Assembly (NCBI GenBank): GCA_964617735.1
Contig: CAZTXT010000001.1
Coordinates: 203,589-267,588 of the forward strand
Length of the DNA stretch: 64,000 bases
Direction of reading: 5' to 3'
Origin: an uncultured Candidatus Saccharibacteria bacterium
GTDB taxonomy: Bacteria; Patescibacteriota; Minisyncoccia; Phycocordibacterales; DSPV01
In this document: piece after piece, positions 1 through 64,000 of the stretch
How the letters are laid out: every line of letters starts with the position of its first letter
Numbering within the stretch: the stretch's first letter is position 1
The notes under the pieces: model-generated
Seen by the model: the letters and a program-made list of their open reading frames with translations, nothing else
What the model was told of the DNA's origin: nothing
Database searches by the model: none
Program-made: the position numbers and the translations under genes

Positions 1-281
1 GGTTCGTGTGGGCGACGCCGCCGCTGCGGCCCGATACGGCAAATCCCGAGATGTACCTGCAATTCATCACCGTTCTCTCCGTACCGCCGATAGATGTTGA
101 TGGAGTGACACTAAGTTTCGCTTCGGAGTATCGAGCGGTTTTGGGTTCCTACAATGGTCCCGGTGAGGATGGGGAGTGGTGGCCGGATGATCATTTTGTC
201 TGGTTCCGTATTCAGCAATATTTTGACGGGCAGCTCGGTCCGGCGGTCATTTTCAAGGGGAGGATCTCGACGGAGCTTTAA
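1..281 (+). CDS. C-terminal fragment of hypothetical protein (5' end outside window)
   Basis: ORF open to the window start, ends at 281; followed by a strong hairpin terminator; no recognisable family. Confidence 0.4.
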   Translation, partial: FVWATPPLRPDTANPEMYLQFITVLSVPPIDVDGVTLSFASEYRAVLGSYNGPGEDGEWWPDDHFVWFRIQQYFDGQLGPAVIFKGRISTEL

Positions 282-284
282 AAG

Positions 285-319
285 AAAACCCCATCGGCCT
301 TCGGCCGATGGGGTTTTTT
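285..319. terminator. bidirectional rho-independent terminator
   Basis: aaaaccccatcggcc-ttcg-ggccgatgggg followed by tttttt; A-run on the other side serves the convergent minus-strand gene. Confidence 0.65.
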
Positions 320-988
320 CTAGCGCACTTTTCCTATGCAGGATAGATAGTTCCGCCTTTCAAACGGCGGATCGATGAGTCCTGAAAGTTCCACCTCAAA
401 TTCTCCCCCTTTCTCTTTCGCGAGATACGAGAGTGCGATGCCGACGCACCTCGCTACCCACGGACCCTTTCCGGTCCAGTCCTTCTTAGTCGAATCAACT
501 TCCAGTCGTAATCCTCCCAAGAGAATTTTCTTGACGCCAAGAATCTTGAGCAGTTTCCTGAATCGTGTCCAGATATCGGCTTCTGATTCTCCCACGATCG
601 CGGGTGTCGGGTTGTCGGGGAGCGTCCGGATAAAATATGGTTTTGTCCGGGTGCCTTCTTGGTACTCTCTGGCAAGCCACCGCTCGAACGTGGGCTCGTG
701 CGCTTCCTCCTCAAGAATGAGTATCGGGGGTGCATCTTCTTCGCTCATCGAGAGTAGACGTATGAGCGCTTCCTCTATCCGGACAAGCTGGATGTATTCG
801 GACTTATCCCTGTACCAATTTCCGTGCCGCCATTTTTCGTAAAGCGGATGGACGAAGATGCGGATTAGGCCGCCGCATTGTCGGAGGCGCTCCTCGAGCC
901 GCTCGCCGTTTTCTTGCGTGAGCTCGGTGAGGTCTAGTATATATCGTTGGTCTGGTGTTTTCGGTGGTGTTTCAAGCAGTGTTTCCAT
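320..988 (-). CDS. hypothetical protein (222 aa)
   Basis: long ORF with a coding-like acidic/helical composition; no family recognised. Confidence 0.6.
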   Translation of the reverse strand: METLLETPPKTPDQRYILDLTELTQENGERLEERLRQCGGLIRIFVHPLYEKWRHGNWYRDKSEYIQLVRIEEALIRLLSMSEEDAPPILILEEEAHEPTFERWLAREYQEGTRTKPYFIRTLPDNPTPAIVGESEADIWTRFRKLLKILGVKKILLGGLRLEVDSTKKDWTGKGPWVARCVGIALSYLAKEKGGEFEVELSGLIDPPFERRNYLSCIGKVR

Positions 989-1071
989 TTATTTTCCTTT
1001 CGAAAGGTTGAGATCAAAGTACAGCCCGGGTTGAGATTATCAGCGCTTCAGTGTTTGTCAAGAAATGTGCA

Positions 1072-1104
1072 AAAGCAAAGCGCCCGACGGGCTCGGGCGC
1101 TTTG
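1072..1104. terminator. hairpin terminator downstream of minus-strand gene 1111..1413
   Basis: gcgcccg-acgggct-cgggcgc perfect stem flanked by A/T runs. Confidence 0.5.
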
Positions 1105-1110
1105 CAAAGA

Positions 1111-1413
1111 TTATTTCGTGGCGAGTGCAAGGTTGACTTGGCTTTCCAGTACGGCGACTTTAGCTTGCATGAGACTAATCACCTGAAGCTGGAGCGCCAT
1201 GATCCTCTGGCGGATCACATCAGCGACTTTTTCTCGCAGCAGAACAGTCTCTTGCTGGAGAAGGTCTATCGCTTGTTCCTGAAGTACAACGATCTTCGCA
1301 CGGAGTTCGGTTTCAGTCGTCGTTGCTGTCGTTACCTGTGCGTGGGCGTTGAGCGCAATGCTCGAAAAGAGCACAATCAAAACACCCATCGCGATACCTT
1401 TATAGATTCGCAT
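1111..1413 (-). CDS. small secreted coiled-coil protein (100 aa)
   Basis: N-terminal signal peptide (MGVLIVLFSSIALNAHA) followed by a heptad-like Q/L/V-rich helix; the overlapping plus-strand ORF 1051..1428 looks random. Confidence 0.55.
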   Translation of the reverse strand: MRIYKGIAMGVLIVLFSSIALNAHAQVTTATTTETELRAKIVVLQEQAIDLLQQETVLLREKVADVIRQRIMALQLQVISLMQAKVAVLESQVNLALATK

Positions 1414-1529
1414 GGTAGTACTTGTTGATTGGCTACGACCTCTGATATAGACGACTTAGGGTGGTGCGTGCTTACGAGCCAACTCTTTACTTTTCCCTAG
1501 ACTTTTGTTACCTTATCGGAATCTCAATT

Positions 1530-1550
1530 GAGCCATTTCGGGCTCTTTTT
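1530..1550 (+). promoter_or_regulatory. leader hairpin plus U-tract 22 nt upstream of rplC (attenuator-like)
   Basis: gagcc-atttcg-ggctc then ttttt immediately before the rplC start. Confidence 0.3.
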
Positions 1551-1572
1551 AATCGGCCGAAACGGCACGGAA

Positions 1573-2172
1573 ATGAAATTCATACTGGGGAAAAAGCTGA
1601 ATATGACGCAGGTGTTCACTGAAGACGGAGTCGTGCATCCGGTCACGGTCATTTCTGCTGGCCCGGTCACGGTCACCCAAGTCAAAGGCAAGGACTCCGA
1701 CGGCTATGAGTCAGTCCAGGTTGGTTTTATGCCGACCAAGGCGAATGAGGATGTCAAAGCCGCGCACAAACGCTACGCGCACGTTCAGGAATTCCGCACC
1801 GAAGGCAAGAAGGTTGAACTCAAAGTCGGGGACAAGATAGATGTTTCTGCCTTTGTGGTCAACGATACGGTAGAGGTGAGCGGTATCTCGAAAGGAAAAG
1901 GATTTCAGGGCGTCGTGAAGCGCCATGGCTTCGGCGGCGGACGCCGCACGCACGGCCAAAAGCACAGCGAGCGCGAGCCGGGTGCTATCGGCGGGCGAGG
2001 GAGAGCTGGCGGTCGCGTGTCGAAAGGCATGCGCATGGCCGGCCGCATGGGCTCTGACCGCATCACCGTTAAAAATCTCAAAGTCGTGCAGGTGCATCCT
2101 GAGAGCAACACACTGCTTATAAGCGGCGCTATTCCGGGACGTCGGGGCACGCTCGTAGAGATCCGCGGCTAA
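1573..2172 (+). CDS. rplC: 50S ribosomal protein L3
   Basis: MKFILGKKLNMTQVF...KGKGFQGVVKRHGFGGG motifs; start chosen at the internal ATG of ORF 1528..2172. Confidence 0.95.
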   Translation: MKFILGKKLNMTQVFTEDGVVHPVTVISAGPVTVTQVKGKDSDGYESVQVGFMPTKANEDVKAAHKRYAHVQEFRTEGKKVELKVGDKIDVSAFVVNDTVEVSGISKGKGFQGVVKRHGFGGGRRTHGQKHSEREPGAIGGRGRAGGRVSKGMRMAGRMGSDRITVKNLKVVQVHPESNTLLISGAIPGRRGTLVEIRG

Positions 2173-2180
2173 ACATTTTA

Positions 2181-2849
2181 ATGGAAACTAAAGTCTACAA
2201 CCAGGATGGAAAAGAAGTGCGTACGCTCGCATTGCCGGCGGAAGTCTTCGGGGTGAAATGGAACGGCGATTTGGTGCATCAAGTCGTTGTCTCGATGCAA
2301 GCCAACGAGCGCGAGCATGTCGCGCATATCAAAACCCGCGGCCAGGTGGCTGGCGGTGGCAAGAAGCCCTGGCGCCAGAAAGGTACCGGACGCGCTCGCC
2401 ACGGCTCTATCCGCTCGCCTCTGTGGGTTGGCGGCGGTGTCACGCATGGCCCGAACCCGGACAAAGTCTATGGACGCAAAGTGAATCGCAAAATGAAAGC
2501 GAAAGCGCTCTACGCCGTGCTCTCAAAGAAGCTCTCCGATGGCGAAGTGCTTTTTGTGGATTCGCTCGCCGTTTCTTCCGGAAAAACGAAAGATGCGAAA
2601 GCTATGCTCGGCAAGCTCGCGGGCATCAAGGGCTTTGAAAAGCTCACGACCAAGCCCAAGAACGTCGCGCTCATCGCGCTCGCCAAGAAAGACAAACCGA
2701 CCGAGTTGGGCCTGCGCAATTTCGGCAACATCATGGTGGACGAAGCCCGCAACCTCAATCCCGTCAGTATTTTGAGCAACAAATATCTCGTCATCAGCTC
2801 TCCGGAGGCGTCTCTCGAGACTCTCACCGCTAAAACCGCTAAGAAATAA
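2181..2849 (+). CDS. rplD: 50S ribosomal protein L4
   Basis: KKPWRQKGTGRARHGS...GGGVTHGP motif; operon order after rplC. Confidence 0.95.
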   Translation: METKVYNQDGKEVRTLALPAEVFGVKWNGDLVHQVVVSMQANEREHVAHIKTRGQVAGGGKKPWRQKGTGRARHGSIRSPLWVGGGVTHGPNPDKVYGRKVNRKMKAKALYAVLSKKLSDGEVLFVDSLAVSSGKTKDAKAMLGKLAGIKGFEKLTTKPKNVALIALAKKDKPTELGLRNFGNIMVDEARNLNPVSILSNKYLVISSPEASLETLTAKTAKK

Positions 2850-2851
2850 TC

Positions 2852-3250
2852 ATGGCGCTCTTCGGCTTCAAAAAGAATAAGAAAGAGGAGAAGAAAGACA
2901 TCGCAACCAAGTTCGAGAAGCCTGTCGAGGTGAAGCGCGCGGTCGCGGTTTCAAATCCGGACGCGAAAGCGACCGGCGGCTCGGGCGTGCTGAAGAACCT
3001 TCGCGTTACCGAAAAAGTCTCGCTTCTCTCGGCTACCCGCAACGTCTACACCTTCAACATCACCGAGGACGCGAACAAAGAGAGCGTCTCGCAAAGCGTC
3101 GAGCACCTCTATAAAGTGCATCCGGTGAAGGTCCGCATCCTTCCGGTTCCGGCAAAGCGTGTTTTCGTCCGCGGCAAGGCCGGGGTCAAGCGCGGTGGCC
3201 GCAAAGCGTATGTGTATCTTAAGGAAGGGGAGAAAATAGATATTGCATAA
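2852..3250 (+). CDS. rplW: 50S ribosomal protein L23 (N-terminally extended)
   Basis: operon position between L4 and L2; L23-like core (VSEKA.../HPVKVRILP). Confidence 0.88.
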   Translation: MALFGFKKNKKEEKKDIATKFEKPVEVKRAVAVSNPDAKATGGSGVLKNLRVTEKVSLLSATRNVYTFNITEDANKESVSQSVEHLYKVHPVKVRILPVPAKRVFVRGKAGVKRGGRKAYVYLKEGEKIDIA

Positions 3251-3282
3251 TTCCCCACAAAGATTTTATACCCATTGGCAAA

Positions 3283-4137
3283 ATGAAATTCTATAAACCT
3301 ACAACCAAATCACGCCGCCAGTTCACGAACATCATGTATCGCGGCACCCTCACGAAGTCGGAGCCGCACAAAGCACTCACGACCGGATTTCAGCGCGACA
3401 GCGGCCGCAACAACCGTGGTCGCATCACCGTCCGCCACAAGGGGAACGGCAACAAACGCCTCTACCGCGCGATAGATTTCCTCTATGACAAACGCGACAT
3501 GAAGGCTGTGATCGAGTCCGTTGAATACGATCCGAACCGCACGGGTTTCATCGGCCTCGTCATCTACCCCGACGGAGAGCGCCGCTACACCCTTCTTCCG
3601 AAAGGACTCGGCAAAGGCTCTGGCTTTATCGTCTCTGAAAACGCGCCGCTTGTTCCGGGCAACCGTCTTCCCCTCAAGAAAATCCCGGTCGGCACGTTCA
3701 TTTTCAATGTTGAATTGAAACGCGACGGCGGCGCAATACTTGCCCGCTCGGCCGGCAACTACGCTCAGCTCATCGCGCTCGAAGGAGGATTCGCGCACGT
3801 CAAACTTCCGTCCACCGAAGTCCGCAAAGTAGACGAAGATGCATGGGCATCCATCGGCGCGGTCTCGAACGAAGAGAATCACCTCGTAAACCTCGGCAAA
3901 GCCGGACGCTCAAGGTGGCTGGGTATCCGCCCGACGGTGCGTGGCTCGGCTATGAACCCGGTTGACCATCCGTACGGCGGTGGTGAAGGACGCCAGGGAC
4001 GCGGCCGCAGACGCCTCATCACGAAGTGGGGCAAGCCCGTCGGCAAAGGACAGAAGTCCCGCCGCGCGAAGAAATACTCAAATGTTTTCATCGTTTCCCG
4101 GAGAAAGGTTGGAAAATCTCGAAAGACTGCCATTTAA
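3283..4137 (+). CDS. rplB: 50S ribosomal protein L2
   Basis: GRNNRGRITVRHKGNGNKRLYRAIDF and MNPVDHPYGGGEGR motifs. Confidence 0.95.
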   Translation: MKFYKPTTKSRRQFTNIMYRGTLTKSEPHKALTTGFQRDSGRNNRGRITVRHKGNGNKRLYRAIDFLYDKRDMKAVIESVEYDPNRTGFIGLVIYPDGERRYTLLPKGLGKGSGFIVSENAPLVPGNRLPLKKIPVGTFIFNVELKRDGGAILARSAGNYAQLIALEGGFAHVKLPSTEVRKVDEDAWASIGAVSNEENHLVNLGKAGRSRWLGIRPTVRGSAMNPVDHPYGGGEGRQGRGRRRLITKWGKPVGKGQKSRRAKKYSNVFIVSRRKVGKSRKTAI

Positions 4138-4140
4138 TCA

Positions 4141-4168
4141 AAACCGCCCTCTTGGGCGGTTTTTGTTT
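4141..4168 (+). terminator. rho-independent terminator after rplB
   Basis: accgccc-tctt-gggcggt then tttttgttt. Confidence 0.6.
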
Positions 4169-4170
4169 GA

Positions 4171-4701
4171 CATGGACAGCTCAATGGCGGCGGATACCTA
4201 CTTCTTGTTCCCAAAAGTCATACGCCATGCATCGCTCAGCTGCCTCTTCAGGAGCTTGAATTTCTGGAGAACCACATAGGCCGCATCCGTGATGTGTTGC
4301 GGAACGAGTACGACACTGACGACGTTCATGTTTTCGAGCATGGCATTGTCGGGCAGACGGTGAAGCACGCACACCTTCATTTCGTTCCCGTTAAGCATGA
4401 TTGCGACATGGACCAGAGGATACTTAAGGACTTTCCTCAAAGTACTGCAGGGTGGATACCCTCCCTGTATCTCTTGAAAAACACTCGTCAGAGTGCATCC
4501 GAGCCATATCTGATCTGGAAGAATCGCAGTAACGAGTTCAAGGTTTGCTGGGACCCGCCCGCACCTAAGCAATACTTTCGAACGGTCATTGCCGAAGCCA
4601 TCGGCTGTCCCGAGAAAGCCGATTATCGCAACATCGATCCGGAAGAGGATAAGCGTCTCTGTCTTGAAACGGTAGAGCGTCTCAAGCCGCACCTTAGTTG
4701 A
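4171..4701 (+). pseudogene. HIT-family (histidine triad) hydrolase homolog with no start codon for its N-terminal part (possible 5' truncation); ORF-finder calls only 4294..4701 from a GTG
   Basis: frame-1 translation from the stop at 4168 reads GYLLLVPKSHTPCIAQL...GQTVKHAHLHFVPVK (HIT HxHxHxx motif) with no ATG/GTG/TTG before 4294; the expected ~35-aa N-terminal nucleotide-binding strands are absent; long ~100-aa C-terminal extension. Confidence 0.45.
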
Positions 4702-4708
4702 ATATCAA

Positions 4709-4738
4709 AGCCCGCCTCCGCAGCGGGCTTTTTCTTTT
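4709..4738 (+). terminator. rho-independent terminator
   Basis: gcccgc-ctccgca-gcgggc followed by tttttctttt. Confidence 0.55.
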
Positions 4739-4844
4739 CCCAGTAAAGATTGTCTTTCCCGTGGCTTTTTGACATCTCTCTATGTCTTGGTAATGTGTGG
4801 TTAGACAAGGTTCATCATAATCAAAAAAAACAGAAAGGAATGCT

Positions 4845-5312
4845 ATGCAAAACGGAGAACCGAGCATGTACATCGGCCTCTCGACAATGCGCAACGGGCT
4901 CACCCAAATTCAATGGTCGCGTTTGCAGTTGTTCTTCATGTTCAATGCCATTGCTCTACCGTTCGTATTTGCTGCAGGCAAAAACGGAAACGCAATATCG
5001 TTCGCAAACGTCGAGATAACAAAATTACTATTAAGTGTCGTTGGGGTAGTTATCCACGTTGGCTTTTATTTCGGTGCCTTACGTGCAATCAGATGGATTA
5101 GGTACTTGAGCGAGAAACTGGCCGATTTTGAACGACTTGACCGGAAATCAGAGCCTTCACGCACGAGAGTGAAAGTCTTCAGTTACTCCCGATTCAAAGA
5201 GCTTCGCCGAGGTCAGTTTGTAACTTTTGGGCACTTGTGGCCGTTTGGCATTGGTATGGCCTTTTGGCTTGAACAATCTGTCTACCGTCTTCTGCCTTAT
5301 CTACAGAACTGA
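4845..5312 (+). CDS. hypothetical membrane protein (155 aa)
   Basis: RBS aaaggaa 7 nt upstream of ATG; several hydrophobic helices; AT-rich relative to flanks. Confidence 0.6.
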   Translation: MQNGEPSMYIGLSTMRNGLTQIQWSRLQLFFMFNAIALPFVFAAGKNGNAISFANVEITKLLLSVVGVVIHVGFYFGALRAIRWIRYLSEKLADFERLDRKSEPSRTRVKVFSYSRFKELRRGQFVTFGHLWPFGIGMAFWLEQSVYRLLPYLQN

Positions 5313-5332
5313 AATCAAAAACGAAAGGATAT

Positions 5333-5539
5333 ATGACTAAACAAGAGAAAATACAAACAGCCAAAACGAAACAGAATCTTGAGCAAGACGATGAAGATTC
5401 ATGGGAGCCCTACGACTTCGATAGCCCGTTTGAGCGTAAACTTGACATATTCTCCTATGTCTTTGGGGCCGCAGCACTTGCGGTCGCCGTCGCCGGACTT
5501 CTATTTCTGATCGTTCGCCAGTGGATGGGAAAGCTTTAA
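5333..5539 (+). CDS. small membrane protein (68 aa, C-terminal TM)
   Basis: RBS aaaggat; acidic N-terminus followed by AAALAVAVAGLLFLIV transmembrane segment. Confidence 0.5.
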   Translation: MTKQEKIQTAKTKQNLEQDDEDSWEPYDFDSPFERKLDIFSYVFGAAALAVAVAGLLFLIVRQWMGKL

Positions 5540-5567
5540 CGCTCACCCGTTCTGTTTGTTTGATCCA

Positions 5568-5597
5568 AGCGCTCGGCTACTTGCCGGGCGTTTTTTT
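5568..5597 (+). terminator. rho-independent terminator ending the insertion
   Basis: gctcgg-ctacttg-ccgggc (one G-U pair) followed by ttttttt. Confidence 0.5.
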
Positions 5598-5706
5598 ATA
5601 TCTACCTTTGTAAAACACAATAGCTCCCTTTCCCCAGAAAAACGGGCTTTCCCACACCCCTTCCACAGGGTAGGCACAACCTTTTCCCCATTCGCCCAGC
5701 ACCTGT

Positions 5707-5735
5707 TTGACAGAAAATGCCTAGATTGCTAGGAT
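5707..5735 (+). promoter_or_regulatory. sigma70-like promoter for the rpsS operon (TTGACA-17-TAGGAT), followed by a leader hairpin
   Basis: TTGACA at 5707, 17-nt spacer, TAGGAT; then aagctc-gaagg-gagctt with a U-rich tail before the rpsS ATG. Confidence 0.4.
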
Positions 5736-5783
5736 GCAACGACCAAGCTCGAAGGGAGCTTGTTTGTTTTCTGCCGATGTTTT

Positions 5784-6134
5784 ATGAGTAGATCCCTCAA
5801 AAAAGGCCCATATTTGGACCCGAAGCTTATGAAGAAGATTTCGGGCAAGAAGCCGGAGACAACCCCGGTTATTAAGACATGGGCGCGCGACTGCCAGATC
5901 GCACCGGAAATGGTCGGCTTTAAGTTCGGCGTCCATAACGGGAGGGAACATATTGAGACACTAGTCACCGAGGAAATGGTTGGACACCGCCTCGGTGAAT
6001 TTGCGCCTACCCGAAAGTTCACCAAACACGGCGGCAAGATGCAGAAAGAGCTCGAAGCCAAGAAGAAAGAGGGCGAAATAGCCGCAGCGCAGGCCGCGAA
6101 AGCCGCGCCCGCCGCAGGAGCCCCTGCAAAATAA
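5784..6134 (+). CDS. rpsS: 30S ribosomal protein S19 (Ala/Lys-rich C-terminal extension)
   Basis: [15 protein letters not shown]...[13 protein letters not shown]; start at the internal ATG of ORF 5760..6134. Confidence 0.92.
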
Positions 6135-6166
6135 TCAGCATTACGAAACATTGATATACCCACACC

Positions 6167-6583
6167 ATGGTGCAAACAATCATAAAAAATCATAGACAGT
6201 CCCCGCGCAAAGTCCGCCTTGTCGCTGACCTCGTACGCGGAAAGAAGGTCAATCACGCGCTCACCGTTTTGGATTTCTTGAGTAAGAAGGCATCCGAGCC
6301 GATAAAAGGCGCGATCGAGAGCGCGGTAGCGAACGCTCGCCACAATTTCAACATGGATCCCGAACGCCTCTACGTCAAAGATATCCGCGTGGATGAAGGC
6401 ACGGTGCTCAAGCGCTACAGCCCGAAGGCCCGCGGTTCCGCATCCATCATCAAGAAGCGCACGAGTCATATCTTCGTCGCGCTCGATACCAAGGGCAATG
6501 AAACCTTGCTTGCGGGCAACACCAAGTCGGGCGATGCAGTGCATAGCGAGAAAAAAGAAGGAGAAACAGGATCACTCGAATAA
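6167..6583 (+). CDS. rplV: 50S ribosomal protein L22 (C-terminal extension)
   Basis: QSPRKVRLVADLVRGKKVNHALTVLDF; operon position. Confidence 0.93.
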   Translation: MVQTIIKNHRQSPRKVRLVADLVRGKKVNHALTVLDFLSKKASEPIKGAIESAVANARHNFNMDPERLYVKDIRVDEGTVLKRYSPKARGSASIIKKRTSHIFVALDTKGNETLLAGNTKSGDAVHSEKKEGETGSLE

Positions 6584-6584
6584 T

Positions 6585-7256
6585 ATGTCACACTCGGTAC
6601 ACCCTTATTCGCATCGGTTGGGTTTCATCAGGGATTGGAGATCCCGCTGGTTCGGTTTGAAGGACAAGTACCGCGAATATCTGAAGGCAGACATCATGTT
6701 GCGCGAGTTCCTCATGAAGCGGCTGCGCGATTATTTTGTTTCAGCGGTTGAGATCGAGCGCAATGAAAAGCAATTCCGCATTATCATCCGCACCTCGCGG
6801 CCCGGCATGCTCTTGGGCAAAAGCGGCGAAGGGGTGACCAAACTCCGCGCTGACCTTGCCAAAGAGATGCGGCGCCTCAAGATCGTACAGAAGCAGGATA
6901 TCAAGATAGATGTGGAGGAGGTCCGCTCGCCGGAAAGCAACGCGGCGATCCTTGCGCATATGGTCGCGGAGTCGCTCGAGAAACGCTTGCCCTTCCGCCG
7001 CGTCATGAAGCAGATCATTGAGAAAGCGATGGCGAATCGCGATGTGCAGGGAGTGAAGATCTATTGCGGCGGACGCCTCGGCGGTGCCGACATGGCCCGT
7101 ACCGAAGAATTGAAGCGCGGACGCATTCCGCTCCAGACCTTGCGCGCCGATATCGATTTTGCGCGCGACAAAGCGCACATGACCTACGGCGATCTCGGCA
7201 TCAAGGTATGGGTATACCGCGGTGAAGTGTTTGCCAAAAAGCAGGGCGCTAAATAG
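6585..7256 (+). CDS. rpsC: 30S ribosomal protein S3
   Basis: HPYSHRLGFIRDW...KH and GLGIKVWVY regions; start at ATG 6585 inside the spurious upstream extension of ORF 6393..7256. Confidence 0.93.
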   Translation: MSHSVHPYSHRLGFIRDWRSRWFGLKDKYREYLKADIMLREFLMKRLRDYFVSAVEIERNEKQFRIIIRTSRPGMLLGKSGEGVTKLRADLAKEMRRLKIVQKQDIKIDVEEVRSPESNAAILAHMVAESLEKRLPFRRVMKQIIEKAMANRDVQGVKIYCGGRLGGADMARTEELKRGRIPLQTLRADIDFARDKAHMTYGDLGIKVWVYRGEVFAKKQGAK

Positions 7257-7267
7257 CCATCATAACC

Positions 7268-7693
7268 ATGTTATTCCCTAAGAAAGTAAAATTCAGAAAA
7301 TGGCAGACCGGGCGCTCCAACCCCAAGCATAAGCGCGTGGATGTTCGCGGTGCGAATGTTTCCTTCGGCTCCTTCGGCCTGAAGGCTCAAACGGGTGGAC
7401 GCCTGCGCAGCCAGCAGATCGAAGCGGCGAGAAAAGCGATGGCGCGGCTCGCGGGCAAGACCGGAAAGGTATGGGTCCGGGTATTTCCGGATCGCCCGTA
7501 TACGGCCAAGGCCGCTGAAGTGGGCATGGGCTCGGGCAAAGGCGATCCCCAAGGATACTGCATCGAGATACGCCCCGGGCGGGTTATTTTTGAAGTCGAT
7601 GGACTTGCCGATGTGGAGGCCAAGGAGGCGCTGCGCAAGGCGGGCACGAAGCTGCCGGTCAAGACAAAGATCGTAAGCCGCGATATCAGCTAA
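7268..7693 (+). CDS. rplP: 50S ribosomal protein L16
   Basis: MLFPKKVKFRKWQTGR...GMGSGKGDPQGY. Confidence 0.95.
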   Translation: MLFPKKVKFRKWQTGRSNPKHKRVDVRGANVSFGSFGLKAQTGGRLRSQQIEAARKAMARLAGKTGKVWVRVFPDRPYTAKAAEVGMGSGKGDPQGYCIEIRPGRVIFEVDGLADVEAKEALRKAGTKLPVKTKIVSRDIS

Positions 7694-7724
7694 GGGTTGT
7701 AGTTGTTGCATTGAACACAGCATC

Positions 7725-7916
7725 ATGAATGCTTCTGAATTGAGACAAAAGAATGAGCGGGAACTGGCACAGCTTCTGGAGAGCAAGCGGCACGAGCTTT
7801 GGACATTCCGTTTCGGCGCTTCCGGCAGCAAAGTGCGCAACGTCAAACAGGGAAGGACGATCCGCCGCGAGATCGCACGCATCCTTACGATTCTCGGCAC
7901 CATGAAGAAACAATAA
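7725..7916 (+). CDS. rpmC: 50S ribosomal protein L29
   Basis: 63 aa, ELRQKNERELAQLLESKRHELWTFRF. Confidence 0.9.
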   Translation: MNASELRQKNERELAQLLESKRHELWTFRFGASGSKVRNVKQGRTIRREIARILTILGTMKKQ

Positions 7917-7927
7917 AAAAAGAGCGC

Positions 7928-8242
7928 ATGCAAACGGAAAACACAAAAATGAATAAGCACGACAAGGAGCATATCCTTACCGGAGAGGTCGTATCCACGA
8001 AAATGAAAGACACGATCGTGGTGCGCATCAGCCGATACAAGAAAGTCCCGAAGTACGGCAAATACGTCACGCGCTCGGAGCGTTTTAAAGTGCACGATCC
8101 GGGGAATACGGCGACTCTCGGCGATATGGTCTATATCAAGGAAACTCGGCCGATATCGAAGGACAAGCATTTCATACTGGTCGGGAAAAAAGCTGCAGCG
8201 AAAACCGCAGAAGAAGCCACTGTTGTCGACCAGGAAGTATAA
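7928..8242 (+). CDS. rpsQ: 30S ribosomal protein S17 (C-terminal extension)
   Basis: ILTGEVVSTKMKDTIVVRISRYKKVPKYGKYV; start at the first in-frame ATG after the rpmC stop (an alternative start at 7949 is possible). Confidence 0.85.
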   Translation: MQTENTKMNKHDKEHILTGEVVSTKMKDTIVVRISRYKKVPKYGKYVTRSERFKVHDPGNTATLGDMVYIKETRPISKDKHFILVGKKAAAKTAEEATVVDQEV

Positions 8243-8263
8243 GCTACTGATTAATTTCGTATC

Positions 8264-8635
8264 ATGATACAGCCACGTTCAATCGTAAAAATCGCAGACA
8301 ATTCGGGCGCCCGCATTGGCCGCATTTTCAAAGTGCTCGGCGGAAGCCGGAAGCGCTATGCGCAGATTGGCGATCGCGTGGTGCTCTCGGTGCAGAAAGC
8401 CGAACCGCGAAAGCAGATAAAGAAAAAGGACGTCCTACAGGCGGTCGTGGTCAGGCAGCGCAACGCCTATCGCCGCAAAGACGGCTCGTACATCCGGTTC
8501 GATGAGAACGCGGTGGTCATCTTGGAGAAAGATAAGCTCGAGCCGATCGCCGGCCGCATCTTCGGTCCTATTCCGCGGGAAATATCCGAGCAGGGTTATC
8601 AGACGATCGCTTCCCGAGCGGCCGAGGTGATTTAG
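8264..8635 (+). CDS. rplN: 50S ribosomal protein L14
   Basis: MIQPRSIVKIADNSGAR... Confidence 0.95.
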   Translation: MIQPRSIVKIADNSGARIGRIFKVLGGSRKRYAQIGDRVVLSVQKAEPRKQIKKKDVLQAVVVRQRNAYRRKDGSYIRFDENAVVILEKDKLEPIAGRIFGPIPREISEQGYQTIASRAAEVI

Positions 8636-8671
8636 TAAATTAAGGAGCTTCCGGCGACTATAATTTACTTA

Positions 8672-8776
8672 ACCGAGCACCATTTTACGAAATTTACATT
8701 TAACTGATTTATTGCTAGATTGCACCAACTGAACTAAATAAAAACAGCACAGTGGTCCGTGAAAATGGTGCTCGGT
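8672..8776. repeat. ~105-nt element bounded by an 18-bp inverted repeat in the rplN-rplX spacer
   Basis: accgagcaccattttacg ... cgtgaaaatggtgctcggt (1 indel) enclosing an AT-rich 68-nt core; a 180-nt spacer is unusual here. Confidence 0.5.
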
Positions 8777-8816
8777 CATTATTTTCAAAAACTCGCTGAG
8801 CTCGTTAAGAAAATAT

Positions 8817-9125
8817 ATGAGAATCAAAAAAGGAGACAACGTAATAGTGATATCTGGGTCTGATAAAGGGAAGACCGGAAAGGTTTTGAAGGCTTTTCCT
8901 GTGGAAGGGACCGTCGTGGTGGAGGGTGTAAATATGCACAAGAAACACAGCCGGGCGGGCCGCACGGATCAGAAGGGGCAAGTAGTGGATAAAACCATGC
9001 CGATACACGCATCGAATGTCGCTGTCCTCGATCCGTCGAGCGGCAAGGCGACTCGCGTTGGCAAGAAGCTCATCGGAGAGAAGTATATCCGGATCGCACG
9101 AAAAAGCGGAGCAACACTTTCGTAA
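8817..9125 (+). CDS. rplX: 50S ribosomal protein L24
   Basis: MRIKKGDNVIVISGSDKGKTGKVLK (KOW motif). Confidence 0.92.
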   Translation: MRIKKGDNVIVISGSDKGKTGKVLKAFPVEGTVVVEGVNMHKKHSRAGRTDQKGQVVDKTMPIHASNVAVLDPSSGKATRVGKKLIGEKYIRIARKSGATLS

Positions 9126-9136
9126 ACTTTCTTACC

Positions 9137-9676
9137 ATGCAGACGATCAAAGAAAAATCTAATATCTCTTTTAAAAATCTCGAGAAGACGTTGAGTCTTA
9201 GAAACGTCATGCAAACTCCGCGCCTCATCAAGGCGGTGGTGAGCGTCGGCACTGGTTCTTTCAAGGATAAGAAAAAGAATGAAGTCGTGCAGGATCGCCT
9301 TACCAAGATCACCGGACAAAAGCCAGCTCCGCGCGGCGCGAAGAAGTCCATTGCGTCATTCAAGAGCCGCCAAGGCGACGTCATCGGCTTCCAGGTGACC
9401 CTGCGGGGCAAGCGTATGCAGGATTTCCTCGATCGGCTGCTCAATATCGCGCTTCCGCGTACCAAAGATTTCAAAGGCCTTTCTACCGATTCTATCGACG
9501 AGATGGGCAATCTGACGATCGGCATCAAAGAACACACGATCTTTCCGGAAACCGTTGATGAAGAACTCAAAGATGTCTTTGGTCTCTCCGTCACCGTAGT
9601 AACGACCGCATCGGATAAAGAATCTGCGCGGGCGCTGTTCTCGCACCTCGGTTTTCCCTTCAAAAAAGGTGCGTAG
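9137..9676 (+). CDS. rplE: 50S ribosomal protein L5
   Basis: operon position; MQTPRLIKAVVSVGTG...GFPF. Confidence 0.93.
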   Translation: MQTIKEKSNISFKNLEKTLSLRNVMQTPRLIKAVVSVGTGSFKDKKKNEVVQDRLTKITGQKPAPRGAKKSIASFKSRQGDVIGFQVTLRGKRMQDFLDRLLNIALPRTKDFKGLSTDSIDEMGNLTIGIKEHTIFPETVDEELKDVFGLSVTVVTTASDKESARALFSHLGFPFKKGA

Positions 9677-9730
9677 TCAGGTGTATAAGCCTCTTTGCGC
9701 CCAAAAGGCGCTATGCTACCATAGAAATCT

Positions 9731-10966
9731 ATGGCAGTTACTCCACAACTCACTCAATATATAAACCAGGCTCGGAAGGCGGGCATGACGGACGAGCAGA
9801 TAAAGGCAGAGCTCTTAAGGGCTGGCTGGAGTGCAACAGATGTTGAGGCGGTTCTTCCGCCGAGCGATCCCGTTCCGCCGATTCCGGCGCTCCAAACCAT
9901 GTTCCAGCAGGCCGCACAGGCTGCTACGGCGATGCCTCAACCGCAGATGCCGGTCAAACGCCGCAGTCATGCGGGCTTTTGGATAACAGTCATCATCCTC
10001 CTCCTCGCCGGCGGAGCGGCTTACTATTTCCTCCCGCAACTCACCACACTCTATGATAAATACTTTGGGGCATCAGAGAGTACGAACCTCTTGCCCTATA
10101 CTCCTCCGGTAACCGATGTGAATTCCGAAAACCCTGCTATTCCGAATCCAACCGAAGCGACTTCAACCGAGGGCTGGAAGACATATACAAACGACAAGTA
10201 TGGGTTTGAGTTTCAGTATCCGGCAGATATGAACATAATTCCTGTGGAGGAGGGCCAAGTTAACTTGGCAAATCAAAAACAGCCACCACCAGTGGCAACG
10301 GAACCACCAAGTCCACTGATGCTGTTCTTTGAGGAGAGTTCAAGTAATTCTTTGGAATGGGCAAGTAAAAGATTGCAAAAGTTTGGTGGCGTACGTGAAG
10401 TTACATACCTCGAAAAGAATCTTCCACTGTTCAAAGGGGTGAATGGTGTTTTAACTTTTGAATTGGTTGATGAAATAACAGAGAAGCCTGGATACGCGTT
10501 TAGTAAAAACGGAGTCAACTATGCCTTTTTGAGCGGGATAAGTGGAAATACCAAGTTGGTTAAAATCCTCTCAACCTTCAAATTTGTTTCCTCGACGACA
10601 TCGGTTACTGACTCTCAAGCTATACAGGAGTTGGTTACCACACAACTCTCTGAACTAAGAGCGGTCACTTCTTTTCAGCAAGCCGAGGCCATTGCTTTAA
10701 AGTATGGCACGAGCGCTTATATTCAAAAGATTAAGTCCCAACAGCAGCAAATAGACTCTCTTCCGGATTCTTTTAAAGAAAGCATGGTGAAGACGTTTGT
10801 AAGCAGCTTACCTAATAGTTCTTTCCAATTCACTTCGGTAAATATTTCAGGGGACGGAGCAACCGCAATAATTTCTGATGGTAAGACCACCGGTACCATC
10901 ACTCTCAAAAAAGAGAGTGGACTATGGAAAATAGACAATGAGGCCTACAAAGAAACGGCCAATTAA
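9731..10966 (+). CDS. membrane-anchored hypothetical protein (411 aa) inside the spc-type operon; N-terminal ~40-aa module shared with gene 28116..28778
   Basis: N-terminus LTQYINQARKAGMTDEQIKAELLRAGWSATDVEAVL then one TM helix (FWITVIILLLAGGAAYYFL); 3' two-thirds markedly AT-richer than 5' third. Confidence 0.65.
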   Translation: MAVTPQLTQYINQARKAGMTDEQIKAELLRAGWSATDVEAVLPPSDPVPPIPALQTMFQQAAQAATAMPQPQMPVKRRSHAGFWITVIILLLAGGAAYYFLPQLTTLYDKYFGASESTNLLPYTPPVTDVNSENPAIPNPTEATSTEGWKTYTNDKYGFEFQYPADMNIIPVEEGQVNLANQKQPPPVATEPPSPLMLFFEESSSNSLEWASKRLQKFGGVREVTYLEKNLPLFKGVNGVLTFELVDEITEKPGYAFSKNGVNYAFLSGISGNTKLVKILSTFKFVSSTTSVTDSQAIQELVTTQLSELRAVTSFQQAEAIALKYGTSAYIQKIKSQQQQIDSLPDSFKESMVKTFVSSLPNSSFQFTSVNISGDGATAIISDGKTTGTITLKKESGLWKIDNEAYKETAN

Positions 10967-11099
10967 TACTTAATGCATGTTCTCGAAGAGTCAGACACTT
11001 AGCTGGTTATAAAACAGCCGAGGTTTATTGGGGAGTAATAGCTGGTTTTGTTTTTTTGCTACAATCTTCAATATGTCGTCTAATCCTCATTTTCTTTTA

Positions 11100-11129
11100 T
11101 TGACACCCCCTCTTCTCCTCTGCTAGTAT
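11100..11129 (+). promoter_or_regulatory. sigma70-like promoter (TTGACA-18-TAGTAT) in the 280-bp gap before rpsZ
   Basis: consensus -35 and near-consensus -10; ~120-nt leader containing a gcgc-taac-gcgc hairpin. Confidence 0.4.
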
Positions 11130-11249
11130 GGCTCTGCGCTAACGCGCTATAGGTAATTGGCACTGTTGGAGTCTCCGCCCCGGTATATACAGATAATGGA
11201 TGAGGCGAGAGATACCCACCGAACCAATTATTTTTATTGTTTTCAAAAA

Positions 11250-11435
11250 ATGGCGAAAACATCCACATACGTACGGTCGCTCAAGAAACCCAAGTACAAA
11301 AGCCGCGTGGTCCGGCGCTGTTTCCGTTGCGGTAGGAAGCGTGGATTTATGCGTGACTTCGGACTCTGCCGCATCTGCTTCCGTGAGTTTGCCAATGAGG
11401 GCATGATACCCGGTATTCGAAAATCGTCATGGTAG
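11250..11435 (+). CDS. rpsZ: 30S ribosomal protein S14, type Z (Zn-ribbon, 61 aa)
   Basis: MAKTSTYVRSLKKPKYKSRVVRRCFRCGRKRGFMRDFGLCRICFRE: CxxC...CxxC short form; start at internal ATG 11250. Confidence 0.85.
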   Translation: MAKTSTYVRSLKKPKYKSRVVRRCFRCGRKRGFMRDFGLCRICFREFANEGMIPGIRKSSW

Positions 11436-11824
11436 TCGATAATTTATCAAACTTCATAGTCAAATTACAGAACGCGGGACGCGCTGGCCACCCTTCCGTC
11501 TCTTTTCCTTACTCAAAACTCTTGGCCGCAGTCGCCGAGGTGCTCCAGAAAGAGGGGTATCTCATCGCCGTAGAGCGCAAGGGCAAGAAAATGCATAAAT
11601 TCCTCGAAGTCACGCTCGCATTTAACGAGCACAAGCAACCAAAACTGAACGGTGTCGCGCGCATCTCGAAGCCCTCGCGCCGCGTGTATGTGAAGTCCAC
11701 CCACCTCTACCCGGTCTTAAACGGCCTCGGACGCTCTATCCTTTCAACTCCGAAAGGGATTATGACCAACATTACCGCCCGAAAACAAAAGATCGGAGGG
11801 GAGTTATTGTTCAAAATCTGGTAA
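11429..11824 (+). CDS. rpsH: 30S ribosomal protein S8
   Basis: operon position; ends with the LSTPKGIMT motif. Confidence 0.93.
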   Translation: MVVDNLSNFIVKLQNAGRAGHPSVSFPYSKLLAAVAEVLQKEGYLIAVERKGKKMHKFLEVTLAFNEHKQPKLNGVARISKPSRRVYVKSTHLYPVLNGLGRSILSTPKGIMTNITARKQKIGGELLFKIW

Positions 11825-11827
11825 AAC

Positions 11828-12370
11828 ATGTCTAGACTCGCTAAAAAACCGATCGCTATCCCCGAAAAGACACAGGTAAGTGTCGCTAATGGGCGTGTAA
11901 CCGTAAAAGGTCCGCTCGGCGAGATCACCCGCCAGTTCCGCCCGGTCATCGCGGTTGAAGTGGGAAGCGGAAGTGCAACACTGACCCCGAAAAGCGCTTC
12001 GAATGAAACCCGCGCTCTCTGGGGGACCTACGCGTCCCATCTCAAGAGCATGATAGCTGGCGTCAACAAGCCATTCGAGAAGAAACTGGTCATTGAAGGC
12101 ATCGGCTACAAGGCGGATGCGAAGGGGAATGAAATCACCCTCTCCCTTGGTTTCTCTCACCCAGTCAAAGTTCCCATTCCGACCGGCATTACGGTCAAGA
12201 CCGAAAAAGGGGTGATAACCATCTCGGGTATTGATAAAGAGCAGGTCGGACGCTTCGCCGCGGAACTGCGCGCGATGAAAAAGCCCGAGCCGTACAAAGG
12301 CAAGGGCATCAGGTATGAAGGTGAGCAGATCAAGCGGAAGCAGGGTAAGAAGGCTGTCGCAAGCGGATAA
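11828..12370 (+). CDS. rplF: 50S ribosomal protein L6
   Basis: MSRLAKKPIAIPEKTQV...GYKA; two L6 repeats. Confidence 0.93.
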   Translation: MSRLAKKPIAIPEKTQVSVANGRVTVKGPLGEITRQFRPVIAVEVGSGSATLTPKSASNETRALWGTYASHLKSMIAGVNKPFEKKLVIEGIGYKADAKGNEITLSLGFSHPVKVPIPTGITVKTEKGVITISGIDKEQVGRFAAELRAMKKPEPYKGKGIRYEGEQIKRKQGKKAVASG

Positions 12371-12372
12371 TC

Positions 12373-12726
12373 ATGAAACACGACAAAAACAAAAAACATC
12401 TGCAGCGAGCGCGCAGACATGCGCGTGTCCGCGCGAGAGTTTCTGGAACTTCCAAACGTCCGCGTCTCTCGGTATTCAAGTCCAATAAGTACATCTATGT
12501 TCAGCTGATCGACGACACGACTGGAAAAACCATCGCCGCCGCTTCCACTAAAGGAGAGAAAAAAGGCTCGATGATAGAGAAGGCAAAAGCGCTTGGAAAA
12601 ACCATCGCCTCGCTTGCTAGCACGCACAAGCTCTCCCAGGTCGCTTTTGATCGTGGCGGCTATATCTATACCGGGCGGGTCAAGGCAGTTGCGGATGGTG
12701 CACGGGAGGGGGGATTGAAATTTTAA
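12373..12726 (+). CDS. rplR: 50S ribosomal protein L18
   Basis: RPRLSVFKSNKYIYVQLIDD...FDRGGYIYTGRVKAVADGAREGGLKF. Confidence 0.9.
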   Translation: MKHDKNKKHLQRARRHARVRARVSGTSKRPRLSVFKSNKYIYVQLIDDTTGKTIAAASTKGEKKGSMIEKAKALGKTIASLASTHKLSQVAFDRGGYIYTGRVKAVADGAREGGLKF

Positions 12727-12734
12727 TATAAACC

Positions 12735-13427
12735 ATGAATCCAGAAGAAGTGAAAAAGGAAGAGGTGATCGAAACAGGGGCTCCAGCCGTTGCACAAGCT
12801 CCTGCCTCCAACTCCAACGCGCCCGCGAAGAAAGAGCGTTTTTTCTCTGCGGCGCCCGATCGCCAGTCTTTGCGGAAAAAGAACGTCCGTCGCAGCTCTC
12901 GTGAGCCGCGGGCGCGTTCCGAATTCGACCAGAAAATCATCACTATACGCCGCGTTGCGCGTGTCTCGAAAGGCGGCCGTCGTTTCAGTTTCAGCGTAGC
13001 GATGATACTCGGCAATCGCCACGGATCGGTCGGTGTCGGTACCGGAAAAGGCTCTGATACGGCTATCGCCATCGACAAAGCGATGCGCAACGCCAAAAAG
13101 AACATGCGGCAGCTCATGCTCACTCCGTCGAGCTCCATCGCGCACCGCGTCGAAGCGAAATTCTCCAGCGCGCGCATCATGCTCCAGCCCGCGCCGGGCC
13201 GCGGTGTGGTCGCGGGAAGCGCGGTCCGCTCTGTCCTAGAGCTCGCCGGCATCAAAGACATCACGGCAAAGATATTCTCTCCAAGCAAAAACACGCTCAA
13301 CACCGCCCGCGCTACCCTGCAGGCGCTCTTGCAGTTGCGGACACGGATACCACGGACTACAAAGGCAGGTGTTAACGAAAGCGCGCCCGTGGCTGCGGCA
13401 GAGGTAGCAGCGCCGGCGAGCGAATAG
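12735..13427 (+). CDS. rpsE: 30S ribosomal protein S5 (extended N- and C-termini)
   Basis: ITIRRVARVSKGGRRFSFSVAMILGNRHGSVGVGTGKG; ends with the LELAGIKDI motif. Confidence 0.93.
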   Translation: MNPEEVKKEEVIETGAPAVAQAPASNSNAPAKKERFFSAAPDRQSLRKKNVRRSSREPRARSEFDQKIITIRRVARVSKGGRRFSFSVAMILGNRHGSVGVGTGKGSDTAIAIDKAMRNAKKNMRQLMLTPSSSIAHRVEAKFSSARIMLQPAPGRGVVAGSAVRSVLELAGIKDITAKIFSPSKNTLNTARATLQALLQLRTRIPRTTKAGVNESAPVAAAEVAAPASE

Positions 13428-13447
13428 ATTTTCAATCTTCTACAACC

Positions 13448-13891
13448 ATGCAATTACATAACGTACAACGAAATACCAAACGCAAATACTCACAGTCCGT
13501 GGGTAGGGGCGGCAAGCGCGGCAAGACTTCCGGTCGCGGCACGAAAGGGCAGAAAGCCCGCGCTGGTCACAAGATCCGTCCGGAGGCACGGGATGTCATC
13601 ATGCGCCTGCCGAAACTGCGCGGGTATCGTTTCAAGTCGCGTTTTGAGGCGAGTGTTCCTGTCAGTTTAGAAATCATCGAACAAAAGTTCTCTGCGGGGG
13701 ATACGGTTACACCCCAGAGCCTCTTAGAAAAAGGCATCCTCTCGAGAGAGAGTGGCAGCATCCCGACAGTCAAGATTCTCTCTGACGGAGCATTGACGAA
13801 AAAGATCACGGTGCAAGGCTGTGCGATCTCTGCCGCGGCGCGAGCGAAGATCGAGAAAGCCGGCGGCGCGGTAGTAGCATCTAAGCAATAG
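13448..13891 (+). CDS. rplO: 50S ribosomal protein L15 (directly after rpsE; no rpmD/L30)
   Basis: GRGGKRGKTSGRGTKGQKARAG motif. Confidence 0.92.
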   Translation: MQLHNVQRNTKRKYSQSVGRGGKRGKTSGRGTKGQKARAGHKIRPEARDVIMRLPKLRGYRFKSRFEASVPVSLEIIEQKFSAGDTVTPQSLLEKGILSRESGSIPTVKILSDGALTKKITVQGCAISAAARAKIEKAGGAVVASKQ

Positions 13892-13905
13892 CGCCTTCGA
13901 CCCCG

Positions 13906-15177
13906 ATGCCATCCTTCGTCCAAAAACTCACCCAGATATTCAAGGATCCCATCCTGCGCAAACGCGTGTTCTTTACGGTCGGTGCGCTCATTATCTTCAG
14001 GCTGCTGGCGACCATTCCTATCCCGGGCATCGATCCGGTGCAATTGCGCAATGTCTTTTCCAATAACCAATTCCTCGGACTGCTCGACATCTTCTCCGGC
14101 GGAGGGCTCTCCAACCTCTCCATCATGATGCTCGGCGTCGGTCCTTTTATCACCGCGACCATCATCATGCAGCTTTTGACCATGGTTTTCCCGAAGCTCA
14201 AAGCGCTCTATCAGGAAGAAGGAGAAGCGGGACGCGTGAAATTCGCCCAGTATTCGAGATTGATCACAGTGCCACTCTCGTTCATTCAGGGCTACGGCTT
14301 TCTCATCCTACTTGAGCGCCAGCAGGTGGTAACACACCTCAATGCGTTCGGGCTTTTTATCAATGTCGTTATGATCATGGGAGGGGCGCTCTTGTTGATG
14401 TGGATCGGCGAGCTTATCACCGAGTTTGGTATCGGCAACGGCGTCTCGCTGCTCATCTTCGCGGGTATAGTCTCGCGCATCCCGACGGCGACCAGCCAGC
14501 TTATCTTTAACTTCGATAGCGCGCAGATACCGCTTTATATTGGCTTTCTCATCGCAGCCCTCCTCATCGTCTTTGGTGTTGTGGTGATCACCGAGGCGGA
14601 GCGTCCGATACCGGTCACCTATGCGCGGCGCGTGCGCGGCATGAAAGTCTACGGTGGCGTCTCGACATATTTGCCGCTTCGCCTCAATCAAGCCGGTGTC
14701 ATCCCGATCATCTTCGCGCTTTCCATTCTTTTGTTCCCGCAAATGATCGCAAATTTCCTTTCTGGCGTGAACAACCCCATCGTGCAGAGCATCTCATCCG
14801 CGCTTCTCTCCTTCCTTTCCAACGTCTGGCTCTACTCCATCGTGTATTTCGTGCTCGTCGTGGTATTTACCTACTTCTATACGGCGGTCACCTTCGATCC
14901 CCATCAGCTCTCGACTAACTTGCAGAAAAACGGAGCGTTCATCCCCGGTGTCCGGCCCGGACAGTCTACGGCAGAATATATCTCGCGCATCTTGACGCGT
15001 ATCACGCTCGTCGGCGCGCTCTTCCTTGGTATCGTCGCTATCTTGCCGCTTCTGATGCGCAATATCACCGGCAATACCCAGCTTGCGATCGGCGGAACGG
15101 CGCTTCTCATCGTCGTCTCGGTAGTGCTCGATCTCATGAAAAAGATCGACGCGCAGATCTCAATGCGGGAATACTAA
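13906..15177 (+). CDS. secY: preprotein translocase subunit SecY
   Basis: 10-TM protein; LGVGPFITATIIMQLL and GIRPGQ-like motifs; follows rplO. Confidence 0.95.
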   Translation: MPSFVQKLTQIFKDPILRKRVFFTVGALIIFRLLATIPIPGIDPVQLRNVFSNNQFLGLLDIFSGGGLSNLSIMMLGVGPFITATIIMQLLTMVFPKLKALYQEEGEAGRVKFAQYSRLITVPLSFIQGYGFLILLERQQVVTHLNAFGLFINVVMIMGGALLLMWIGELITEFGIGNGVSLLIFAGIVSRIPTATSQLIFNFDSAQIPLYIGFLIAALLIVFGVVVITEAERPIPVTYARRVRGMKVYGGVSTYLPLRLNQAGVIPIIFALSILLFPQMIANFLSGVNNPIVQSISSALLSFLSNVWLYSIVYFVLVVVFTYFYTAVTFDPHQLSTNLQKNGAFIPGVRPGQSTAEYISRILTRITLVGALFLGIVAILPLLMRNITGNTQLAIGGTALLIVVSVVLDLMKKIDAQISMREY

Positions 15178-15182
15178 GCTTT

Positions 15183-15758
15183 TTACTGAAAAACATCGGA
15201 GATACAGTAGGTCCCGCCGTAGGCCGTATGGGGATTACCATTCATGAGGTCCGTAAAACCTCCGCCACTGTTTGCCTCCGCCCACGCGAAATTTCGTATC
15301 CCGGTCGGATCGGTGAAGAAGAGCATGTAGCGGAATTGTTTCCTACCGCAATAATAGGTTTCGGAATTACCGTTATTCGGCGTAGTCATGTATCCCATTA
15401 AGAATCCTGAAGAGAAGTCGGAGGAGGTGAAGTGCGGCAGTGCGGAGAGGTACCCACCGCTTTGCGTGAGTTCGGAGAGGGTGCTGCTGCAGGGAAAGAA
15501 TTGCGGAGGATTTGATTGATCCATTAGACACACCTCGGGGTTTCCCGTGGACACATCGTGCGGATAATTGCCGTTGTGATCTTGTGCATATTGGTCCAGG
15601 GCGATCTGAATCGAGCGGACGCTTTCAAGAACTTGCGCCCCCTTCGCGTTTTTCCGTGCATTGTTCAACGATGCGAGGACCATACTCGCAAGCAGATTAA
15701 TGATCGCGATGACGACTAACAATTCGATGAGTGTGAATGCGCGCTGTGTGCGGGGCAC
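15183..15758 (-). CDS. type IV pilin-like protein (prepilin N-terminal cleavage/methylation motif)
   Basis: N-terminus MPRTQRAFTLIELLVVIAIINLLASMVLASL; convergent with secY, wedged between secY and adk. Confidence 0.8.
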   Translation of the reverse strand: MPRTQRAFTLIELLVVIAIINLLASMVLASLNNARKNAKGAQVLESVRSIQIALDQYAQDHNGNYPHDVSTGNPEVCLMDQSNPPQFFPCSSTLSELTQSGGYLSALPHFTSSDFSSGFLMGYMTTPNNGNSETYYCGRKQFRYMLFFTDPTGIRNFAWAEANSGGGFTDLMNGNPHTAYGGTYCISDVFQ

Positions 15759-15933
15759 GAGGATCGTTATGCTAATTTGTATCTATAATCTCTATACCAG
15801 GGTGATGTTCTGCTGCGTGACGTATATAGATAGATTTTAACATATCTTTCCACTATTTTATCCGCTCGCGTTCATGCCGTTGCGATGAGGACATTGTGAA
15901 GCGCCTCTTTTTGCTCTATACTGTAGGTACGAC

Positions 15934-16536
15934 ATGGGGATACAGTCTTACGTTTTTATATTCATCGGACGCTCAGGCTGCGGCAAAGGCACGCAGGCTG
16001 ATTTGTTAATGAAATACCTCAAGAAAGTAGATCCTGACCGGGAGATTGTTAATCTCGAGACTGGAAAGCTCTATCGGGAATTTATCCAAGGCTTGACCCC
16101 TACCCAGCAGCTCTCAAAAAAGATAAATATGGCGGGCGGCTTACAACCCGAATTTTTAACGATATCGCGCTGGGCGGATTTTTTCATCCACAACTTAAAG
16201 ACCGATGTGCATCTGGTTATGGACGGTACGCCGCGCAAGTACAGCGAAGCGTTCACGCTCGATTCGGCACGAACCTTTTACAACTGGACCAAACCGCACG
16301 TCCTTTATCAGAACATCACCCGTGAAGAAGCGATGAGACGTCTTCTTTCTCGCGGCCGCAGCGATGACACGAAGGAAGCTATCGAGAAGCGGCTTGATTG
16401 GTTCGACACTGATGTCGCAAGGGCACTGACGTACTATGAAGATAACGGCGATTATTTCTTTCACGACATCGACGGGCATCGTCCTATCGAGCAGATCCAC
16501 GACATCATCCTCCAGCGGGTCGGACTGAAACCGTAA
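15934..16536 (+). CDS. adk: adenylate kinase (divergent, short LID)
   Basis: P-loop GRSGCGKGTQA; canonical position after secY. Confidence 0.78.
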   Translation: MGIQSYVFIFIGRSGCGKGTQADLLMKYLKKVDPDREIVNLETGKLYREFIQGLTPTQQLSKKINMAGGLQPEFLTISRWADFFIHNLKTDVHLVMDGTPRKYSEAFTLDSARTFYNWTKPHVLYQNITREEAMRRLLSRGRSDDTKEAIEKRLDWFDTDVARALTYYEDNGDYFFHDIDGHRPIEQIHDIILQRVGLKP

Positions 16537-16541
16537 CCTCC

Positions 16542-17315
16542 ATGATCACGATCAAAAACACCGAAGCGATCGCCATCCTGCGCGAGGGTGGCAAGCGTCT
16601 CGCCCAAGTCCTTAAAGCGGTGGAAGCAGCAGTGCGACCCGGCGTGAGCGCTCATGAATTGGATGCACTTGCGCGAAAATTGGTGCTCGACGGGGGTGAT
16701 ACGCCATCATTTCTAAACTATAAACCCAAGGGAGCACCACGACCCTACCCGGCAAGCCTCTGTGTCTCGGTTAATGATGAGGTGGTGCACGGGGTGCCTA
16801 ACGAATCAAAAAAGGTTCTCAAGGAAGGCGATATCGTTTCGCTCGATATGGGTCTTATCCATAACAAAATGTTCGTCGACAGCGCTATTACGATCGGCGT
16901 GGGGAAGATAGATCCTGCAGCGGAAAAGCTCATTGCAGTCACTCAACAGGCGCTCGTTGCTGGTATCGCGGCGGCGCGCTCCGGCAGTCATGTCGGCGAT
17001 GTCGGGTATGCTATCGAACACTTCATCAAGCCGTATCACTATGGCATCGTCCGAGAGCTTGCGGGTCACGGTGTCGGTTTTGCGGTGCATGAAGATCCGT
17101 ATATTCCGAATTTCGGCAAACGGGGGAAGGGAGCGGTGCTCAAGAGCGGAATGGTCATCGCGATCGAGCCGATGGTCAACGAGGGGAAAGCGGATGTCCG
17201 ACTTGATGAGGATGGGTTTACGTTCCGGACCGTCGACGGCAAACGCAGCGCGCATTTCGAACATACCCTCCTTATCACTGACGGGCCGGCCGAGGTTTTG
17301 ACCGCCGTTCCTTAG
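16542..17315 (+). CDS. map: methionine aminopeptidase type I
   Basis: pita-bread fold metal ligands (D..D..H..E..E); VHGVP and GHGVG motifs. Confidence 0.93.
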   Translation: MITIKNTEAIAILREGGKRLAQVLKAVEAAVRPGVSAHELDALARKLVLDGGDTPSFLNYKPKGAPRPYPASLCVSVNDEVVHGVPNESKKVLKEGDIVSLDMGLIHNKMFVDSAITIGVGKIDPAAEKLIAVTQQALVAGIAAARSGSHVGDVGYAIEHFIKPYHYGIVRELAGHGVGFAVHEDPYIPNFGKRGKGAVLKSGMVIAIEPMVNEGKADVRLDEDGFTFRTVDGKRSAHFEHTLLITDGPAEVLTAVP

Positions 17316-17355
17316 TTGCGCGGCGAGATGGATTTGGTACTATGAGCTTCTTATT

Positions 17356-17967
17356 ATGAAAACGGCGCATCCGAAATTCGAGCGAACATTCGTTATCGTC
17401 AAACCTGACGGCGTCCAACGCTCGCTCATCGGCGAGATCGTCCGACGTTTTGAGAATGTCGGGCTCAAACTCTCCGGCATAAAAATGCTCGTTCCGTCGG
17501 CAAAGCACGTGGAAACGCACTACACGCTTGACCCTCATTGGCGGCGCGTAACCGGAGAGAAGACGATCAAGGGATACAAAGCGAAAGGGCTGACCCCTCC
17601 ATCGGAAGATCCGCTTGAGATAACCGCGAAGATCCTTGCAGGTCTGGTGAAATATCTCACCTCGGGCCCCGTCGTCGCGATGGTTTGGGAGGGCGCGCAT
17701 GCGGTGGGTATTGTGCGCAAGTTGGTCGGGGGGACGGAGCCCTTAACCTCTGACGTCGGGACCATCCGCGGAGATTACGTTCTTGATTCCTATCAGATGT
17801 CAGACACCGACAACCGCGCGGTGCGCAATCTTGTACACGCTTCGGGCTCGGTCAAGGAGGCCGAAATGGAGATAGAGCACTGGTTTTCAGAGAAGGAGCT
17901 CATCGACTATCGGCTGGTGCAGGAGCAGATCATCTATGATGTGAATCTTGACGGCATTCTGGAATAG
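17356..17967 (+). CDS. ndk: nucleoside diphosphate kinase (with ~50-aa insertion)
   Basis: ERTFVIVKPDGVQR...NLVHASGS (NIIHGSD-like active-site His). Confidence 0.85.
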   Translation: MKTAHPKFERTFVIVKPDGVQRSLIGEIVRRFENVGLKLSGIKMLVPSAKHVETHYTLDPHWRRVTGEKTIKGYKAKGLTPPSEDPLEITAKILAGLVKYLTSGPVVAMVWEGAHAVGIVRKLVGGTEPLTSDVGTIRGDYVLDSYQMSDTDNRAVRNLVHASGSVKEAEMEIEHWFSEKELIDYRLVQEQIIYDVNLDGILE

Positions 17968-18250
17968 ATGTCGAGCCGAGTTTTGTTGAAAACATGTTCC
18001 TAAACTGTGTTTGAATTCTTCGGATGAGGCCGTTTTTACGTTCCTTTTTCTCCGAAGCTATTTTGGCCTTCCCTAAATTTTCATGAACTGTGTTTTACAC
18101 TGTACATGGTTATCTGTATGTGACCAGGCGTTTTAACGCTCACAGAGCTTTTTATCGGATGCTGCGATGAGTGAATCCCATTCTGACCGGCATTCGAATG
18201 CAAGCCCACTTAATATATTTAGCTGGCTCCACATGCAGAAGCCGTTGCCG

Positions 18251-18290
18251 GAACTACCTCTTGCGCAGAAGCGCAAGAGGTAGTTCTTTT
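18251..18290 (+). terminator. perfect 16-bp hairpin plus U-tract (terminator or structured RNA 3' end)
   Basis: gaactacctcttgcgc-agaa-gcgcaagaggtagttc then tttt; lies 280 bp after ndk inside an ORF-free region. Confidence 0.55.
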
Positions 18291-18607
18291 ACGCTGTCGC
18301 GCTTCGTGTTCTCTAGTGCACGGCGTGTATTGTCACGCGCATTCGAAGCGTTATACTGTATGCAGGGTTATTTGAAGTATTAACTCTATACAATTTTTAA
18401 GGGAACCCGAAATGTCCGCGTCGTGGTTGAGCCCAGAACTTATTTTGCGAACGTCGCCGAATGAGTTCTGGGTTCCGATCGACATTATGCGGCTGTGGTA
18501 CCCACCTAAGCAAAGCTTAGGGCCAATACTCTCAAGTGACCCTGAAATAAGACTCTGACGCGCAGTGCGTTGGAGTTTTACTTTTTACATTGTTATACTC
18601 ATGCAGT

Positions 18608-19033
18608 ATGCACCGGATCCCGCTCTTCATTTCTTTCGTGGCGACTATTTCGGTAGCGATCCTGTTTGGCTTGGCAGAGCGGTATGATCTTCTCTGGCGC
18701 ATCTGGTGGTATGATATCCCGCTGCATTTTCTAGGAGGGGTCGCGCTCGGCGGTTTAGCCATCTGGTCTATCCACGCCTATGCCAAGCGAGAGAACAGGG
18801 TTTTTACGGGAGGGCAACTCTTTTTGTGGACGCTTCTCTTGGTGCTCATTGCCGGGCTTCTTTGGGAATTACAGGAATATCTCTCCGGCAATACGTTTAA
18901 TACCATCGGGAATTATCCTCTCGATACCTTCAAAGATTTGATTATGGATCTTTTAGGCGGAGCTCTCGCCTATTGGCTGGGTAATCGGCGCTCTCCGATA
19001 GTGTCGGCTTCTAACCTCGATGCAAAGCTCTGA
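18608..19033 (+). CDS. hypothetical polytopic membrane protein (141 aa)
   Basis: ATG at 18608 (the ORF call starts at an upstream TTG); 4 predicted TM helices; extended -10 (TGtTATACT) just upstream. Confidence 0.55.
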   Translation: MHRIPLFISFVATISVAILFGLAERYDLLWRIWWYDIPLHFLGGVALGGLAIWSIHAYAKRENRVFTGGQLFLWTLLLVLIAGLLWELQEYLSGNTFNTIGNYPLDTFKDLIMDLLGGALAYWLGNRRSPIVSASNLDAKL

Positions 19034-20405
19034 ATCTTCGATCACTTTTTATGGCGGGGTCGGAGACGCAACCGGCTCGAATTTTCTTTTTGCGATAGGC
19101 AGTGATACCGGAGTGCCAGAGCGGGTGCTTGTTGACTGCGGGCTCATGCAAGGAGCGCCCGATGCGTCAGAGAAAAATGCACGGCCATTCGCTTATGAAC
19201 CCTCCTCCATCGATGTCCTTTTGATCACACATTCCCATGCCGACCATATCGGCCGGGTCCCTAAGCTCGTCAAAGAAGGATTCAGGGGCCCGATCTATTC
19301 GACGCCGGAGACCAAGATGATCGCGGAGCTTATGTTCGACGATATGCTCAATATCATGGCACACGATGAGGAGAAGAAAGGCATAGCGCCGATGTATGAT
19401 GCGAAAAACGTCGCTGATGCGCTCTTGCAGTGGAAAGAGCTGCCCTATCACACCCCGCTTGCTCTTAAAAACGGCGTGACCATAACCCCTAAAGATGCGG
19501 GGCATATCCTCGGCTCATGCTTTTATGAATTTGCGCGCAATGGCCGGACGGTCGTCTTTTCCGGCGATCTTGGCAACACCCCGTCTATTCTCGTGCGTGA
19601 TACGGAGCCACTGCTACGGGTTAATTACCTGTTGGTTGAAAGCGTCTATGGCGATCGCAATCACGAGAATCGCGACGAGCGACGGGAGAAACTGCGCGCT
19701 GCGGTTCTCGCTGCTATAGAAAGAAAGAGCGCACTCATTATCCCCGCGTTCTCCATAGAGCGCAGCCAAGTCATCCTCTATGAGCTCAACAATTTGGTGG
19801 AGGAGGGGAAAGTGCCCTCCGTGCCGGTTTTTCTGGATTCGCCGCTTGCCATAAAAGTCACCGAGGTCTACCGAAAGATGAAAAAGGATTTCAAGCCCGG
19901 AGTGCAAGAGGAGATCGCCGGCGGCGATGACATCTTCAAGTTTCCGCGACTGCAGTTGACGGCGACCCACCAGGAGTCAGAGCGCATTGATCTGGTGCAG
20001 AGTCCGAAGATCATCATCGCCGGCGGCGGCATGTCAGAAGGGGGAAGGGTGGTCAGTCATGAAGAGCGGTATTTGCCCGATCCCCGCAACCTAGTGCTGT
20101 TAGTAGGCTATCAGGCGGTTGGTACGATGGGGCGCGCGCTCCAGGACGGAGCACATACGGTCACTATTCGTGGCAAGCAGATCCCCGTTCGCGCCGAAAT
20201 CCGTCTCATCAGCGGCTATTCGTCCCATAAAGATTCGGACCACCTCGTAGAGTGGGTCGCCAGCTCGGCAGAAACCCTGAAAGAAGTATTTGTCGTCATG
20301 GGCGAGCCGAAGTCTTCGATGTTTCTGGCCCAACGCCTGCGCGACGAGCTTGGGGTCAATGCAGTATTTCCGGAAGTGGGAAGTACACATCAGATCGAAT
20401 TTTAG
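19020..20405 (+). CDS. metallo-beta-lactamase/beta-CASP family ribonuclease (RNase J / CPSF-like)
   Basis: HSHADHIG (HxHxDH), GSCFYEF, SGD, ESVYGDR motifs. Confidence 0.8.
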   Translation: MQSSESSITFYGGVGDATGSNFLFAIGSDTGVPERVLVDCGLMQGAPDASEKNARPFAYEPSSIDVLLITHSHADHIGRVPKLVKEGFRGPIYSTPETKMIAELMFDDMLNIMAHDEEKKGIAPMYDAKNVADALLQWKELPYHTPLALKNGVTITPKDAGHILGSCFYEFARNGRTVVFSGDLGNTPSILVRDTEPLLRVNYLLVESVYGDRNHENRDERREKLRAAVLAAIERKSALIIPAFSIERSQVILYELNNLVEEGKVPSVPVFLDSPLAIKVTEVYRKMKKDFKPGVQEEIAGGDDIFKFPRLQLTATHQESERIDLVQSPKIIIAGGGMSEGGRVVSHEERYLPDPRNLVLLVGYQAVGTMGRALQDGAHTVTIRGKQIPVRAEIRLISGYSSHKDSDHLVEWVASSAETLKEVFVVMGEPKSSMFLAQRLRDELGVNAVFPEVGSTHQIEF

Positions 20406-20576
20406 GCCTCTACTAAACCTTATACGCAAAAGGTCAAGAAAGCTTGACCATATCTCATATTAGTGCTACTTTACTTACCGTAAACGCTGTCCTTTGAAAG
20501 TAAAGGTACGGTATACAGAAACAACGCAGAAAAACCGATAAGTCCCAAAAGGGATGAGTCACAACCGAAAGGAAAC

Positions 20577-21203
20577 ATGAAATCAGTCACGATCGATCAG
20601 TCTCATGAAGTGATGTCCAAGCTCGCCACGAATGTGGATTGGGTACAATTGGACGGCGACGTTCTCCAGCAAGCAGTGCGCGACCCCAAGAAGCTCGGCA
20701 TCGAATTCACGAAGTTTTTGAAGAATGGAGGCCGGGCTCTCATGATGCATACAGGCAAGCTCCCATTCATCGGAGATTTCGACCCCGTTTTTATTGGAGA
20801 AGGCTGGAAAATCATCACCAAAGACTGCGACTCGCGGGAAAACGATCTTCCCGAACTCGATTTGAGCCAGGTTCGTTTCGAGTTTTGCTTGGAGGGGGAA
20901 GAAACCTATACGAGCGGAGAAGAACGACTCAAACGGCTCAAAGCGATGAAGCACACGACTCGTCTCGGAGGCCGCTCATTCAAAACCTGCTGGGAGAATC
21001 GCGCGCTTCTGCCGGAGAGTTGGAAGAAAGATGAACAAGGGAACACTCGATATGTCTTCTTTGATGGCCTCATTCTTGAGGACCCGCACGGCCGCCGGTG
21101 CTCGCTCTTTCTCTGCTGGGGCGGTGGTAGGTGGAACGGGGACTACTACTGGCTCGACGACGGTCGCGACGGGGGCTACCCCTCCGCCGTTCTCGCAAGG
21201 TAG
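20577..21203 (+). CDS. hypothetical protein (208 aa)
   Basis: RBS aaaggaaac; no family recognised. Confidence 0.55.
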   Translation: MKSVTIDQSHEVMSKLATNVDWVQLDGDVLQQAVRDPKKLGIEFTKFLKNGGRALMMHTGKLPFIGDFDPVFIGEGWKIITKDCDSRENDLPELDLSQVRFEFCLEGEETYTSGEERLKRLKAMKHTTRLGGRSFKTCWENRALLPESWKKDEQGNTRYVFFDGLILEDPHGRRCSLFLCWGGGRWNGDYYWLDDGRDGGYPSAVLAR

Positions 21204-21218
21204 TTCTTGTTCATAACA

Positions 21219-21254
21219 AAAATCCCCGAACCTGTGTTCGGGGATTTCTTTTTA
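21219..21254. terminator. bidirectional terminator between convergent genes (20577 gene / rplT)
   Basis: aatccccgaac-ctgt-gttcggggatt flanked by A-run and U-run. Confidence 0.55.
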
Positions 21255-21599
21255 AACTGCTTTTGCGATGAGTCGCTTGAACGATGAGGGATTCTTTTCA
21301 GCGAGCGTTGCGAGGATTTTGCGATCAACCGCGATATTTTTCTTCTTTAGTGCGCCGATGAATTTTGAGTAGGAGAGGAAGCCGTTCTCTTTGAGTGCAG
21401 CATTGATGCGAACATTCCAGAGGCGGCGGAAGGCGCCTTTCTTGTCGCGGCGGTGCGCGAACGCGTGCGAGCCCGCGTGGACGATGGCTTCATACGCCAA
21501 CCGCTCCTTTTTAGAGGGGCCATGTCGATAGCCTTTTACGCGCTTGAGCGTATTGCGGCGGGTCTTGAGTGCATTAACTGCTTTTTTTACTCGGGTCAT
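21252..21599 (-). CDS. rplT: 50S ribosomal protein L20
   Basis: MTRVKKAVNALKTRRNTLKRVKGYRHG. Confidence 0.93.
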   Translation of the reverse strand: MTRVKKAVNALKTRRNTLKRVKGYRHGPSKKERLAYEAIVHAGSHAFAHRRDKKGAFRRLWNVRINAALKENGFLSYSKFIGALKKKNIAVDRKILATLAEKNPSSFKRLIAKAV

Positions 21600-21610
21600 G
21601 GTATTTGGAT

Positions 21611-21793
21611 TTAGCGGACGAGGTAGCGGCTCGCAGTCTTATTAGTGAAGGTAAAATCTTGCGTCCGCTTTTTCGCGAGCTGACGACGCCGGCGCTCCTT
21701 CGCATTGAAATGGTCATGCCCTTTCGCCCGGACTTTCACTTTGCCGGTTTTCGTCACGCGTATTCGTTTCATTACCGTTTTGTTCGTTTTCAT
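21611..21793 (-). CDS. rpmI: 50S ribosomal protein L35
   Basis: MKTNKTVMKRIRVTKTGKVKVRAKGHDHF. Confidence 0.9.
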   Translation of the reverse strand: MKTNKTVMKRIRVTKTGKVKVRAKGHDHFNAKERRRRQLAKKRTQDFTFTNKTASRYLVR

Positions 21794-21794
21794 A

Positions 21795-22304
21795 TCAATT
21801 CTTCTCGATCACGAGCGTTAGTCCCTTCGGGCTCTTTTTGGGCGTTTCGGCGACCTTGTACGAAACTGGAATGAGCTTGAGAATGCGCTCAAGCCGCTCC
21901 GTCAAGAACTTCTGATCCATATACTTGGCGCGACCGCGCAGGAAGAGGTCGATCTTTATGCGGTGGCCTTCGGAGAGCCATTCGCCGGCCTTTTTGGCCT
22001 TGAGCTCCAGATCATGGTCTCCCGTACCGATCGTTATCTGGATTGCCTTGGTTTCTACGTTGTGGGTCTTGGCTTTTGCCTCCTTGCGCTTCTTATTTTC
22101 AGCGTATTGGAATTTACCATAATCCATTATTTTTGCAACCGGCGGGTTGGCATTGGGCGAGATCTCGATCAGGTCGAGTCCTTCGGCTGCCGCGCGCTCA
22201 AGCGCCTGGGCAAGGCTGATGATACCGATGTTTTCACCATTCTCACCGAGGACCCGAAGCGGGTCTGCAGTGATGGCTCTGTTGATTCTGGTTTTCTGAT
22301 ACAC
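21795..22304 (-). CDS. infC: translation initiation factor IF-3 (GTG start as called)
   Basis: typical infC-rpmI-rplT order; [24 protein letters not shown] motif. Confidence 0.9.
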   Translation of the reverse strand: [169 protein letters not shown]

Positions 22305-22396
22305 TCGAAGTTTTTTTAGTGCCGAAATTGTATCAAATTTTGCAGGGAATACAATCTCCCGGCTTTCGGAGAGTATATGCGCGTATCAAGATGACA

Positions 22397-22425
22397 GAGC
22401 CGCCCAAACTATGTTTGGGCGGCTC
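22397..22425 (-). terminator. hairpin terminator downstream of gene 22452..23387
   Basis: gagccgcccaaac-tatg-tttgggcggctc (12-bp stem). Confidence 0.4.
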
Positions 22426-22451
22426 GTCTGTAGTGCATTTGAGGCTCTCCG

Positions 22452-23387
22452 TTAAATGCCGAGATGTAGATCAACGCTGTTTTCAGAATGGACCGTCGTT
22501 CCTTCTCCTGATTTCTTTACATTCACCGAAGAACTTGCGGTTGCTCCAGGGGATTTGCCTCGATCGTCTGTATCAGACGTTGTTCCGAGCTTGATATCGA
22601 GATTGAGGGAATGCTCTGTCTGTGCCGAGACCTGGGCTTCCTGTGCCAGCCGGATCGCTTGCTGGAAATCAGCGAATGCGACGCCGTAATTTTTTGCATT
22701 AAGCGATGTCTTGCCGCTCACGATCGCGTTTTCTGCAAGCGCGAGCTTCGCTTGCGCATCGCTCTGCGCTTGCGCGCTCAGCGAGATATGTTCGATGAAT
22801 TTCTTCACTTCAGCGATTTTGTTCTCCGCGGCATTGAGCTTGCCTTCGGCCCCCGACTGGACCGATGCTCCCGTTTCTGCCGAGAGTTTCAGTTCGGCAT
22901 CCGCGCGTGCCTGTGCTATTGCCTGCAGAGAATCTCTCACGCGGTTGAGTACGGTCAGCGCGTTCGAGCGTTCATCCGCGGTACCGCGTGCGGCAAGCTC
23001 TGCGAGTATTCTTTCATGCGCCGAGAGCGCCGCCTCGAAGTCGGAGCTTGTTTCAGCCGCCGCATCCGCTTTCTCGTGCGCGGTCATATCCGCGACATCT
23101 TTGGAGAACGCGGAAACTTCCTCGTCCAATTTCGAGTCTACCGTTGCTTGGGTATCTGCGTTCAACTTGCCTGACACGGAAAGCATTTCTGCTTCAGCGA
23201 GCCGGCGCTGCGCGCGCCACGCTTCCACTCGGGCATTCGCTTCATCCGAGAACGCGAACGAGCCGCGTACCCCTTCGTTGACGAAGACTTTTACCGGGTA
23301 GAGCACTTCACCGGGCATTGAATGTTCCGCGGCGATTGACGTGCCGCCTCCCAAGAGCAGTGCCAAGATAATGATGGTCGTGATCAT
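22452..23387 (-). CDS. secreted or membrane-anchored Ala/Glu-rich alpha-helical protein
   Basis: internal start MITTIIILALLLGGG (signal/TM) chosen over the ORF call at 23447; long A/E/K/S helical region. Confidence 0.6.
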   Translation of the reverse strand: MITTIIILALLLGGGTSIAAEHSMPGEVLYPVKVFVNEGVRGSFAFSDEANARVEAWRAQRRLAEAEMLSVSGKLNADTQATVDSKLDEEVSAFSKDVADMTAHEKADAAAETSSDFEAALSAHERILAELAARGTADERSNALTVLNRVRDSLQAIAQARADAELKLSAETGASVQSGAEGKLNAAENKIAEVKKFIEHISLSAQAQSDAQAKLALAENAIVSGKTSLNAKNYGVAFADFQQAIRLAQEAQVSAQTEHSLNLDIKLGTTSDTDDRGKSPGATASSSVNVKKSGEGTTVHSENSVDLHLGI

Positions 23388-23619
23388 GGATTTTATGGTG
23401 ATTATGTTCTGTCTTTTAAAGAAGGCACATATCCATGTGCCTATCATGAAGACGAAGAAGAAGCCCTTCCATTACATTTCGAGGATCGCAGGTCCTAGCC
23501 CTCCCTTGGTAGAGTTGCTTTCGGGCTTTCCTTCACGTAAGAATGTAAGTGCGCGCAGATCATTAGTAGCCTTCATGAACCATTCAGATTCGCCTGTATA
23601 CACTTACCTCTAAATCGCT

Positions 23620-25683
23620 ATGTCGCCTCCTCAAGGGATACGCACGTCAATAGCATCGGTATTTGCTGGGCAGGAGATCGGGCCATTTTTCCTCGTACTT
23701 ATTTCTTGTTTTCTGACTGCAAAGTTCAGTCAATACCTGTTCTATCATTTCTATACAAATCCCGCAGTTATCTGGCCTACCGCCGGCATCGCCCTATCGG
23801 CGGTAGCGCTCAAGGGCTATCGCATGTGGCTTCCCATTAGCCTCGCGTCATTTCTTTCAGTGCTCACGAGCCCGATAAACCCACCGATGCTCTTGATAGC
23901 CGCCGGGACTTTGGGCAATACGCTCCAGCCTTTGGTGGGAGGTTATCTGCTGCGGCGAGTAGGATTCGACAATTCGCTCCGGCGGGTGCGCGATATCTTC
24001 TCGCTTCTCGCGGTCTCTCTCTTTGCCACGATCCTGCTTCCCAGCATCAACGTTTCTGCCCAGTGGTTGAGCGGCATGGTTCTCGATCCTACTTCATCGT
24101 GGTGGATCATCTGGTCTCGTACGTGGGCTGGTGGCACCCTAAGCATTCTGATACTGACTCCGCTCATCTGCACCTGGTTTCGAAATCCGAGTCTTTCTGT
24201 CGAGCGGAAAGATCTTCTGGCGATCCTGGGATCTTTCGGCCTGCTTATCGCCACGCTCTTCGGCTTATTCTGGATGCCGCTCCTGCAACCGTTGGTTTTC
24301 GTGCTTTTGTATGTGAATTTCGCTGCTCTCTTTTGGATAGCGCTTCGGCTTGATATCCGTTCGATGACCTTGGCGCTGTTTCTCATGACCATGTTATCTA
24401 TGGGGGGTGTTGTTGCGGTGCAAACAGGCCCGGTTCCTCTTAATCAGCGGCTTTTATCGATCGAACTCTTCATGGTGCTGATCGCCCCGATCTTTCTGAT
24501 GTTTTCAGCGCTCATCGAAGAGCGGCGGACGTTTGAAGGCATGCTTGAAGACAAACTCACCGAGCTTCGGCAAGCCATGCGACGGTTGAACATCGAAGAC
24601 AAGTCGAAGAACGAATTCATCGCGATCCTCGCGCATGAGCTCCGTAATCCGCTCGCGCCCATTTTAAGCGCACTGGAGATCCTTAAACTCAAAAGCAATG
24701 ACCCCGAGGTAGTGGGCCTTGTCGATACTGCCCAACAGCAGGCACGCAGCATGCGCCGTATGCTCGAAGACCTCCTCGATATCTCGCGTATGACCCAGAA
24801 GAAATTTAAGCTCCAGAAAGAAATGTTTCAGCTTGAGCCTGCCATACGGCAGTGTCTGCAGAACACGGAGCGTTTTTTCAAAGGCCGTGCGCAGACTCTC
24901 GGCATCTCGTTGCCTTCTGAAGTGGTGTGGGTACATGCGGATAAAGTCCGGTTCGATCAGATCATCGTCAATCTTCTCTTCAATGCAGGAAAGTACACCA
25001 AGGATGGCGGGCGCATTGAGCTTTCCTGCTCGATTTCTCCTGAACATCTCACGCTCTCGGTTCGTGACGACGGCATCGGCATCTCCTCTGATGAGCTCAA
25101 GTATATCTTCAAACCGTTCCGTCAAGTGAAACCAACGCCCGGAGTAGGGACCGGTCTGGGCATCGGTCTATCGCTTACCAAGAGATTGGTGGAGATGCAT
25201 GGAGGCGACATTCGCGCACAGAGCGATGGTTTAGGGAAAGGCAGCACCTTCACGGTGACCTTGCCGATGCAGAACACAGCGCAGTTGCCGATAGCGCTCT
25301 CCCCGGAGCCGTCCCCCGAGGTTGCGTCACCATCCGCACCGCTTCGGATCCTTATCGTTGATGATAATGAGGCCGCGGCGCATGCGATGTCGAGGTTGCT
25401 TCAATACCAAGGTCATCAGGTGAGCGAAGTTTACAACGGGCAACAAGCGCTTGAAGTCGTTTCGACGCTCGCACCACAAGTCATTCTGCTCGACATCGGC
25501 CTGCCTGACATGGATGGCTATGAGGTCGCCCGCCGCTTGAGAAAAAGCGCGGTTGCCTCGCGCCTCGTCGCATTGACCGGTTTTGGGCAAGAAGAAGACA
25601 AGATGCGTTCACGCAATGCCGGTTTCGACCATCATTTGGTCAAACCGGTGGGCATCGTCGAATTGCAGAGCGTGTTGCGCTGA
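23620..25683 (+). CDS. hybrid sensor histidine kinase (membrane sensor - HisKA - HATPase_c - receiver)
   Basis: 8-10 TM helices; H-box ILAHELRNPLAPI; G-boxes DDGIGIS...GTGLGIGLS; C-terminal CheY-like LRILIVDDNE...D...K. Confidence 0.85.
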   Translation: MSPPQGIRTSIASVFAGQEIGPFFLVLISCFLTAKFSQYLFYHFYTNPAVIWPTAGIALSAVALKGYRMWLPISLASFLSVLTSPINPPMLLIAAGTLGNTLQPLVGGYLLRRVGFDNSLRRVRDIFSLLAVSLFATILLPSINVSAQWLSGMVLDPTSSWWIIWSRTWAGGTLSILILTPLICTWFRNPSLSVERKDLLAILGSFGLLIATLFGLFWMPLLQPLVFVLLYVNFAALFWIALRLDIRSMTLALFLMTMLSMGGVVAVQTGPVPLNQRLLSIELFMVLIAPIFLMFSALIEERRTFEGMLEDKLTELRQAMRRLNIEDKSKNEFIAILAHELRNPLAPILSALEILKLKSNDPEVVGLVDTAQQQARSMRRMLEDLLDISRMTQKKFKLQKEMFQLEPAIRQCLQNTERFFKGRAQTLGISLPSEVVWVHADKVRFDQIIVNLLFNAGKYTKDGGRIELSCSISPEHLTLSVRDDGIGISSDELKYIFKPFRQVKPTPGVGTGLGIGLSLTKRLVEMHGGDIRAQSDGLGKGSTFTVTLPMQNTAQLPIALSPEPSPEVASPSAPLRILIVDDNEAAAHAMSRLLQYQGHQVSEVYNGQQALEVVSTLAPQVILLDIGLPDMDGYEVARRLRKSAVASRLVALTGFGQEEDKMRSRNAGFDHHLVKPVGIVELQSVLR

Positions 25684-25914
25684 TTGAATGGGTAAAAAGA
25701 AAGCCGGAACTGTAGTGTACGTTCCGGCCAAGGATACTGACCTTTACCTTCCATCCTCCTTAGGAATCGAACCTGTTGTCTTTCCCATGATTCCATATCC
25801 GGCGCCGCGATTCAAGGGATAACCTAAACTGGCGCTCCACCTTCGATTCGAGATATTCACCGGGCCTCGTGTCTCGCGCTGGACTGCTTGGTATACTGAT
25901 AGTGTTACTTATCA

Positions 25915-26484
25915 GTGATAATGTATACGATTATGATAGACAAAGTTATTAACGAAGCGAAAAATGCGGTCGTCGCCGCGATCAAGGGCACGGGTGAGAC
26001 GGTGGCCGTTTTGGAGGATACGGTCGGAAATCTTTTGGTTAAAACGGTGCAGAACGTCGGCGGTGGAACGACTGAAGTCATGGGGACTGTGGTAGGGGTT
26101 GCCAAAGGTGCAGTCGCTGCGCTTGCGGGCACGGCCATTTCGGCCGAGGATGGCGTGGCCGCGGTGGTCAGAAGTTCTATAAAAAGCGTTTCTGATATCG
26201 GCGGTGACGCAGCGAGTGCGGCCAAGGGTGCGGTTTCGGGAAGTATCAGTGGAGCCGCCGAGATCGGCGGGAACGTTTCTAAAACCGCGGTCAATGCGGT
26301 GTTGAGTGCGATTAAGACCGCCGGTGAAGTCGGCGGCAATGTCGAAGCGATAACGAAGAGCGCTCTTTCCGGCGCCGTTGAGATTGCTGATTCTTTGGGC
26401 GGGAAGGTTGGTAAAAGCATCAAAGAAGCTTTGAAAGGCACAGCCTCGATTCCCAAGGAGCTGGTGCATGCCGCGATCAAATAA
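25915..26484 (+). CDS. Gly/Ala/Val-rich tandem-repeat protein (189 aa)
   Basis: ~8 imperfect repeats of the A-x-x-G-A-V-x-G...EIGGNV type; promoter region contains the palindrome actgata-gtgttac-tatcagt. Confidence 0.55.
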   Translation: MIMYTIMIDKVINEAKNAVVAAIKGTGETVAVLEDTVGNLLVKTVQNVGGGTTEVMGTVVGVAKGAVAALAGTAISAEDGVAAVVRSSIKSVSDIGGDAASAAKGAVSGSISGAAEIGGNVSKTAVNAVLSAIKTAGEVGGNVEAITKSALSGAVEIADSLGGKVGKSIKEALKGTASIPKELVHAAIK

Positions 26485-26505
26485 CTGATTTAATCAATCC
26501 CAACG

Positions 26506-26530
26506 AAAACTGCCCTTTAGGGCAGTTTTG
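26506..26530 (+). terminator. rho-independent terminator
   Basis: ctgccc-ttta-gggcag followed by ttttg. Confidence 0.5.
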
Positions 26531-26540
26531 CGTTTATGGG

Positions 26541-26567
26541 TGGAGATGCCTGAACGACGTTAGAACC
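26541..26567 (+). repeat. conserved intergenic box, copy a (TGGAGATGCCTGAACGACGTTAGAACC)
   Basis: near-identical copies at 27369, 28822 and a more diverged one at 39764; each 13 nt before an AAAAAAACC-hairpin (minus-strand terminator). Confidence 0.6.
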
Positions 26568-26646
26568 GTTTTTGTCTCATAAAAAAACCAGTGACCGATT
26601 ATGGTCGCTGGGAGATTGTGAGCGGTGTCTTAGGTGCGCTTCACTG

Positions 26647-27054
26647 CTATACGTCACAGCCTTGCTTACGCAGGGCGCGGAGGAGCGCCCTGCCCGGTTT
26701 CTTTGGAGCGCCCATCTGCTGAGGCTCGCTGTCCGGGAACAGTTCGATATTGAGGATGGTTATGATGCGCCCCAGCATATCGTTCCATTCGAAGGCTGAG
26801 CCTTTGGTGAGCGAGATTTCGTACTGATCGATATGGACCGTTTTGATGCCATCGACCCCGAACAGGCGAGTTACATAAACCGGTGGGTCTTTCTCACCGA
26901 CTATTGTGTTGCCATTCCACACGTCGATTTTGTCGCTCGGGCTCTCGAAGTTCTCGCACATGTTGTTCACCAGTCGGCTTGTTACATGGATGCTCAGACA
27001 GTTGGGGTTCGGATGGAACTCCAGCTTGTATTTCATAGCTTTTTTGGCTTTCAT
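26647..27054 (-). CDS. NifU/Nfu N-terminal domain-like protein with a basic C-terminal tail
   Basis: KLEFHPNPNCLSIHV...GVDGIKTVHIDQYEISLTK...EWNDMLGRIITIL resembles the Nfu_N scaffold domain. Confidence 0.6.
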   Translation of the reverse strand: MKAKKAMKYKLEFHPNPNCLSIHVTSRLVNNMCENFESPSDKIDVWNGNTIVGEKDPPVYVTRLFGVDGIKTVHIDQYEISLTKGSAFEWNDMLGRIITILNIELFPDSEPQQMGAPKKPGRALLRALRKQGCDV

Positions 27055-27368
27055 ATGTTGTTGTTCACTACAGGATCGGTTTCTTAACCAGTGCAGGTAA
27101 GAAATCGATTTCTGCAGTGAACAGATATGGACCCAAATTTCAAGGTTCTGTCACCGGGGAATACTATCACGTATTTTAGTATCATGTCAAGTCGCTTCAA
27201 AGGCAGAGTGTCCTAGGCATTTGCAATCCGCTAAGTGCTCTCGACCCCGCCTCGCTGCCGCAATAGCGGCATGCTCCGTCTTTCGACTCCTCTCGAAAGC
27301 GAATCAATTCGCTTTCTCATCACCATCGAAAAAACAAACCACCCATGCGGGCGGGTTACGTTTGTCGT

Positions 27369-27395
27369 TGGAGATGCCTGCACGACGTTAGAACC
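27369..27395 (+). repeat. conserved intergenic box, copy b
   Basis: TGGAGATGCCTGCACGACGTTAGAACC; shares ~40 nt including upstream CGTTTGTCGT with copy a. Confidence 0.6.
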
Positions 27396-27451
27396 ATTTA
27401 TATCAAATAAAAAAACCAACTACTGATTTAGGGTAGTTGGTTTGTGATCAC

Positions 27452-27934
27452 TCAGAAGAACTCTCCATTTTTGTATTCTTGGAGTGTCGCTGCCGCTGTC
27501 TCCCGTTCTGGACTTTCAGTAATTTGGTCTGCCCAGAGTTCTGCTTCCTTGAGTTTCTCGTGCACGAGAAAATGTAAAAGTCTCGTGATTTTATTCGGGT
27601 GGTCGGGCATTTGTAGCTCCAGTGCTTTGCCAGCGTACAACTGGGCAAGCTTCCGATCTTTTCGTTTCCAGATGGCAATACTAGTTGCGTGGTGATACCA
27701 GAACCACAGAATCTCATGCCACCAGATTTTATCTGATTCAGAAAGGTCGGATGGGTTGATTCCCTCCAAAAGCATTTTAATCCTGTTGGTGATAAGGCTA
27801 GGCTCAGAGTCGTCCCATGCTTTGGTTTTCATTAGCCTCTGGTCCTCCTCGCCATATGCCCGCGAGAGACTTCTGAAATCGTTCACACCAAGTAGGGCAA
27901 AGGCCGCACGGACGTTAGGGTGAGTTAGCATCAA
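27452..27934 (-). CDS. hypothetical protein (160 aa)
   Basis: coding-like ORF ending just before box b and its terminator. Confidence 0.55.
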   Translation of the reverse strand: MMLTHPNVRAAFALLGVNDFRSLSRAYGEEDQRLMKTKAWDDSEPSLITNRIKMLLEGINPSDLSESDKIWWHEILWFWYHHATSIAIWKRKDRKLAQLYAGKALELQMPDHPNKITRLLHFLVHEKLKEAELWADQITESPERETAAATLQEYKNGEFF

Positions 27935-28115
27935 TCCTCCTGTTGTTGATTGTTTAGAACTGAAAAACCGGAATTGACACTACGGTAACCTGTATCTTAT
28001 GTCAAAGGATCAAAGCCAGAACCGCAAACTCCCTGCTAGAACCTGTTTTCTTGGAAATGAGCCGCGGTTTGAACAAGTTTGTTGTATTGCCAAAGAAATT
28101 TCTTAAAATAGTGTT

Positions 28116-28778
28116 ATGGCAGTAAATAAAGAACTGATAGATTACATAAAACTATCTCGAGTTTCGGGAAAATCCAATGATTCTATTAAGGCCGAACTCT
28201 TGAAGAGCGGTTGGAGCGAAATTGATGTAAATTCTGCGCTTGCCGATAACTCTGTTCCGCAATCGATCGCACCATTGATACCAGAGTCATTTGTGCCACA
28301 AATCAATACTCTTCAGAAGCAAGAAGAAAGCCCTCTCGTCACAGCATCACCTAAATTTCGATGGTTCATTGGCTCGTTTGGTTTTATTTTTGTGGCTATC
28401 GGTATATATTTTTTTGTAACAGTTCTTCTTTTTTCTATGATAGCTGTCCAAACAGTAGGAACTATAACAGGAAATACTGTAACCACTAGCCATAGTAATG
28501 GACACACCGAAAAAAGTTATTGCCCTCAAGCGACTTTCACTGCGGATGGAAAAGAATACAATTTCACAAATAATGTCTGTTCAAGCTCCGCATATAGTGT
28601 AGGTAGCGAGGTAGACATACTTTATGATCCAAATAATCCATCCAAAGCTCGCATTAAGGGCGGAAATCAGTGGGTGATCCCGGTAGTTTTCACCGGCGTT
28701 GGATTGCTCGCATTTTTAGGCGCACTGTTCAATATTATCAAAGTTGGAAAACCAATATTTTCTACGAGAAAGCTCTGA
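28116..28778 (+). CDS. membrane protein sharing the N-terminal module of gene 9731..10966 (AT-rich)
   Basis: MAVNKELIDYIKLSRVSGKSNDSIKAELLKSGWSEIDVNSAL aligns with MAVTPQLTQYINQARKAGMTDEQIKAELLRAGWSATDVEAVL; two TM segments. Confidence 0.6.
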   Translation: MAVNKELIDYIKLSRVSGKSNDSIKAELLKSGWSEIDVNSALADNSVPQSIAPLIPESFVPQINTLQKQEESPLVTASPKFRWFIGSFGFIFVAIGIYFFVTVLLFSMIAVQTVGTITGNTVTTSHSNGHTEKSYCPQATFTADGKEYNFTNNVCSSSAYSVGSEVDILYDPNNPSKARIKGGNQWVIPVVFTGVGLLAFLGALFNIIKVGKPIFSTRKL

Positions 28779-28821
28779 GACATCTTAAGTACCCAGGTTG
28801 CCTTATGCTAAATATTCCTTG

Positions 28822-28848
28822 TGAAGATGCCTGAACGACGTTGGAACC
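28822..28848 (+). repeat. conserved intergenic box, copy c
   Basis: TGAAGATGCCTGAACGACGTTGGAACC. Confidence 0.6.
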
Positions 28849-28902
28849 TGTTTTGTGTAAGAAAAAGACCTACTCACCATGTGGTTTTCGGTCTTGCTTA
28901 TA

Positions 28903-29250
28903 TCAGCGAATGTATTCGGGTGGAGTCAGGTCCGGAAGTTTGCCGCACCTTTCGCAAAAGATTCCGGTCTCCCCTTGAATGACCGCAGCGCCCTTGCATG
29001 GTCGGTGATAGCACTGACTTGTGTTCATATCTTCGAAGTATCGTTTCTCGTACTCCTCAAAAAAATCGAAGACTTCTTTCGTTTGCTCTGGAGAGAGTTT
29101 CTTCTTGTCCAGACCTTCACGAAGCTGACTTTCAAGCTGTTCCCTCGTTGCTGGGGAGGGCAGTTCTCCTTCCCAAGCAGGAGGAAACTTTATGTTTACA
29201 TCCCGTATAAGTAGATCGATTATCGGTCCACCAGGTCTTTCACATCCCAT
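28903..29250 (-). CDS. small Cys-containing hypothetical protein (C-terminal CxxC zinc-ribbon-like)
   Basis: C-terminal QCYHRPCKG...FCERCGKLP. Confidence 0.5.
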   Translation of the reverse strand: MGCERPGGPIIDLLIRDVNIKFPPAWEGELPSPATREQLESQLREGLDKKKLSPEQTKEVFDFFEEYEKRYFEDMNTSQCYHRPCKGAAVIQGETGIFCERCGKLPDLTPPEYIR

Positions 29251-29375
29251 AATATATCCTTTTGTTGAGGTTCTGCTCGAAGATTACACATGCCAGCATA
29301 AAATTGCAAATTCTTTCCAACAATAAAGACTGAGGGAGATTTTATTGTTCCGCATTGCGCATGTTTTTATTTCTA

Positions 29376-29390
29376 TGGAGATGGGCAGAA
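29376..29390 (+). repeat. direct repeat of the tmRNA 3' terminus (TGGAGATGGGCAGAA)
   Basis: matches 15/16 with TGGAGATGGGCGGAAT at 29579..29594 (complement of the ssrA 3' end), ~200 bp away. Confidence 0.55.
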
Positions 29391-29579
29391 GTTACGCGGA
29401 TCGGCTACAAGTTTTACCTTGCCGTCGCTCGGTAAACTTGCAGCCCACCCCTCGCGATTTTTTCTGCTGAAAAAATATCGCTGCGGTCTTCGATTCCGCA
29501 CGTGAGCGAAACCCTTCGCTCACTCCACTCCAATTAAGAAAAATCGCCCGCCATGACTGGCGAGCTGATTTTTCAAAAT

Positions 29580-29971
29580 TGGAGATGGGCGGAATCGAAC
29601 CGCCGTGCAAAGGGTGAATTGGGGAAAGTCTACACGATGTAGTCGGTCTTTTGTTTTCGGCGCTCGTACTATAAGAGCGACAGAACATACGAGAGCTTAT
29701 TCTCTATGGTTCGGATGTGAACCGAGAAGGGAGCACGTCCTAGCCCGAAAATATCATGCCCCGCGATGCGATTCAGGCGAGCGCACCGGGAACACGTTTA
29801 CGTATTATGCGTAAACGAAGGCGAGGTCCTTCGCTCCGAAATACGGAGAAACGATGGCCTTTGCCTTTGCAACTGCGTTTTTGGCAGTTATGGTTTCCAG
29901 CAGTTTATGGAGTTACTGGAGCTCCATCGCGCATTCCAAAAGACATTCCTTTGTCTATGCCGTTCATCCCC
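29580..29971 (-). ncRNA. ssrA: tmRNA (ssrA), ~392 nt, CCA not encoded
   Basis: 5' GGGGAUGAACGGCAUAGAC pairs with 3' ...GGCGGUUCGAUUCCGCCCAUCUCCA (T-arm plus acceptor); tag ORF ends at a UAA inside a CGUUUACG/CGUAAACG hairpin loop; directly downstream of smpB; terminator hairpin follows. Confidence 0.8.
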
Positions 29972-29982
29972 CTATGAAAATA

Positions 29983-30429
29983 TCAACGTTCCGTCATTTC
30001 CCGTTGGATATCCCGATCCGCTTCGCGGCGTTTGATGCTCTCGCGTTTGTCGAATTTCTTCTTACCGCGCGCTATCGCGATGCGAACCTTGATAAGGCCG
30101 TCCTTATTGTACAGTGAGATTGGCACTATTGTCAAACCTCGCTGCATCTCGCCGCTGCCGAGCGTCTCAATTTCTTCTTTCGTCAGCAAAAGCCGTCGGC
30201 TGCGGGTGGGTTCGTAGTCGCGCGGCGTGTTGCCCGGCTGGTAGGGAGCGATAGTTGCGCCGACGAGATACGCTTCGCCACCGCGAATAGTGACGTGTGA
30301 GCCGTCGAGAGACGCTTTTCCTTGCCGGATCGCTTTCACTTCAAATCCGAGCAATTCGATACCCGCCTCCAATTCTTGCAGGAGTTCATAGTTAAAACGC
30401 GCTTTTCGGTTGGTGGCGAGGTCAGGCAT
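29983..30429 (-). CDS. smpB: SsrA-binding protein SmpB
   Basis: KARFNYELLQELEAGIEL...GKKKFDKRESIKRREADR. Confidence 0.92.
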   Translation of the reverse strand: MPDLATNRKARFNYELLQELEAGIELLGFEVKAIRQGKASLDGSHVTIRGGEAYLVGATIAPYQPGNTPRDYEPTRSRRLLLTKEEIETLGSGEMQRGLTIVPISLYNKDGLIKVRIAIARGKKKFDKRESIKRREADRDIQREMTER

Positions 30430-30537
30430 GGCGTTATGGTAGCAAATCCCGGCATGATTGACTAACTAATGTTTGCATGATATCTTTTGCTTCAGATAAG
30501 TTCCTCAACGAAACCACCAAAAAACAGAAAGGAAAGC

Positions 30538-30846
30538 ATGATGTACTCTACCATCGTCATCGCCGCGGTTGTCGCGTATGCGGCGAAGTTCGGAATAAGC
30601 ATGTTCAAGCATCGCAAGCGACCTTGCGAATTCTGCGGGCACGCGTTCCTCTGGAGATTTCCGGAGATGCGCCGGCCTGACTATCGTCCTCCCATAGGGA
30701 ACCGGTTTCTGTGCACCATGTACCGAAGGTGCCTCAACCCCTTCTGTACGGCCTTCTTGCGGAAGGAAGAGGGAAGAAGTTTTGTAAAGGAGTTCAATGA
30801 CCTGGAATTGTTTTGGAGGCGTTTGAAGTTCGAGCGGTTTCTATAA
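30538..30846 (+). CDS. small membrane-anchored Cys/Arg-rich protein
   Basis: RBS gaaaggaaag before ATG 30538; TM IVIAAVVAYAAKFGI then CEFCGH...C...C...C. Confidence 0.45.
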   Translation: MMYSTIVIAAVVAYAAKFGISMFKHRKRPCEFCGHAFLWRFPEMRRPDYRPPIGNRFLCTMYRRCLNPFCTAFLRKEEGRSFVKEFNDLELFWRRLKFERFL

Positions 30847-30966
30847 GCGTCTGATTTTGCCCCGGCCAGATCAAGGGAGAGCACATTCCCTCGATCTGGC
30901 CGCTTTTTATTTCCAAAAGTGGGCGTTTGTGTATAATACGGGGGCTCATCCTCTTGAAGTCTTCTT

Positions 30967-32844
30967 ATGGAGCCTAAAAAACCCAAGCTAATCCTGAATC
31001 TTTCGACTGCGCTCATCATCTTTTTGGCGCTTACCCTTTTGTATTCGCTTATCTCGGAAAATCAAACGCCGAGCTCGGAAGTCGCGCTCTCGGAGCTCTC
31101 ATCCGATATCAACGCGGGCAAGGTGACGGAGATTGCGATCAACGGAGACAAGATCGAGATAACGTACCGCGGAGAGACGGAAACTAAAACGGCGCGCAAG
31201 GAAGACAATGTTTCATTAAGCGAGTCGCTGGTGAATTTTGGCGTTGATAAAGCGAAGCTCGGGGCGGTCAAAGTACTCGTGAAAGCGCCTTCAGGTTTTA
31301 CGTTCTGGTTCGTCAATCTTGCACCATTCATACTACCGATGATCTTTATTTTGGTGTTCATATGGTTTTTGACCCGGCAAGTGCGCGGTGCAGGCATGCA
31401 AGCATTCACCTTCGGCCAATCGAAAGCGCGGATGATCGCTCCCGATGACAAACGTCAGCGGGTTACCTTCAAGGACGTTGCGGGGGTCAAAGAGGCGAAA
31501 GAGGAGCTCACCGAAGTGGTTGATTTTCTCAAGAACCCCCGGAAATTCTTTGAGATCGGCGCACGCATCCCCAAAGGAATACTCCTGATGGGTGCGCCCG
31601 GAACGGGAAAGACGCTCTTGGCACGCGCAGTTGCGGGCGAGGCGGGAGTCTCATTCTTCTCGATCTCGGGTTCCGAATTCGTCGAGATGTTCGTCGGTGT
31701 CGGCGCATCGCGCGTCCGCGATCTCTTTAAACTCGCGAAGCAAGTCTCTCCCGCCATCATCTTTATGGACGAGATAGACGCCGTCGGCCGGGTGCGTGGT
31801 ACCGGAGTGGGTGGCGGCAATGATGAGCGTGAGCAGACCCTCAACCAAATACTCGTCGAGCTCGACGGCTTCGAGCCCACTGAAAAAGTCATCGTCATGG
31901 CCGCGACGAATCGTCCCGATGTGCTCGATCCGGCGCTTCTGCGACCCGGGCGATTCGACCGACGCGTCGTGCTCGATCTTCCCGACCGGGGCGATCGCGA
32001 AGAGATTCTCAAGATACACTCGCGTCAAAAGCCGTTCGCCGAGGATGTCAATCTCTCCGTCATTGCGGAGCGTACCCCCGGATTTTCGGGTGCTGATCTC
32101 TATTCGTTGATGAATGAGGGAGCGATACTCGCCGCTCGTGAAAATCGGACGAAAGTGTCGCAGTACGATCTCATCCGCGCGATCGAGAAGGTCATGCTCG
32201 GGCCCGAGCGCAAGAGTCACCTGCTCTCCAAGAAAGAAAAAGAGATCACTGCCTATCATGAAGCAGGGCACGCGCTTGTCGCTTCGGTCCTGCCCTACGC
32301 CGACCCCGTACACAAAGTCTCGATCATCTCCCGCGGCAGAGCCGCGGGCTACACGCTCAAGCTTCCGCTTGAAGATCGCAAACTCCAATCACGAAAGGAA
32401 TTTCTCGATGACATTGCGGTGAGCCTCGGTGGCTACGTCGCGGAGGAATTGGTTTTCGGGGATGTGACGACCGGTCCTGCAAACGATCTACAGGTGCTGA
32501 CCGCGCTTGCGCGCGACATGGTCACCAAATATGGCATGTCCGAGAAAGTCGGGCCGGTTGCCCTTGAAACGGCGGGAGGAGTGCCTTTGTATGGGAAAGG
32601 AACATGGAGCGAGAAAGAATACTCGGAGCGGGTGAGCGCCGAGATCGATGCCGAAGTGTCGTCGCTTATCGCCAGTGCGATGAAAAAAGCGAAAGACATC
32701 GTTACGGGACAGAGAAAAGCGCTCGACTCAATCGCCGCAAAACTCATCGAAGTGGAGACCATCGAGCGGGAGGATTTTGAGACACTGCTGATCGCAAACG
32801 GCATCATGCCGAAGAAAAAGGGTAGTATCGAGCATCAGGCATAG
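30967..32844 (+). CDS. ftsH: ATP-dependent zinc metalloprotease FtsH
   Basis: Walker [25 protein letters not shown] zinc motif, two N-terminal TM helices. Confidence 0.95.
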
Positions 32845-32919
32845 AGCCGAGTGGTCGAGCCGTCTTTTCTTTTCTCCTAGGTTTATTACACTTGAGGTGC
32901 GCAGGAACCTTTTCTGCAA

Positions 32920-32993
32920 CCGCCCTTAGCTCAGCTGGTTAGAGCAACGAGCTTATACCTCGTAGGTCCTTGGTTCGAATCCAAGAGGGCGGA
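32920..32993 (+). tRNA. tRNA-Ile (anticodon UAU), no encoded CCA
   Basis: cloverleaf: acceptor CCGCCCT/AGGGCGG, D arm GCTC-AGCTGGTTA-GAGC, anticodon stem ACGAG/CTCGT with loop CTTATAC, T arm CTTGG-TTCGAAT-CCAAG. Confidence 0.85.
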
Positions 32994-33142
32994 ATATAGA
33001 GCGAAGCGAAATATTCCGCCCTAGCACGCAAATCATTTTGCGTGCGGCTGGATTCGAACAGCGGAGCGATGTTTGCCTCTTCGGCAAACCGCGAGCTGGT
33101 GCCCAGGCCAAAGCGAGCGACGGCGAGCTTTGAGTCGCGGGC

Positions 33143-33159
33143 GAATCCAAGAGGGCGGA
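33143..33159 (+). repeat. direct repeat 1 of the tRNA-Ile 3' end (GAATCCAAGAGGGCGGA)
   Basis: 17/17 identity to 32977..32993. Confidence 0.6.
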
Positions 33160-33316
33160 TACGCGTTAAGAAAATCCAAACCGCTTTGGATTTTTAGCGT
33201 ATCCGAGCCGCAGCATCCGCCTCAGGCGGAGCGAGGCGGGGTCGCGAACACTTGGGCTTTTGGAATTTCTCGATTCCAAAAGACTTAGTGATTCGTGACG
33301 ACACTTAGCAAAGCCG

Positions 33317-33333
33317 ATCCAAGAGGGCGGAAT
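33317..33333 (+). repeat. direct repeat 2 of the tRNA-Ile 3' end (ATCCAAGAGGGCGGAAT)
   Basis: 17/17 identity to 32979..32995. Confidence 0.6.
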
Positions 33334-33391
33334 CTTTTGAATACCCACCCTTTTCCGATGCAATTTCATTTGCGGAGGGTATAATATCTCT

Positions 33392-34507
33392 ATGCGAAAA
33401 ATGCGCAAAGGTTTCTCCCTCATCGAGCTCTTGACGGTCATTTCGATCATCACGCTGTTGGCCAGTATTTTCTTCGCGGTGACCGCTTCCTCGTATCGCA
33501 AGGGCAGGGATGCAAAGCGTATCGAACAGGTTCACCAGATAGACCTCGCAGTCCAGCATTACAAGGCGGACAATAATGGGAACGCTCCCACGCTCCAAAG
33601 CACCTGTGGAGCAGACAAGTCCTACGCCGCTTCATGTGTCGCGGTTTCAAGTGCCGCTCCGAATACCGCCGAAGCAGCCGGATGGACCAAATTCAAAAGC
33701 GATATCCAGCCCTACATGCCTGCAGTCCCCGACGATCCCTGCGGTTCAAGTTGCACGAGCGCTTCCGGTGGCCCCGTCGGCTACACGTACGTCTCACCCG
33801 CGGCGATGAACTATCTCTGCGGTAATTTCTGCGATACGACCGGTGCCAGCCTGGCTGATTCGTATCAATTGTACGCGACACTCGAAGCGACTTCGACCCC
33901 TTCCGGGAGTTCGAGTTTCGGTTCGTTCTTCTTCCCCTCAAGTTCCGCTCCGACCATCACCTTCTCGGCAAACCCCACTTCGGTGAGCGCCAACGGACAT
34001 ACGCTGCTGACGTGGTCGACTGCCAATGCAACCTCGTGCACGGGGAGCGGCTCCGGCAGTGTGGGCTCCTGGCCAGGTTCCAAGACTTTGTCGGGAAGTC
34101 TTGACCCTGGCGCGATTCAAACCACAACGACCTTTACCCTCAACTGCAACGGTTCGGGTGGTTCGACGAGCCAGAGTGTGGTGGTGATCAGTGGCAGTGC
34201 TCCTCCGGTCTTGAACTTCTCTGCAGATCCGACTGCCATCATAGCAGGAGAGAGTAGCACGTTGACGTGGACCACCTCGGGTGCGACCCCCCCGTGCGGG
34301 ATTTCAGGCACACTAGAAGTAGGAGCAGGCCCATTCCCAGGCCTCCCCCTACTTGTATCTGCATCAGGCAGTACCCGTGTAACTCCAGGGGTCGGAGCTT
34401 TTCAGCCGGATACCGCGACGTATACCCTTTCCTGTACTGGTCCCGGGGGCAATTCGAGTCAAAGCGTTTCCATAACCGTTACTCCCTTTACCCCATCCCC
34501 ACCGTAA
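33392..34507 (+). CDS. large type IV pilin-like protein with two C-terminal Cys-containing beta-repeat domains
   Basis: MRKMRKGFSLIELLTVISIITLLASIFFAV prepilin N-terminus; Ser/Thr/Gly-rich; repeats ending ...Y(T)L(S/N)C(T/N)G(P/S)GG.S.QSV. Confidence 0.75.
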   Translation: MRKMRKGFSLIELLTVISIITLLASIFFAVTASSYRKGRDAKRIEQVHQIDLAVQHYKADNNGNAPTLQSTCGADKSYAASCVAVSSAAPNTAEAAGWTKFKSDIQPYMPAVPDDPCGSSCTSASGGPVGYTYVSPAAMNYLCGNFCDTTGASLADSYQLYATLEATSTPSGSSSFGSFFFPSSSAPTITFSANPTSVSANGHTLLTWSTANATSCTGSGSGSVGSWPGSKTLSGSLDPGAIQTTTTFTLNCNGSGGSTSQSVVVISGSAPPVLNFSADPTAIIAGESSTLTWTTSGATPPCGISGTLEVGAGPFPGLPLLVSASGSTRVTPGVGAFQPDTATYTLSCTGPGGNSSQSVSITVTPFTPSPP

Positions 34508-34525
34508 TTCTTTAGCGCGAGCCTT

Positions 34526-36676
34526 TTATTCAAAGTGTATCTCTTTTTTCAGGGCGAGCTTTTCTTTTAAGAGCGGGTGCCCTGTTAATTCTGGATCGGA
34601 TTCGATGATGAGTCCCGCTTCAGTCCGAGCCGCCTCCACCATTTTGATATTTTTCAGCGCTTCCATCGCGATATCGGAGACACCCCATTGCTCCCGGCCG
34701 GAGAGCGTGCCCGCGCCACGAAACTCGAGGTCTCGTTCCGCCAGTTCGAATCCGTTTTTCGCGGTCTGGAGCGCTTTCAGTCGCTCCGCAGAATTTTTTG
34801 ATTTGGTATCCGTGAATACGTAACAGTAGGCCTGGTGCGCCGAACGGACTACGCGGCCGCGCAGCTGGTGCAGCTGCGCGAGGCCGAACCGCTCGGCTCC
34901 TTCGATGATCATGACGGTCGCGTTCGGGACGTTGACCCCAACTTCGACCACCGAGGTTGAGACCAATATGCGGATTGCGCCGCTTTTGAAGGATTCCATG
35001 ACGCGCTCTTTTTCATCGGATTTCATTTTGCTGTGCATGACGCCGATCGTATATTCTGGGAACACTTCTTTTTTGAGGCGGGCCGCTTCTTCTTTCACCG
35101 ATTTTGCCTGCAGCGCGAGCTCTTTCGCTGGGTCCGGCTCATCAATGCGCGGGCAGATGACATATGCCTGTCGTCCCGCTGACAGCTCTGTGTGTGCTCG
35201 CTCGTACACTGCCGCGCGCCCATCGGGCGCGACGACTTCGGTGATGACGGTTTTTCTCCCCGGCGGCATCTCATCGAGAAGGGTGAGATCGAGATCGCCG
35301 TATATGGTGAGTGCCAGCGTCCGGGGAATGGGAGTCGCGGTCATGGACAAGAGATGGGGGGTCACGCCCTCTTTGGTGATGAGCGCTCGGCGCTGGTTCA
35401 CTCCGAAACGGTGCTGCTCGTCGATTATTGCGAATGCGAGATGTTTGAAGCGCACCGTCTTTTGTATCAGCGCATGCGTGCCGACGAGAATGGGTATCTC
35501 GCCGTTCTCGACCCACTTGAGGAGCTGGGCTCGGGATATGTCCGTTGCCGTGCTCGGGTCTACCTTTGAGGGGAATTTCTGACAGCCGCTTGCGGTAATG
35601 AGACCGACTTGGATACCCAGATGCCGGGAGTATTGGATGAATGACTCGAATTGCTGTCGCGCCAAGACCTCGGTCGGCGCCATATATGCCACCTGCAGAT
35701 TGCCGAAATCTTGTCCCTTGGGTCTCGAAATCATTGTCGCATAGGCGCTCGCCGCGGCGACGAAAGTCTTTCCCGACCCGACGTCTCCCTCCAAGAGTCG
35801 CGCCATCGGATGGCCTTTTTTGAGATCGGAGAGTATCGCGTCGATCGCGCGCTGTTGCGCTAGGGTCGCGGTGAATGGGAAACGGCGCATGAATTCGTTG
35901 ATCTCATTGCGCGACGGGGCGATCGAAAACGCAGGCTCGCTAGAGATTGCTTTGCGTGCGCGCTGTTTTTCGAGCTGTATGGTGAAGACTTCCTCGAAGG
36001 CAAAGCGTTTGCGTGCCGCCATCGCGTCGTTTTCGTTCTGCGGCGCGTGGATCCAGATGAGTGCGGTTTTGAGGTTGGGCAGATGGTATTTCTCGCGCAG
36101 TTCGTTCGGTAGGGGATCGGTCAGCTCGTCGAGCACTCCGGCGCGAATGGTTTTTTGCACTGCATGGTAGAGCCAATTTGAGGTAACCCCGCGCGTCTCG
36201 GGATAGATCGGATGGAGCGCATGAGTTTGGGGCGTCCCCGTAAAGAGGCTGTCCGAGGCGTTGGGGATTTTCTCGATCCGTTCGATCTTCGGGTTTGAAA
36301 AGTAGCGTGAGCCTTTGCGTTCGCTGATCTTTCCTTCCAGTCGCACCAAACTTCCCTCACTGATCATCTTGGCGATGTAGGGCTGGTGGAACCACACGAC
36401 CTTTATCGCCCCGGTATCATCGGCAAACGAGGCTTCCGCCATCGGGATTTTCTTGCGAAATGCCTTAAGGGTCTTTAAGCCGTGGATGCGTCCGTAGGCG
36501 ACCGCTTCCATTCCCGCTTCGAGTGTGGAAACACTCTGCGTGGCGGAGGGGGTCTCGTAGCGGGCAGGGAAGTGCGAAAGCAGATCTCGGGCGCTCTCGA
36601 TTCCCAGGCGCTTGAGCGCTTTTTTCTGCGCATCGCGTATCGGTATGATGTTTTCAAGAGGAGTTTCGGCCTGCAT
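34526..36676 (-). CDS. recG: ATP-dependent DNA helicase RecG
   Basis: wedge domain, GDVGSGKT, DEQHRFGV, TATPIPRTLA, QLHQLRGRVVR; start at ATG 36676 (MQAETP) rather than the ORF call at 36736. Confidence 0.9.
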   Translation of the reverse strand: MQAETPLENIIPIRDAQKKALKRLGIESARDLLSHFPARYETPSATQSVSTLEAGMEAVAYGRIHGLKTLKAFRKKIPMAEASFADDTGAIKVVWFHQPYIAKMISEGSLVRLEGKISERKGSRYFSNPKIERIEKIPNASDSLFTGTPQTHALHPIYPETRGVTSNWLYHAVQKTIRAGVLDELTDPLPNELREKYHLPNLKTALIWIHAPQNENDAMAARKRFAFEEVFTIQLEKQRARKAISSEPAFSIAPSRNEINEFMRRFPFTATLAQQRAIDAILSDLKKGHPMARLLEGDVGSGKTFVAAASAYATMISRPKGQDFGNLQVAYMAPTEVLARQQFESFIQYSRHLGIQVGLITASGCQKFPSKVDPSTATDISRAQLLKWVENGEIPILVGTHALIQKTVRFKHLAFAIIDEQHRFGVNQRRALITKEGVTPHLLSMTATPIPRTLALTIYGDLDLTLLDEMPPGRKTVITEVVAPDGRAAVYERAHTELSAGRQAYVICPRIDEPDPAKELALQAKSVKEEAARLKKEVFPEYTIGVMHSKMKSDEKERVMESFKSGAIRILVSTSVVEVGVNVPNATVMIIEGAERFGLAQLHQLRGRVVRSAHQAYCYVFTDTKSKNSAERLKALQTAKNGFELAERDLEFRGAGTLSGREQWGVSDIAMEALKNIKMVEAARTEAGLIIESDPELTGHPLLKEKLALKKEIHFE

Positions 36677-36715
36677 ACTTCGATATTGTAAAGGGAAACT
36701 AGGGATTTCCAGTGA

Positions 36716-36743
36716 TTGACAAAATCGTAAAATCATGTACTAT
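36716..36743 (+). promoter_or_regulatory. sigma70-like promoter (TTGACA-16-TACTAT) for gene 36806
   Basis: consensus -35, good -10, followed by RBS aaaggaaag. Confidence 0.4.
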
Positions 36744-36805
36744 ATCTTTCGTACGTACTTTGCAATTCAACTTCATACCATAAACACCTAAACGAAAGGA
36801 AAGCT

Positions 36806-37387
36806 ATGCTGCATTTGTCCTCCACGGACAGAGATCAGATCAAACAAGCTCGAGAGGCCGGCGCTCTCAAGGAGATCCAGCATCATCGGATCGAAGATCC
36901 TGCCGGAACCATATTTGTAGCGTGTCCCGATGGCGACCAGTTTCGGGATGTCTACGGACATCATTGCACGCTCTGCGCGATTGAGCGGCACCATCCGCTT
37001 TCGCTCAACGGCGGAGCTTTGCTTCTGTCGCGGCATTCGCCGATCCTGTGCGCCAAGAAAGACGGTGCGGTGTTCCTGCGGCATGTGAAAGCCGCTTCAA
37101 GGCTCAAGGGCATGCGGACGGTCGTGCTTTACGTTCATGCGCCGTGCGGCGTCGCGTACGGAAGCAAACTCGACTTTTGGGAAGTTCTTCGGCTGCTGGT
37201 CGAAGCCAAGTTGAGGCTTCGCCACCAGCGAGGTTTGCGCAAGCTCAAGATCGCCTGTTTCGTGCATGTGGATTACAACGGCAACGCGCTTGCGGCCGGA
37301 ATAAAAAAGCGGACCTACTTCGTCGACCGAGCCGTCGCATCGGAGTTCCTCAAGACGCAGGGCAGAGAAGTCAGAATTAGAGTTTGA
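36806..37387 (+). CDS. hypothetical His/Cys-rich protein (193 aa)
   Basis: good RBS; several conserved-looking H/C clusters (HHCTLCAIERHH, HAPCG); no family recognised. Confidence 0.55.
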   Translation: MLHLSSTDRDQIKQAREAGALKEIQHHRIEDPAGTIFVACPDGDQFRDVYGHHCTLCAIERHHPLSLNGGALLLSRHSPILCAKKDGAVFLRHVKAASRLKGMRTVVLYVHAPCGVAYGSKLDFWEVLRLLVEAKLRLRHQRGLRKLKIACFVHVDYNGNALAAGIKKRTYFVDRAVASEFLKTQGREVRIRV

Positions 37388-37463
37388 GAAGAGATAGTGT
37401 ACAGCGCGCGAACTTTTCAGTTCGCGCGCTTTTTTCTTACCTTATTCCGTGGACTCTTGATCC

Positions 37464-38150
37464 TTAGCGTGTCACGTCGCGGACGACTACCACATCGATG
37501 GACGAGGTCGTCGATGTGTTATAGGAACCGTACACCCGCACCGTGTCGTTGACTTGGAATGTAGTAAGATCGGTGACACCCCAGTTTCTGTTCAGAATCT
37601 GCGTACCGGTCGGAACATTGACCGTGTAATTGATATTCCCGATTTTAAGTCCGAAGGTCGTCGGAAGCGTCGTGGTGCTGATCGAGGCATTCAGTCTTCC
37701 TTCGAAGATGTGCCGTTCGAGAGCAACCTTTTCTTTAGAGCGGTCACGGATCACTTTTGCGTTGAGTGTAAGGCCGCTGCCGGTGAGCATGCCGTTGATA
37801 TTCACCACATCGCCTACCCCCAGTACCGAAGCGCTCGCGCTCCGGCCGCCTTTGTAGAGAAACTCGGTCGAGCTCGCGTAGTTAACCGTCCAGTTGAGCA
37901 CCGTGCCACCCCAGGTGGTGGTGACCTCGATGCTCGAGTTCCCGATACTCGTAATCGCTGCGCCTTTGATATCAGCGTGGCCGTTTGCATTGATGTGCAC
38001 GTCAACCGAAGTTTGTACTGGTACGACGACAATCGTGGTGCTCGCCGTTTGTGTGGATTCCATAGCAAAAACAAAAGCTGGGAGCGCTACCAGAGCGCTG
38101 GTAACTGCCGCTGCCACAGCCGGACGCCATATTTTTGTAATGATATTCAT
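37464..38150 (-). CDS. secreted Thr/Ser/Val-rich beta-rich protein
   Basis: start at internal ATG 38150 giving signal peptide MNIITKIWRPAVAAAVTSALVALPAFVFA. Confidence 0.6.
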   Translation of the reverse strand: MNIITKIWRPAVAAAVTSALVALPAFVFAMESTQTASTTIVVVPVQTSVDVHINANGHADIKGAAITSIGNSSIEVTTTWGGTVLNWTVNYASSTEFLYKGGRSASASVLGVGDVVNINGMLTGSGLTLNAKVIRDRSKEKVALERHIFEGRLNASISTTTLPTTFGLKIGNINYTVNVPTGTQILNRNWGVTDLTTFQVNDTVRVYGSYNTSTTSSIDVVVVRDVTR

Positions 38151-38347
38151 AGTCAAAATGATTATCGATAATAATCCTCTTGGGATACGAGTATACAGAC
38201 GAGCAAATCCGCTTGATATTACATACAGCAACACTGATCCTATGTTGCCTTGTGGCAAAAATATGAAAAAGCACCAACCTGAGCGTGTGGTTGGTGCTTG
38301 CGGCACATTGGGATGAACCTAGAACTGGACGGAGCGATACGGTTGCG

Positions 38348-38578
38348 TTACTGAATTTCTCGACGGGGTAAGGTAGTAAGCTCGGCCCAGTGTTCCAGTA
38401 TGTAGGCCGGTCCTTGGGGTTCAGTTTTTAGGTAATAGGCACCCAAGCTGTCAGATTTTGTCATACGCCCCTCAATAGTAGCACCCAACTTCTTCGCGGC
38501 AGCTTCAGGGGTCTCTCCTGTCACGATGCCAACCTTGTAACTTCCGCCGTTAAAACACTCCACTAAGAGAAACATCAT
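38348..38578 (-). CDS. small hypothetical protein (76 aa)
   Basis: ORF starting MMFLLVECFNGGSYKVGIV. Confidence 0.4.
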   Translation of the reverse strand: MMFLLVECFNGGSYKVGIVTGETPEAAAKKLGATIEGRMTKSDSLGAYYLKTEPQGPAYILEHWAELTTLPRREIQ

Positions 38579-38729
38579 ACAGTATCCTTTCTGGCTTTGA
38601 GCGTACTGGTTATTGATGCGCACGCAAGTCTTGACGAGAAGATTAATATCGTGTCACTCTACGTTCAGACTAAACCCGTACAGAACTATGCTTAACGTTG
38701 GTATCCAATTCTCCGATTTTTCTCATAAT

Positions 38730-39113
38730 TTATTTTGCATTTGGATCTGGTTGGAATAATCCAAATGTATTGCCCTCGGGATCCAAAAAGTAACCCTGCC
38801 AACACACTTCAGGCACGGCGAACTTGGGCAAAGCGACTTGCCCACCGTTCTTTACAATCTTGTCCGCCGCCGCATCAAAATTCTCGACTTCCATGGAGCA
38901 GACATAGGCGTTAGCGCCCTGCTCTTTCGCGGGAGCGGGACGAGGACGCTTCAAAAGCCCGCCGCGTTGTCCGTTGGCCATAATGCGCCAGTATTCTATG
39001 GGCTGACGCTCGTCTTTCGTAAATTCCCAGCCGAAAACCTTGCGGTAAAATTTCACCGCTCTATCTGTGTCATCCGCTTGAATTTCAAAATATGAGGGTC
39101 CGTGCATATACAT
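38730..39113 (-). CDS. VOC/glyoxalase-bleomycin resistance family protein
   Basis: SYFEIQADDTDRAVKFYRKVFGWEF...GYFLDPEGNTFGLFQ. Confidence 0.75.
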   Translation of the reverse strand: MYMHGPSYFEIQADDTDRAVKFYRKVFGWEFTKDERQPIEYWRIMANGQRGGLLKRPRPAPAKEQGANAYVCSMEVENFDAAADKIVKNGGQVALPKFAVPEVCWQGYFLDPEGNTFGLFQPDPNAK

Positions 39114-39361
39114 TTATTTTAAGATGCTATCAATTATTTTATTCATACGATCGTTATTTAAAGGCAAAAGCCATAAACACGATTGTAAGGACATTCAAAA
39201 CGATCAATACCGCTGCGTTGCCCAATTTTTTGGGAAGCGGATGCATTAGGATATAGATTGTGTAGATGATGGCGACGATAGCCGCACCAAGAAAGTTTCC
39301 CCTAATCCTAGGTTCATTATAAGGTATAGTGATCGAGCTCGAGCTTGAATAACAAACTCTT

Positions 39362-39718
39362 TTATTCCGCTTGCCAAAGCTGGATGGGATTACCTTCGGG
39401 ATCCTTGAGTGACGCAAATCGCCCATACGGATAGTGTTCAGGATCCACTTCAACCGTAATCCCCGTTGCCCGAAGCTGCGCAACCATCTTCTCAAGGTCA
39501 GCAACCCGGAAATTGAGCATAAAACTAGTATTTGGAAACATCTTCGTGTCGCGAGGAAATGGTCGGAACACAGTCGGTCCCGCCTCTTCATGCCAGGGCT
39601 CATGGCCATTCTTTTCCGTCGCCCGTGTTACACCAAGGTGCTTTTCATACCAAAGCGCCAATCCTTCGGGATCGGCTGCCTTAAAGAAAAATCCCCCAAA
39701 ACCGAGCGCTCGTTCCAT
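39362..39718 (-). CDS. VOC/glyoxalase family protein
   Basis: GFFFKAADPEGLALWYEKHLGV...FASLKDPEGNPIQLWQ. Confidence 0.75.
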   Translation of the reverse strand: MERALGFGGFFFKAADPEGLALWYEKHLGVTRATEKNGHEPWHEEAGPTVFRPFPRDTKMFPNTSFMLNFRVADLEKMVAQLRATGITVEVDPEHYPYGRFASLKDPEGNPIQLWQAE

Positions 39719-39763
39719 ACGATTTTTTATTATTATTTGTGCTATGTGTCGATAATGTTTCTG

Positions 39764-39791
39764 GCGGAGAATCGTGGATGACGTTAGAACC
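39764..39791 (+). repeat. diverged copy d of the intergenic box (GGCGGAGAATCGTGGATGACGTTAGAACC)
   Basis: shares GACGTTAGAACC and the GGAG start with copies a-c; lies between the 3' end of AT-rich gene 39828..40409 and the start of VOC gene 39718. Confidence 0.45.
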
Positions 39792-39827
39792 TATGTACAA
39801 GAGAATAACGCTAATTTTAACGTACCA

Positions 39828-40409
39828 TTAAACCTTCATTGTGATTCCTAACAACATGAATACTGCCAGAATGGCAATAAAACAACCAAATACAATCAAA
39901 CCCCAAATCGAAATTCTTTTAATGTATTGATCAGAACGACTCTGATTGGCGGATCTAATAGCGAGGATTGCGCAAAGAAGTGAAATTGTATAGATCAAGG
40001 CTGCCCAAGATTTGAATGATGCTTGATAGAATTGCCACGCAGGTATCAACGTGAGAAAAGATACTGTCGCTAAGATTTTCGCCATCCCAAACCGCTTCTT
40101 AGCATCAGGATTTGCATTTGAGACTTCTGTAGTTCCTTTTGATAATTTGCGTACATATATACCAACTCGTCCAGAAGCGATTAGACAAGCCACTCCAAGA
40201 ACTATGAACAGACCTAATAAAGCATCATTACCGCCAGAGACATCGGAGAAAACAGCTGCGACACCAATAATACCTACGATTGCTAAGACGAGCTCAAGAA
40301 TGAAGAAGCCAATAATCTTTCCTATTTCTTCTGTATTCTGGCCTTTATGAGAAATAAGAAACTGGACAATTCGGAAAATTAAATAAATTAAACCTAAATA
40401 TAAAAGCAT
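39828..40409 (-). CDS. AT-rich hypothetical polytopic membrane protein (193 aa)
   Basis: 6 predicted TM helices; much lower GC than neighbours; immediately 3' of tRNA-Ser. Confidence 0.6.
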   Translation of the reverse strand: MLLYLGLIYLIFRIVQFLISHKGQNTEEIGKIIGFFILELVLAIVGIIGVAAVFSDVSGGNDALLGLFIVLGVACLIASGRVGIYVRKLSKGTTEVSNANPDAKKRFGMAKILATVSFLTLIPAWQFYQASFKSWAALIYTISLLCAILAIRSANQSRSDQYIKRISIWGLIVFGCFIAILAVFMLLGITMKV

Positions 40410-40544
40410 AATTTAATAATTTAATTTTTAAAAAAGCCTATTCGTGTATGAATCTGTTTCATTATTCAACACGTAACCTCACCATTATATTGGTTAAAAG
40501 TTTCTTTTGCACGACGTAAGGTGTATAGATTGTTTTTATGTAAA

Positions 40545-40631
40545 CGGAGGAGGTGGGATTCGAACCCACGGGACCCTTTTAGAGGTCCACGGTTTAGCAA
40601 ACCGTTCCGTTAACCGCTCCGGCACTCCTCC
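40545..40631 (-). tRNA. tRNA-Ser (anticodon GCU), long variable arm, no encoded CCA
   Basis: acceptor GGAGGAG/CTCCTCC, anticodon stem ACGGT/ACCGT with loop TTGCTAA, variable arm GGACCTCTAAAAGGGTCCC, T arm GTGGG-TTCGAAT-CCCAC. Confidence 0.85.
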
Positions 40632-40672
40632 AGAGAGCTTACTTTAAACTTTTAAGTCGCAACTTTCAACTT

Positions 40673-41338
40673 TTAGTGCGCGAGGGTAAGTCCCACAACC
40701 GATGCTGCGCCTGCTTCCTCAAGTACGTTCTTGATCTCGCCGATCGTGCACCCAGTAGTGGAGACGTCGTCGAGGATGATGAAATGTTCGCCGCTGACCT
40801 TCTGCCGATCGGCGATCGTGAATGCCCCGCGCATATTCTCGATGCGCTCGGCACGCGAGGCGGTATGCGATTGGCTTTTGGTCTCCTTGATACGCGCGAC
40901 CGGCATGGCAAGCGAGAAATTCTTGCCACCGTCGCGCTCAAACATCGCTTTCGCGATGCGCTGTGTTTGATTGAATCCGCGCTCGCGCAGCCGACCTTCG
41001 GAGAGCGGCACGGGAAGCAGGATGGGCGCGCGGGCGCCTTCAAAGAAGTACCGATCCGCAAGCTCGGCGAGCATGACATCGAGCAGTATTTCCGCCGCAA
41101 GCCCAACGAGCCGTTTGTTCCCCTTGAATTTGATCTGCCAGATCAATGTCGTGATGAGCTCATCACGATAATCGAAGACCGACATAATGCCGGGAAGTTC
41201 TCTCTGCGCGCGGCGCGCGCGGGCGAAGAGCGCGGATGCACTCATCGTCTCGAGCACTCTCGTTTCTCTCGAGGGAGGCAGAAGCAGGTCGAGGGCGTTT
41301 TTCCAGGCGGACGTCAGCAGTTGGAGGGCTTTAGGCAT
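40673..41338 (-). CDS. comF: ComF-family phosphoribosyltransferase-domain protein (competence protein ComFC-like)
   Basis: C-terminal PRTase signature FIILDDVSTTGCT; adjacent divergent pilM. Confidence 0.7.
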   Translation of the reverse strand: MPKALQLLTSAWKNALDLLLPPSRETRVLETMSASALFARARRAQRELPGIMSVFDYRDELITTLIWQIKFKGNKRLVGLAAEILLDVMLAELADRYFFEGARAPILLPVPLSEGRLRERGFNQTQRIAKAMFERDGGKNFSLAMPVARIKETKSQSHTASRAERIENMRGAFTIADRQKVSGEHFIILDDVSTTGCTIGEIKNVLEEAGAASVVGLTLAH

Positions 41339-41392
41339 ATAAGAAGCGGATTTCAATGCTATAATTATCGCACACTATATACTGAAATAGTC

Positions 41393-42514
41393 ATGGCGAA
41401 TCCGTTGAGCAATCTTTTAAATGTATTTCGCGGGGGATCGAGCGCTCTGGGCGTTGACTTTGGCTCATCCTCGGTGAAAGTGGTGCAGTTGCGCAAGTCG
41501 CACGGTTATGCGGTACTTGAGACCTACGGAGAACTCTCGGTAGGCCCCTATGGGAAAGCCGATATCGGCAATGCCGTCAAGCTCTCCGTCAGCCGGATGG
41601 CCGAGGCGCTGACCGATGTCCTGCGCGAATCTAAAGTGACCAGCCGCGATTGCGGTGTTGCGATCCCGATATCGTCGAGTTTCGTTACGACTGTCGAATT
41701 GCCACTCGTGGATGATCGGCAGTTCGCCCAGATGGTTCCGATCGAAGCGCGCAAATATATTCCCGTGCCTATCACGGAAGTCGCCCTTGACTGGTGGGTC
41801 ATTCCCAAAGAGTCCGGTGCGATCTCCAATCCGTTCGGCGAGCATCCGGACACGGAAATAAAATCCGGGCGGATGGTGGAGGTGCTCTTGGCGGTGATCC
41901 ATAACGATGCCATCCGCGGGTATCAGGATCTGGTGAAGTCCGCCGGCCTCACCTCCTCTTTTTATGAAGTCGAGATATTCAGTACTATCCGCGCGGCGCT
42001 CGGGCAGGAAACGGCTCCCGTCATGATCCTCGACATGGGTGCGGCAACGACGAAACTCTACATCGTCGACCGGGGCATCGTTAAAAGTTCACATGCGATC
42101 AATCGGGGATCGCAAGATATCACGCTCTCGCTCGCCCGCGCGCTCAATCTCTCGGTCAAAGAAGCCGAATTGCTCAAACGCAATGTGGGCCTCGATACCA
42201 CAAACCGTAAAGATGTCTATGAAACGGCTTCGACCACCCTCTCCTACATACTCTCCGAAGCCAATCGCGTCATATTCAATTATGAAAGCAGGACCGGCCA
42301 GCGACTCAACAAGGTATTGCTCACCGGAGGGGGAGTGTTGCTCAAAGACTTTCATATATTCGCACAGAAATTCTTCGAGACTGAAGCGGTGATGGCGGAT
42401 CCGTTCTCGAAAGTCCAATCACCAGCCTTTCTACGATCGATCCTGCAGACTGCGGGCCCCGAATTCGCAGTTGCGATCGGTCTTGCCCTGCGCAAGTTGC
42501 AGGAGCTTTCATAA
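41393..42514 (+). CDS. pilM: type IV pilus assembly protein PilM (actin-like ATPase fold)
   Basis: start at ATG 41393 (MANPLSNLL...); the ORF-table call 40676..42514 has a spurious 5' extension antisense to comF; GVDFGSSSVKVV... PilM N-terminus. Confidence 0.85.
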   Translation: MANPLSNLLNVFRGGSSALGVDFGSSSVKVVQLRKSHGYAVLETYGELSVGPYGKADIGNAVKLSVSRMAEALTDVLRESKVTSRDCGVAIPISSSFVTTVELPLVDDRQFAQMVPIEARKYIPVPITEVALDWWVIPKESGAISNPFGEHPDTEIKSGRMVEVLLAVIHNDAIRGYQDLVKSAGLTSSFYEVEIFSTIRAALGQETAPVMILDMGAATTKLYIVDRGIVKSSHAINRGSQDITLSLARALNLSVKEAELLKRNVGLDTTNRKDVYETASTTLSYILSEANRVIFNYESRTGQRLNKVLLTGGGVLLKDFHIFAQKFFETEAVMADPFSKVQSPAFLRSILQTAGPEFAVAIGLALRKLQELS

Positions 42515-42634
42515 GAAGCTGGTGATCCCGATATGCAGAAGAGAGAGCGGGAAGCAGCCGGGCAGTCATCGCTTTTGACGTGTGGATACGACAGAGAAAT
42601 ACCTGCGGCGGCGGTGTATAATTAGGCAAACTCT

Positions 42635-43225
42635 ATGGACGCGAAGTTTCAGCCTTCATTCATACCCAAACAGCCGATAGCGCCGGTGCCCGTGGCAGTC
42701 GGCGGGCGTATCAGCCTGTTGTCTGTTATCGCGAGTGTAATCTTTATCATAACCCTGGGGCTTGTGGGCGCGGTCTTGATTACCGAACGCAGCCTCGACC
42801 GCGATATCACGGCCCTTAACGGAACCCTCGTCGCCGCCCGCGGTTCATTCGAACTCTCCACCATCGCAGAGCTTAAAAAAGTGAGCGGCCAAACCAGCCT
42901 TGCCAACAATCTTTTGAATCGGCATATCGCCATGTCGAAGTTCTTAGAAGCGCTGGGGCGAGCGACGTATGAAAATGTCTCGTTCAGTTCGCTTGCGCTC
43001 CATGCCAACGACCCTTCGAGCCCCGTCGTGATCTCGCTTGCAGGCATCGCGGCGAGCTACAACTCGCTCATCCTACAGTCGGCATATTTTGAGGATCTCC
43101 AGTTCCTCCAGTCGCCGCAGTTCTCGAATTTCACCCTTCAAAAGAACGGGAGCGTCGGTTTCAGTTTCTCCGCTATCGTTGACCCCAAACTCGTGGATTA
43201 CAAGCGCTACATAGAAACGAATTGA
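42635..43225 (+). CDS. pilN: PilN-like pilus assembly protein (single N-terminal TM)
   Basis: position after pilM; bitopic topology. Confidence 0.6.
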   Translation: MDAKFQPSFIPKQPIAPVPVAVGGRISLLSVIASVIFIITLGLVGAVLITERSLDRDITALNGTLVAARGSFELSTIAELKKVSGQTSLANNLLNRHIAMSKFLEALGRATYENVSFSSLALHANDPSSPVVISLAGIAASYNSLILQSAYFEDLQFLQSPQFSNFTLQKNGSVGFSFSAIVDPKLVDYKRYIETN

Positions 43226-43226
43226 T

Positions 43227-43868
43227 ATGCCTTTCTCCGTACGCAACATCATCCCCGTCCTGATGCTCTTGGCTTCCGTCGCGACGATCCTCATGTATCT
43301 GAAACCCCACTACGGCAACATTCAGGATCTGCAATACAAAAAATCGGAGTACGAGCGATCCGTCGACAATGCCAACGAGGTGCGGATACTGCGGGGCCAG
43401 CTGCTCTCGACATACGATAGTTTCTCGCAAGAAGACAAGCGCCGGCTCGCTATCATGCTGCCACAAAAGCCCGATGGCATCACGCTTGCCAAAGACATCA
43501 GCGCGCTGGCATCGGTGTTCGGCATAAAGATCGATTCGTTCACCTTCCGCGATGCGTCCGCTGCATCCACTCCGTCTACGACGACCGGCCCTGATGGCAA
43601 CCCTGTCACTAATCCTTCTCCCACCGGCGGTGTGGGGGTGCTCGAACTCTCAATTTCCTTTCAGTCCTCTTACCCTGAATTCTTGAATTTCTTGCATGAA
43701 CTCGAACGCAACCTCGAACTGTCGGATGTCGTTTCTGTCTCCATCACGCGAGGCTCTGTAAACCAACAAAAAGAAACGGGGACGCCCGGGAAGGGGGTCG
43801 CATCGAGCACGCCGACGGTTTCCACCTACGGATTTTCTCTTACTATAGATACGTATTGGAACAAATAG
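43227..43868 (+). CDS. pilO: PilO-like pilus assembly protein
   Basis: position; N-terminal TM then coiled-coil; Ser/Thr/Pro-rich insert. Confidence 0.55.
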   Translation: MPFSVRNIIPVLMLLASVATILMYLKPHYGNIQDLQYKKSEYERSVDNANEVRILRGQLLSTYDSFSQEDKRRLAIMLPQKPDGITLAKDISALASVFGIKIDSFTFRDASAASTPSTTTGPDGNPVTNPSPTGGVGVLELSISFQSSYPEFLNFLHELERNLELSDVVSVSITRGSVNQQKETGTPGKGVASSTPTVSTYGFSLTIDTYWNK

Positions 43869-43871
43869 CAT

Positions 43872-44201
43872 ATGGAGATCATCAAGAAATATAAGAATAT
43901 ACTGATCGGGGTGGGTGTGCTGGCGCTCGTGTTCGCGGGCTATCTGTATTTCCGTTCTGATAATAGCGCGAGCGAGATCTTGACCGCGACCGAACCTCCC
44001 CCGGAAGCGGAGCTTGCGGGACAGGAGATCCTTTCGGTGCTCAATGAGCTGCATGGGCTACATATCGATGGCAGCGTCTTCCAGAACCCCGTCTTCAAAA
44101 GCCTTATTGATTACACGGTTGCGACTACGGCAGAGCCGCTCGGGCGCCCCGATCCCTTCAAACCGCTTCCTATAGAAACGTCGGCTAATTCGCAGAAATA
44201 A
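43872..44201 (+). CDS. small membrane-anchored pilus-locus protein (PilP-like position)
   Basis: N-terminal TM IGVGVLALVFAGYLYF; sits between pilO and pilB. Confidence 0.5.
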   Translation: MEIIKKYKNILIGVGVLALVFAGYLYFRSDNSASEILTATEPPPEAELAGQEILSVLNELHGLHIDGSVFQNPVFKSLIDYTVATTAEPLGRPDPFKPLPIETSANSQK

Positions 44202-44204
44202 ACC

Positions 44205-45920
44205 ATGGGAATTCTTGAAACCTTAGTGCAAAAGGGTGTTGTGCAAAGAGAGGACATACCAAGTATCAAGCAGGAGATGCTTGAGCCGGGTGCCACGCTC
44301 GAGTCCGCTCTGCACAAGCGCGGTGTCAACGCCGACGATATCTTGGGTGCCAAGGGCGAGCTCGTGGGCATTCCACCCGCGCATATCGGGAACCGCGCGA
44401 TCACGCCTGAAGTGCTCAAATTCGTTCCCGAAGAGTCTGCCCTCTACTATCGCTTCGTGCCGATCGGGCTCAATAAAGGCGTGCTGGAAGTTGGCGTGGT
44501 GGATCCGGACAATATCGAAGCTCGGGATGCACTCAACTTCATCGCGTCCAAGAACAACATCTCGTATCAGGTCTACCTTATCTCTGAAGAGGACTTTCAG
44601 CGCATCATTCAGTTGTACAAGAGCCTCTCGGGGGAAGTGAACAAGGCTCTCTCCGAGCTTGAAACGGAACTCTCCACAAGCCAAGAAGCGCAGAGTACCT
44701 ACGTCGAGCCTGAATCAATCGAGGGCGAGACCAAGATCATCGAAGATGCCCCGGTGACCAAGATCGTCGCGACGGTGCTGCATTATGCGACGGAGGGCAG
44801 AGCCTCCGACATCCATATCGAGCCGCTCTCCGACAAGGTCCGGGTTCGGTTCCGCGTCGATGGCGTGCTGACCACGAGCCTTATTCTTCCGCAGAAGGTC
44901 CATCAGGCGGTGGTGGCGCGCATCAAGATACTCTCGAACATGCGTCTCGATGAGCGGCGCAAGCCGCAGGACGGGCGGTTCAGTGCGACCATAGACCGGC
45001 GCAAAGTGGACTTCCGCGTCTCCACGTTCCCTGCCTACTACGGGGAGAAGATCGTGATGCGAATCCTCGACTCGGAGCTCGGTGTCCGCAAACTCGAGGA
45101 GCTCGGGCTTTCAGAGCGTAACCTCGACCTGTTGCGTTCTGCACTCGGGAGGCCCTATGGCATGGTCCTTATCTCCGGTCCGACCGGCTCGGGAAAATCA
45201 ACCACGCTCTATTCGATGCTCAATGAGCTCGATCGGGATAAAAAGAACGTACTCTCCCTCGAAGACCCGGTCGAGTACAACATCCCGGGCATGAGCCAAT
45301 CGCAAGTGCGTCCGGAGATCGGCTACACCTTCGCGAACGGCTTGCGCACGACCTTGCGTCAGGACCCAGATGTCATCATGGTCGGCGAGATCCGCGATAA
45401 AGAAACCGCGCAGCTTGCCGTGCAAGCGGCGCTCACCGGCCATCTGGTATTCTCGACCATCCACACCAACAATGCAGTCGGTGTCATTCCGCGCCTCATC
45501 GACATGGGCGTTGACCCGTACCTCATCGCGCCGACGCTCATCCTCGCCGCGGCCCAGCGTCTCGTGGTGCAGCTCTGCGAAGGTGGTGGCAAGCCGGTCC
45601 CGGTGGAGGGCAGTATCAAGGTCATGTATGAAAAGCAATTCGCCGATGTGCCGCCGGAGATTCGGGCAAAGCTGCCTAAGTTCGAGCATGTCCATGAAGC
45701 TGCTCCGACCGCCGATTGTCCCAAGGGTATCCGCGGCCGCGTCGCCGTTTTCGAGGTGCTGGACATGAACAAAGAGCTCGAAGCAGCGATACTGAAGAAT
45801 GCTCCCGAGACCGAGTTGATGAAGATCGGCCGTCGGCAGGGAATGCTTACCATGAAAGAAGACGCGATGATCAAAACCCTCAATCGCATTGTGCCTTTCG
45901 AGGAAATAGGGGGTTTGTAG
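44205..45920 (+). CDS. pilB: type IV pilus assembly ATPase PilB (GspE family)
   Basis: N1/N2 domains, Walker A GPTGSGKSTTLYSML, Asp box, His box, tetracysteine-region equivalent. Confidence 0.9.
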   Translation: MGILETLVQKGVVQREDIPSIKQEMLEPGATLESALHKRGVNADDILGAKGELVGIPPAHIGNRAITPEVLKFVPEESALYYRFVPIGLNKGVLEVGVVDPDNIEARDALNFIASKNNISYQVYLISEEDFQRIIQLYKSLSGEVNKALSELETELSTSQEAQSTYVEPESIEGETKIIEDAPVTKIVATVLHYATEGRASDIHIEPLSDKVRVRFRVDGVLTTSLILPQKVHQAVVARIKILSNMRLDERRKPQDGRFSATIDRRKVDFRVSTFPAYYGEKIVMRILDSELGVRKLEELGLSERNLDLLRSALGRPYGMVLISGPTGSGKSTTLYSMLNELDRDKKNVLSLEDPVEYNIPGMSQSQVRPEIGYTFANGLRTTLRQDPDVIMVGEIRDKETAQLAVQAALTGHLVFSTIHTNNAVGVIPRLIDMGVDPYLIAPTLILAAAQRLVVQLCEGGGKPVPVEGSIKVMYEKQFADVPPEIRAKLPKFEHVHEAAPTADCPKGIRGRVAVFEVLDMNKELEAAILKNAPETELMKIGRRQGMLTMKEDAMIKTLNRIVPFEEIGGL

Positions 45921-45962
45921 CAGATTATAGGACGGCTTTTTAATGGTATACTAGTCAAACCC

Positions 45963-46370
45963 ATGAGCGAACAGAAAAAATACAAGGTGCTCATCGTCGA
46001 TGACGATGAATTCCTGCTCAACATGTATTCAGTCAAGTTCGCCAAGAGCGGGGTCGAGGTGGTGACCGCGCTGGCGTCGGATGCCGCTATCGCCAAGTTA
46101 AAAGAAGGCTTTGAACCCGATGTGATGCTCATCGATATCGTGATGCCTGATATGGACGGCTTTGGTCTTTTGGAAAAGATCCGCGCCGAGAAGCTCGCCC
46201 CTAAGTCCGCGGTGATCTTCCTGACGAACCAGGGACAGTCGGCCGACATCGAACGTGCAAAAAAGTTGGGGGCGAACGGCTATATCGTCAAAGCGAGCAC
46301 CATTCCTTCAGAAGTTTTTAACGAAGTCCTCAAGTGCATCAAGCAGACGGAGGGAAAACAACGCCGCTGA
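45963..46370 (+). CDS. single-domain CheY-like response regulator (PilH/PilG-like)
   Basis: KVLIVDDDEF...DIVMPDMDG...K receiver signature residues. Confidence 0.85.
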   Translation: MSEQKKYKVLIVDDDEFLLNMYSVKFAKSGVEVVTALASDAAIAKLKEGFEPDVMLIDIVMPDMDGFGLLEKIRAEKLAPKSAVIFLTNQGQSADIERAKKLGANGYIVKASTIPSEVFNEVLKCIKQTEGKQRR

Positions 46371-46405
46371 TCAGTATGGCTATCTTTAATCCTTAATTTC
46401 TTACG

Positions 46406-47467
46406 ATGGATTATCGCCACGAACTCGATGACTATGTCGCGGTGCTCTCAAAAGAAGGGGGTTCCGATCTGCATCTCTCCGAAGGTCGCTATCCGATCAT
46501 TCGCGTGAGCGCGTTTTTGGTTCCGCTCGTCAAGAAATCGATCCTGACCCGCGACGCCATCAAGAGCTTCATGGACCTCATGCTCACGCCGGATAATCAG
46601 AAGCTTTTTGATGCGGACCGGGAAGTTGATTTCTCGTTCACGTTCAAGAACGGCACCCGTTTTCGTGGCAACGTCTATCAGCGCCTCGGCAAATTCTCCA
46701 TCGCCCTGCGTCTTATTCCCAATCACATCCGCACGCTCCAAGATCTCGGACTTCCCAAAGTATTGGAAGATTTCACCCGCAAACAACAGGGGTTCTTTCT
46801 CGTCGTGGGACCGGTAGGGCATGGCAAGACGACGACGCTCGCTTCGATGGTGGAGATCATCAATAACGAGCGCTCCGAACACATCATCACTATCGAAGAC
46901 CCCGTCGAGTATGTCTACGAAGCGAAGAAATCGATCATCGATCAGCGCGAGGTGCGCTCCGATACCCGCGATTTCGCGTCAGGTCTCATAAACATGCTCC
47001 GGCAGGACGTTGATGTGGTGCTCATCGGCGAGATGCGCGGGACCGATACGATGCAGACCGCAGTCACTGCCGCCGAAACCGGCCATCTAGTATTCTCGAC
47101 GCTCCATACCAACAATGCAGCGCAGACCATCGATCGCATCATCGATTCGTTCCCCGCCGAACAGCAAGGCCAGATCAAGCTCCAGCTCTCCGGAAGCCTT
47201 CTAGGCATTTTCTCCCAGCGTCTCATTCCGCGCGTCTCCGGAGGCCTTGTGCCCGCCTTCGAACTTCTGATCGCCAACGCCGCGGTGGCTAATCTCATTC
47301 GTGAAGGCAGGACGCACGAGATCAGCACGGTCATCGAGACCGGGATGGATCAGGGGATGATCGATATCAACCGCTGTCTCGCCGACCTTGTCCGCTCGGG
47401 GGAAATCACGGTCGACAGCGCCTATCAGTATTCCCTCAATCCCAAGTCGCTGGACCGGTTTTTGTAA
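46406..47467 (+). CDS. pilT: twitching-motility / retraction ATPase PilT
   Basis: Walker A GPVGHGKTTTLASM; PilT family length (353 aa); AIRNLIRE-like motif (AVANLIREGRTHE). Confidence 0.9.
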   Translation: MDYRHELDDYVAVLSKEGGSDLHLSEGRYPIIRVSAFLVPLVKKSILTRDAIKSFMDLMLTPDNQKLFDADREVDFSFTFKNGTRFRGNVYQRLGKFSIALRLIPNHIRTLQDLGLPKVLEDFTRKQQGFFLVVGPVGHGKTTTLASMVEIINNERSEHIITIEDPVEYVYEAKKSIIDQREVRSDTRDFASGLINMLRQDVDVVLIGEMRGTDTMQTAVTAAETGHLVFSTLHTNNAAQTIDRIIDSFPAEQQGQIKLQLSGSLLGIFSQRLIPRVSGGLVPAFELLIANAAVANLIREGRTHEISTVIETGMDQGMIDINRCLADLVRSGEITVDSAYQYSLNPKSLDRFL

Positions 47468-47523
47468 GAGCTTCGGGCTCATAGCCCAGAGCCCTTCAAG
47501 CCAAGAGCACCAAGTTTTTCATC

Positions 47524-48732
47524 ATGTTATTCAAATACGAAGCGCTCGATAAAAACGGAGACAAGCAGCAAGGGACGATCGATGCGTTCAGCACTGAAGC
47601 CGCCATCAATTCCATTCAGCGCCGCGGTCTCGTTATCACGTCCATAAAGAGCGCGGAGGAGAAGTCGCTGCTTAATTTCGAGATCTCGTTCCTCAGCCGC
47701 GTCTCGAACAAAGACATCGTCATCCTCTCGCGGCAAATGGCGACTCTCTTCAATGCGCAAGTCTCGGCCTTGCGCGTTTTCACCCTGCTTGCGTCGGAGA
47801 ATTCCAACAAACAGCTTTCAAAGCACATGACGCAGATCGCCGACGATCTGCAGTCGGGCAGTTCCATCTCAAAAGCGCTCTCAAGGCATCCGCGAGTGTT
47901 CTCCGACTTTTACGTTAACATGGTTCGCGCAGGCGAAGAATCCGGAAAGCTCGACCAGACGTTTAACTATCTCGCCGACTACCTCGACCGCTCCTACGAA
48001 GTCACGGGCAAGGTCAAAAATGCTCTGGTTTACCCCTCATTCGTCGTCGTTGTTTTTATCGCGGTCATGACCTTCATGCTCACCAATATCATTCCTAAAA
48101 TAAGCGAGATCATCGAGGGGGCAGGGCAGCAAATCCCTATCTACACAAAGATCGTCATAGGCGCAAGCAATCTCCTCACGCACTACGGTTTTATCCTCCT
48201 GATAGTTCTGGCTATAGCGGGAGTAGCGCTGTTCCGCTACAACAAGACGGCACAGGGCAAGGCTCAATTCTCCCGGTTGCGTCTCTCCGTCCCCTATCTG
48301 GGCAATCTCTACAAAAAGCTCTACCTCTCCCGTATCGCGGACAACATGAATACCATGCTCTCCAGCGCAATACCGATCGTCAAGACGCTCGATATCACGG
48401 CGACAGTTGTGGAAGATGCGACGTATGAACGAATTCTTAAAGAAGTGTCAGACTCGGTGCGGACGGGGAGCACGGTCTCGCTTGCCTTCTCCCAATACAA
48501 AGAGATTCCGACAATCCTTGTTCAGATGATCAAAGTTGGCGAAGAAACGGGAGAGCTCGGTACCATATTGAGCACCCTGGCGAAATTTTACGCCCGAGAA
48601 GTCACGAATGCCGTTGATGCCCTGATCGGGCTTATCGAGCCGGCGATGATCATCCTCCTTGCCTTCGGGGTCGGCATCCTCCTTATGTCTGTTCTGGTGC
48701 CGATCTATAATTTATCTTCGAGCATCTCCTAA
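47524..48732 (+). CDS. pilC: type IV pilus platform protein PilC (GspF family)
   Basis: two T2SSF repeats, 3 TM helices, 402 aa. Confidence 0.9.
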   Translation: MLFKYEALDKNGDKQQGTIDAFSTEAAINSIQRRGLVITSIKSAEEKSLLNFEISFLSRVSNKDIVILSRQMATLFNAQVSALRVFTLLASENSNKQLSKHMTQIADDLQSGSSISKALSRHPRVFSDFYVNMVRAGEESGKLDQTFNYLADYLDRSYEVTGKVKNALVYPSFVVVVFIAVMTFMLTNIIPKISEIIEGAGQQIPIYTKIVIGASNLLTHYGFILLIVLAIAGVALFRYNKTAQGKAQFSRLRLSVPYLGNLYKKLYLSRIADNMNTMLSSAIPIVKTLDITATVVEDATYERILKEVSDSVRTGSTVSLAFSQYKEIPTILVQMIKVGEETGELGTILSTLAKFYAREVTNAVDALIGLIEPAMIILLAFGVGILLMSVLVPIYNLSSSIS

Positions 48733-48751
48733 ATTAACTTCTCCCGACAGC

Positions 48752-49867
48752 TTAATGATAGAGAAACTGGGCGTTGATCATTAGGTCTTGCAGGGTTATC
48801 AGGACTGGTTGCGCTGCCAAGGCAGCAATTAAACAAACTGTAAACAGGAGGCGCAATCCTTTTGTGGATATTCCATTGAATTCTGAAATGATGTGTGGAA
48901 TGACCGAGAGAATAAAGAGCGGAAGTAATGTCTCCCAGATGAAAATTACCGGCATAAAATAGCGGGCAGCTTGATAATGAGATGTGAGGAAGGTCACATA
49001 CAGAAAAAAGCTCATTATTAAGATCGTTCTGTAAAAGCTTATTGGAAGGGGAAATAAGTCTCTTTTTTTGTAAAACAAGAGAATCGAAACTGTGATACTT
49101 ATAATCGTGAGTAGTGAGATGGTAGTAAGTAAGTCCAGCGGTATATGTTGAGGCGCGAATTCTGCATAATGATAGAATATCTTTCCGATAATATCTTTGA
49201 TGTGCTGAACTGGCATGTACCACATATACGGATCCACAATAATAAATGTCATAATTGAAGTGAGAGTGGCTGTTATTACATTTTTCAGTCCGATTTTTTT
49301 CACCGTAGGAATAAGAAAGAAAAGAAAGGAAATTCCGCCTATGTCGGCTCTAGTGGCGATGGCTAATCCAGCCACAAATCCCCACAAGGCCCCCTGTTTC
49401 CAGGAGGTTTTCTGGACTTTACAGATATACAAGGTGAAGAGGCATAGCAGTACGATTAAAAGCGACGCAACGGCCGATGGCGGTGTGGAGTATCCATACA
49501 GATAGCTTGACGACAAGGGTATTAGGACCGCAAGCCACCACAAAGTGTTTTTGCTTAAAAGAAAACAGAGCCCGCAAATAACTGCAATTGTCAATCCGTT
49601 AAATAATGATAAAAAGACTATCAATGAGTCATCATATGATAGATGTAAAGTCCAATGGGTCGCTATTGTCCCGATAATAATCGGTGCTCCTGGATGACCA
49701 TATGCCCACGCGGTGATGAATTGTTTAGGGTTATTCTCGACAACATATTGAGCTTGCGATGACCACATGGTTACATCAATTGCGTCAAAGAAATACCACT
49801 GCAGGCCATGGAGCAGAGATGCTACAAGGAAAGTACCGAGAATGATGTATCTTTGCGCGTGGTTCAT
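48752..49867 (-). CDS. AT-rich polytopic membrane protein, possible GT-C-fold glycosyltransferase or ligase
   Basis: >=10 TM helices, aromatic-rich loops; low GC. Confidence 0.5.
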   Translation of the reverse strand: MNHAQRYIILGTFLVASLLHGLQWYFFDAIDVTMWSSQAQYVVENNPKQFITAWAYGHPGAPIIIGTIATHWTLHLSYDDSLIVFLSLFNGLTIAVICGLCFLLSKNTLWWLAVLIPLSSSYLYGYSTPPSAVASLLIVLLCLFTLYICKVQKTSWKQGALWGFVAGLAIATRADIGGISFLFFLIPTVKKIGLKNVITATLTSIMTFIIVDPYMWYMPVQHIKDIIGKIFYHYAEFAPQHIPLDLLTTISLLTIISITVSILLFYKKRDLFPLPISFYRTILIMSFFLYVTFLTSHYQAARYFMPVIFIWETLLPLFILSVIPHIISEFNGISTKGLRLLFTVCLIAALAAQPVLITLQDLMINAQFLYH

Positions 49868-49970
49868 GGTTTTATTTCTGCGTATTATAGCAAGATACTG
49901 AGGATCTAACAGTGCACTTGAGATTCAAACATCTGTGAAAATTTGCTAGTATTTTCTAGCATATACGAAT

Positions 49971-51665
49971 ATGTATTTCTTCGGAAAGAAAGTATCGGAT
50001 CAATATACCAATGCAGTGATTTTCTTACGCCAACGTCCGGTGTTTACCACGTTTCTTGTGTTCGTTTTTTTCTTTTCTATTTTTTTCGCTGTATATTTCT
50101 CGGTAGGGAAACTTGCGGGAAATGACGACCATTTTTTTCATTTTCGATTCGCGCAAGAGATGCTCAATAAAGGATTTTTCCAATCATTCTCGGATTTCAA
50201 GTCGATCTATTTTTCGAAGATGGCCCAGGGGAATGAATACTTTATGTATTATAATTTCCTCTTTTATCTTTTAGTCATACCGTTCACGTTTATTACGCCT
50301 CTGTTCTTGGGCATTAAATTATATGCAGTTTTCGCCGCGGGGGCCGCGTTCACACTTTTGTATTGGTGCCTGAAGCAGTTTTCCGTAAAGAATCCGTTTA
50401 TCTGGACACTCATTCTGTTCTCAGTCACAAATGCCGGTTTCGTAAAGCGATTCCTGCTTTCTCGCCCTTATACACTAGCACCCGCGTTATTGTTGCTGTT
50501 ACTCTATTTTCTCTACAAAAGAAACCGTATCGGAGTATTCCTAATTAGTTTTGCGTATTTGTTTTGGCACAGTTCGACATTCTTTTTGCCGGTTTGCGTT
50601 ACCTTATGCTTTTACCTTGCGGAGAGATTTCATCGATCCATAGGAGATCGGAAGACCCTTTTGGCCAGCATTTATGGCACCCTTGCCGCTGTAGCCGCAA
50701 CGTTTCTGGTTTCGTCCGGATTTCTTCTCTTTCTCAAAGATACCCTTTTCGGCATTTACTGGGATACTATCCTTGGAAAGAATGTACCGATTGCGGAAGG
50801 TGCTGAACTTTACCCGATCAACGTTTTTTTGTTTGCGAGGATAGATACATTCATGTTCTCGGGATTTATACTAGCAGTGGTCCTTGACGTGTACGGCTAT
50901 ATTGCCCAATTAAGATTTATAACAAAATCAATATGGTCTGATATTTCTGAACAAAGGCGGCATCTACAGACCTGCATATTTTTAGTGACCATTTCCTTTG
51001 CGCTGGGTTCTATCGTTGTGAGCGCTCGCTTTGTGGATTTTTTCACGTTCTTTGCAGCTCTCTATGTGGCGCTCACACTCGACAAGATGCGTTCCTATGT
51101 CGTTCTTTCAAACGAAGTCGTCCGTAAAGCTGTAGCAATGAGTATCTTCGTAGTGGTCGGTTATTTGTTTTTGAGCAACTTGCTCACCCTCCAGGAATCT
51201 ATCGCATATAATGTGACCGATTTTTCTTCTATCGGTGGTTGGCTTGAGATGCATTCCAAACCCGGAGATATCGTGGTACTTGAAGACTGGAGTTGGTTTC
51301 CCCAATTGTATTACTATAGTCCCAAAAATTATTACAGTTCAGGCCTCGAACCGCGCTTCATGTATACCTACAATCCCGGACTATACTGGGAGTCCGTGCA
51401 TTTAAAGGATGGATATCTATGCAGGGAAGCACGATGTCCAGATATTATGGAAGCGGCTCACGCTGCGCTGTGGGGTACGAATGCACACACCTATGCTTTT
51501 GTGGAAGGCGATAATATTGCTCGAGCGCTTAAAAATGATTTTCACGCCTCCTATATTGTAATTTCTGGCGAAAGCGCAATGAACTATATAGCCTCCAATA
51601 ATAGCCATTTTGTGCGCAATGCTTATGATGAAGATTCTAGAACCGTACTCTACAGTCTTAAGTAG
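49971..51665 (+). CDS. AT-rich polytopic membrane protein (564 aa) with a C-terminal soluble domain
   Basis: ~12 TM helices then a ~180-aa Tyr/Trp-rich periplasmic-type domain; low GC; divergent from the 48752 gene. Confidence 0.5.
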   Translation: MYFFGKKVSDQYTNAVIFLRQRPVFTTFLVFVFFFSIFFAVYFSVGKLAGNDDHFFHFRFAQEMLNKGFFQSFSDFKSIYFSKMAQGNEYFMYYNFLFYLLVIPFTFITPLFLGIKLYAVFAAGAAFTLLYWCLKQFSVKNPFIWTLILFSVTNAGFVKRFLLSRPYTLAPALLLLLLYFLYKRNRIGVFLISFAYLFWHSSTFFLPVCVTLCFYLAERFHRSIGDRKTLLASIYGTLAAVAATFLVSSGFLLFLKDTLFGIYWDTILGKNVPIAEGAELYPINVFLFARIDTFMFSGFILAVVLDVYGYIAQLRFITKSIWSDISEQRRHLQTCIFLVTISFALGSIVVSARFVDFFTFFAALYVALTLDKMRSYVVLSNEVVRKAVAMSIFVVVGYLFLSNLLTLQESIAYNVTDFSSIGGWLEMHSKPGDIVVLEDWSWFPQLYYYSPKNYYSSGLEPRFMYTYNPGLYWESVHLKDGYLCREARCPDIMEAAHAALWGTNAHTYAFVEGDNIARALKNDFHASYIVISGESAMNYIASNNSHFVRNAYDEDSRTVLYSLK

Positions 51666-51841
51666 TGCTCCAGTGGTTATCCACACGTCTCTTTTCACCC
51701 CCGGTTCATTTAGCCGTATAATAAGCGGGTACTTAAACAGTATCTGCCTTCGCAGCAGCGTGGGCGGCCATTAATATAAGGTCGGCATCTGGCCTTTAAC
51801 GGGGAGCGGATGCACAATTTATCAATAGTTACAAGCAAACA

Positions 51842-52273
51842 ATGTCAAAAAAGTTACACTCGAAAGGTTTTACGCTCATCGAGCTTTTGGTAGTTATCGC
51901 GATCATCGGTATCTTGGCATCCATCGTCCTCGCGAGTCTCAACACGGCGCGCGGCAAAGCAGCCGACGCTGCTATTAAGGGAGATTTGGCCCAAATTCGG
52001 TCCCAGGCGGCCATCTTTCAAGATCAAAACACTAACAATACTTTCACTGGTCTATGCACGAACGCCCAGTTAGTGACGATACTCACCCATGCAAACACTC
52101 AGAGTTCAGATTCCGCAAATGCAGTATGTAACGTAACCCCGACTACCGGTGCTAATTACGCTGTTTCAGTCCCACTCAAGACATCATCAACCGCCCACTG
52201 GTGTGTTGATTCCAATGGTATTTCCATTTCGAGATCAACAAAGCTTGGAGCAGGTGAGTACGTCTGCCAATAA
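51842..52273 (+). CDS. pilA: type IV major pilin (PilA-like) with C-terminal disulfide loop
   Basis: MSKKLHSKGFTLIELLVVIAIIGILASIVLASL; C-terminal C...C pair. Confidence 0.8.
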   Translation: MSKKLHSKGFTLIELLVVIAIIGILASIVLASLNTARGKAADAAIKGDLAQIRSQAAIFQDQNTNNTFTGLCTNAQLVTILTHANTQSSDSANAVCNVTPTTGANYAVSVPLKTSSTAHWCVDSNGISISRSTKLGAGEYVCQ

Positions 52274-52378
52274 TCAGGTTTTGTAAGGTGACAACAACAT
52301 GGAAAGGCTGTGCCTTTCCATGTTGTGTTATGTGCATAACTTATCAAGAACAGCGCTGTAAGCATGCTAAGATAACAT

Positions 52379-53866
52379 TTGCCCATGACCTCTCGCTTCT
52401 TCAAGATTCTTTTGATGTCAGTAGGGGCAGTGATTTTAAGTCTGCCGACTGCTACGTTCGCGCTCTCATGCACTGGTAGTCCTTGGGTATGCCATGAGGC
52501 TCTCGATATAACTTGTTCTGCGTCGCCAAACCCGGTTAAAGCTAACCAAACGACCACTTTAACTTCCCAAGTAACCGGAGGTGCAGCTGGAAGTGCTCCG
52601 TACACATACGTTTGGATGGATGGTTCTGGAAACACGATTAGCTCTGGTCAGACCATTACTGAAAGTTACGATACGCAAGGTGCTGTCACCCGTATTGTAA
52701 AAGCGACCGGACAACCAGTAGGCGGATATCAGTCATATGGACAGTGCAGCGTAACGGTAACCGTCTCTGGCCTCTTAAATGGTGATTCATGTACGCTAGA
52801 TTCGCAATGCTCTAGCGGTTATTGTGATTTAAGCAACGGTGATCCGGGTATCTGCGCGACGCCCACACCCTTCCGTGCGACCTGTTCGGTCTCTCCTGCA
52901 ACCACCACGGTGGATCCCACGACGGGAGAGGCGGATGTTATCTACAGCGCCTCGCCGACCGGAGGCACCGGCAACTACACCTACGTATGGAGCGGATCGG
53001 TTTGTCCGGGGACCAACTCGGCAACCGGCGACGAGTCCATCTCGGGGTCGGAGACGACCATTGACGCCTCGTACCGCTATGCCGGCTGCAAGCGCGGCGT
53101 TGCGCGGATTTCTTCCGGCAATCAGACCATTACCTGCCAAGCGCAGGTTACGGTAACACCGCCGCCCAAGCCCGCGATCACACTTACCGCAAGTCCCAAT
53201 CCGGTCCAAAATTCAGGCGATACCGCGACGATAAGCTGGTCGGTTACGGGCGCGACAAGCTGTACGGCAAGCGGCGCATGGGGAAACTGGAGCGAAAATA
53301 TATCCGGTACTGGCTCTGATTCCGAGGAAACCGATCCGGTGGTAAGCGGTACACCCCAGCGCTACACCCTTACCTGCACGGGTCCTGGCGGGCAGAGCTC
53401 GGCTTCGGTTATCGTAAGCGTCAGGCCGCCGCCTTCGTGCACCTATACCTATAGCGATTGGGAGCCGGCGAGTTGCACGTTCGGCTCTTCTCAAACTAGA
53501 ACCTATACTTCCAGTCCCGACGGTTGCACCGGAACACCGGGACCGACGACGCGCTCGTGCACAGCCGGACCGCCAAGCGGCGAACCGCCCGATCTCTCCG
53601 GCGGGCTCAAGGATCCCTTGGGCAATATAACGCTCTTGGGATTTCTGGAGAAGACGCTGCGCGCCTTCATTAATCTTCTCATTCCCATCATTGTCCTCTT
53701 CTTCCTCATCACCGGTCTTATGTTCATCTTGGCCCGCGGTAATCCGGCAAAGCTTGCGACCGCAAAGACCGCATTCCTCTATACGACGATCGGAGCAGGA
53801 GTTGTCTTGGGAGCGTGGGCGCTCGCACAGCTCGTTAGCAATACTATCAATGCGATTCAGGGATAG
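52379..53866 (+). CDS. secreted Cys-rich repeat protein ending in a VirB2/TrbC-like two-helix pilin domain
   Basis: signal peptide; repeats with (P/N)YTYVW and ...YTLTCTGPGGQSSASV; C-terminus LLIPIIVLFFLITGLMFILARGNPAKLATAKTAFLYTTIGAGVVLGAWALA resembles TrbC/VirB2 pilins. Confidence 0.55.
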   Translation: MPMTSRFFKILLMSVGAVILSLPTATFALSCTGSPWVCHEALDITCSASPNPVKANQTTTLTSQVTGGAAGSAPYTYVWMDGSGNTISSGQTITESYDTQGAVTRIVKATGQPVGGYQSYGQCSVTVTVSGLLNGDSCTLDSQCSSGYCDLSNGDPGICATPTPFRATCSVSPATTTVDPTTGEADVIYSASPTGGTGNYTYVWSGSVCPGTNSATGDESISGSETTIDASYRYAGCKRGVARISSGNQTITCQAQVTVTPPPKPAITLTASPNPVQNSGDTATISWSVTGATSCTASGAWGNWSENISGTGSDSEETDPVVSGTPQRYTLTCTGPGGQSSASVIVSVRPPPSCTYTYSDWEPASCTFGSSQTRTYTSSPDGCTGTPGPTTRSCTAGPPSGEPPDLSGGLKDPLGNITLLGFLEKTLRAFINLLIPIIVLFFLITGLMFILARGNPAKLATAKTAFLYTTIGAGVVLGAWALAQLVSNTINAIQG

Positions 53867-54278
53867 CACATTCACGAGAGGAAAGCAGTGGCACGCTCTC
53901 GTTGCACTCGTGCTCGTGTTTCTCATCCTCTGCGCGCCACTGCTTTCGTCGGCGCAGACGACGGGAGGAGTTACATTCAAAAGTCTTGTCGGCAAGTTAC
54001 TGGCGTATGGGAAACCCATCACGGGTCTTTTAGTGAACCTTGCGGTTTTCCTCCTCGCATTCGGTATCTTTCGCTATATAAACGCCGGTGCTGACGTCAA
54101 ACGTAGGCAGGAGGGAGCGAAGCTCTTGCTGTGGGGGCTTATTTCCGTCGTGGTGATGCTCTCGATGTGGGGCATCATCAATATCGTGCTCAACACGTTC
54201 TTCAGCAGCGACAGCACGAGCCACTTTGAACTCTCCAATGATCTCTGGAACGGGAGCTCTTCCGATACCAATCCGTAG
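53850..54278 (+). CDS. VirB2/TrbC-like pilin family protein (142 aa)
   Basis: signal/TM1 then LLVNLAVFLLAFGIFRYINAGADVKRRQEGAKLLLWGLISVVVMLSMWGIINIV (two-helix hairpin with A/G-x-D/NP...AK loop); start at internal ATG 53850. Confidence 0.5.
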   Translation: MRFRDSTFTRGKQWHALVALVLVFLILCAPLLSSAQTTGGVTFKSLVGKLLAYGKPITGLLVNLAVFLLAFGIFRYINAGADVKRRQEGAKLLLWGLISVVVMLSMWGIINIVLNTFFSSDSTSHFELSNDLWNGSSSDTNP

Positions 54279-54334
54279 CGCGCTTGCGCACTGCGGCTTC
54301 TGATTTTGGCCCCGTTGCCTGCTATACTATAGCC

Positions 54335-55132
54335 ATGGTCTGGGTATTTTTCTTTTATGTACTGCTCTTGGGTTCCGCGATCGGGAGCTTTCTCAATGTG
54401 GTGGTGTTGAGGTTCAATACCGGACGCACCCTCGCGGGCCGCTCCGCTTGTCTTACCTGCGCCGCGAAGCTCTCATGGTATGACCTGGTGCCGGTGTTCA
54501 GTTTCTTTGTGTTGCGCGGGCGCTGCCGTTCCTGCCGCAGCAAGATCTCCTGGCAGTATCCTCTCGTCGAGCTTGCTGCCGCGCTGATCTATTTTTCCAT
54601 CGCGTGGCAGTTTTTGCATTCGGGAATGGGTACCGACGATATCCTCTTGCTTTTGTTCAGCATCGTTTCATGGCCGTTGCTTTTGGCAATCCTGGTGTAT
54701 GATGCGCGGCACAAAGTGATCCCCGACCCCTTTGTGTACGGGTTCACCGCGCTCACTCTTTTATTCCGAGTGTTGCTAGGTTTTTTGCACGGCTTCGATT
54801 CCTATTTCCTGGCTGATCTTTTGGCGGGCCCGCTTTTGTTCATTCCGTTCTATCTTCTGTGGAGGTTATCGGGCGGTAGATGGATGGGATTGGGAGATGG
54901 AAAGCTTGCGCTGGGTCTGGGTTTTGCTGGAGGGCTTGGCGGTGGGATCTCCGCTATCGTGCTGGGGTTTTGGTTCGGGGCGGCGGTCGGGCTTGTGCTC
55001 ATTGCCGCTTCGAGATTTCGCGGATCGAGCGGGCTTTCGATGAAAAGCGAGCTTCCTTTCGGACCATTCCTCATTGCGGGTCTCTTTGCCGTGCAGTTTT
55101 TTGGTTTCTCGCTTTTTAATATCGGATTCTAA
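54335..55132 (+). CDS. pilD: prepilin peptidase PilD (A24 family) with N-terminal CxxC...CxxC
   Basis: CLTCAAKLSWYDLVPVFSF...CRSCRSKISWQYPLVE; catalytic Asp-containing TM region. Confidence 0.85.
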   Translation: MVWVFFFYVLLLGSAIGSFLNVVVLRFNTGRTLAGRSACLTCAAKLSWYDLVPVFSFFVLRGRCRSCRSKISWQYPLVELAAALIYFSIAWQFLHSGMGTDDILLLLFSIVSWPLLLAILVYDARHKVIPDPFVYGFTALTLLFRVLLGFLHGFDSYFLADLLAGPLLFIPFYLLWRLSGGRWMGLGDGKLALGLGFAGGLGGGISAIVLGFWFGAAVGLVLIAASRFRGSSGLSMKSELPFGPFLIAGLFAVQFFGFSLFNIGF

Positions 55133-55133
55133 C

Positions 55134-55763
55134 ATGCTATCGCTCCGCCGCTTTCTGTATAGCAAACGCACCCGAGGCTTTACCCTCATCGAATTGCTCG
55201 TTTCGCTTTCCATCATGATAATCATCACCGGCATCGCACGGTTCGGGAAAAGCCGCTACGAGCGTTCGATCTTACTGACGAACCTCGCGTACGACGTCGC
55301 GCTCTCGATACGGGAAGCGCAGGTATACGGCATCAATGTGCGCTCCGCCGGCGGTAACGCGCCCTTTGACGCAGGGTATGGGATACATTTCTCCACCGCG
55401 TCGCCGGGGGATACGTTCTCCTTGTTCGCCGATACCAACAACGATCATTTTTACAGCGTTTTGGAAAAAGTCCGGGACTATAAGATAAAGAACAACAATA
55501 AAATCTCCCGATTATGCACGGTTTCCATCAATCAGAGCGCCTGTGTCGATATCCCGTCGGGTTCCCTCGATATCACCTTCCGGCGCCCCGACCCCAATGC
55601 CTGTTTCAACGGCACGGGCAGTGCTGTCGCTAATGCGATCCCGACGAGCGATTGCATCAATGCGACCGGAAAATCGCAAGCGCAGATCACTGTCAGCGCC
55701 GACGATGGAAGCACCCGCATCATCTATGTTTTCTCGACCGGTCAGATATCATTGTCGCCATGA
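55134..55763 (+). CDS. minor pilin / pseudopilin
   Basis: KRTRGFTLIELLVSLSIMIIITGIA prepilin N-terminus; start at internal ATG 55134. Confidence 0.7.
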   Translation: MLSLRRFLYSKRTRGFTLIELLVSLSIMIIITGIARFGKSRYERSILLTNLAYDVALSIREAQVYGINVRSAGGNAPFDAGYGIHFSTASPGDTFSLFADTNNDHFYSVLEKVRDYKIKNNNKISRLCTVSINQSACVDIPSGSLDITFRRPDPNACFNGTGSAVANAIPTSDCINATGKSQAQITVSADDGSTRIIYVFSTGQISLSP

Positions 55764-56398
55764 TGAATAAGTCCTTCAAGAAATCTTTCTCGGTCGGGTT
55801 CTCGACGGTCGAACTGCTGGTTTCAGTCGCGCTCTTCTCCTTGGTTGTGCTCATCTCCATCGCTTCGATGCTCGTGCTGATGGATGCCAATCAGAAAGCG
55901 CGCTCGGTGAAGACTGCGGTAGATAACCTCAACTTCGTCGTTGACGATATCTCGCGGAATTTGCGGCTCGGAAGCAAATTCTATTGCCTGACCTCGGTGC
56001 CCACAGCGCCGATCACGATCGGGGGCAATACCCAAGATTGTCTCTATAACCCGAGCCAGTCGTTCTCGGGCGGCGGTGTCTATGTAGCTTTGCGGGACCG
56101 CAGCGGCAAGGCTCTGATATACCGGTTCAACGGGACTCGCATCCAAGAGAAACTTACCGGAAGCGCCTGGTCGGGCTACACGGATTCGGATCCGACCAAC
56201 GGCTTCCTCGATATGACCTCGGCTAGCGTCACGATAACGTACATGCGCTTTTTCGTCTTCAACACCGCGGCGAATTCGGGAGCCCAGCCATACGTCATCA
56301 TCGCGATAAAGGGGCGCGCCGGACAGAAAGCCTCCACACAGACTTCCTTTTCGATCATGACCTCAATTTCCCAACGTATTCCCCATAACGCTGAATAA
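55760..56398 (+). CDS. minor pilin / pseudopilin
   Basis: MMNKSFKKSFSVGFSTVELLVSVALFSLVVL; start overlaps the previous stop (ATGA). Confidence 0.7.
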   Translation: MMNKSFKKSFSVGFSTVELLVSVALFSLVVLISIASMLVLMDANQKARSVKTAVDNLNFVVDDISRNLRLGSKFYCLTSVPTAPITIGGNTQDCLYNPSQSFSGGGVYVALRDRSGKALIYRFNGTRIQEKLTGSAWSGYTDSDPTNGFLDMTSASVTITYMRFFVFNTAANSGAQPYVIIAIKGRAGQKASTQTSFSIMTSISQRIPHNAE

Positions 56399-56406
56399 AA
56401 AACGCG

Positions 56407-57030
56407 ATGTATGCAATGAGTAAGAAAAAACAACGGACAGTGTTGAAGGCGACGAGAAAAAGTTTTACGCTCGTCGAGACGATGCTTGCGGTGACGATAC
56501 TCTCGATGGCTATCATCGCACCGCTCTCCATAGCGTCGAATTCTCTTACTGCCGCGACGACTGGAAAAGATCGGCTCGTCGCGATCGCGCTTGCTCGGGA
56601 TGCCATCGAGTATGTGAGAAACCTCCGTGATACGAACCGCCTCAACGGAGTGTCGTGGCTTAATGGGCTCGATAACAACAACTGTATCAACGGCAGCAAT
56701 CTAAGCGCATGCAATCTATGCTTCACGGCCAATGGTTGCGAGGTTGATTCGCTGCAAGGAGATGGCGCATCGAACCTGCATGGGCGCGGTGTTGGAGGAT
56801 TGCTCAAAAGTCAGTGTACCTCCCCGAGCTGTACCGATACGTATGGTCTCTACGCGTACTTTCCGAGCACCTATCTGGACAGCAAGTTTACGCGCTGGGT
56901 TGTCATTCAATGGGTCAACGATGCGGCACGTGTAGCCAATCGCGAAGTGCGGGTTACCGCGACGGTGACCTGGAAGACGATCTTTAGCACGAAAAAGGTC
57001 GAGATAGTGGAGCAGCTCACGAACTGGTAA
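56407..57030 (+). CDS. minor pilin / pseudopilin
   Basis: RKSFTLVETMLAVTILSMAIIAPL. Confidence 0.7.
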   Translation: MYAMSKKKQRTVLKATRKSFTLVETMLAVTILSMAIIAPLSIASNSLTAATTGKDRLVAIALARDAIEYVRNLRDTNRLNGVSWLNGLDNNNCINGSNLSACNLCFTANGCEVDSLQGDGASNLHGRGVGGLLKSQCTSPSCTDTYGLYAYFPSTYLDSKFTRWVVIQWVNDAARVANREVRVTATVTWKTIFSTKKVEIVEQLTNW

Positions 57031-57031
57031 C

Positions 57032-57577
57032 ATGACGCACTACTCTCTTCGCCGACATCGTCTCACTCCTGAAGTCTCAAGGCACAGGGGCTTCACCCTC
57101 TACTACGCCGTGCTCTTCGGGAGCATCATTTTGGCGATCGGGGCGTCCATGCTCAATCTCTCGCTCAAGGAATTCCTGTTGAGCTCGTCGCTCAAGGAAT
57201 CCGAGTACGCTTTCTTTGCGGCGGATTCAGGAACGGAATGTGTGCTCTATTGGGATTTGCACGGCATTCCGGTTACGTTTCCACGTACTGCAGTGGACGG
57301 AAATGCCAATCTCTCGCAGATCCAGTGCAACGGCGCTTCGATAAGCCCGGCACCGGTCGTCTCGAGCGCTTCGGCGAATTATGCTACGACTACCTTTTCC
57401 TATAACATCTCTGACAGTTCTGGCACTCCGAAGTACGGAGTAGTGCTCGAGGTTGGCAAGCAGGTCAGCTCGATCGACGGAAGCATCACGACCACGATCA
57501 TCTCCCGAGGCTACAATGTACTGTACAACTCAACGAGCAATCGCAAGATCGAGCGTGCTATTGTTACGCAATACTGA
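57032..57577 (+). CDS. pilin-like membrane-anchored protein (PilX/pseudopilin-like)
   Basis: HRGFTLYYAVLFGSIILAIGASMLNL N-terminus. Confidence 0.55.
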   Translation: MTHYSLRRHRLTPEVSRHRGFTLYYAVLFGSIILAIGASMLNLSLKEFLLSSSLKESEYAFFAADSGTECVLYWDLHGIPVTFPRTAVDGNANLSQIQCNGASISPAPVVSSASANYATTTFSYNISDSSGTPKYGVVLEVGKQVSSIDGSITTTIISRGYNVLYNSTSNRKIERAIVTQY

Positions 57578-59602
<2,025 letters not shown>

Positions 59603-59677
59603 CACCGTTCGCACCCGCTGCATTTTCGTTCCATTGTCAAATTTTTCGATCGGCGCGCGGAATGCTATCATGACATT

Positions 59678-59959
59678 ATGTTGACGCTCAAAGATATCGA
59701 AAATCTTGCCGCGCTTGCACGGCTGGATATCCCCGCCGAGGAAAAAGAATCGCTTCGCACAGAAGTGGATTCGATTTTGGGGTATGTGAGCGAGATTCAG
59801 CAGGTTTCGGGAGGTACAACGAAGAAAGAGGCAGGCGAGGTCCGCAACGTATTCCGTGAAGACAAAAACCCGCATCTTCCCGGCGAATTTAGTGCGGAGC
59901 TTCTTGCAGCGGCGCCGCGCAGGCAGGACGATTATGTGAAGGTCAAGAAGATACTCTGA
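59678..59959 (+). CDS. gatC: Asp/Glu-tRNA amidotransferase subunit C
   Basis: 93 aa; LARLDIPAEEKESL...GYVSEIQQV; TGATG overlap with gatA. Confidence 0.85.
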   Translation: MLTLKDIENLAALARLDIPAEEKESLRTEVDSILGYVSEIQQVSGGTTKKEAGEVRNVFREDKNPHLPGEFSAELLAAAPRRQDDYVKVKKIL

Positions 59960-61395
59960 TGAAGCTGGATCTTCATGGCCTCACCGTAGCGTCGGCGCAT
60001 TCACATCTGAAAAAAGGCGATTTTTCCGCCCGCGAGCTTGCGCAAGTGTATCTTGATTCGATCGAAAAGAAGAACCCTCCAGTGAACGCGTATCTCGAGG
60101 TTTTTGACGATGTACTCGACCAGGCTCATGAGGCCGATCAGCGTCTTCAATCGAAGAAGAATGTGCATACGTTGACCGGTATTCCCTTCGCGATGAAAGA
60201 CAATATCTTGGTGAAGGGGCACCGCGCCGGCGCCGCATCGAAGATCCTCGAAGGATACTACGCTCCCTACGATGCCACGGTCTCGAAGAAGTTACGGGAC
60301 GCCGGCGCGGTTTTCCTCGGACGGACGAACATGGACGAATTCGCGATGGGCGGCTCGACGGAGAATTCCGCTTACGGTCCCACCAAAAATCCGCATGATC
60401 CTGCGCGCGTAGCGGGCGGTTCATCCGGCGGCTCCGCCGCCGCCGTCGCCATGGATGCCGCGCTCGCCGCTTTGGGTTCTGATACTGGTGGTTCCATCCG
60501 CGAACCCGCATCTTTTTGTGGTGTGGTGGGTTTCAAGCCAACCTACGGCGCTGTCTCGCGGTCGGGGCTTATGGCGATGGGTTCATCGCTCGATCAGATC
60601 GGACCATTCGCAAAGACGGTTGAAGACGCCGAGCTTATTTTCAATACCATCCGCGGAGCGGACCCCCTCGATAGCACGACTATTTCCGAGACTACGTACC
60701 CTCGCGGAAAATCATCTAAACGATTCGTGATCGGCGTACCGCGCGATTTCGCGCTCGCGGAAGGGGTCGACAAAGATGTCGCGAAAAACTTCTCGGAGAG
60801 CCTCGAGAAATTGGAGCAGTCGGGATGCGAGCTGCGCGACGTCAGCCTCCCCATGATCCGCTATTCGCTCTCGGTGTATTACATCATCATGCCTGCGGAA
60901 GTGTCCTCCAACCTCGCGCGCTACGACGGGGTCAAGTTTGGCGCGCTCGAAGAGGGTGGAGACGTGATCCAGGATTATTTTTTGACGCGAGGGCGCTTGT
61001 TCGGCAAAGAGGCACGCCGGAGGATCATGCTCGGCACCTACGTGCTCTCGGCCGGTTACTACGATGCCTATTACGGGAAGGCGAACCGGGTGCGGGCGCT
61101 TATCACCGATGATTTCAAGAACGTATTTTCAAGCGGTGTGCACGCGGTCGCCACGCCGACTGCGCCGACGCCCGCGTTTAAAATAGGCGAGAAGACCGCC
61201 GACCCGCTCCAGATGTATCTTGCCGACATCTTCACGGTTCCTGCCAATATCGCTGGCATCCCCGCCATCTCTATCCCTTCTGGTACCACTCTCGTCGGCG
61301 GAAAGTCACTGCCGCTGGGCTTGCAACTGCAAGCCGCGCACGGTTGTGAATCCACGCTCTTTGAGCTCGGCAAGAAATTTGAGAAGATAAAGTAG
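59959..61395 (+). CDS. gatA: Asp/Glu-tRNA amidotransferase subunit A (amidase signature)
   Basis: GGSSGGSAAAVA and the Ser-cisSer-Lys triad region. Confidence 0.92.
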   Translation: MKLDLHGLTVASAHSHLKKGDFSARELAQVYLDSIEKKNPPVNAYLEVFDDVLDQAHEADQRLQSKKNVHTLTGIPFAMKDNILVKGHRAGAASKILEGYYAPYDATVSKKLRDAGAVFLGRTNMDEFAMGGSTENSAYGPTKNPHDPARVAGGSSGGSAAAVAMDAALAALGSDTGGSIREPASFCGVVGFKPTYGAVSRSGLMAMGSSLDQIGPFAKTVEDAELIFNTIRGADPLDSTTISETTYPRGKSSKRFVIGVPRDFALAEGVDKDVAKNFSESLEKLEQSGCELRDVSLPMIRYSLSVYYIIMPAEVSSNLARYDGVKFGALEEGGDVIQDYFLTRGRLFGKEARRRIMLGTYVLSAGYYDAYYGKANRVRALITDDFKNVFSSGVHAVATPTAPTPAFKIGEKTADPLQMYLADIFTVPANIAGIPAISIPSGTTLVGGKSLPLGLQLQAAHGCESTLFELGKKFEKIK

Positions 61396-61396
61396 T

Positions 61397-62350
61397 ATGC
61401 CTCCGCAAAATCAGGCTCGACCCTCTCCATCGAGAGCCCCGGGTCCTCGCCCATCTCACGGTCCTAAACCATCGGGAAGCGCACCGCTAAGCGAAAAGAC
61501 GACCGAAGTGTTCTTTATTTTGCTCGTGGTCCTTATGATCGTCGCGGGGCTCGCTAATGCGACCCGTTCGCCACTTTTCCGTTCCGTGTATGTACAGCTT
61601 TTCCATCCGACCTCGCTCACGTATTACCAAAGCGCGAAGGGAGCACGGGTTTATGTCTCCGGCCCCCTCGGCAATGTCCGCGAGTCGCCCGGCGGTGTGC
61701 GCATTGGCTCGCAGGAAAGCGGCTCGGCCGGAGTGATCATCGGCGGAGCGCAAGCGAGCGGCGCGACGCGCTTTTGGGATATCGATTTCGATTCGGGTGT
61801 TGATGGATGGGTCGATGAAGCCGAGCTGTTACTCTTCAAACAAGAGACGGTCTTGAGTTTTATTCTCGCGGGCATTGCTGATCTTTTCAAGATCGTCTCA
61901 ACGCTCGCGTCGCTTCTGTTCCTCTCCGGTATCATCTATTCTCTGATCCGCGTCAGCCAGGTCGTTGCCGAACGTCGAAAGCACGAGAAGTTCAAAGAAA
62001 CTCCGGCACATATGGTCGCCGCCGCGCAGGAACATGTGAACCACCGATGGGAGCGAATCATCGCCCATGTGCAGAGCGAAAATCCAGCTGATTGGCGGCT
62101 GGCTATCCTTGAGGCGGACATCATGCTGGCGGAGATGCTCGATCCTATGGGGTATATCGGAGAGAATGTGGGGGAGAAATTGAAGCGCGTGGAGAGAAGC
62201 GATTTCGATACGATCGAAGATGCCTGGGAAGCGCACAAGATCCGCAACCTCGTCGCCCACAAGGGTTCTGATTTCGTGCTCTCCAAACGTGAGGCGCAAC
62301 GCGTTGTGTCGTTGTACGCGAATGTTTTCCGAGAATTTCACTATATCTAG
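61397..62350 (+). CDS. hypothetical membrane protein with Pro-rich N-terminus (in the usual gatB position)
   Basis: starts 2 nt after the gatA stop; two TM segments; no GatB motifs. Confidence 0.55.
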   Translation: MPPQNQARPSPSRAPGPRPSHGPKPSGSAPLSEKTTEVFFILLVVLMIVAGLANATRSPLFRSVYVQLFHPTSLTYYQSAKGARVYVSGPLGNVRESPGGVRIGSQESGSAGVIIGGAQASGATRFWDIDFDSGVDGWVDEAELLLFKQETVLSFILAGIADLFKIVSTLASLLFLSGIIYSLIRVSQVVAERRKHEKFKETPAHMVAAAQEHVNHRWERIIAHVQSENPADWRLAILEADIMLAEMLDPMGYIGENVGEKLKRVERSDFDTIEDAWEAHKIRNLVAHKGSDFVLSKREAQRVVSLYANVFREFHYI

Positions 62351-62395
62351 CGGTTGCCTTCGCTCTAGTGCTGTTGTATGATGAACCCCGCTTAT

Positions 62396-62466
62396 CGCGG
62401 GGTAGAGTAACAGTAATTCGCAAGGCTCATAACCTTGAGATGCCGGTGCAATTCCGGCCCCCGCAA
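62396..62466 (+). tRNA. candidate initiator-like tRNA (anticodon CAU) with non-canonical D and T loops
   Basis: acceptor CGCGGGG/CCCCGCA gives a C1-A72 mismatch, A11:U24 pair, A73 discriminator, anticodon loop CTCATAA; but the D loop (AACAGTA) lacks GG and the T loop is TGCAATT. Confidence 0.5.
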
Positions 62467-62547
62467 ATTTCATGAAGTAAATTCTTTACTGTCCAACCAA
62501 TAAAGGTTTAGACAGATTCTTTTTCTACGATACAATTGAGATATCCC

Positions 62548-62754
62548 ATGCAGGAGAGCAAATCCAAGAAAATTCTCGGAAGGTCATCCGTACCGAAGCT
62601 GGTGCGGTGGCTTATTGATGCGGGCATCGTGAAAACAGAGCAGGCCGCCGGGATGATGCTCGTTATCCTTATCGTCGCTTTTTTCGCCGCTTCCTACTAC
62701 TTTTTCAAGTCTGCACAGTCCACGGCTTCGCTATCGGCGGTCTTTTCAAACTAA
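62548..62754 (+). CDS. small membrane protein
   Basis: single TM MMLVILIVAFFAASYYFF; start uncertain (62536 or 62548). Confidence 0.4.
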   Translation: MQESKSKKILGRSSVPKLVRWLIDAGIVKTEQAAGMMLVILIVAFFAASYYFFKSAQSTASLSAVFSN

Positions 62755-62783
62755 AATCTCTCGAGTCTCTTCAAACGGCAATC

Positions 62784-62858
62784 TGGTGCCGGTGAGTGGA
62801 GTCGAACCACTGTCTAGGGCTTATGAGTCCCTCGTTCTGACCGTTGAACTACACCGGC
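62784..62858 (-). tRNA. tRNA-Met-type (anticodon CAU; elongator Met or Ile2-lysidine), CCA encoded
   Basis: acceptor GCCGGTG/CACCGGC, D arm GTTC-AACGGTCA-GAAC, anticodon loop CTCATAA, T arm AGTGG-TTCGACT-CCACT, ACCA 3' end. Confidence 0.8.
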
Positions 62859-63102
62859 AATGGGGAAAATATAATATACTCACGCGGGGATTACAAACTA
62901 CTTGCCGAATAGGGATGAGGGCGTATGATGGGTCTTAGGTGTACCTAACGAAAGGATTTTTTATGCCCTCAAAATTCTGGAACGATGACTCCCTTGAACT
63001 TCGCTTCCCGCTTGCACTCCGGCTGCTTTTCGGACTCTTGTATCTGCCCCGTGCAGTGAAATTGTGGTGTCAGCGGCGCCGAAAGATCTCCTGATCGATA
63101 CG

Positions 63103-63136
63103 TACCCGCCCTTGTAAAAGGGCGGGCCTCTTTTTA
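63103..63136 (+). terminator. rho-independent terminator
   Basis: cccgccctt-gtaa-aagggcggg followed by cctcttttt; follows a possible 44-aa sORF (62963..63097). Confidence 0.45.
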
Positions 63137-63263
63137 TCCTTATTTTTCTTGACTTTTCCACACCAACATAGCTGTAAGAGAGCACCGGGTATATAATCAT
63201 TTCCAGGGTTCACTATTATAAAAGGTCTTAAATTCGGCACCGTATCATAAGTCTACTTTAGGT

Positions 63264-64000
63264 ATGAGATATATTTCACTTAATTTTGTCATTGCGCTCG
63301 TAGTTATCGTGGCAACGGGCGCTGGTTTGATTTACAAGCTCCAAGAGTCAGCCTCGGAGATGGCCCTCTTACCCCTCCCCCTGGCCCAGGTAGCCTCATA
63401 TAATCTTGATCAAGGCCTCGCCCTTTATTGGAAACTCGATGAGGGTACCGGCTCAACGGTAACCGATTCGTCCGGCAACGGGATGAACGGCACGCTACTA
63501 GGCTCTCCTACATGGGTTTCCGGCTCGACCGCAAAGATCAACGGTGCGCTTTCTTTTAACGGTACCAACAGCGCAGTAACATCTCCTGCAGTTCCGCTCA
63601 ATACCGCTGTCGTTTCGGTCGCTTTCTGGCTCAACGGCGGCATGGGTTCAGGAACGAGTATGATTCTTGAATCGTCTCCCAACCTGAATAATTCGGATAC
63701 GGGTTTTGCCGTATCCACGGAATCCTCCTCTACAAATTGTCCGGGCGCTTCCAACATAGTTTGGCTGGTACTCCACGGGAATATGGGCTACAACAACAGC
63801 TGTTTTCAATATCCCGGTTCCGGCTGGCATCATTACGTAGCCGTCTTTGATAAAAGCCAGGGGTCTCAGCGGGAAGTGAGTCTCTTTATCGACGGAGCTA
63901 CGAGCTCGGTCCTCGTTCAGCATAACAGTGCGGATAATACCAATGGTTTCAACGCCAGCCCCGCCAATCCGATCTATCTGATGTCGCGCGGCGGGTCGTC
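63264..64000 (+). CDS. LamG / concanavalin-A-like lectin domain protein (partial, 3' end outside window)
   Basis: signal/TM then LALYWKLDEGTGSTVTDSSGNGMNGTLLGSPTWVSGSTAKINGALSFNG, the typical LamG jelly-roll opening motif. Confidence 0.6.
   Translation, partial: MRYISLNFVIALVVIVATGAGLIYKLQESASEMALLPLPLAQVASYNLDQGLALYWKLDEGTGSTVTDSSGNGMNGTLLGSPTWVSGSTAKINGALSFNGTNSAVTSPAVPLNTAVVSVAFWLNGGMGSGTSMILESSPNLNNSDTGFAVSTESSSTNCPGASNIVWLVLHGNMGYNNSCFQYPGSGWHHYVAVFDKSQGSQREVSLFIDGATSSVLVQHNSADNTNGFNASPANPIYLMSRGGS

Follow-up and report, generated by a model that had tools for sequence, protein, structure and literature searches.

A truncated HIT-family gene remnant and a small membrane-protein unit in a variable slot between rplB and rpsS

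The 1,646 bp that lie between rplB and rpsS (positions 4138-5783 of the 64-kb window, that is, the whole stretch of DNA analysed here) are best explained as a permissive slot between two operons, which holds a truncated, probably inactive remnant of a HIT-family gene and an intact two-gene membrane-protein unit. We put the probability of this reading as a whole at about 75%. The region would act as a spacer between two ribosomal-protein units with independent transcription: the first (rplC-rplD-rplW-rplB) would stop at a strong terminator, and the second (rpsS through rplE) would start at its own strong promoter. From these signals we infer that three units are transcribed separately. The positions of all features are given in table 1.

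Table 1. Features of the rplB-rpsS region and its borders (window coordinates)
Feature	Position	Strand	Remarks
rplB (ribosomal protein L2)	3283..4137	+	Pfam Ribosomal_L2_N, E = 5e-28; Ribosomal_L2_C, E = 3e-48
Intrinsic terminator of the rplB unit	4140..4169	+	Perfect 10-bp stem AAAACCGCCC/GGGCGGTTTT, loop TCTT, then T-run
Left copy of 9-bp direct repeat TGTTTGACA	4164..4172	+	Abuts the first HIT-derived codon
5'-truncated HIT-family gene remnant	4171..4701	+	176 open codons, HAHLHFVP intact, own TGA stop
Terminator after the HIT remnant	4707..4740	+	Stem 4707-4731, -14.8 kcal/mol, z = -4.3
Candidate promoter of the membrane-protein operon	4769..4796	+	TTGACA-16-TAATGT, TG before -10; read by eye
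MP155, 155-aa membrane protein	4845..5312	+	Putative divergent 8xMP (PF24838) member; AAGGA ribosome-binding site
MP68, 68 aa	5333..5539	+	Acidic N-terminal half, one C-terminal hydrophobic helix; AAGGA ribosome-binding site
Terminator of the MP155-MP68 unit	5567..5603	+	Stem 5567-5593, -19.0 kcal/mol, z = -5.0
Right copy of TGTTTGACA	5704..5712	+	Includes the -35 hexamer of the rpsS promoter
rpsS promoter	5707..5735	+	TTGACA-17-TAGGAT, TG before -10; conserved across the clade
5' leader hairpin, then U-rich tract	5744..5773	+	CAAGCUC-GAAGG-GAGCUUG; stem-loop 5744-5762
rpsS (S19)	5784..6134	+	Pfam Ribosomal_S19, E = 2e-32

The rplB gene is the last gene of the upstream unit, and its product is 83% identical to L2 of Ca. 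Taylorbacteria (locus L001), whereas rpsS opens the downstream unit. The genome itself belongs to the Parcubacteria/Paceibacteria and is related to Ca. Taylorbacteria. The gap between the two carries three strong terminators and a promoter that matches 10 of 12 consensus positions; rpsS and rpsN each have a promoter of their own. Upstream of rplC, two ORFs on the opposite strand (320-988 and 1111-1413), neither of which matched a Pfam family over its curated cutoff, occupy the place of rpsJ. In most relatives rpsJ is present at this position, the exceptions including L001, L004, and L016.

The terminator after rplB consists of a stem at 4140-4163 followed by TTTTTGTTT. Its stem, T-run, and folding energy (-17.2 kcal/mol, z = -3.9) bear out the earlier note, which had proposed a strong terminator here. 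An automated terminator scan missed it because maximal extension of the stem consumes the T-run. Strict terminators within 90 nt past rplB were detected in 40 of 81 loci, the window counted. The promoter and leader hairpin previously read in front of rpsS were likewise confirmed.

To place this arrangement in context, we compared it with 80 related loci, each from a different species. In 55 of them rpsS is located downstream of rplB, at a spacing that varies from 40 to 5,736 bp, and the view that these genes are usually contiguous does not hold for these relatives. In another 13 loci, rpsS is absent from the sequence downstream of rplB, which extends for at least 3 kb. The 161 ORFs found downstream of rplB fell into 134 clusters, 117 of which were singletons. 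The ORFs located between rplB and rpsS have Pfam matches to, among others, histidine kinases, AbiEii, MazF, HicA, IS200 transposase, reverse transcriptase, TruD, and DAG kinase. No homolog of HIT, MP155, or MP68 was present at or near the junction in any of the 80 loci, and none of these loci combines the same gene order with a full-length HIT gene, which supports the suggestion that the content of the region is lineage specific. Even in the nearest two relatives, whose L2 proteins are 83% and 78% identical to that of the window, the spacers (0.7 and 1.2 kb) are unrelated, and the insert showed no homology to them by blastn (word size 7) or tblastx.

The spacer in this Paceibacteria clade would thus represent a permissive slot, which is empty in some species and in others holds unrelated genes, up to more than 5 kb of them. 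It had been proposed that an insertion split a contiguous operon, but the terminator and the promoter-hairpin arrangement are features of the clade and are found even at gaps of 84-130 bp. Since these boundary elements occur in short-gap relatives too, the boundary predates the cargo, and the insert appears to lie in an interoperonic gap that is older than itself and takes up genes readily. Both the rplB|rpsS and the rplE|rpsN boundaries are hypervariable slots in this clade.

The signals in front of rpsS are themselves conserved and accompany nearly all rpsS genes at any gap size. A TTGAC(A/T)-16/17-TAnnAT promoter, a GCTC-loop-GAGC hairpin, and a run of T precede rpsS in about 40 loci, whose gaps extend from 84 to 5,736 bp. 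The rpsS hairpin is estimated to begin 0-3 nt past the expected transcription start (about 2 nt in the window), which is placed approximately 7 nt downstream of the -10 element. A covariance model of the hairpin gave 45 matches in 814 kb, all of them on the ribosomal-gene strand, and missed a similar hairpin in the rplC leader at 1530-1545. Across different species, hairpins of this kind stand in front of the rpsS, rplD, and rpsN units. The stem core GCUC/GAGC keeps its sequence, and not just its pairing, in 36 of 38 loci, so the hairpin could equally be a palindromic DNA operator.

Searches of 5736-5783 against Rfam returned no match, either at gathering thresholds or at E <= 10, and a literature search on ribosomal operon structure and leaders in Patescibacteria/CPR found nothing relevant. 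The hairpin may make the mRNA more stable at its 5' end, or it may serve to insulate or attenuate transcription; for the whole cassette, the possible roles are those of an insulator or attenuator, a 5' stabilizer, or a palindromic operator. We tentatively suggest, at somewhat less than even odds, that promoter, start-proximal hairpin, and U-tract together form an undescribed cis-regulatory element of Paceibacteria that heads ribosomal sub-operons (rpsS, rplD, rpsN). If so, the cassette would allow reduced genomes to modularize the S10-spc cluster and to tolerate unrelated genes within it without upsetting the balance of ribosomal proteins.

The first gene of the insert lacks its 5' part. The HIT frame opens at 4171, right after the TGA at 4168-4170, and stops at the TGA at 4699-4701; its earliest in-frame ATG, GTG, or TTG is the GTG at 4294. 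The ORF does begin directly behind an in-frame stop with no start codon, as had been noticed before. When it was aligned with the Pfam HIT profile (24.2 bits, cutoff 21.5), positions 27-96 of 98 were covered, and a match to DcpS_C spanned positions 36-110 of 114, both starting from ORF residue 8-9. According to the Pfam alignment, the N-terminal segment of the HIT fold (profile positions 1-26) is absent from the ORF.

More than 100 proteins, mostly of 200-210 aa, share 40-53% identity with the ORF; those with a named source come from Patescibacteria. Full-length relatives (~202 aa) start with MxxDCVFCDRSKFEER...IATLGQI.DGGYVLLVPK, and homology to them in the window begins at HGQLNGGGYLLLVPK. 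Multiple alignment of the ORF with 13 relatives, 12 of them full-length at 200-230 aa, revealed that homology starts at the first codon past the TGA at 4168-4170, the segment MxxDCVFC...IAT being missing. The Pfam match and the alignment put the loss at about 28-30 residues; the earlier note was right that the N-terminus is missing and overestimated its size at ~35 residues. Solved HIT structures align with a full-length relative (P0002) from residue 3 onward, and therefore the missing part belongs to the fold. In tblastn searches of the 64 kb with full-length relatives, only residues 31-198 (P0002) or 31-202 (P0007) were matched, and no remnant coding for the N-terminus was detected elsewhere in the window in any frame.

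The truncation might be artificial, with a full-length HIT gene concealed by a misjoin at the junction or by a sequencing frameshift. A metagenome-assembled genome, in which local errors are possible, is the probable source of the window, and an ATG at 4172 begins a short ORF in another frame. The chance of this is very remote: homology stays in one frame up to the TGA, which leaves no frameshift within the retained part; the 33 nt between the rplB stop and the ORF, occupied by the terminator, are too short for 28-30 codons, and the window offers no N-terminal match; and a Logan contig (run SRR12313479), assembled separately from raw reads, matches at 100% identity along 4,015 nt across the junction, from rplD to rpsS. 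A frameshift from the ATG at 4172 was specifically rejected, as frame 1 carries the homology all the way to the stop, and MDSSMAAD... is unlike the N-terminus of the family. Translation of UGA as a sense codon was also rejected, considering that the TGA stop of the ORF coincides with the C-terminal ends of its relatives and that just 10 codons, none of them a start, separate the rplB TAA from the TGA at 4168-4170.

The retained part shows no sign of decay. All 15 invariant and all 22 nearly invariant alignment columns are kept, the histidine triad HAHLHFV is aligned with the invariant H-A-H-x-H of the relatives, and the frame contains neither an internal stop nor a frameshift. Such an open 176-codon frame is also what a gene still under selection would show, and the ORF might be a working gene that is translated into a shortened protein from CUG 4264, GUG 4294, or AUG 4408, retaining the histidine triad or just the family-specific C-terminal domain. 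An AGGAG at 4250-4254 lies 9 nt ahead of the in-frame CTG 4264, the ORF has its own terminator, and one gene caller predicted a 97-aa product (P0001). Some transcription may also read through the rplB terminator. We nevertheless regard a working gene as quite improbable. No promoter was found in a scan of 4138-4300, that is, between the strong rplB terminator and the beginning of the ORF, GTG 4294 and ATG 4408 have no ribosome-binding site, and CUG starts are very rare among bacteria. Moreover, any product would be short of at least 30 first residues, which are part of the fold in solved HIT structures, and the CTG and GTG products would additionally lack the LLLVPK strand. An unusual start such as CUG, which had been offered as an explanation, would therefore still leave the protein without the beginning of the HIT fold.

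Since the start codon, the promoter, the CxxC motif, and the beginning of the fold are all gone, the HIT ORF is most likely a 5'-truncated, untranslated pseudogene, and because no decay is visible, the loss was probably recent. The remnant would derive from a gene for a ~200-aa HIT hydrolase of the Patescibacteria type, from which a rearrangement took the first 28-30 codons together with the upstream region; the left breakpoint would sit directly past the rplB terminator. This rearrangement may have brought in a fragment that had lost its 5' part beforehand, or the loss may have followed as a deletion; the nearest relative compared shows 83% L2 identity. With PADLOC defence models, just a weak generic HIT-family match to ThsC was obtained.

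The remainder of the insert appears to form an intact two-gene unit, MP155-MP68, with candidate promoter, ribosome-binding sites, and terminator. The two membrane-protein genes with good ribosome-binding sites and the two additional terminators reported earlier are all present where they had been placed. MP155 scored 18.3 bits against Pfam 8xMP, below the cutoff of 30. Its putative assignment as a divergent member comes from its relatives: 57 related representatives were found, 17 of 22 aligned sequences (MP155 and 21 relatives) match 8xMP at E <= 0.01 with a best E of 2.7e-9, and a precomputed 8xMP match exists for the closest relative (P0122). A literature search on '8xMP' returned unrelated papers only. 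For MP68, profile searches found no family and the 80 related loci contained no match; none of the three cargo ORFs matched NCBIfam. The candidate promoter at 4769..4796 fails the 4-of-6 rule for the second hexamer in the promoter scan.

A compositional shift had been taken as a sign of foreign DNA. The GC content is 47.9% for the insert (19th percentile) and 51.4% for the HIT fragment (35th percentile), compared with a window mean of 52.0% (sd 4.8); being less than one sd from the mean, the shift of the insert is small. In addition, the cargo families are typical of Patescibacteria, the named best relatives of the HIT fragment come from that group, and no integrase or transposase is encoded; the foreign-DNA claim is not supported. 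No recombinase family was matched in the insert with Pfam, NCBIfam, or PADLOC, no terminal inverted repeats of the insert were found, and this copy of the slot has no integrase, tRNA, or attachment site.

The two copies of TGTTTGACA might still mark a 1,540-bp block, either a mobile element or an integrated circular DNA, that duplicated TGTTTGACA and the -35 region of rpsS. They are located exactly at the terminator/cargo edge and at the cargo/promoter edge. In relatives with a short gap, such as L035, the rplB terminator adjoins TTTGTTTGACT, the rpsS -35 element, and the left copy of TGTTTGACA therefore resembles the ancestral junction; the slots of relatives also hold selfish cargo (IS200 transposase, reverse transcriptase, toxin-antitoxin genes). 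On the other hand, six exact 9-mer pairs share the same 1.7 kb, which is near the number expected by chance (TGTTTGA occurs three times), and for this reason the repeat is only suggestive as a border mark. Neither transposase, integrase, nor terminal inverted repeats accompany the block, and its cargo is made up of independent parts that do not occur together elsewhere. We thus consider a mobile block unlikely. Cargo acquired as a single block was rejected: the HIT relatives occur in unrelated, nonribosomal contexts with no 8xMP neighbors, and the 8xMP relatives sit without HIT. Circular permutation, with 5703 joined to 4173 via the 9-mer, was also rejected, as the TGA lies inside the repeat and the N-terminus is not restored.

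By itself the finding is an ordinary one: two transcription units with a gene remnant and a small membrane-protein operon in between. Its wider meaning is that the 'universal' S10-spc ribosomal cluster is split into modules in a large uncultivated clade. Trees built from 16 ribosomal proteins presume that these genes are clustered on one contig, a presumption that such slots break, and annotation pipelines may report fragments like the 97-aa P0001 as genes. The promoter-hairpin cassette also offers a concrete handle on the coordination of ribosomal proteins in Patescibacteria.

Several known systems resemble parts of this locus. The ORF shares the HAHLHFVP triad with the HIT superfamily (HINT/FHIT type; PF01230, DcpS_C PF11969), and its subfamily comprises ~200-aa Patescibacteria proteins with a conserved C-terminal extension; it differs from them in lacking a start codon and the first 28-30 residues, in which the CxxC motif and the beginning of the fold reside. 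The E. coli-type S10 operon (rpsJ-rplC-rplD-rplW-rplB-rpsS-rplV-rpsC-rplP-rpmC-rpsQ) is one transcript controlled by L4 through a leader attenuator. The window preserves the order rplC-D-W-B ... rpsS-rplV-rpsC-rplP-rpmC-rpsQ, whereas its cluster is arranged in several units, with no rpsJ before rplC and with a terminator after rplB. A hairpin with a U-tract in a ribosomal leader formally resembles the S10 leader attenuator, but the hairpin of this clade is not protein specific and heads the rpsS, rplD, and rpsN units. It is also similar to 5' stabilizing stem-loops and attenuators in being start proximal with a U-tract behind it; unlike them, it is conserved in sequence, and its role is a predicted one. 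Finally, the slot is similar to the core-gene hotspots in which variable and horizontally acquired genes collect, in that two conserved flanks surround cargo which differs in almost every species, and is distinct from them in sitting inside the ribosomal-protein cluster, ordinarily the region of a bacterial genome with the densest gene packing and the strongest conservation.

A ribosomal-protein cluster on the + strand, identified by ORF calls and Pfam, occupies the window's first 12 kb (table). The best match to the L2 protein, at 83% identity, comes from a Ca. Taylorbacteria genome, and the next 79 best L2 matches all belong to Parcubacteria/Paceibacteria-type Patescibacteria. At the start of the window (1-1572), rpsJ, which in most relatives ends immediately ahead of rplC, is absent; its place is taken by two ORFs on the opposite strand (320-988 and 1111-1413), neither of which matches a Pfam family above the curated cutoff.

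Features of the ribosomal-protein cluster and its two gaps (window coordinates)
Feature	Position	Strand	Description
rplC	ORF 1528-2172	+	likely start ATG 1573
rplD	2181-2849	+	
rplW	2852-3250	+	
rplB	3283-4137	+	TAA at 4135-4137
rplB-rpsS gap	4138-5783		1,646 bp
rplB terminator	stem 4140-4163		perfect 10-bp stem, loop TCTT, then TTTTTGTTT; -17.2 kcal/mol, z = -3.9
HIT frame	4171 to TGA 4699-4701		first canonical start GTG 4294
Terminator after HIT frame	4707-4731		-14.8 kcal/mol
Candidate MP155 promoter	4769-4796		TTGACA-16-TAATGT with TG; fails the stricter promoter-scan rule
MP155	4845-5312		between the two terminators at 4707-4731 and 5567-5593; AAGGA ribosome-binding site, hydrophobic helices
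MP68	5333-5539		between the same terminators; AAGGA ribosome-binding site, hydrophobic helices
Terminator after MP68	5567-5593		-19.0 kcal/mol
rpsS promoter	5707-5735		TTGACA-17-TAGGAT, TG ahead of -10
rpsS leader hairpin	5744-5773		CAAGCTC-GAAGG-GAGCTTG then TTTGTTTT
rpsS	5784-6134	+	
rplV, rpsC, rplP, rpmC, rpsQ, rplN, rplX, rplE	to 9676	+	in this order after rpsS
rplE-rpsN gap	9677-11249		second gap
411-aa ORF	9731-10966		in the second gap
rpsN promoter	11100-11129		TTGACA-18-TAGTAT; leader ~114 nt
rpsN	11250-11435	+	followed by rpsH, rplF

Eighty related loci around rplB were fetched and rpsS was located in each. In 55 loci it follows rplB at a spacing of 40-5,736 bp (≤135 bp in 12 loci, 136-500 bp in 15, 501-1,500 bp in 19 and >1,500 bp in nine; the window gap is 1,650 bp by this method), and 13 further loci extend at least 3 kb past rplB without rpsS, some of them carrying rplJ-rplL after rplB or resuming the cluster at rpsN. 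Thus, the earlier note's assumption that the two genes are usually contiguous does not apply in this clade. The 161 ORFs (≥60 aa) downstream of rplB formed 134 clusters, 117 of which are singletons. Pfam analysis of the 46 ORFs strictly between rplB and rpsS revealed toxin families (AbiEii twice, MazF and HicA once each), mobile-type families (IS200-type transposase and reverse transcriptase) and others (among them three histidine kinases, TruD, diacylglycerol kinase, patatin, Clp_N and a mechanosensitive-channel protein). No homologs of the HIT, MP155 or MP68 genes were detected in the 80 loci, and the insert showed no similarity to the spacer of either of the two closest relatives.

Lining up the 110-nt segments that precede rpsS showed that nearly every locus contains, independent of gap size, a promoter of the form TTGAC(A/T)-16/17-(TG)n-TAnnAT and, ~6-10 nt past the -10 element, a hairpin AAGCTC-loop-GAGCTT followed by TTTTGTTT. 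In an alignment of 38 hairpins, 31-36 sequences retain the core GCUC/GAGC pairs without change, the pair next outward changes from A-U to G-C in four, and pairing holds in 78.9% of cells versus 15-53% with a shifted partner column. There are 56 instances of this promoter-plus-hairpin pattern across 878 kb (both strands combined), always on the ribosomal-gene strand, mostly before rpsS but also before rplD (nine loci), rpsN (four loci) and a few other genes. A covariance model based on the alignment gave 45 matches (E ≤ 0.1) in 814 kb, all on the + strand, with exactly one in the window (5730-5778); no Rfam family matches the rpsS leader hairpin. A strict terminator follows rplB in 40 of the 81 loci, including the window. 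Because the cassette is present at any gap size and relatives have terminators after rplB, the comparison argues that the rplB/rpsS junction marks an inter-operon boundary that is ancestral in this clade and that the insert occupies but did not create. The same two observations speak against an insertion that interrupted a contiguous operon, as proposed before.

Several variations of this arrangement were observed. The cassette lies directly before rplD in loci L003, L006, L008, L010, L013, L021, L027, L033 and L066, implying that some members of the clade have a unit boundary at the rplC/rplD junction as well. The rplC leader of the window contains a similar hairpin and T-run at 1530-1545 (GAGCC-ATTTCG-GGCTC TTTTT), which is unmatched by the covariance model. 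In a subgroup of loci (for example L007, L014, L017, L022 and L026), only 8-9 nt separate the -10 hexamer from the rpsS ATG (TAGTATAAAAAACCATG), a distance which suggests that rpsS mRNA is leaderless there instead of carrying the hairpin leader. In addition, a 19-nt inverted repeat (84% complementary) links 5612-5630, upstream of the rpsS promoter, to 5752-5770, which covers the hairpin 3' arm and U-tract; this pairing could form only in transcripts reading through from upstream.

All features that the earlier note had listed in the insert were found in the sequence. The terminator scan missed the rplB terminator, as stem extension consumes the T-run, and a simple separate scan detects it. The reported compositional shift is real but small: the GC content is 47.9% for the insert, 51.4% for the HIT fragment and 46.6-46.9% for the membrane genes, against a window mean of 52.0% (sd 4.8). 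Regions at ~27.6-28.8, 39.0-40.3 and 48.6-51.4 kb, with 36-44% GC, far below the insert, deviate more. A word-based search for MP155 relatives returned MP155 alone, whereas exhaustive HMMER found 57 representatives of ~145 aa. When MP155 was aligned with 21 relatives, 17 of the 22 sequences matched Pfam 8xMP (best E = 2.7e-9); the score of MP155 itself is sub-threshold. For MP68, no family was detected with Pfam, NCBIfam or PADLOC defence-system models.

The HIT ORF indeed opens without a start codon right after an in-frame stop: the rplB frame continues through 10 start-less codons to TGA 4168-4170, and the HIT frame, which is the same frame, then reads HGQLNGGGYLLLVPKSH...HAHLHFVP... Pfam HIT and DcpS_C matches begin at ORF residues 8-9, at profile positions 27 and 36. 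Searching 5.8 billion proteins yielded 162 relatives; those with a named source are Patescibacteria. The HIT relatives lie in unrelated, non-ribosomal neighborhoods. Full-length relatives (40-53% identity, mostly 200-210 aa) begin MxxDCVFCDRSKFEERLIGE..F.IATLGQI.DGGYVLLVPKRH in the alignment, and HGQLNGGGYLLLVPKSH pairs with ..LGQI.DGGYVLLVPKRH; thus, homology starts at the first codon past the TGA. The N-terminal loss is therefore real, although it comprises 28-30 residues, including a CxxC motif, and not ~35. Solved HIT structures align to the full-length relative P0002 from residue 3 on, indicating that the missing segment is part of the fold.

A frameshift or misassembly of the HIT gene was rejected. 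The interval from the rplB stop to the ORF is just 33 nt long and is filled by the terminator. In tblastn searches, residues 31-198 of P0002 and 31-202 of P0007, another full-length relative, matched at the HIT locus, and no other match to either query was found in the 64 kb. Moreover, a 4,015-nt contig from a separate pipeline (run SRR12313479), spanning rplD into rpsS, is 100% identical. The TGA of the remnant coincides with the C-terminal ends of its relatives, which indicates a true stop here. All 15 invariant and 22 nearly invariant alignment columns are retained, with no internal stops or visible decay, suggesting that either the loss was recent or the fragment is still selected. The promoter scan found no promoter ahead of the ORF on the downstream side of the rplB terminator, and the sole arguable translation signal is AGGAG 9 nt upstream of an in-frame CTG (4264). 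Most likely, the ORF is an inactive, recently truncated pseudogene. On contig L089 (3835-4444), the 147-aa HIT-family relative P0088 is preceded by an overlapping 69-aa ORF; a frameshift may have split its gene, which could reflect either an error of assembly or another broken member of the family.

The edges of the insert are only suggestive of how the cargo arrived. Two exact copies of the 9-mer TGTTTGACA are present, the left one at the terminator/cargo edge (4164-4172) and the right one, which includes the -35 hexamer of rpsS, at 5704-5712. The rplB terminator of short-gap relatives (L035, for instance) passes straight into TTTGTTTGACT, the rpsS -35 element, so the left copy looks like the ancestral junction and the 1,540 bp between the copies look inserted, as would fit either target-site duplication or microhomology integration. 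However, this 1.7-kb stretch contains six exact pairs of 9-mers, close to the number expected by chance, and neither a recombinase nor a terminal inverted repeat is present in the insert.

We infer three transcription units in series: rplC-rplB, ending at 4140-4169; MP155-MP68, from the candidate promoter to the terminator after MP68; and rpsS-rplE, starting near 5742. The HIT remnant, behind a strong terminator and without a promoter, is probably silent. The rpsS hairpin would lie at the very start of its mRNA, like known 5' stabilizing stem-loops. Together with its U-tract, it could stop read-through from variable upstream cargo; since the stem is conserved in sequence, it could equally be a palindromic DNA operator.

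The 411-aa ORF in the second gap has only a weak, sub-threshold Pfam match (PsbP_2). A homolog of its first 37 residues lies downstream of rplE in the closest relative (L001), and rplE-to-rpsN spacing in relatives is 68-2,316 bp. Some 120 nt ahead of rpsN, many relatives, including L035, L036, L044, L051, L066, L067, L071 and L075, have a long conserved hairpin in common (GATCTGTGTTTCTCCTTAAGG...TTTAAGAAAAnACACAAGATATCACC), a candidate ribosomal-protein leader; the rpsN leader of the window differs in sequence. Elsewhere, the window contains a tmRNA (29577-29971), two tRNA-Met genes and a tRNA-Ile with anticodon TAT (UAU; 32920-32993), which is uncommon in bacteria.

The rplB-rpsS finding itself is ordinary, a permissive spacer occupied by a small operon and a probable pseudogene; what merits further work is the cassette that recurs clade-wide. 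Our literature search found no paper describing such a slot in the ribosomal cluster of Patescibacteria. Gene order here is the same as in the S10 and spc operons, whereas their single-transcript organization is not. The rplB/rpsS slot behaves like the variable-gene hotspots between core genes of other bacteria but, unlike these, is located inside a ribosomal cluster, which is unusual.

Follow-up and report, generated by a model that had tools for sequence, protein, structure and literature searches.

Tandem small units behind the tmRNA gene of an uncultured Candidatus Saccharibacteria bacterium as probable derivatives of LSR-moved integrative elements

Genomic islands that accumulate behind a tmRNA gene are described in Dehalococcoides, where tandem islands at ssrA carry a reverse-strand large serine recombinase (LSR) gene overlapping ssrA, with a conserved motif upstream of each repeat (PMC3146451, 2011). 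Many of those islands lack an integration module and were read as cis-mobilisable or as fixed by accretion (PMC3146451). The attachment sites of LSRs, including the serine integrases of A118/LI, Bxb1 and phiC31, were treated by Rutherford et al. 2013, according to whom the distal (ZD) motif of attP lies 5 bp farther out than that of attB, counted from the centre (PMC3783163). A third body of work, by Williams and co-workers on Islander/TIGER islands, describes site-specific insertion at the 3' portion of tRNA and tmRNA genes, which leaves the gene intact and can build tandem arrays, mostly by a tyrosine integrase and with a displaced gene fragment (PMC4383910).

We analysed a 64,000-nucleotide stretch of genome (the window) and consider it likely that, in its 26.5-29.4 kb segment, three or more small remnants or cis-mobilisable derivatives of LSR-moved integrative elements targeting the 3' end of ssrA have accreted in tandem, with a fourth unit of the same family at tRNA-Ser(gct). 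The resemblance to Dehalococcoides extends to several tandem islands directly downstream of a single-copy ssrA, to a recombinase on the reverse strand by attL that reads into ssrA (here in a relative, L052), to units without an integration module, and to a conserved motif, not alignable with ssrA, immediately upstream of each repeat; the equivalent of this motif here is a short sequence that we call the box. The differences are that the host belongs to another phylum and the relatedness of the LSRs to DsiB is unproven; that the common sequence is an 8-bp core, against a 20-bp repeat there; that the window units measure 0.5-1.4 kb with one or two genes rather than several kb; that neither a second small recombinase (DsiA) nor an integration module was seen; and that the box family also targets tRNA-Ser(gct).

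As the preliminary description had it, the tmRNA gene lies on the minus strand with its 3' end at 29580; it is intact and full length (29580..29971; ARAGORN; Rfam RF00023, 100 bits, model positions 1-374) and ends in ...GGCGGTTCGATTCCGCCCATCTCCA, with CCA unencoded. Directly upstream is smpB (29983..30429, minus; Pfam SmpB, 2.3e-51), and directly 3' of ssrA is T1, a terminator-like hairpin with a T-run (29546..29565, minus; terminator scan and sequence). The box, GGTGGAGATGCCTGAACGACGTTAGAACC, occurs on the plus strand at 26539, 27367 and 28820 with 0-1 mismatches over a 23-nt core, and no copies are expected in shuffled sequence. Read in the tmRNA sense, on the minus strand, box 1 (26539..26567) is GGTTCTAACGTCGTTCAGGCATCTCCA(C), box 2 (27367..27395) is GGTTCTAACGTCGTGCAGGCATCTCCA(A) and box 3 (28820..28848) is GGTTCCAACGTCGTTCAGGCATCTTCA(C). 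A diverged box 4 (39763-39791, minus), reading GGTTCTAACGTCATCCACGATTCTCCGCC, lies 3' of an intact tRNA-Ser(gct) gene (40544-40632, minus; ARAGORN).

Each of the four boxes is located 3' of a tDNA and shares its orientation, and the proximal part of the box tracks its target, being ATCTCCA(C) at ssrA and TCTCCG at tRNA-Ser. Both properties speak against the small genes being native and vertically inherited, with the box a REP-like host repeat serving terminators or regulation and its resemblance to tmRNA coincidental. A host repeat of that kind would suit the terminator-like hairpin and T-run that precede every window box, as well as the host-like composition of two of the genes (the Nfu_N-like and Gly/Ala-repeat genes described below), but two unit genes are strong compositional outliers, and in other genera the box is found at the end of an LSR element and beside insertion polymorphisms. 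We regard a native origin as very improbable.

Consistent with the preliminary description, the boxes bound three units of one or two small genes each. Nearest to ssrA, unit 3 (28849..29375, minus) contains a Cys-rich 115-aa gene from the ORF list (28903-29250, minus; GC3 0.46), the product of which has no Pfam, PHROG or PADLOC family. Downstream of the gene are a terminator-like hairpin and a T-run (about 28861-28894). Unit 2 (27396..28819) carries genes in both orientations: a DUF3592 membrane protein gene (28116-28778, plus; Pfam DUF3592, 2.6e-12) and, on the minus strand, a 160-aa gene (27452-27934) that has its terminator-like hairpin at 27409-27441. The 160-aa family has just 48 members in 5.8e9 proteins, and the four with a source name come from Patescibacteria-type MAGs. 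Unit 1 (26581..27200, minus) consists of an Nfu_N-like 135-aa gene (26647-27054, minus; Pfam Nfu_N, 4e-8), a promoter-like site from a promoter scan (27161-27190) and a terminator-like hairpin (26581-26612). A further hairpin, T2, follows box 2 (27339-27354, minus; terminator scan), and a bidirectional one follows box 1 (26504-26531). The convergent Gly/Ala-repeat protein gene past the last box (25915..26484, plus; GC3 0.58, host-like) is taken as flank, outside the array. The similar unit previously noted at 39.8-40.5 kb is confirmed as a sister unit (39763..40632, minus), made up of tRNA-Ser(gct), a 193-aa AT-rich membrane protein gene (39828-40409, minus) and box 4.

Composition varies between the units, as had been reported. 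The DUF3592 gene, earlier singled out as AT-rich, has a GC3 of 0.33 and the sister-unit membrane gene one of 0.32, both more than 3 sd under the window mean of 0.61 (sd 0.084), while the Nfu_N-like gene, at 0.69, is host-like. About 95 related loci contain no homologue of any of the six unit proteins, and the cargo of the units looks foreign or accessory.

The units hold no surviving integrase, again in agreement with the preliminary description: nine LSR queries gave nothing at E<=0.1 by tblastn in the 64-kb window, and a profile of the nine against all of its six-frame fragments reached a best E of 5. The window thus lacks a recombinase gene within the element and beside the target, but one is present at equivalent sites in relatives. 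LSR genes adjoin the 3' ends of ssrA and tRNA-Ser(gct) in many Paceibacterota. In L052, a 554-aa protein with Resolvase, Recombinase and Zn_ribbon_recom domains is encoded convergently with ssrA and overlaps its 3' end; homologues adjoin the ssrA 3' end in L002, L065, L039, L026, L005, L043, L046 and L096, and the tRNA-Ser(gct) 3' end in L002, L011 and L042. Pfam confirmed the LSR architecture in L039 and in both copies in L002, so that the set of Resolvase, Recombinase and zinc-ribbon domains is tied to the site in relatives only (L052, L002 twice, L039). The preliminary description had proposed a search for tyrosine or serine integrases matching the ssrA end or the box; at these sites, relatives yielded LSRs throughout and no tyrosine integrase.

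The box accompanies these elements. In L052 and L093 a copy in the tmRNA sense, with four mismatches to that of the window, lies 8.2 kb downstream and is followed by a terminator hairpin, and a metagenome scan recovered the box in 8 loci. One of them, L087, has smpB-ssrA, then a 4.5-kb unit, box A, and small units that end in a degenerate box and in box B; tblastn found no LSR in the 4.5-kb unit, and the ten largest ORFs scanned hold no recombinase domain. By eye, the flank past box B resembles the sequence directly 3' of ssrA in L081 and L018, a likeness that blastn did not recover, and we read these two loci as putative empty sites. Insertion polymorphism is seen between L096 and L094/L095, whose common SmpB has 73% identity to that of the window: over 5460 nt, ending exactly at ...CGCCATCTCCAC, the loci agree at 99.98%, and beyond this point, where L096 continues into an LSR C-terminus, they are unrelated, so that near-identical strains part exactly after ...ATCTCCAC. 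Presence/absence polymorphism at the ssrA junction is thus observed in a relative, and the comparison by eye of L087 with L081 and L018 agrees with it; Logan contigs of the window's own population are 100% identical. The nearest SmpB to the window's is 79% identical and lies on a 735-nt contig, and we found no intact element with the window's own box variant (CAGGC). A collection of viral contigs yielded none of the elements, which therefore look more like islands than like prophages.

The form of the sites also points to an LSR. In all four boxes, the repeat of the target end at the far unit boundary is only 6-8 bp, which fits a serine recombinase and not a tyrosine recombinase. As read from the sequence, the GGTTC of boxes 1-4 lies 5 nt farther from the shared core than it does in the tmRNA and tRNA-Ser genes: GGTTC and ATCTCC are separated by 15 nt in the box and by 10 nt in tmRNA, and box 4 has GGTTC-15-TTCTCCG where tRNA-Ser has GGTTC-10-TCCTCCG. 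This outward shift equals the published difference between attP and attB half-sites, and it is on this basis, together with the loci of relatives, that we read the region as an accretion of LSR-element units. Two further features of phage-type serine integrase sites would apply, namely imperfect dyad symmetry around a central dinucleotide and post-integration hybrids (B-P' and P-B'); in a reconstructed L052 attP, TCTAA and TTAGA fall at +/-17-21 around the predicted TC centre, counted by hand. Unlike the sites of A118/LI, Bxb1 and phiC31, those described here are deduced from sequence alone, and they are targeted at the terminus of an RNA gene, which the element has to rebuild.

Taking published LSR work as a guide, the box would be the element-side (P) half-site of an LSR att site, fused at the 8-bp core ATCTCCAC that it has in common with the tmRNA acceptor 3' strand, so that each box would mark the distal (attR-type) junction of one insertion. 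An LSR dimer would pair attP, made up of box, core and P', with attB, which comprises the T-loop and acceptor of tmRNA, the core and the downstream flank. Strands would be exchanged at a central dinucleotide identical in the two sites, predicted from half-site geometry to be the TC of ATC-TC-CAC. Excision by LSRs depends on a directionality factor, and no such factor was identified here. Exchange would place the element behind an intact tmRNA gene and the box beside the old flank, and successive insertions would stack units, provided, as we assume, that the first event leaves a pseudo-attB. Here, recombinase genes and most of the cargo would then have been lost, leaving units of promoter, gene, terminator and box that are either fixed or mobilisable only in trans. 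That the window units arrived in this way, and in what order, is inferred; the crossover dinucleotide and the half-site roles are read from sequence and by analogy.

One piece of evidence previously offered for integration at ssrA does not hold. The sequence at 29376..29390 had been described as an exact copy of the tmRNA 3' terminus and as the classic signature of such integration. One base in fact differs (14/15; TGGAGATGGGCAGAA against TGGAGATGGGCGGAA), and the 15-mer is the 3' arm of a conserved structured element, S1 (29376..29536, minus; cmsearch E 6.4e-9 and 3.1e-10; fold z = -6.46), with a three-way-junction core that matches the covariance model at 29394-29501 (E 6e-9) and a 5' arm complementary to the tmRNA acceptor 3' strand. 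It delimits no islet. Thus, the observations of the preliminary description are partly confirmed and its interpretation is partly supported: a tandem accretion zone at ssrA is upheld by the LSRs that abut ssrA and tRNA-Ser in relatives, by a box that closes both LSR elements and integrase-less tandem units, and by strain polymorphism at the tmRNA 3' end, but not by a scar at 29376.

The status of the 15-mer also bears on whether these are classic tyrosine-integrase islands at ssrA, with the 15-mer and the boxes as displaced copies of the ssrA 3' end. The 14/15 match, the usual origin of tDNA islands from tyrosine integrases (PMC4383910) and the start of the 15-mer copy inside the T-loop, a known crossover sublocation, would all agree with this. 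The 15-mer, however, is the terminus of an element that is conserved, in many genera, behind ssrA and several tRNA genes; the boxes have just 8 bp in common with ssrA, their other 19 nt being conserved among genomes with differing tmRNA T-arms; and the recombinases at these sites in relatives are all LSRs. We give tyrosine-integrase islands very little credence. With an LSR as the recombinase, the boxes become attP-arm remnants with only an 8-bp ssrA core, not displaced ssrA fragments.

The element S is itself an undescribed structured RNA-like element that copies the 3' ends of tmRNA and tRNA genes. It lies on the tDNA sense strand, is conserved across many genera of the class behind ssrA and several tRNA genes, and has homologues of S1 downstream of ssrA in many relatives. 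The window holds four copies: S1; a degenerate S2 (core 27201-27294, minus; 27201..27354 with T2; cmsearch E 4.2e-7 and 2e-8), which together with T2 makes the layout downstream of box 2 mirror that downstream of the tmRNA 3' end; and two in tandem (33046..33300, plus; cmsearch and sequence; fold z = -6.85) after tRNA-Ile(tat) (32920-32993), the first followed by the tRNA-Ile 3'-end copy GCGAATCCAAGAGGGCGGA, to about 33160, and the second by CCGATCCAAGAGGGCGGA, at about 33316-33333. Its termini pair into a helix, the 3' strand of which is the acceptor and T-arm 3' strand of the real tRNA or tmRNA. Compensatory changes support the structure: 14/25 pairs are compensatory in 12 hand-picked copies, and in 49 model matches, whose alignment was fitted to the model, 91.3% of cells are paired and 24/25 pairs compensatory, with a covariation score of 0.645 against 0.20 shuffled and <=0.13 slid. 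Three S copies gave only noise against Rfam 15 at E<=10, and at Rfam gathering thresholds there were matches to tmRNA and tRNA and none to S. The terminal helix and sense-strand position are shared with tRNA-like structures and tRNA mimics, none of which matches S as a specific family; S lacks a T-loop and an anticodon arm, and a conserved three-way junction caps its helix. Alanylation by AlaRS needs G3.U70, and the tmRNA-linked copy has A3-U70 instead. LSR-type units sit behind an S copy both in the window and in L087, and S therefore seems able to act as a secondary target.

Integron gene-cassette arrays have an IntI tyrosine integrase, an attI site and a palindromic attC ending in GTTRRRY after each cassette. 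We rejected such an array for this locus: there is no integrase, the box is not an attC-type palindrome, GTTAGAA misfits GTTRRRY and orientations are mixed.

A different kind of mobility, which we hold possible but doubtful, is that the units are live miniature cassettes, each a gene with its own promoter, terminator and P-arm box, moved in trans by an LSR from elsewhere in the 675-kb genome or from a visiting element. Box-closed units of one or two ORFs occur in two unrelated genomes (the window and L087), a terminator is kept in each window unit and a promoter-like site in unit 1, and the integrase-less Dehalococcoides islands were interpreted likewise (PMC3146451). Yet 1-3 substitutions separate the window boxes from one another, and these boxes are missing the accessory TTAACAT repeats found ahead of the box in other genomes, such as L087, whose boxes are 27/27 identical with the repeats kept; the left (P') ends of the window units have no recognisable common half-site; gene orientation within units is mixed; and two read sets carrying this population contain no circular junction or polymorphism. 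Were the cassettes live, the tDNA would be a serine-recombinase analogue of the integron platform. Against the accretion of LSR-element remnants that we favour stand the size of the window units (0.5-1.4 kb, far below the 8 kb of an intact element), the missing TTAACAT repeats, the host-like GC3 of the Nfu_N-like gene and the failure to find an intact element with the window's box variant. On this favoured reading, the build-up of islands behind ssrA would be of an ordinary kind, the Patescibacteria counterpart of the ssrA islands of Dehalococcoides.

The tmRNA gene of the window (ssrA, 29580-29971, minus strand) lies directly after smpB, and the boxes and small-gene units that a preliminary description had placed behind it are indeed present, with boxes in the tmRNA orientation at 26539, 27367 and 28820. 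The units hold a Nfu_N-like gene, a DUF3592 gene with a 160-aa gene, and a Cys-rich gene. The similar unit that had been claimed at tRNA-Ser is also found, marked by a diverged box at 39763, so that all four boxes are oriented as the tmRNA or tRNA-Ser gene they adjoin. In the tmRNA sense all three units end alike, the gene being followed by a terminator-like hairpin, a T-run, about 12 nt and then the box, GGTTCTAACGTCGTTCAGGCATCTCCA. We rejected the boxes and hairpins as integron attC sites, having found no attC-type palindrome, no GTTRRRY and no IntI, and we rejected the box as the 3' half of a pseudo-tRNA, since the T-stem cannot form. Composition among the units is as uneven as had been described when checked gene by gene: against a mean GC3 for window ORFs of 0.61 (sd 0.084), the values run from 0.32 in the tRNA-Ser-linked membrane gene and 0.33 in the DUF3592 gene, through 0.46 (Cys-rich) and 0.53 (160-aa), to 0.69 (Nfu_N-like). 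No recombinase or recombinase fragment is detectable in the 64-kb window, in agreement with the absence of an integrase noted previously.

The central claim, that these units form a tandem accretion zone at ssrA, is supported by comparison with relatives (fetched loci and contigs, given L numbers), in which large serine recombinase (LSR) genes, boxes and junction divergence occur at the same sites; on the strength of this comparison we consider tandem accretion behind ssrA probable. The window belongs to a Patescibacteria genome of Paceibacterota type. The closest relatives by SmpB in the species-level genome collection are 56-66% identical and come from MAGs labelled Paceibacterota, Saccharibacteria, Nomura-, Zambryski-, Taylorbacteria and similar. 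No exact match to the box occurs in 81 loci (80 smpB loci and L001, the Logan contig identical to the window). A mismatch-tolerant search gave one box, in L052. It has the same sense as ssrA, from which it is 8.2 kb downstream, and a terminator hairpin comes after it. In this locus the gene adjoining ssrA encodes a 554-aa LSR (Resolvase, Recombinase and Zn_ribbon_recom domains) on the opposite strand, its frame running into the tmRNA 3' end. Homologues of this LSR occupy the same position at ssrA in L002, L065, L039, L026, L005, L043, L046 and L096, and in L002, L011 and L042 they adjoin tRNA-Ser(gct) at its 3' end. The LSR targets in relatives are the two genes that adjoin the boxes of the window. 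A degenerate box pattern found eight loci in a metagenome scan; viral contigs scanned for the box gave nothing. Boxes outside the window usually have (A/G)TTAACAT repeats before them, to which an accessory or directionality protein might bind; two to four copies lie 25-30 nt before the box in L052 (19050-19123), in L087 (8640-8705 and 10250-10306) and in L088-L091, L089 included, and they are absent from the boxes of the window. As a separate observation, ARAGORN finds a tmRNA gene in 46 of the 80 smpB loci and so misses about 40%. That of L087 (3828-4248) is plainly there by sequence despite the miss.

The most informative locus is L087, which opens with smpB and ssrA, then a 4.5-kb unit of sugar-modification-type genes and a GreA-like gene, and then a first box, A. 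In the 4.5-kb unit, tblastn gave no LSR match and the ten largest ORFs scanned held no recombinase domain. After box A, a degenerate box closes a 0.8-kb unit; then come a terminator and the structured element that lies directly 3' of ssrA in L029, a 0.6-kb unit and a second box, B. The flank beyond box B resembles, by eye, the sequence directly 3' of ssrA in L081 and L018, a resemblance that blastn did not recover. We read this order as a putative tandem insertion between ssrA and its old flank, with a box closing each unit. Beyond the box, L088, L090 and L091 continue with sequence matching the flank that follows the structured element in L029. Loci L096 and L094/L095, which share one SmpB protein (73% identical to that of the window), have a single difference in 5460 nt as far as exactly ...CGCCATCTCCAC; past this point they are unrelated, and L096 runs into the C-terminus of an LSR. 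Among the nearest relatives several contigs end a few hundred bases past smpB, just beyond the position of ssrA, as would be expected at a variable or repeated site. The ending of L001 at 29582, the tmRNA 3' end, was also considered as a polymorphism and rejected, as the overlapping neighbour contigs are all 100% identical to the window; a k-mer common to other tmRNAs is a simpler cause of that break.

The geometry of the box offers a possible mechanism. GGTTC and ATCTCCA(C) are common to the box and the tmRNA 3' end; in the tmRNA (GGTTCGATTCCGCCCATCTCC) 10 nt separate them, in the box 15 nt. The spacing differs likewise between tRNA-Ser (10 nt) and box 4 (15 nt), with the proximal part of box 4 altered to TCTCCG, the tRNA-Ser acceptor end. 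The motif bound by the zinc-ribbon domain of LSRs lies 5 bp further out in an attP half-site, where it covers positions 16-24, than in an attB half-site, where it covers 11-19 (PMC3783163). With GGTTCNANN as this motif, one and the same TC would form the centre in both ATC-TC-CAC (ssrA) and C-TC-CG (tRNA-Ser). In the L052 attP reconstructed from both junctions, TCTAA and TTAGA flank the centre on either side at positions 17-21 by manual count, and a predicted attP of this type has two sequence parts, GGTTCTAATGTCGTTCATTAATCTCCAC and ATTTGGTCATTTTTAGAGTAC. The box would then be the P arm of attP fused to the core, and each box of the window would represent the distal junction of one insertion. 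That the units of the window arrived as LSR elements we infer from the box family marking LSR elements elsewhere; the position of the crossover and the order of events are likewise inferred. At the junctions in the window, no consistent motif was found in the right-hand half-sites (B', P').

The six unit proteins match no phage or defence family in PHROG and PADLOC, apart from one weak CARF_TM match, and have no homologue in about 95 related loci. The family of the 160-aa protein is rare, and its homologues in the two relatives checked (L103-L105) are not at tDNAs and have one weak box-like 17-mer only. Elsewhere, box-bounded islands carry more recognisable cargo, such as the sugar-modification-type genes of L087. 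In L092 (Ga0256845_1007700, 1426-5069), genes for a Shedu SduA-C nuclease, a PIN-domain protein and a TerB-N protein lie beside a box at 2198-2224, and a further box, degenerate, is at 1426-1452, so box elements can bring defence genes. In L097, whose SmpB is 74% identical, precomputed Pfam matches show an ftsH gene (1857-5051) with an intein carrying a LAGLIDADG domain.

One piece of the original evidence was misread. The 15-mer at 29376-29390 had been described as an exact copy of the ssrA 3' end and a scar of integration; 14 of 15 positions agree, and it is the 3' arm of a structured element, S (29376-29536, minus strand; core 29394-29501). S lies after the ssrA terminator in many relatives. 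The 5' end of S reverse-complements the acceptor 3' strand of the local tmRNA and varies with it (GTCTCCAC with GTGGAGAC in L008, ATTTCCAC with GTGGAAAT in L009, ACTTCCAC with GTGGAAGT in L041 and L067), and at its 3' end S often repeats that of the tmRNA in direct orientation. The core, of about 65-170 nt (about 150-160 nt with the arms), is a three-way junction in which P1 pairs GGAAUCG with CGAUUCC, P2 is GCC[GGA]...[GA]GGC and P3 is GGUCGNGA...UCGUGACC, with AAAG between P1 and P2 and GG between P2 and P3. A covariance model built from 12 copies gave 49 matches in 1.3 Mb, situated 3' of tmRNA, tRNA-Ile(tat), tRNA-Ser, tRNA-Pro and tRNA-Arg genes and in their orientation. At least eight copies, at four kinds of tDNA, repeat in their 3' end at least 15 of the last 16 nt of their own neighbour gene. 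Of the cells in the 49-hit alignment 91.3% pair, compensatory changes occur in 24 of 25 pairs, and the covariation score is 0.645 against 0.20 for shuffled and at most 0.13 for slid partners, figures somewhat inflated by the model-fitted alignment. One pair is G.U in 37 of the 49 copies, which indicates that the tDNA-sense strand folds, and full-length copies give folding z-scores of -6.5 and -6.9. S has no match in Rfam 15 even at E<=10, we found no description of it in the literature, and a scan of viral contigs for its core gave nothing but two chance matches in GC-rich coding DNA.

Three further copies, making four in the window, lie at 27201-27294 (minus), directly after box 2 and a terminator, repeating the layout found after ssrA, and at 33046-33152 and 33206-33300 (plus), after tRNA-Ile, whose 3' end is copied behind each of these two. 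That tRNA-Ile gene (anticodon UAU, 32920-32993) is near ftsH and smpB, and many relatives have such a gene a few kb at most from smpB. Among the many copies elsewhere in Paceibacterota are L006 13425-13513 (minus), L039 640-751 (minus) and two in tandem after the tmRNA of L097. Hits downstream of smpB near 10450-10900 (L020, L042, L054, L062 and others) suggest tmRNA genes missed by ARAGORN. In the tRNA-Pro(ggg) flank of L006 (plus strand, about 13400-13545), a perfect 53-nt direct repeat stands on both sides of S and consists of 19 nt of tRNA 3' end and a 34-nt terminator. This has the look of a recent duplication or insertion, a hint that S, or a terminator-S module, is able to spread. A near-perfect palindrome of 60-80 nt just after ssrA in L031 (10900-10975), L041, L067, L027 and L008 is built from the acceptor 3' strand of the tmRNA with an A-tract, the stem-loop of the terminator, a T-tract and the antisense arm, taking in the last 10 nt of the tmRNA gene. 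Several identities for S were rejected: a hammerhead (no CUGANGA), a kink-turn at P2 (loop sizes wrong), a group I intron in the T-loop (an idea from PMC13011429; the upstream tDNA is complete and the core too small) and a tyrosine-recombinase core site (no inverted repeat at the T-loop copy). Nor is S a cis requirement for ssrA, being absent, and so dispensable, next to ssrA in L052 and L087. LSR-type units sit behind the 3' copy of S in both the window and L087, so that this copy, with the old flank, seems to act as a target.

The closest known system is that of the Dehalococcoides ssrA islands (PMC3146451), which likewise lie in tandem behind ssrA, with a reverse-strand CcrB-like LSR reading into ssrA, a conserved motif, not alignable with ssrA, that lies upstream of each repeat, and many islands without an integration module, interpreted there as cis-mobilisable or accretion-fixed. 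The present array differs in its phylum, its short 8-bp core and very small units, its second target at tRNA-Ser and the involvement of S. Because it has no resident recombinase, a defining feature of a live island, it would be a degraded or non-autonomous member of this kind; the array appears to belong to a known class of island and S to be undescribed. Another way to view the two together, which we think rather unlikely as a whole, is that S would be an undescribed, widespread Paceibacterota class of structured RNA, born beside tRNA and tmRNA genes and mimicking the acceptor and T-arm 3' strand. Its 3' copy and the old flank would form a secondary docking site, or landing pad, where serine-recombinase units pile up instead of inside the essential gene, making tDNA, S and boxes a serine-recombinase counterpart of the integron platform.

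The by-product may matter more than the array: S is conserved and covarying, copies the 3' ends of the tRNA and tmRNA genes it adjoins and has no Rfam entry, and it deserves a study of its own, having come to light through the misread 15-mer. With a serine-type recombinase whose attP/attB code is readable, the box is a practical island marker in fragmented metagenome bins, and a variable LSR site may account for several relatives' contigs stopping just past ssrA. Patescibacteria genomes are tiny; the ssrA and tRNA-Ser flanks here hold units of atypical composition, and the same flanks in relatives take up elements with defence cargo such as the Shedu, PIN and TerB-N genes of L092.

Follow-up and report, generated by a model that had tools for sequence, protein, structure and literature searches.

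Why is the 3' end of a tRNA gene repeated twice directly behind that gene, and what are the stretches that the repeats enclose? The question is raised by a tRNA-Ile gene in the window, by which we mean the whole stretch of DNA that was analysed (64,000 nucleotides). An earlier note had described two hairpin-rich units of unrelated sequence behind this gene, and had read them as what repeated integration and excision of small elements at a tRNA att site leaves behind. The answer that we reach is a different one: positions 32994-33331 are made up of two modules in tandem, U1 and U2, which belong to a conserved family of structured, non-coding elements, and this family is not specific to tRNA-Ile.

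The gene itself, which lies on the forward strand at 32920-32993, ends on a discriminator A and does not encode CCA. The UAU anticodon that had been claimed for it is genuine, since the anticodon loop CTTATAC is read straight from the sequence, ARAGORN calls a tRNA-Ile with anticodon TAT and the cloverleaf at 32920-32993 matches the Rfam tRNA family (RF00005) with 70.4 bits against a gathering score of 29. That such a tRNA is uncommon in bacteria is correct for the well-studied ones (PMC3575796), but not for the lineage concerned here: a tRNA-Ile(UAU) adjoins ftsH in about 60 of the 80 related genomes compared, and most of the 95 metagenome contigs with a matching tRNA 3' end carry the same anticodon. 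UAU is the norm of Patescibacteria of the class Paceibacteria and no peculiarity of this locus, as the comparison documents. Our literature search found nothing specific on the tRNA-Ile(UAU) of the CPR, and the FtsH protein of the window had no exact counterpart on record. In Mycoplasma mobile, a tRNA-Ile(UAU) decodes AUA independently of tilS (PMC3575796). The present case resembles that one in its unambiguous anticodon and in the good use made of AUA (32 of 142 Ile codons in four long ORFs of the window), and differs from it in that UAU is lineage-wide in the Paceibacteria rather than the result of a sporadic loss, the status of tilS and tRNA-Ile(CAU) being judged here from 64 kb only. In these 64 kb, the 38 ORFs scanned contain no TilS domain, and two tRNAs with a CAU anticodon are encoded, one initiator-like (C1.A72 mismatch) and the other of elongator type with an encoded CCA.

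The recurrence of the tRNA 3' end is equally real. The sequence CGAATCCAAGAGGGCGGA (32976-32993) returns at 33142-33159 in 18 of 18 positions (100%) and at 33314-33331 in 16 of 18 (89%, the last 15 nt being exact), with none expected by chance; the 15-mer ATCCAAGAGGGCGGA has three exact occurrences in the 64 kb against 0.00 expected (100 shuffles). The hairpin-rich character of the region was also upheld when it was folded against shuffled sequences (z = -8.2 for 32920-33340, -6.65 for U1 and -5.5 for U2), and U1 by itself folds into a closed form with -80.4 kcal/mol that makes up 28% of the ensemble.

U1 opens with the 12-bp inverted copy of the tRNA 3' end that had been noticed before: AGGGCGGAATAT and ATATTCCGCCCT, at 32986-32997 and 33011-33022, are perfect inverted repeats, in which the 3' acceptor strand of the tRNA plus ATAT pairs with ATAT plus an anti-acceptor. 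The resulting hairpin (32986-33022, loop AGAGCGAAGCGAA at 32998-33010) bridges the tRNA and U1, has no T-run and is not terminator-like. Its second arm, the anti-acceptor segment (33011-33022), is the reverse complement of the last 8 nt of the tRNA and 4 nt of trailer, and is followed by a branch hairpin with a 9-bp stem (33024-33045), inserted between the acceptor and T-stem parts of the inverted copy; such hairpins stand at the equivalent place in 11 of 15 long-form units, where they open gaps of 18-28 nt. Next comes an anti-T segment, TGGATTCGAAC at 33049-33059, which is the exact reverse complement (11/11) of GTTCGAATCCA, a piece of the tRNA that takes in the T-loop and the beginning of the T-stem 3' strand; the T-arm-like fragment reported at this place therefore exists, as an inverted piece. 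The conserved core of U1 (33048-33150; 54.6 bits and E = 1.1e-12 with the covariance model R2 described below) contains a hairpin P2 with a GGA/GA internal loop (33060-33097) and a long hairpin P3 (33101-33142), and the second tRNA 3'-end copy (33142-33159) provides the 3' strand of the helix that closes the unit.

U2 begins with a leading hairpin, H0 (33160-33205), of terminator-like build, with an A-run, the arms AAAATCCAAA and TTTGGATTTT and a T-run. Its outer stem, TACGC/GCGTA, is followed by TCCG, complementary to the preceding CGGA, and it was left unflagged by the terminator scan, having too few G-C pairs in spite of the A-run, stem and T-run. The core of U2 (33194-33308; 53.9 bits, E = 1.7e-12) has P2 at 33207-33237 and P3 at 33238-33299, ends in CGTGAC-GACA and is the counterpart of a short-form module that follows tRNA-Ile in many relatives, the nearest being those of loci L221 and L212; the third tRNA 3'-end copy (33314-33331) comes after it. 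The two units are consequently far from unrelated: they are homologous and share a core of about 100 nt in which two hairpins are conserved. The idea that the units might encode protein was given up, as the ORFs that overlap them are spurious and their helices change by compensatory substitutions. The downstream pilin-like gene, described before as giant, encodes only 371 aa with an N_methyl motif, and a functional tie between it and the units was rejected because the gene that comes after the unit varies among relatives.

The family is present at a second locus of the window. On the reverse strand, a third full module (29376-29579; R2 77.1 bits, E = 1.4e-18; fold z = -8.9) lies directly 3' of the tmRNA gene (29580-29971) and shows all the parts: a terminator hairpin H0 (29539-29573, flagged by the terminator scan at 29565-29546), an anti-acceptor (29523-29533), a branch hairpin (29503-29522), an anti-T segment (29489-29499), the core (29395-29499) and a copy of the tmRNA end (29376-29386). 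A partial fourth module on the same strand (27175-27365; R2 18.6 bits, E = 0.003), preceded by a repeat resembling the tmRNA 3' end, consists of a terminator hairpin (27329-27365) and a truncated core (27175-27292). A DNA pattern search found three 27-nt direct repeats, GGTTCYAACGTCGTKCAGGCATCTYCA, within 26541-28848 of this strand (28822-28848, 27369-27395 and 26541-26567; none expected), which resemble a tmRNA 3' end and bracket small ORF cassettes.

That these modules form one family rests on covariance models, which were required to extend it after an nhmmer iteration had stalled at 15 matches. Model R2 was built solely from 27 metagenome cores (set A3), with no sequence from the window, although these cores had been gathered with a model, R1, whose seed included the window's three full units, so that R2 shares the ascertainment of R1. 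In the 64 kb, R2 finds exactly U1, U2 and the tmRNA unit, plus one weak partial match. In the seed alignment, 90.7% of the cells are paired, as against 35-41% in slid controls, and 14 of 20 pairs have compensatory changes; in set A3, an independent set of cores which like alignment A4 was fitted to the structure of the model and is thereby biased toward it, the values are 90.9% against 31-44%, with compensatory (double) changes in 17 of 20 pairs and a covariation score of 0.559, against 0.05-0.11 in the slid controls and reached by none of 500 shuffles. P3 is closed by GGUCGCG/CGUGAC with a conserved G.U pair, and P2 has the GGA/GA internal loop already seen in U1. Across 45 cores there are 65 G.U cells but only 5 A.C cells, which indicates that the fold is read on the sense strand of the tRNA or tmRNA (hereafter t(m)RNA). 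Taken together, the strong covariation, the strand-specific G.U pairs and the grouping of the cores, mostly by locus type, imply that selection acts on a folded single strand.

The modules correspond to nothing in the collections that we searched. In positions 32000-34000, Rfam 15 at E <= 10 returned, besides the tRNA, only its antisense shadow and a 13.6-bit chance match, and the units had no match at E <= 1 in the loci of five relatives or at gathering thresholds in the window and three loci. The units match none of the hammerhead, HDV-like, twister, hatchet and pistol ribozymes, whether at E <= 10 or at E <= 1; GAUGAG-like strings do occur in a few units, with the remainder of the hammerhead core missing. 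Y-RNA-like, SRP and LOOT identities were ruled out, as the units have no Rfam match to any of them. In IMG/VR, a loose core pattern had at least 120 matches among those listed, of which 80 loci were searched with the covariance model and none matched, while a second pattern had 5 matches, none convincing; as an exact pattern, the core is not common in viral contigs. The literature that we searched does not describe the motif, and we regard the modules as a candidate new RNA family.

Where are the modules found? In the Paceibacteria they come directly after tmRNA, tRNA-Ile(UAU), tRNA-Ser(GCU) and, occasionally, other tRNA genes such as tRNA-Ala(GGC), always on the strand of the gene, and in the window their orientation is that of t(m)RNA transcription on both strands. 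Of the 45 cores, 31 lie within 120 nt 3' of a t(m)RNA called by ARAGORN, on its strand, and 5 more directly after another unit, while nearly all the others trail a tmRNA missed by ARAGORN, a copy of a tmRNA end or a contig edge; at least 36 of the 45, and probably at least 43, thus stand directly after a tmRNA, tRNA-Ile, tRNA-Ser or tRNA-Ala gene or after another unit. The cores cluster mostly by locus type across genera rather than by genome. In the main group of tmRNA units, as in the group of tRNA-Ile short forms, the nearest neighbours are found in other genomes, which points to long vertical residence, against which the tmRNA unit and U1 of the window cluster with other locus types (a tRNA-Ser unit, L293, and L294). 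The distribution is also patchy: a core is present after about 11-19% of the tRNA-Ile loci, which argues against an indispensable role, and long-form anti segments are rare at tRNAs (4 of 146 tRNA-Ile and 4 of 34 tRNA-Ser genes). The indel comparison was made through the presence or absence of units across species, none of the 95 contigs with the same tRNA 3' end being of the same species (at least 2 tRNA mismatches). The register of the repeat varies, with long forms running from the T-loop to the 3' end and short forms comprising GAC(A), the last 3-4 nt, and 1-6 nt of trailer, which is hard to square with one recombinase crossing over at a constant point. Two units stand in tandem in the window and in L278, L296, L259, L023 and L021; L259 has a nested insertion, and in L294 a core lies inside the 3' half of a tRNA. 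In L007, the units at tRNA-Ile and tRNA-Ser share a 71-nt core that is 87% identical, with ends matching each unit's own tRNA. Near-identical duplicated modules flank small cargo in L012 and L015, and repeated tRNA-Ile 3' halves are seen in L013, with small ORFs, and in many metagenome contigs.

The part of the module that is most closely tied to its neighbour is the anti segment, the reverse complement of the last 20 nt or so of the local gene, interrupted by a hairpin of about 25 nt. Compared with the local 3' end with one gap allowed, the anti segments of 15 long-form units agree in 273 of 300 positions (20 of 20 in 5 units; a single gap of 18-28 nt in 11), whereas the downstream copies agree in only 236 of 300. 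A first crude count (37 mismatches in the anti segment, 48 in the copy) had been equivocal, and it would be too strong to say that the copy is invariably the less well preserved of the two: unit by unit, the one-gap analysis favours the anti segment in 11 of 15 and the copy in 2. At sites where copy and t(m)RNA mismatch, the anti segment agrees with the t(m)RNA in 30 of 31 cases under a more permissive gapped alignment. Among tmRNA units, it scores best or equal best against the tmRNA of its own genome in all 11 genomes, including those with the T-loop variants TTCAATT and TTCAACT. In short, the anti segment stays in step with the t(m)RNA beside it from genome to genome, and the downstream copy diverges. 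It also carries an A opposite U70, where the 5' strand of tmRNA has G3 (G3.U70), so that it is the complement of the 3' strand and no copy of the tmRNA 5' strand; this excluded a duplicated tRNA or 5'-half copy as its source. An analogy with primer-binding sites, which would involve the mature CCA end, was rejected because what the anti segment can pair with beyond the gene is the genomic trailer (ATAT, ACTC) rather than CCA. A cause other than selection is possible for the complementarity: between inverted repeats about 40 nt apart, it could be maintained by templated (quasi-palindrome) repair.

How could such modules have come to lie there, and why would they be kept? We propose, as an even call, that they were installed by att-like duplication and later retained as RNA elements acting in cis. 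A full module comprises, from 5' to 3', the hairpin H0, apparently an intrinsic terminator in most cases; the anti segment (reverse complement of the 3' part of the T-loop, the T-stem 3' strand and the acceptor 3' strand), split at the T-stem/acceptor junction by the branch hairpin of about 25 nt; the core of about 100 nt with P2 and P3; and a direct copy of the 3' end of the upstream gene. Anti segment and copy can pair and so close the module, an arrangement that accounts for the repeated tRNA 3' end, the inverted copy and the T-arm-like piece. The direct repeat would be the trace of installation at the 3' end of the t(m)RNA gene, by Campbell-type recombination or by a duplication; such an att-type origin is reasonable given the tmRNA-end repeats that bracket ORF cassettes and the duplicated modules around cargo in L012 and L015. 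Retention would be due to the module working as RNA, produced by co-transcription with, or read-through of, the t(m)RNA gene. In most units H0 looks like a canonical terminator (by eye in the relatives), so that the core would be transcribed only by read-through, and no promoter-like site was seen in the stretch scanned. The partner of the anti segment may then be the 3' strand of the t(m)RNA precursor that precedes it or else the downstream copy, and the most likely candidate role would be to help form the 3' ends of read-through t(m)RNA transcripts, process these transcripts or dispose of them.

The same features could belong to an active non-autonomous mobile module (a miniature integrative or MITE-like element) moved by a recombinase encoded elsewhere, which we consider possible, if doubtful. 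In one variant, the single-stranded DNA of anti segment and copy would fold up to imitate the double-stranded target, in the manner of integron attC sites or the attP hairpin of CTX phage; in the other, the anti segment would serve as a base-pairing guide. Under both, the element would home to t(m)RNA ends and regenerate its target at the far end, so that arrays accumulate. The direct repeats of the target that flank each unit, the tandem arrays, the nesting in L259, the core within a tRNA 3' half in L294 and the patchy presence among relatives all fit this, as do the L007 pair, whose similar cores have ends suited to different tRNAs, and the recurrence of the subfamily of U1 and the window's tmRNA unit at the tRNA-Ser of L293 and in L294; strand-specific G.T pairs would equally fit a folded single strand of DNA. 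However, integrase, transposase and RT domains are absent from the 38 window ORFs (E <= 1e-5; E <= 0.01 in one scan), and no recombinase or RT is apparent beside the units of relatives, where the ORFs, judged from ORF lists only, look mutually unrelated. The clustering by locus type speaks against frequent movement, an orientation that follows t(m)RNA transcription on both strands suits RNA better than replication-linked single-stranded DNA, the repeats vary in length and register, and the exact-pattern scans of IMG/VR, a limited test, yielded no member of the family.

The view of the earlier note, that serial integration and excision at a tRNA att site left functionless remnants similar to attL and attR, is reasonable as far as the origin of the repeats is concerned, but as an account of the units it is unlikely. 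The 3' ends of tRNA and tmRNA genes are classic integration targets, att-like repeats do surround ORF cassettes at the tmRNA locus of the window, tRNA-Ile 3' halves are repeated in L013 and many metagenome contigs, and the downstream copies decay. Yet a common fold across genera with 17 of 20 pairs compensated and a 65:5 ratio of G.U to A.C is not expected of neutral debris; nor is an anti segment that stays matched to its own t(m)RNA as the copy drifts, or the homology of U1 and U2 to each other and to units at other genes. Inertness is thus largely refuted by the covariation. Even less probable are degenerate or tRNA-like genes, whether duplicated tRNAs that have gained large insertions or tRNA halves in permuted or split form, which the tRNA-processing machinery would recognise: in length, the closing helices of U1 do correspond to an acceptor stem (8 bp) and an extended T-stem (7 bp), with one branch hairpin between them, and the copy terminates at the discriminator base, but no tRNA is called within the units (ARAGORN; Rfam at E <= 10), the anticodon arm is absent, the 5' strand does not copy that of the gene but reads as the reverse complement of its 3' partner (an A faces U70 in the tmRNA units), trailer bases past the gene are complemented by it as well, and the short forms have no minihelix at all. 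Short repeats near a tRNA may mislead assemblers, and yet we give practically no credence to a collapsed or chimeric assembly, since the same 664 bp recur base for base in the Logan assembly of run SRR12313479 (possibly the source of the window itself), dozens of independent assemblies from many projects have the same architecture, and each unit has unique internal sequence.

The modules matter on account of the kind of genome in which they are found. Patescibacteria have tiny genomes with very little non-coding DNA, so that a folded element that persists from genus to genus, measures 100-200 nt and turns up three to four times in 64 kb is unlikely to be idle. These ultra-small bacteria also have reduced sets of RNases (a candidate RNase J is encoded at 19020-20405 of the window), and a persistent complementarity to the 3' strand of the neighbouring t(m)RNA could bear on how stable RNAs are finished and policed; alternatively, it could reveal how small elements that encode no enzyme home to tRNA genes. 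A bolder reading, which we think rather unlikely, is that anti segment and branch hairpin together constitute a built-in mimic of the t(m)RNA 5' half, pairing with the last 20 nt or so of the adjacent precursor or gene, and hence an undescribed class of element. If so, it would be either a cis-acting RNA governing t(m)RNA 3'-end maturation or read-through quality control in ultra-small bacteria, or a homing module guided by base pairing that recognises t(m)RNA gene ends with no enzyme of its own. For annotation, the consequence is that repeated tRNA 3' ends in these genomes are no automatic sign of the borders of a prophage or island.

The modules share features with several known systems and differ from each of them. 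With the attL and attR sites of tyrosine-integrase islands, including tandem accretions and integrase-less, cis-mobilisable remnants, they have in common the direct repeats of a gene 3' end from the T-loop onwards, the position of the repeats downstream of an intact tRNA or tmRNA gene, the multi-repeat arrays and, at the tmRNA locus, the cargo cassettes; in contrast to such islands, the window shows no integrase among the 38 ORFs scanned and U1 and U2 have no cargo, the interior of the unit is a conserved folded core under selection that includes an inverted copy of the target, and the register of the repeat differs between long and short forms. Integron attC sites and the attP(+) hairpin of CTX phage (XerCD) resemble the modules in that structure is conserved over sequence, wobble pairs are strand-specific, units occur in arrays and an inverted repeat could restore the target as a duplex, but the modules target t(m)RNA ends rather than attI or dif, lack the R and L box signature of attC, and have an orientation set by the transcription of the upstream gene. 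REP/BIME, ERIC and Correia elements, structured intergenic repeats and MITEs with an action at the level of RNA, are likewise ORF-free sequences of 100-200 nt with strong hairpins, placed after genes or terminators in several copies per genome. Unlike these, the modules stand almost exclusively after t(m)RNA genes; fixed terminal inverted repeats are replaced by ends that are inverted repeats of each other, specific to the locus and copied from the local gene, with copies confined to t(m)RNA flanks; and the cores group mostly by locus type instead of forming a single genome-wide population. LOOT RNA (RF03000), a candidate sRNA of unknown function, occupies the same neighbourhood in one relative (L020, 8506-8624, about 115 nt past the tmRNA unit), but folds differently, into four hairpins; none of U1, U2 and the tmRNA unit matches it, and it does not occur in the window. 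Finally, as in the tRNA mimics (the tRNA-like domain of tmRNA, viral TLS, mascRNA and YrlA), the closing helices of the long forms reproduce acceptor and T-stem strands of a real t(m)RNA and stop at the discriminator base; the modules differ in having no Rfam match, in the core of about 90 nt that replaces the T loop and in the short forms, which contain no mimic, and their conserved complementarity is aimed at the upstream gene and not at the interior of the unit.

The 3' end of the tRNA-Ile(UAU) gene, CGAATCCAAGAGGGCGGA, recurs twice downstream of the gene, at 33142-33159 (18/18) and at 33314-33331 (16/18), and each copy ends one of two tandem units, U1 and U2, that lie within 32994-33331. 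The earlier note had called both repeats exact, which holds for the first; in the second only the last 15 nt are exact, as they are in both, and this 15-nt sequence occurs exactly three times in the window, against none expected. The perfect inverted copy of the tRNA 3' end and the T-arm-like fragment described there were readily found: the complement of the tRNA's AGGGCGGAATAT stands 13 nt further on, at 33011-33022, and TGGATTCGAAC, at 33049-33059, complements the tRNA T-loop region exactly. The locus folds far more strongly than shuffled sequence (z = -8.2), and 664 bp of it are identical, with zero differences, in the Logan assembly of SRR12313479, a run that may itself be the window's source. 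Folded alone, U1 closes on itself (-80.4 kcal/mol, z = -6.65) through two helices, one pairing UCCGCCCU with AGGGCGGA and the other GGAUUCG with CGAAUCC, with a branch hairpin between them and two core hairpins, P2 and P3, enclosed. Because U1 alone folds in this way, the helix that closes the unit has, in the predicted structure, the inverted copy as its 5' strand and the direct repeat as its 3' strand. That the 5' strand is a duplicated 5' half of the gene was considered and rejected: in the tmRNA units it has GGAG in place of the GGGG found at the 5' end of the tmRNA itself (G3.U70), and so it is the reverse complement of the 3' strand. It is also complementary to trailer bases, and not to CCA.

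Sequence comparison places these units in a structured family that is conserved, strand-specific and tied to the ends of tRNA and tmRNA genes. A scan of all tRNAs in related loci recovered 130-220-nt units, each terminated by a copy of the 3' end of the gene before it, lying 3' of tRNA-Ser(GCU) in L007, L012, L015 and L069 and 3' of other tRNA-Ile genes in L007 and L058, and similarity searches found the same unit type trailing tmRNA genes in many genomes; in the window, one lies directly 3' of the tmRNA on the minus strand (29579 down to 29376). Their shared anatomy begins with a leading hairpin (H0), in most cases a textbook terminator, and continues with two stretches complementary to the gene, the first to its acceptor 3' strand and the second to its T-stem 3' strand and T-loop, with a small branch hairpin between them; after these come a core with conserved GGC-GGA-GCG ... 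CGC-GA-GCC-GGGGUCGCG ... (C/U)GUGAC and, last, the copied 3' end of the gene. U1 belongs to the long forms, which carry an anti segment, the reverse complement of the upstream gene's last ~20 nt. Long forms are rare at tRNAs (anti segments with at least 17/20 matches at 4/146 tRNA-Ile and 4/34 tRNA-Ser genes). U2 falls in the tRNA-Ile group of short forms, in which H0 is followed by GUCCG, the core and GUGAC-GAC, and which trails ~11-19% of tRNA-Ile genes.

The core has a conserved fold. In A2, an alignment of 14 cores, two hairpins emerge, P2 with a GGA/GA internal loop and the long P3, closed by GGUCGCG/CGUGAC; 90.7% of cells are paired, against 35-41% with slid partners, and 14/20 pairs show changes on both sides. 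The covariance model R1 had the three units of the window in its seed. Run over 1.36 Mb from related genomes, it gave 33 matches at E <= 1, ~20 of them at E < 1e-9, and metagenome contigs yielded 27 more. In these 27 new cores pairing reaches 90.9% of cells (31-44% when slid), 17/20 pairs are compensatory, and the observed covariation was reached by 0/500 shuffles. The predicted fold is selected on the strand bearing the tRNA or tmRNA, because across 45 cores G.U cells number 65 and A.C cells 5, one G.U pair being nearly invariant. The window's own units agree, the tmRNA unit on the minus strand and U1 and U2 on the plus strand, and since the fold follows the gene's strand on both strands of the window, it points to an RNA rather than a replication-linked DNA structure. 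A second model, R2, built from metagenome cores alone (cores themselves found with R1), made four matches in all over the 64-kb window: the tmRNA unit at 29395-29499 (minus, 77.1 bits), U1 at 33048-33150 (plus, 54.6 bits), U2 at 33194-33308 (plus, 53.9 bits) and a weak partial match at 27175-27292 (minus, 18.6 bits). U1 and U2, previously described as unrelated in sequence, are thus homologous, since R2 matches both. No family in Rfam 15 matched the units. A LOOT RNA (RF03000; 71.3 bits against a gathering score of 46.4) lies in L020 at 8506-8624 (minus), ~115 nt past that genome's tmRNA-trailing unit; Rfam found none in the window, L021 or L028.

Variant modules, at L007 8228-8375 and 14634-14761, L012 12383-12530, L216, L258, L262 and L069, keep the anti-core-copy layout; in some a UGUAA loop caps a long hairpin, and in others P2 is absent (GGGGUCGGG...CCCGYGG). 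As these are missed or poorly scored by R1, the module family is broader than that model. In L228 (847-1049) a module follows a tRNA-Ala(GGC) with encoded CCA; its downstream copy includes the CCA, and its anti segment is complementary to ACCA and the T stem, skipping the acceptor strand. In L294 (1-275), a contig that begins inside the feature, a core sits within an apparent tRNA-Ile 3' half, between variable region and T stem (ATATACCTCTGGGGT[core]CCTTGGTTCGAATCC...), and a second unit of U1 subtype comes next, its ends matching a different T arm.

Which of the two gene-derived segments is maintained was asked of 15 long-form units, with a single gap allowed. Compared with the reverse complement of the final 20 nt of its own gene, the anti segment matches at 273/300 positions (20/20 in five units), and in 11/15 units it holds a gap of 18-28 nt at the T-stem/acceptor junction, whereas the downstream copy matches the gene at 236/300; unit by unit, the anti segment is better in 11, the copy in 2, and 2 are tied. 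Under a more permissive gapped alignment, the anti segment sides with the gene at 30/31 of the positions where copy and gene differ, and never with the copy. In tmRNA units from 11 genomes the anti segment in every case scores at least as well against its own tmRNA as against any other, tracking T-loop variants, among them TTCAATT and TTCAACT, and in L273 the copy carries the commoner tmRNA end while gene and anti segment have a different T stem in common. These comparisons indicate that complementarity of the anti segment to the gene's 3' end is kept up and that the copy is more fossil-like; selection may be the cause, or templated correction within a long quasi-palindrome.

Of the 45 cores, 31 lie at most 120 nt downstream of, and on the same strand as, an ARAGORN-called gene for tmRNA, tRNA-Ile(UAU), tRNA-Ser(GCU) or tRNA-Ala(GGC), 5 more are directly preceded by another unit, and nearly all the rest follow an ARAGORN-missed tmRNA, a tmRNA-end copy or a contig edge. 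The cores group mostly by locus type rather than by genome: members of the main tmRNA-unit group are nearest to tmRNA units from different genomes, and the same pattern is seen for the short forms at tRNA-Ile, which argues for long vertical residence, together with local tandem duplications (L012 98%, L015 99%, L023 90%). The closest relatives of U1 are in L294 and the tRNA-Ser unit of L293; L293 also holds that of the window's tmRNA unit.

In this clade the ends of these genes evidently recombine often, judging from tmRNA-end repeats that bracket ORFs, repeated tRNA-Ile 3' halves and a split tRNA. Downstream of ssrA, on the minus strand, the tmRNA-3'-end-like 27-nt sequence GGTTCYAACGTCGTKCAGGCATCTYCA occurs at 28822-28848, 27369-27395 and 26541-26567, the segments between (~0.8 and 1.4 kb) carrying small ORFs (115 aa with Cys pairs; 220 aa, DUF3592; 160 aa; 135 aa, Nfu_N), and a partial fourth unit lies at 27175-27365 (minus); the arrangement resembles integrase-less cassettes accreted in tandem. 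In L013 and many contigs (81-nt period) the tRNA-Ile 3' half is repeated, in some cases together with small ORFs and in others without them. In L033 (~12890-13150, minus) a resident tRNA-Ile(UAU) is apparently split in its anticodon loop by a ~190-nt insert with its own complete tRNA-Ile(UAU), of different acceptor stem, flanked by the displaced 5' and 3' halves. A second mini-insert type, of 81-82-nt period, consists of a complete tRNA-Ile(UAU), a conserved ~45-nt spacer (CGGANATTTGCA...GTGCGAGCG...ATATGGAA) and a tRNA 3'-half copy from the anticodon loop on (L245 1649-1752; L250 4694-4796; L265, L297, L299, L235, L246 and other metagenome contigs).

The direct repeats are most simply read as a recombination footprint, and the earlier proposal of scars from repeated integration and excision at a tRNA att site is reasonable as to origin, but the units are not leftovers, being a conserved strand-specific family. 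An att-like duplication would have installed the module at the gene end, after which it would have been retained as a cis RNA, its anti segment pairing with the upstream gene's 3' strand, most likely in 3'-end formation or the handling of read-through transcripts; we infer this two-step history with evenly balanced confidence. A serious rival, in our judgement rather unlikely, is an enzyme-less mobile module homing by base pairing or through a folded single-strand site; no integrase, transposase or reverse transcriptase was found among the 38 window ORFs scanned. A candidate nuclease for tRNA and tmRNA trailer processing is the RNase J-like 461-aa ORF at 19020-20405, with metallo-beta-lactamase, Beta-Casp and RMMBL domains.

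In the neighbourhood, smpB-ssrA occupies one strand and ftsH-tRNA-Ile the opposite one, with a convergent recG next; FtsH shows 54-78% identity to Patescibacteria MAG proteins labelled Taylorbacteria, Paceibacterota, Kaiserbacteria and Nomurabacteria. The gene 3' of the units, taken before for a giant pilin, encodes 371 aa, with a prepilin N-methylation motif, and so is not giant. A perfect TATAAT (33380-33385) lies 6 nt ahead of its ATG (33392), suggesting that this gene has a promoter of its own and an mRNA with little or no leader.

The UAU anticodon is as first read: ARAGORN calls tRNA-Ile with TAT at 32920-32993, scoring 70.4 bits with the Rfam tRNA model (threshold 29), and the gene does not encode CCA. 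Two CAU tRNAs in the window are initiator-like (C1.A72 mismatch) and elongator-like, and no TilS domain was found in the 38 window ORFs scanned; AUA makes up 32/142 isoleucine codons in four long ORFs. The window's tRNA-Ser is of GCT type only (40544-40632). Beside tRNA-Ser(GCT) in many relatives ARAGORN calls an often divergent tRNA-Ser(ACT), with A34 (L007 14396-14485; L012 14871-14960; L015 17234-17323; also L037, L039, L043, L044, L055 and L060); an unmodified ACU anticodon would be unusual. Nearly all of 95 metagenome contigs with the same tRNA 3' end carry tRNA-Ile(UAU). The anticodon had been thought uncommon in bacteria, and AUA decoding by a UAU-type tRNA is indeed documented for a few bacteria without tilS (PMC3575796), but here it is a lineage trait rather than a peculiarity of this locus, tRNA-Ile(UAU) lying near ftsH in ~60/80 related genomes fetched.
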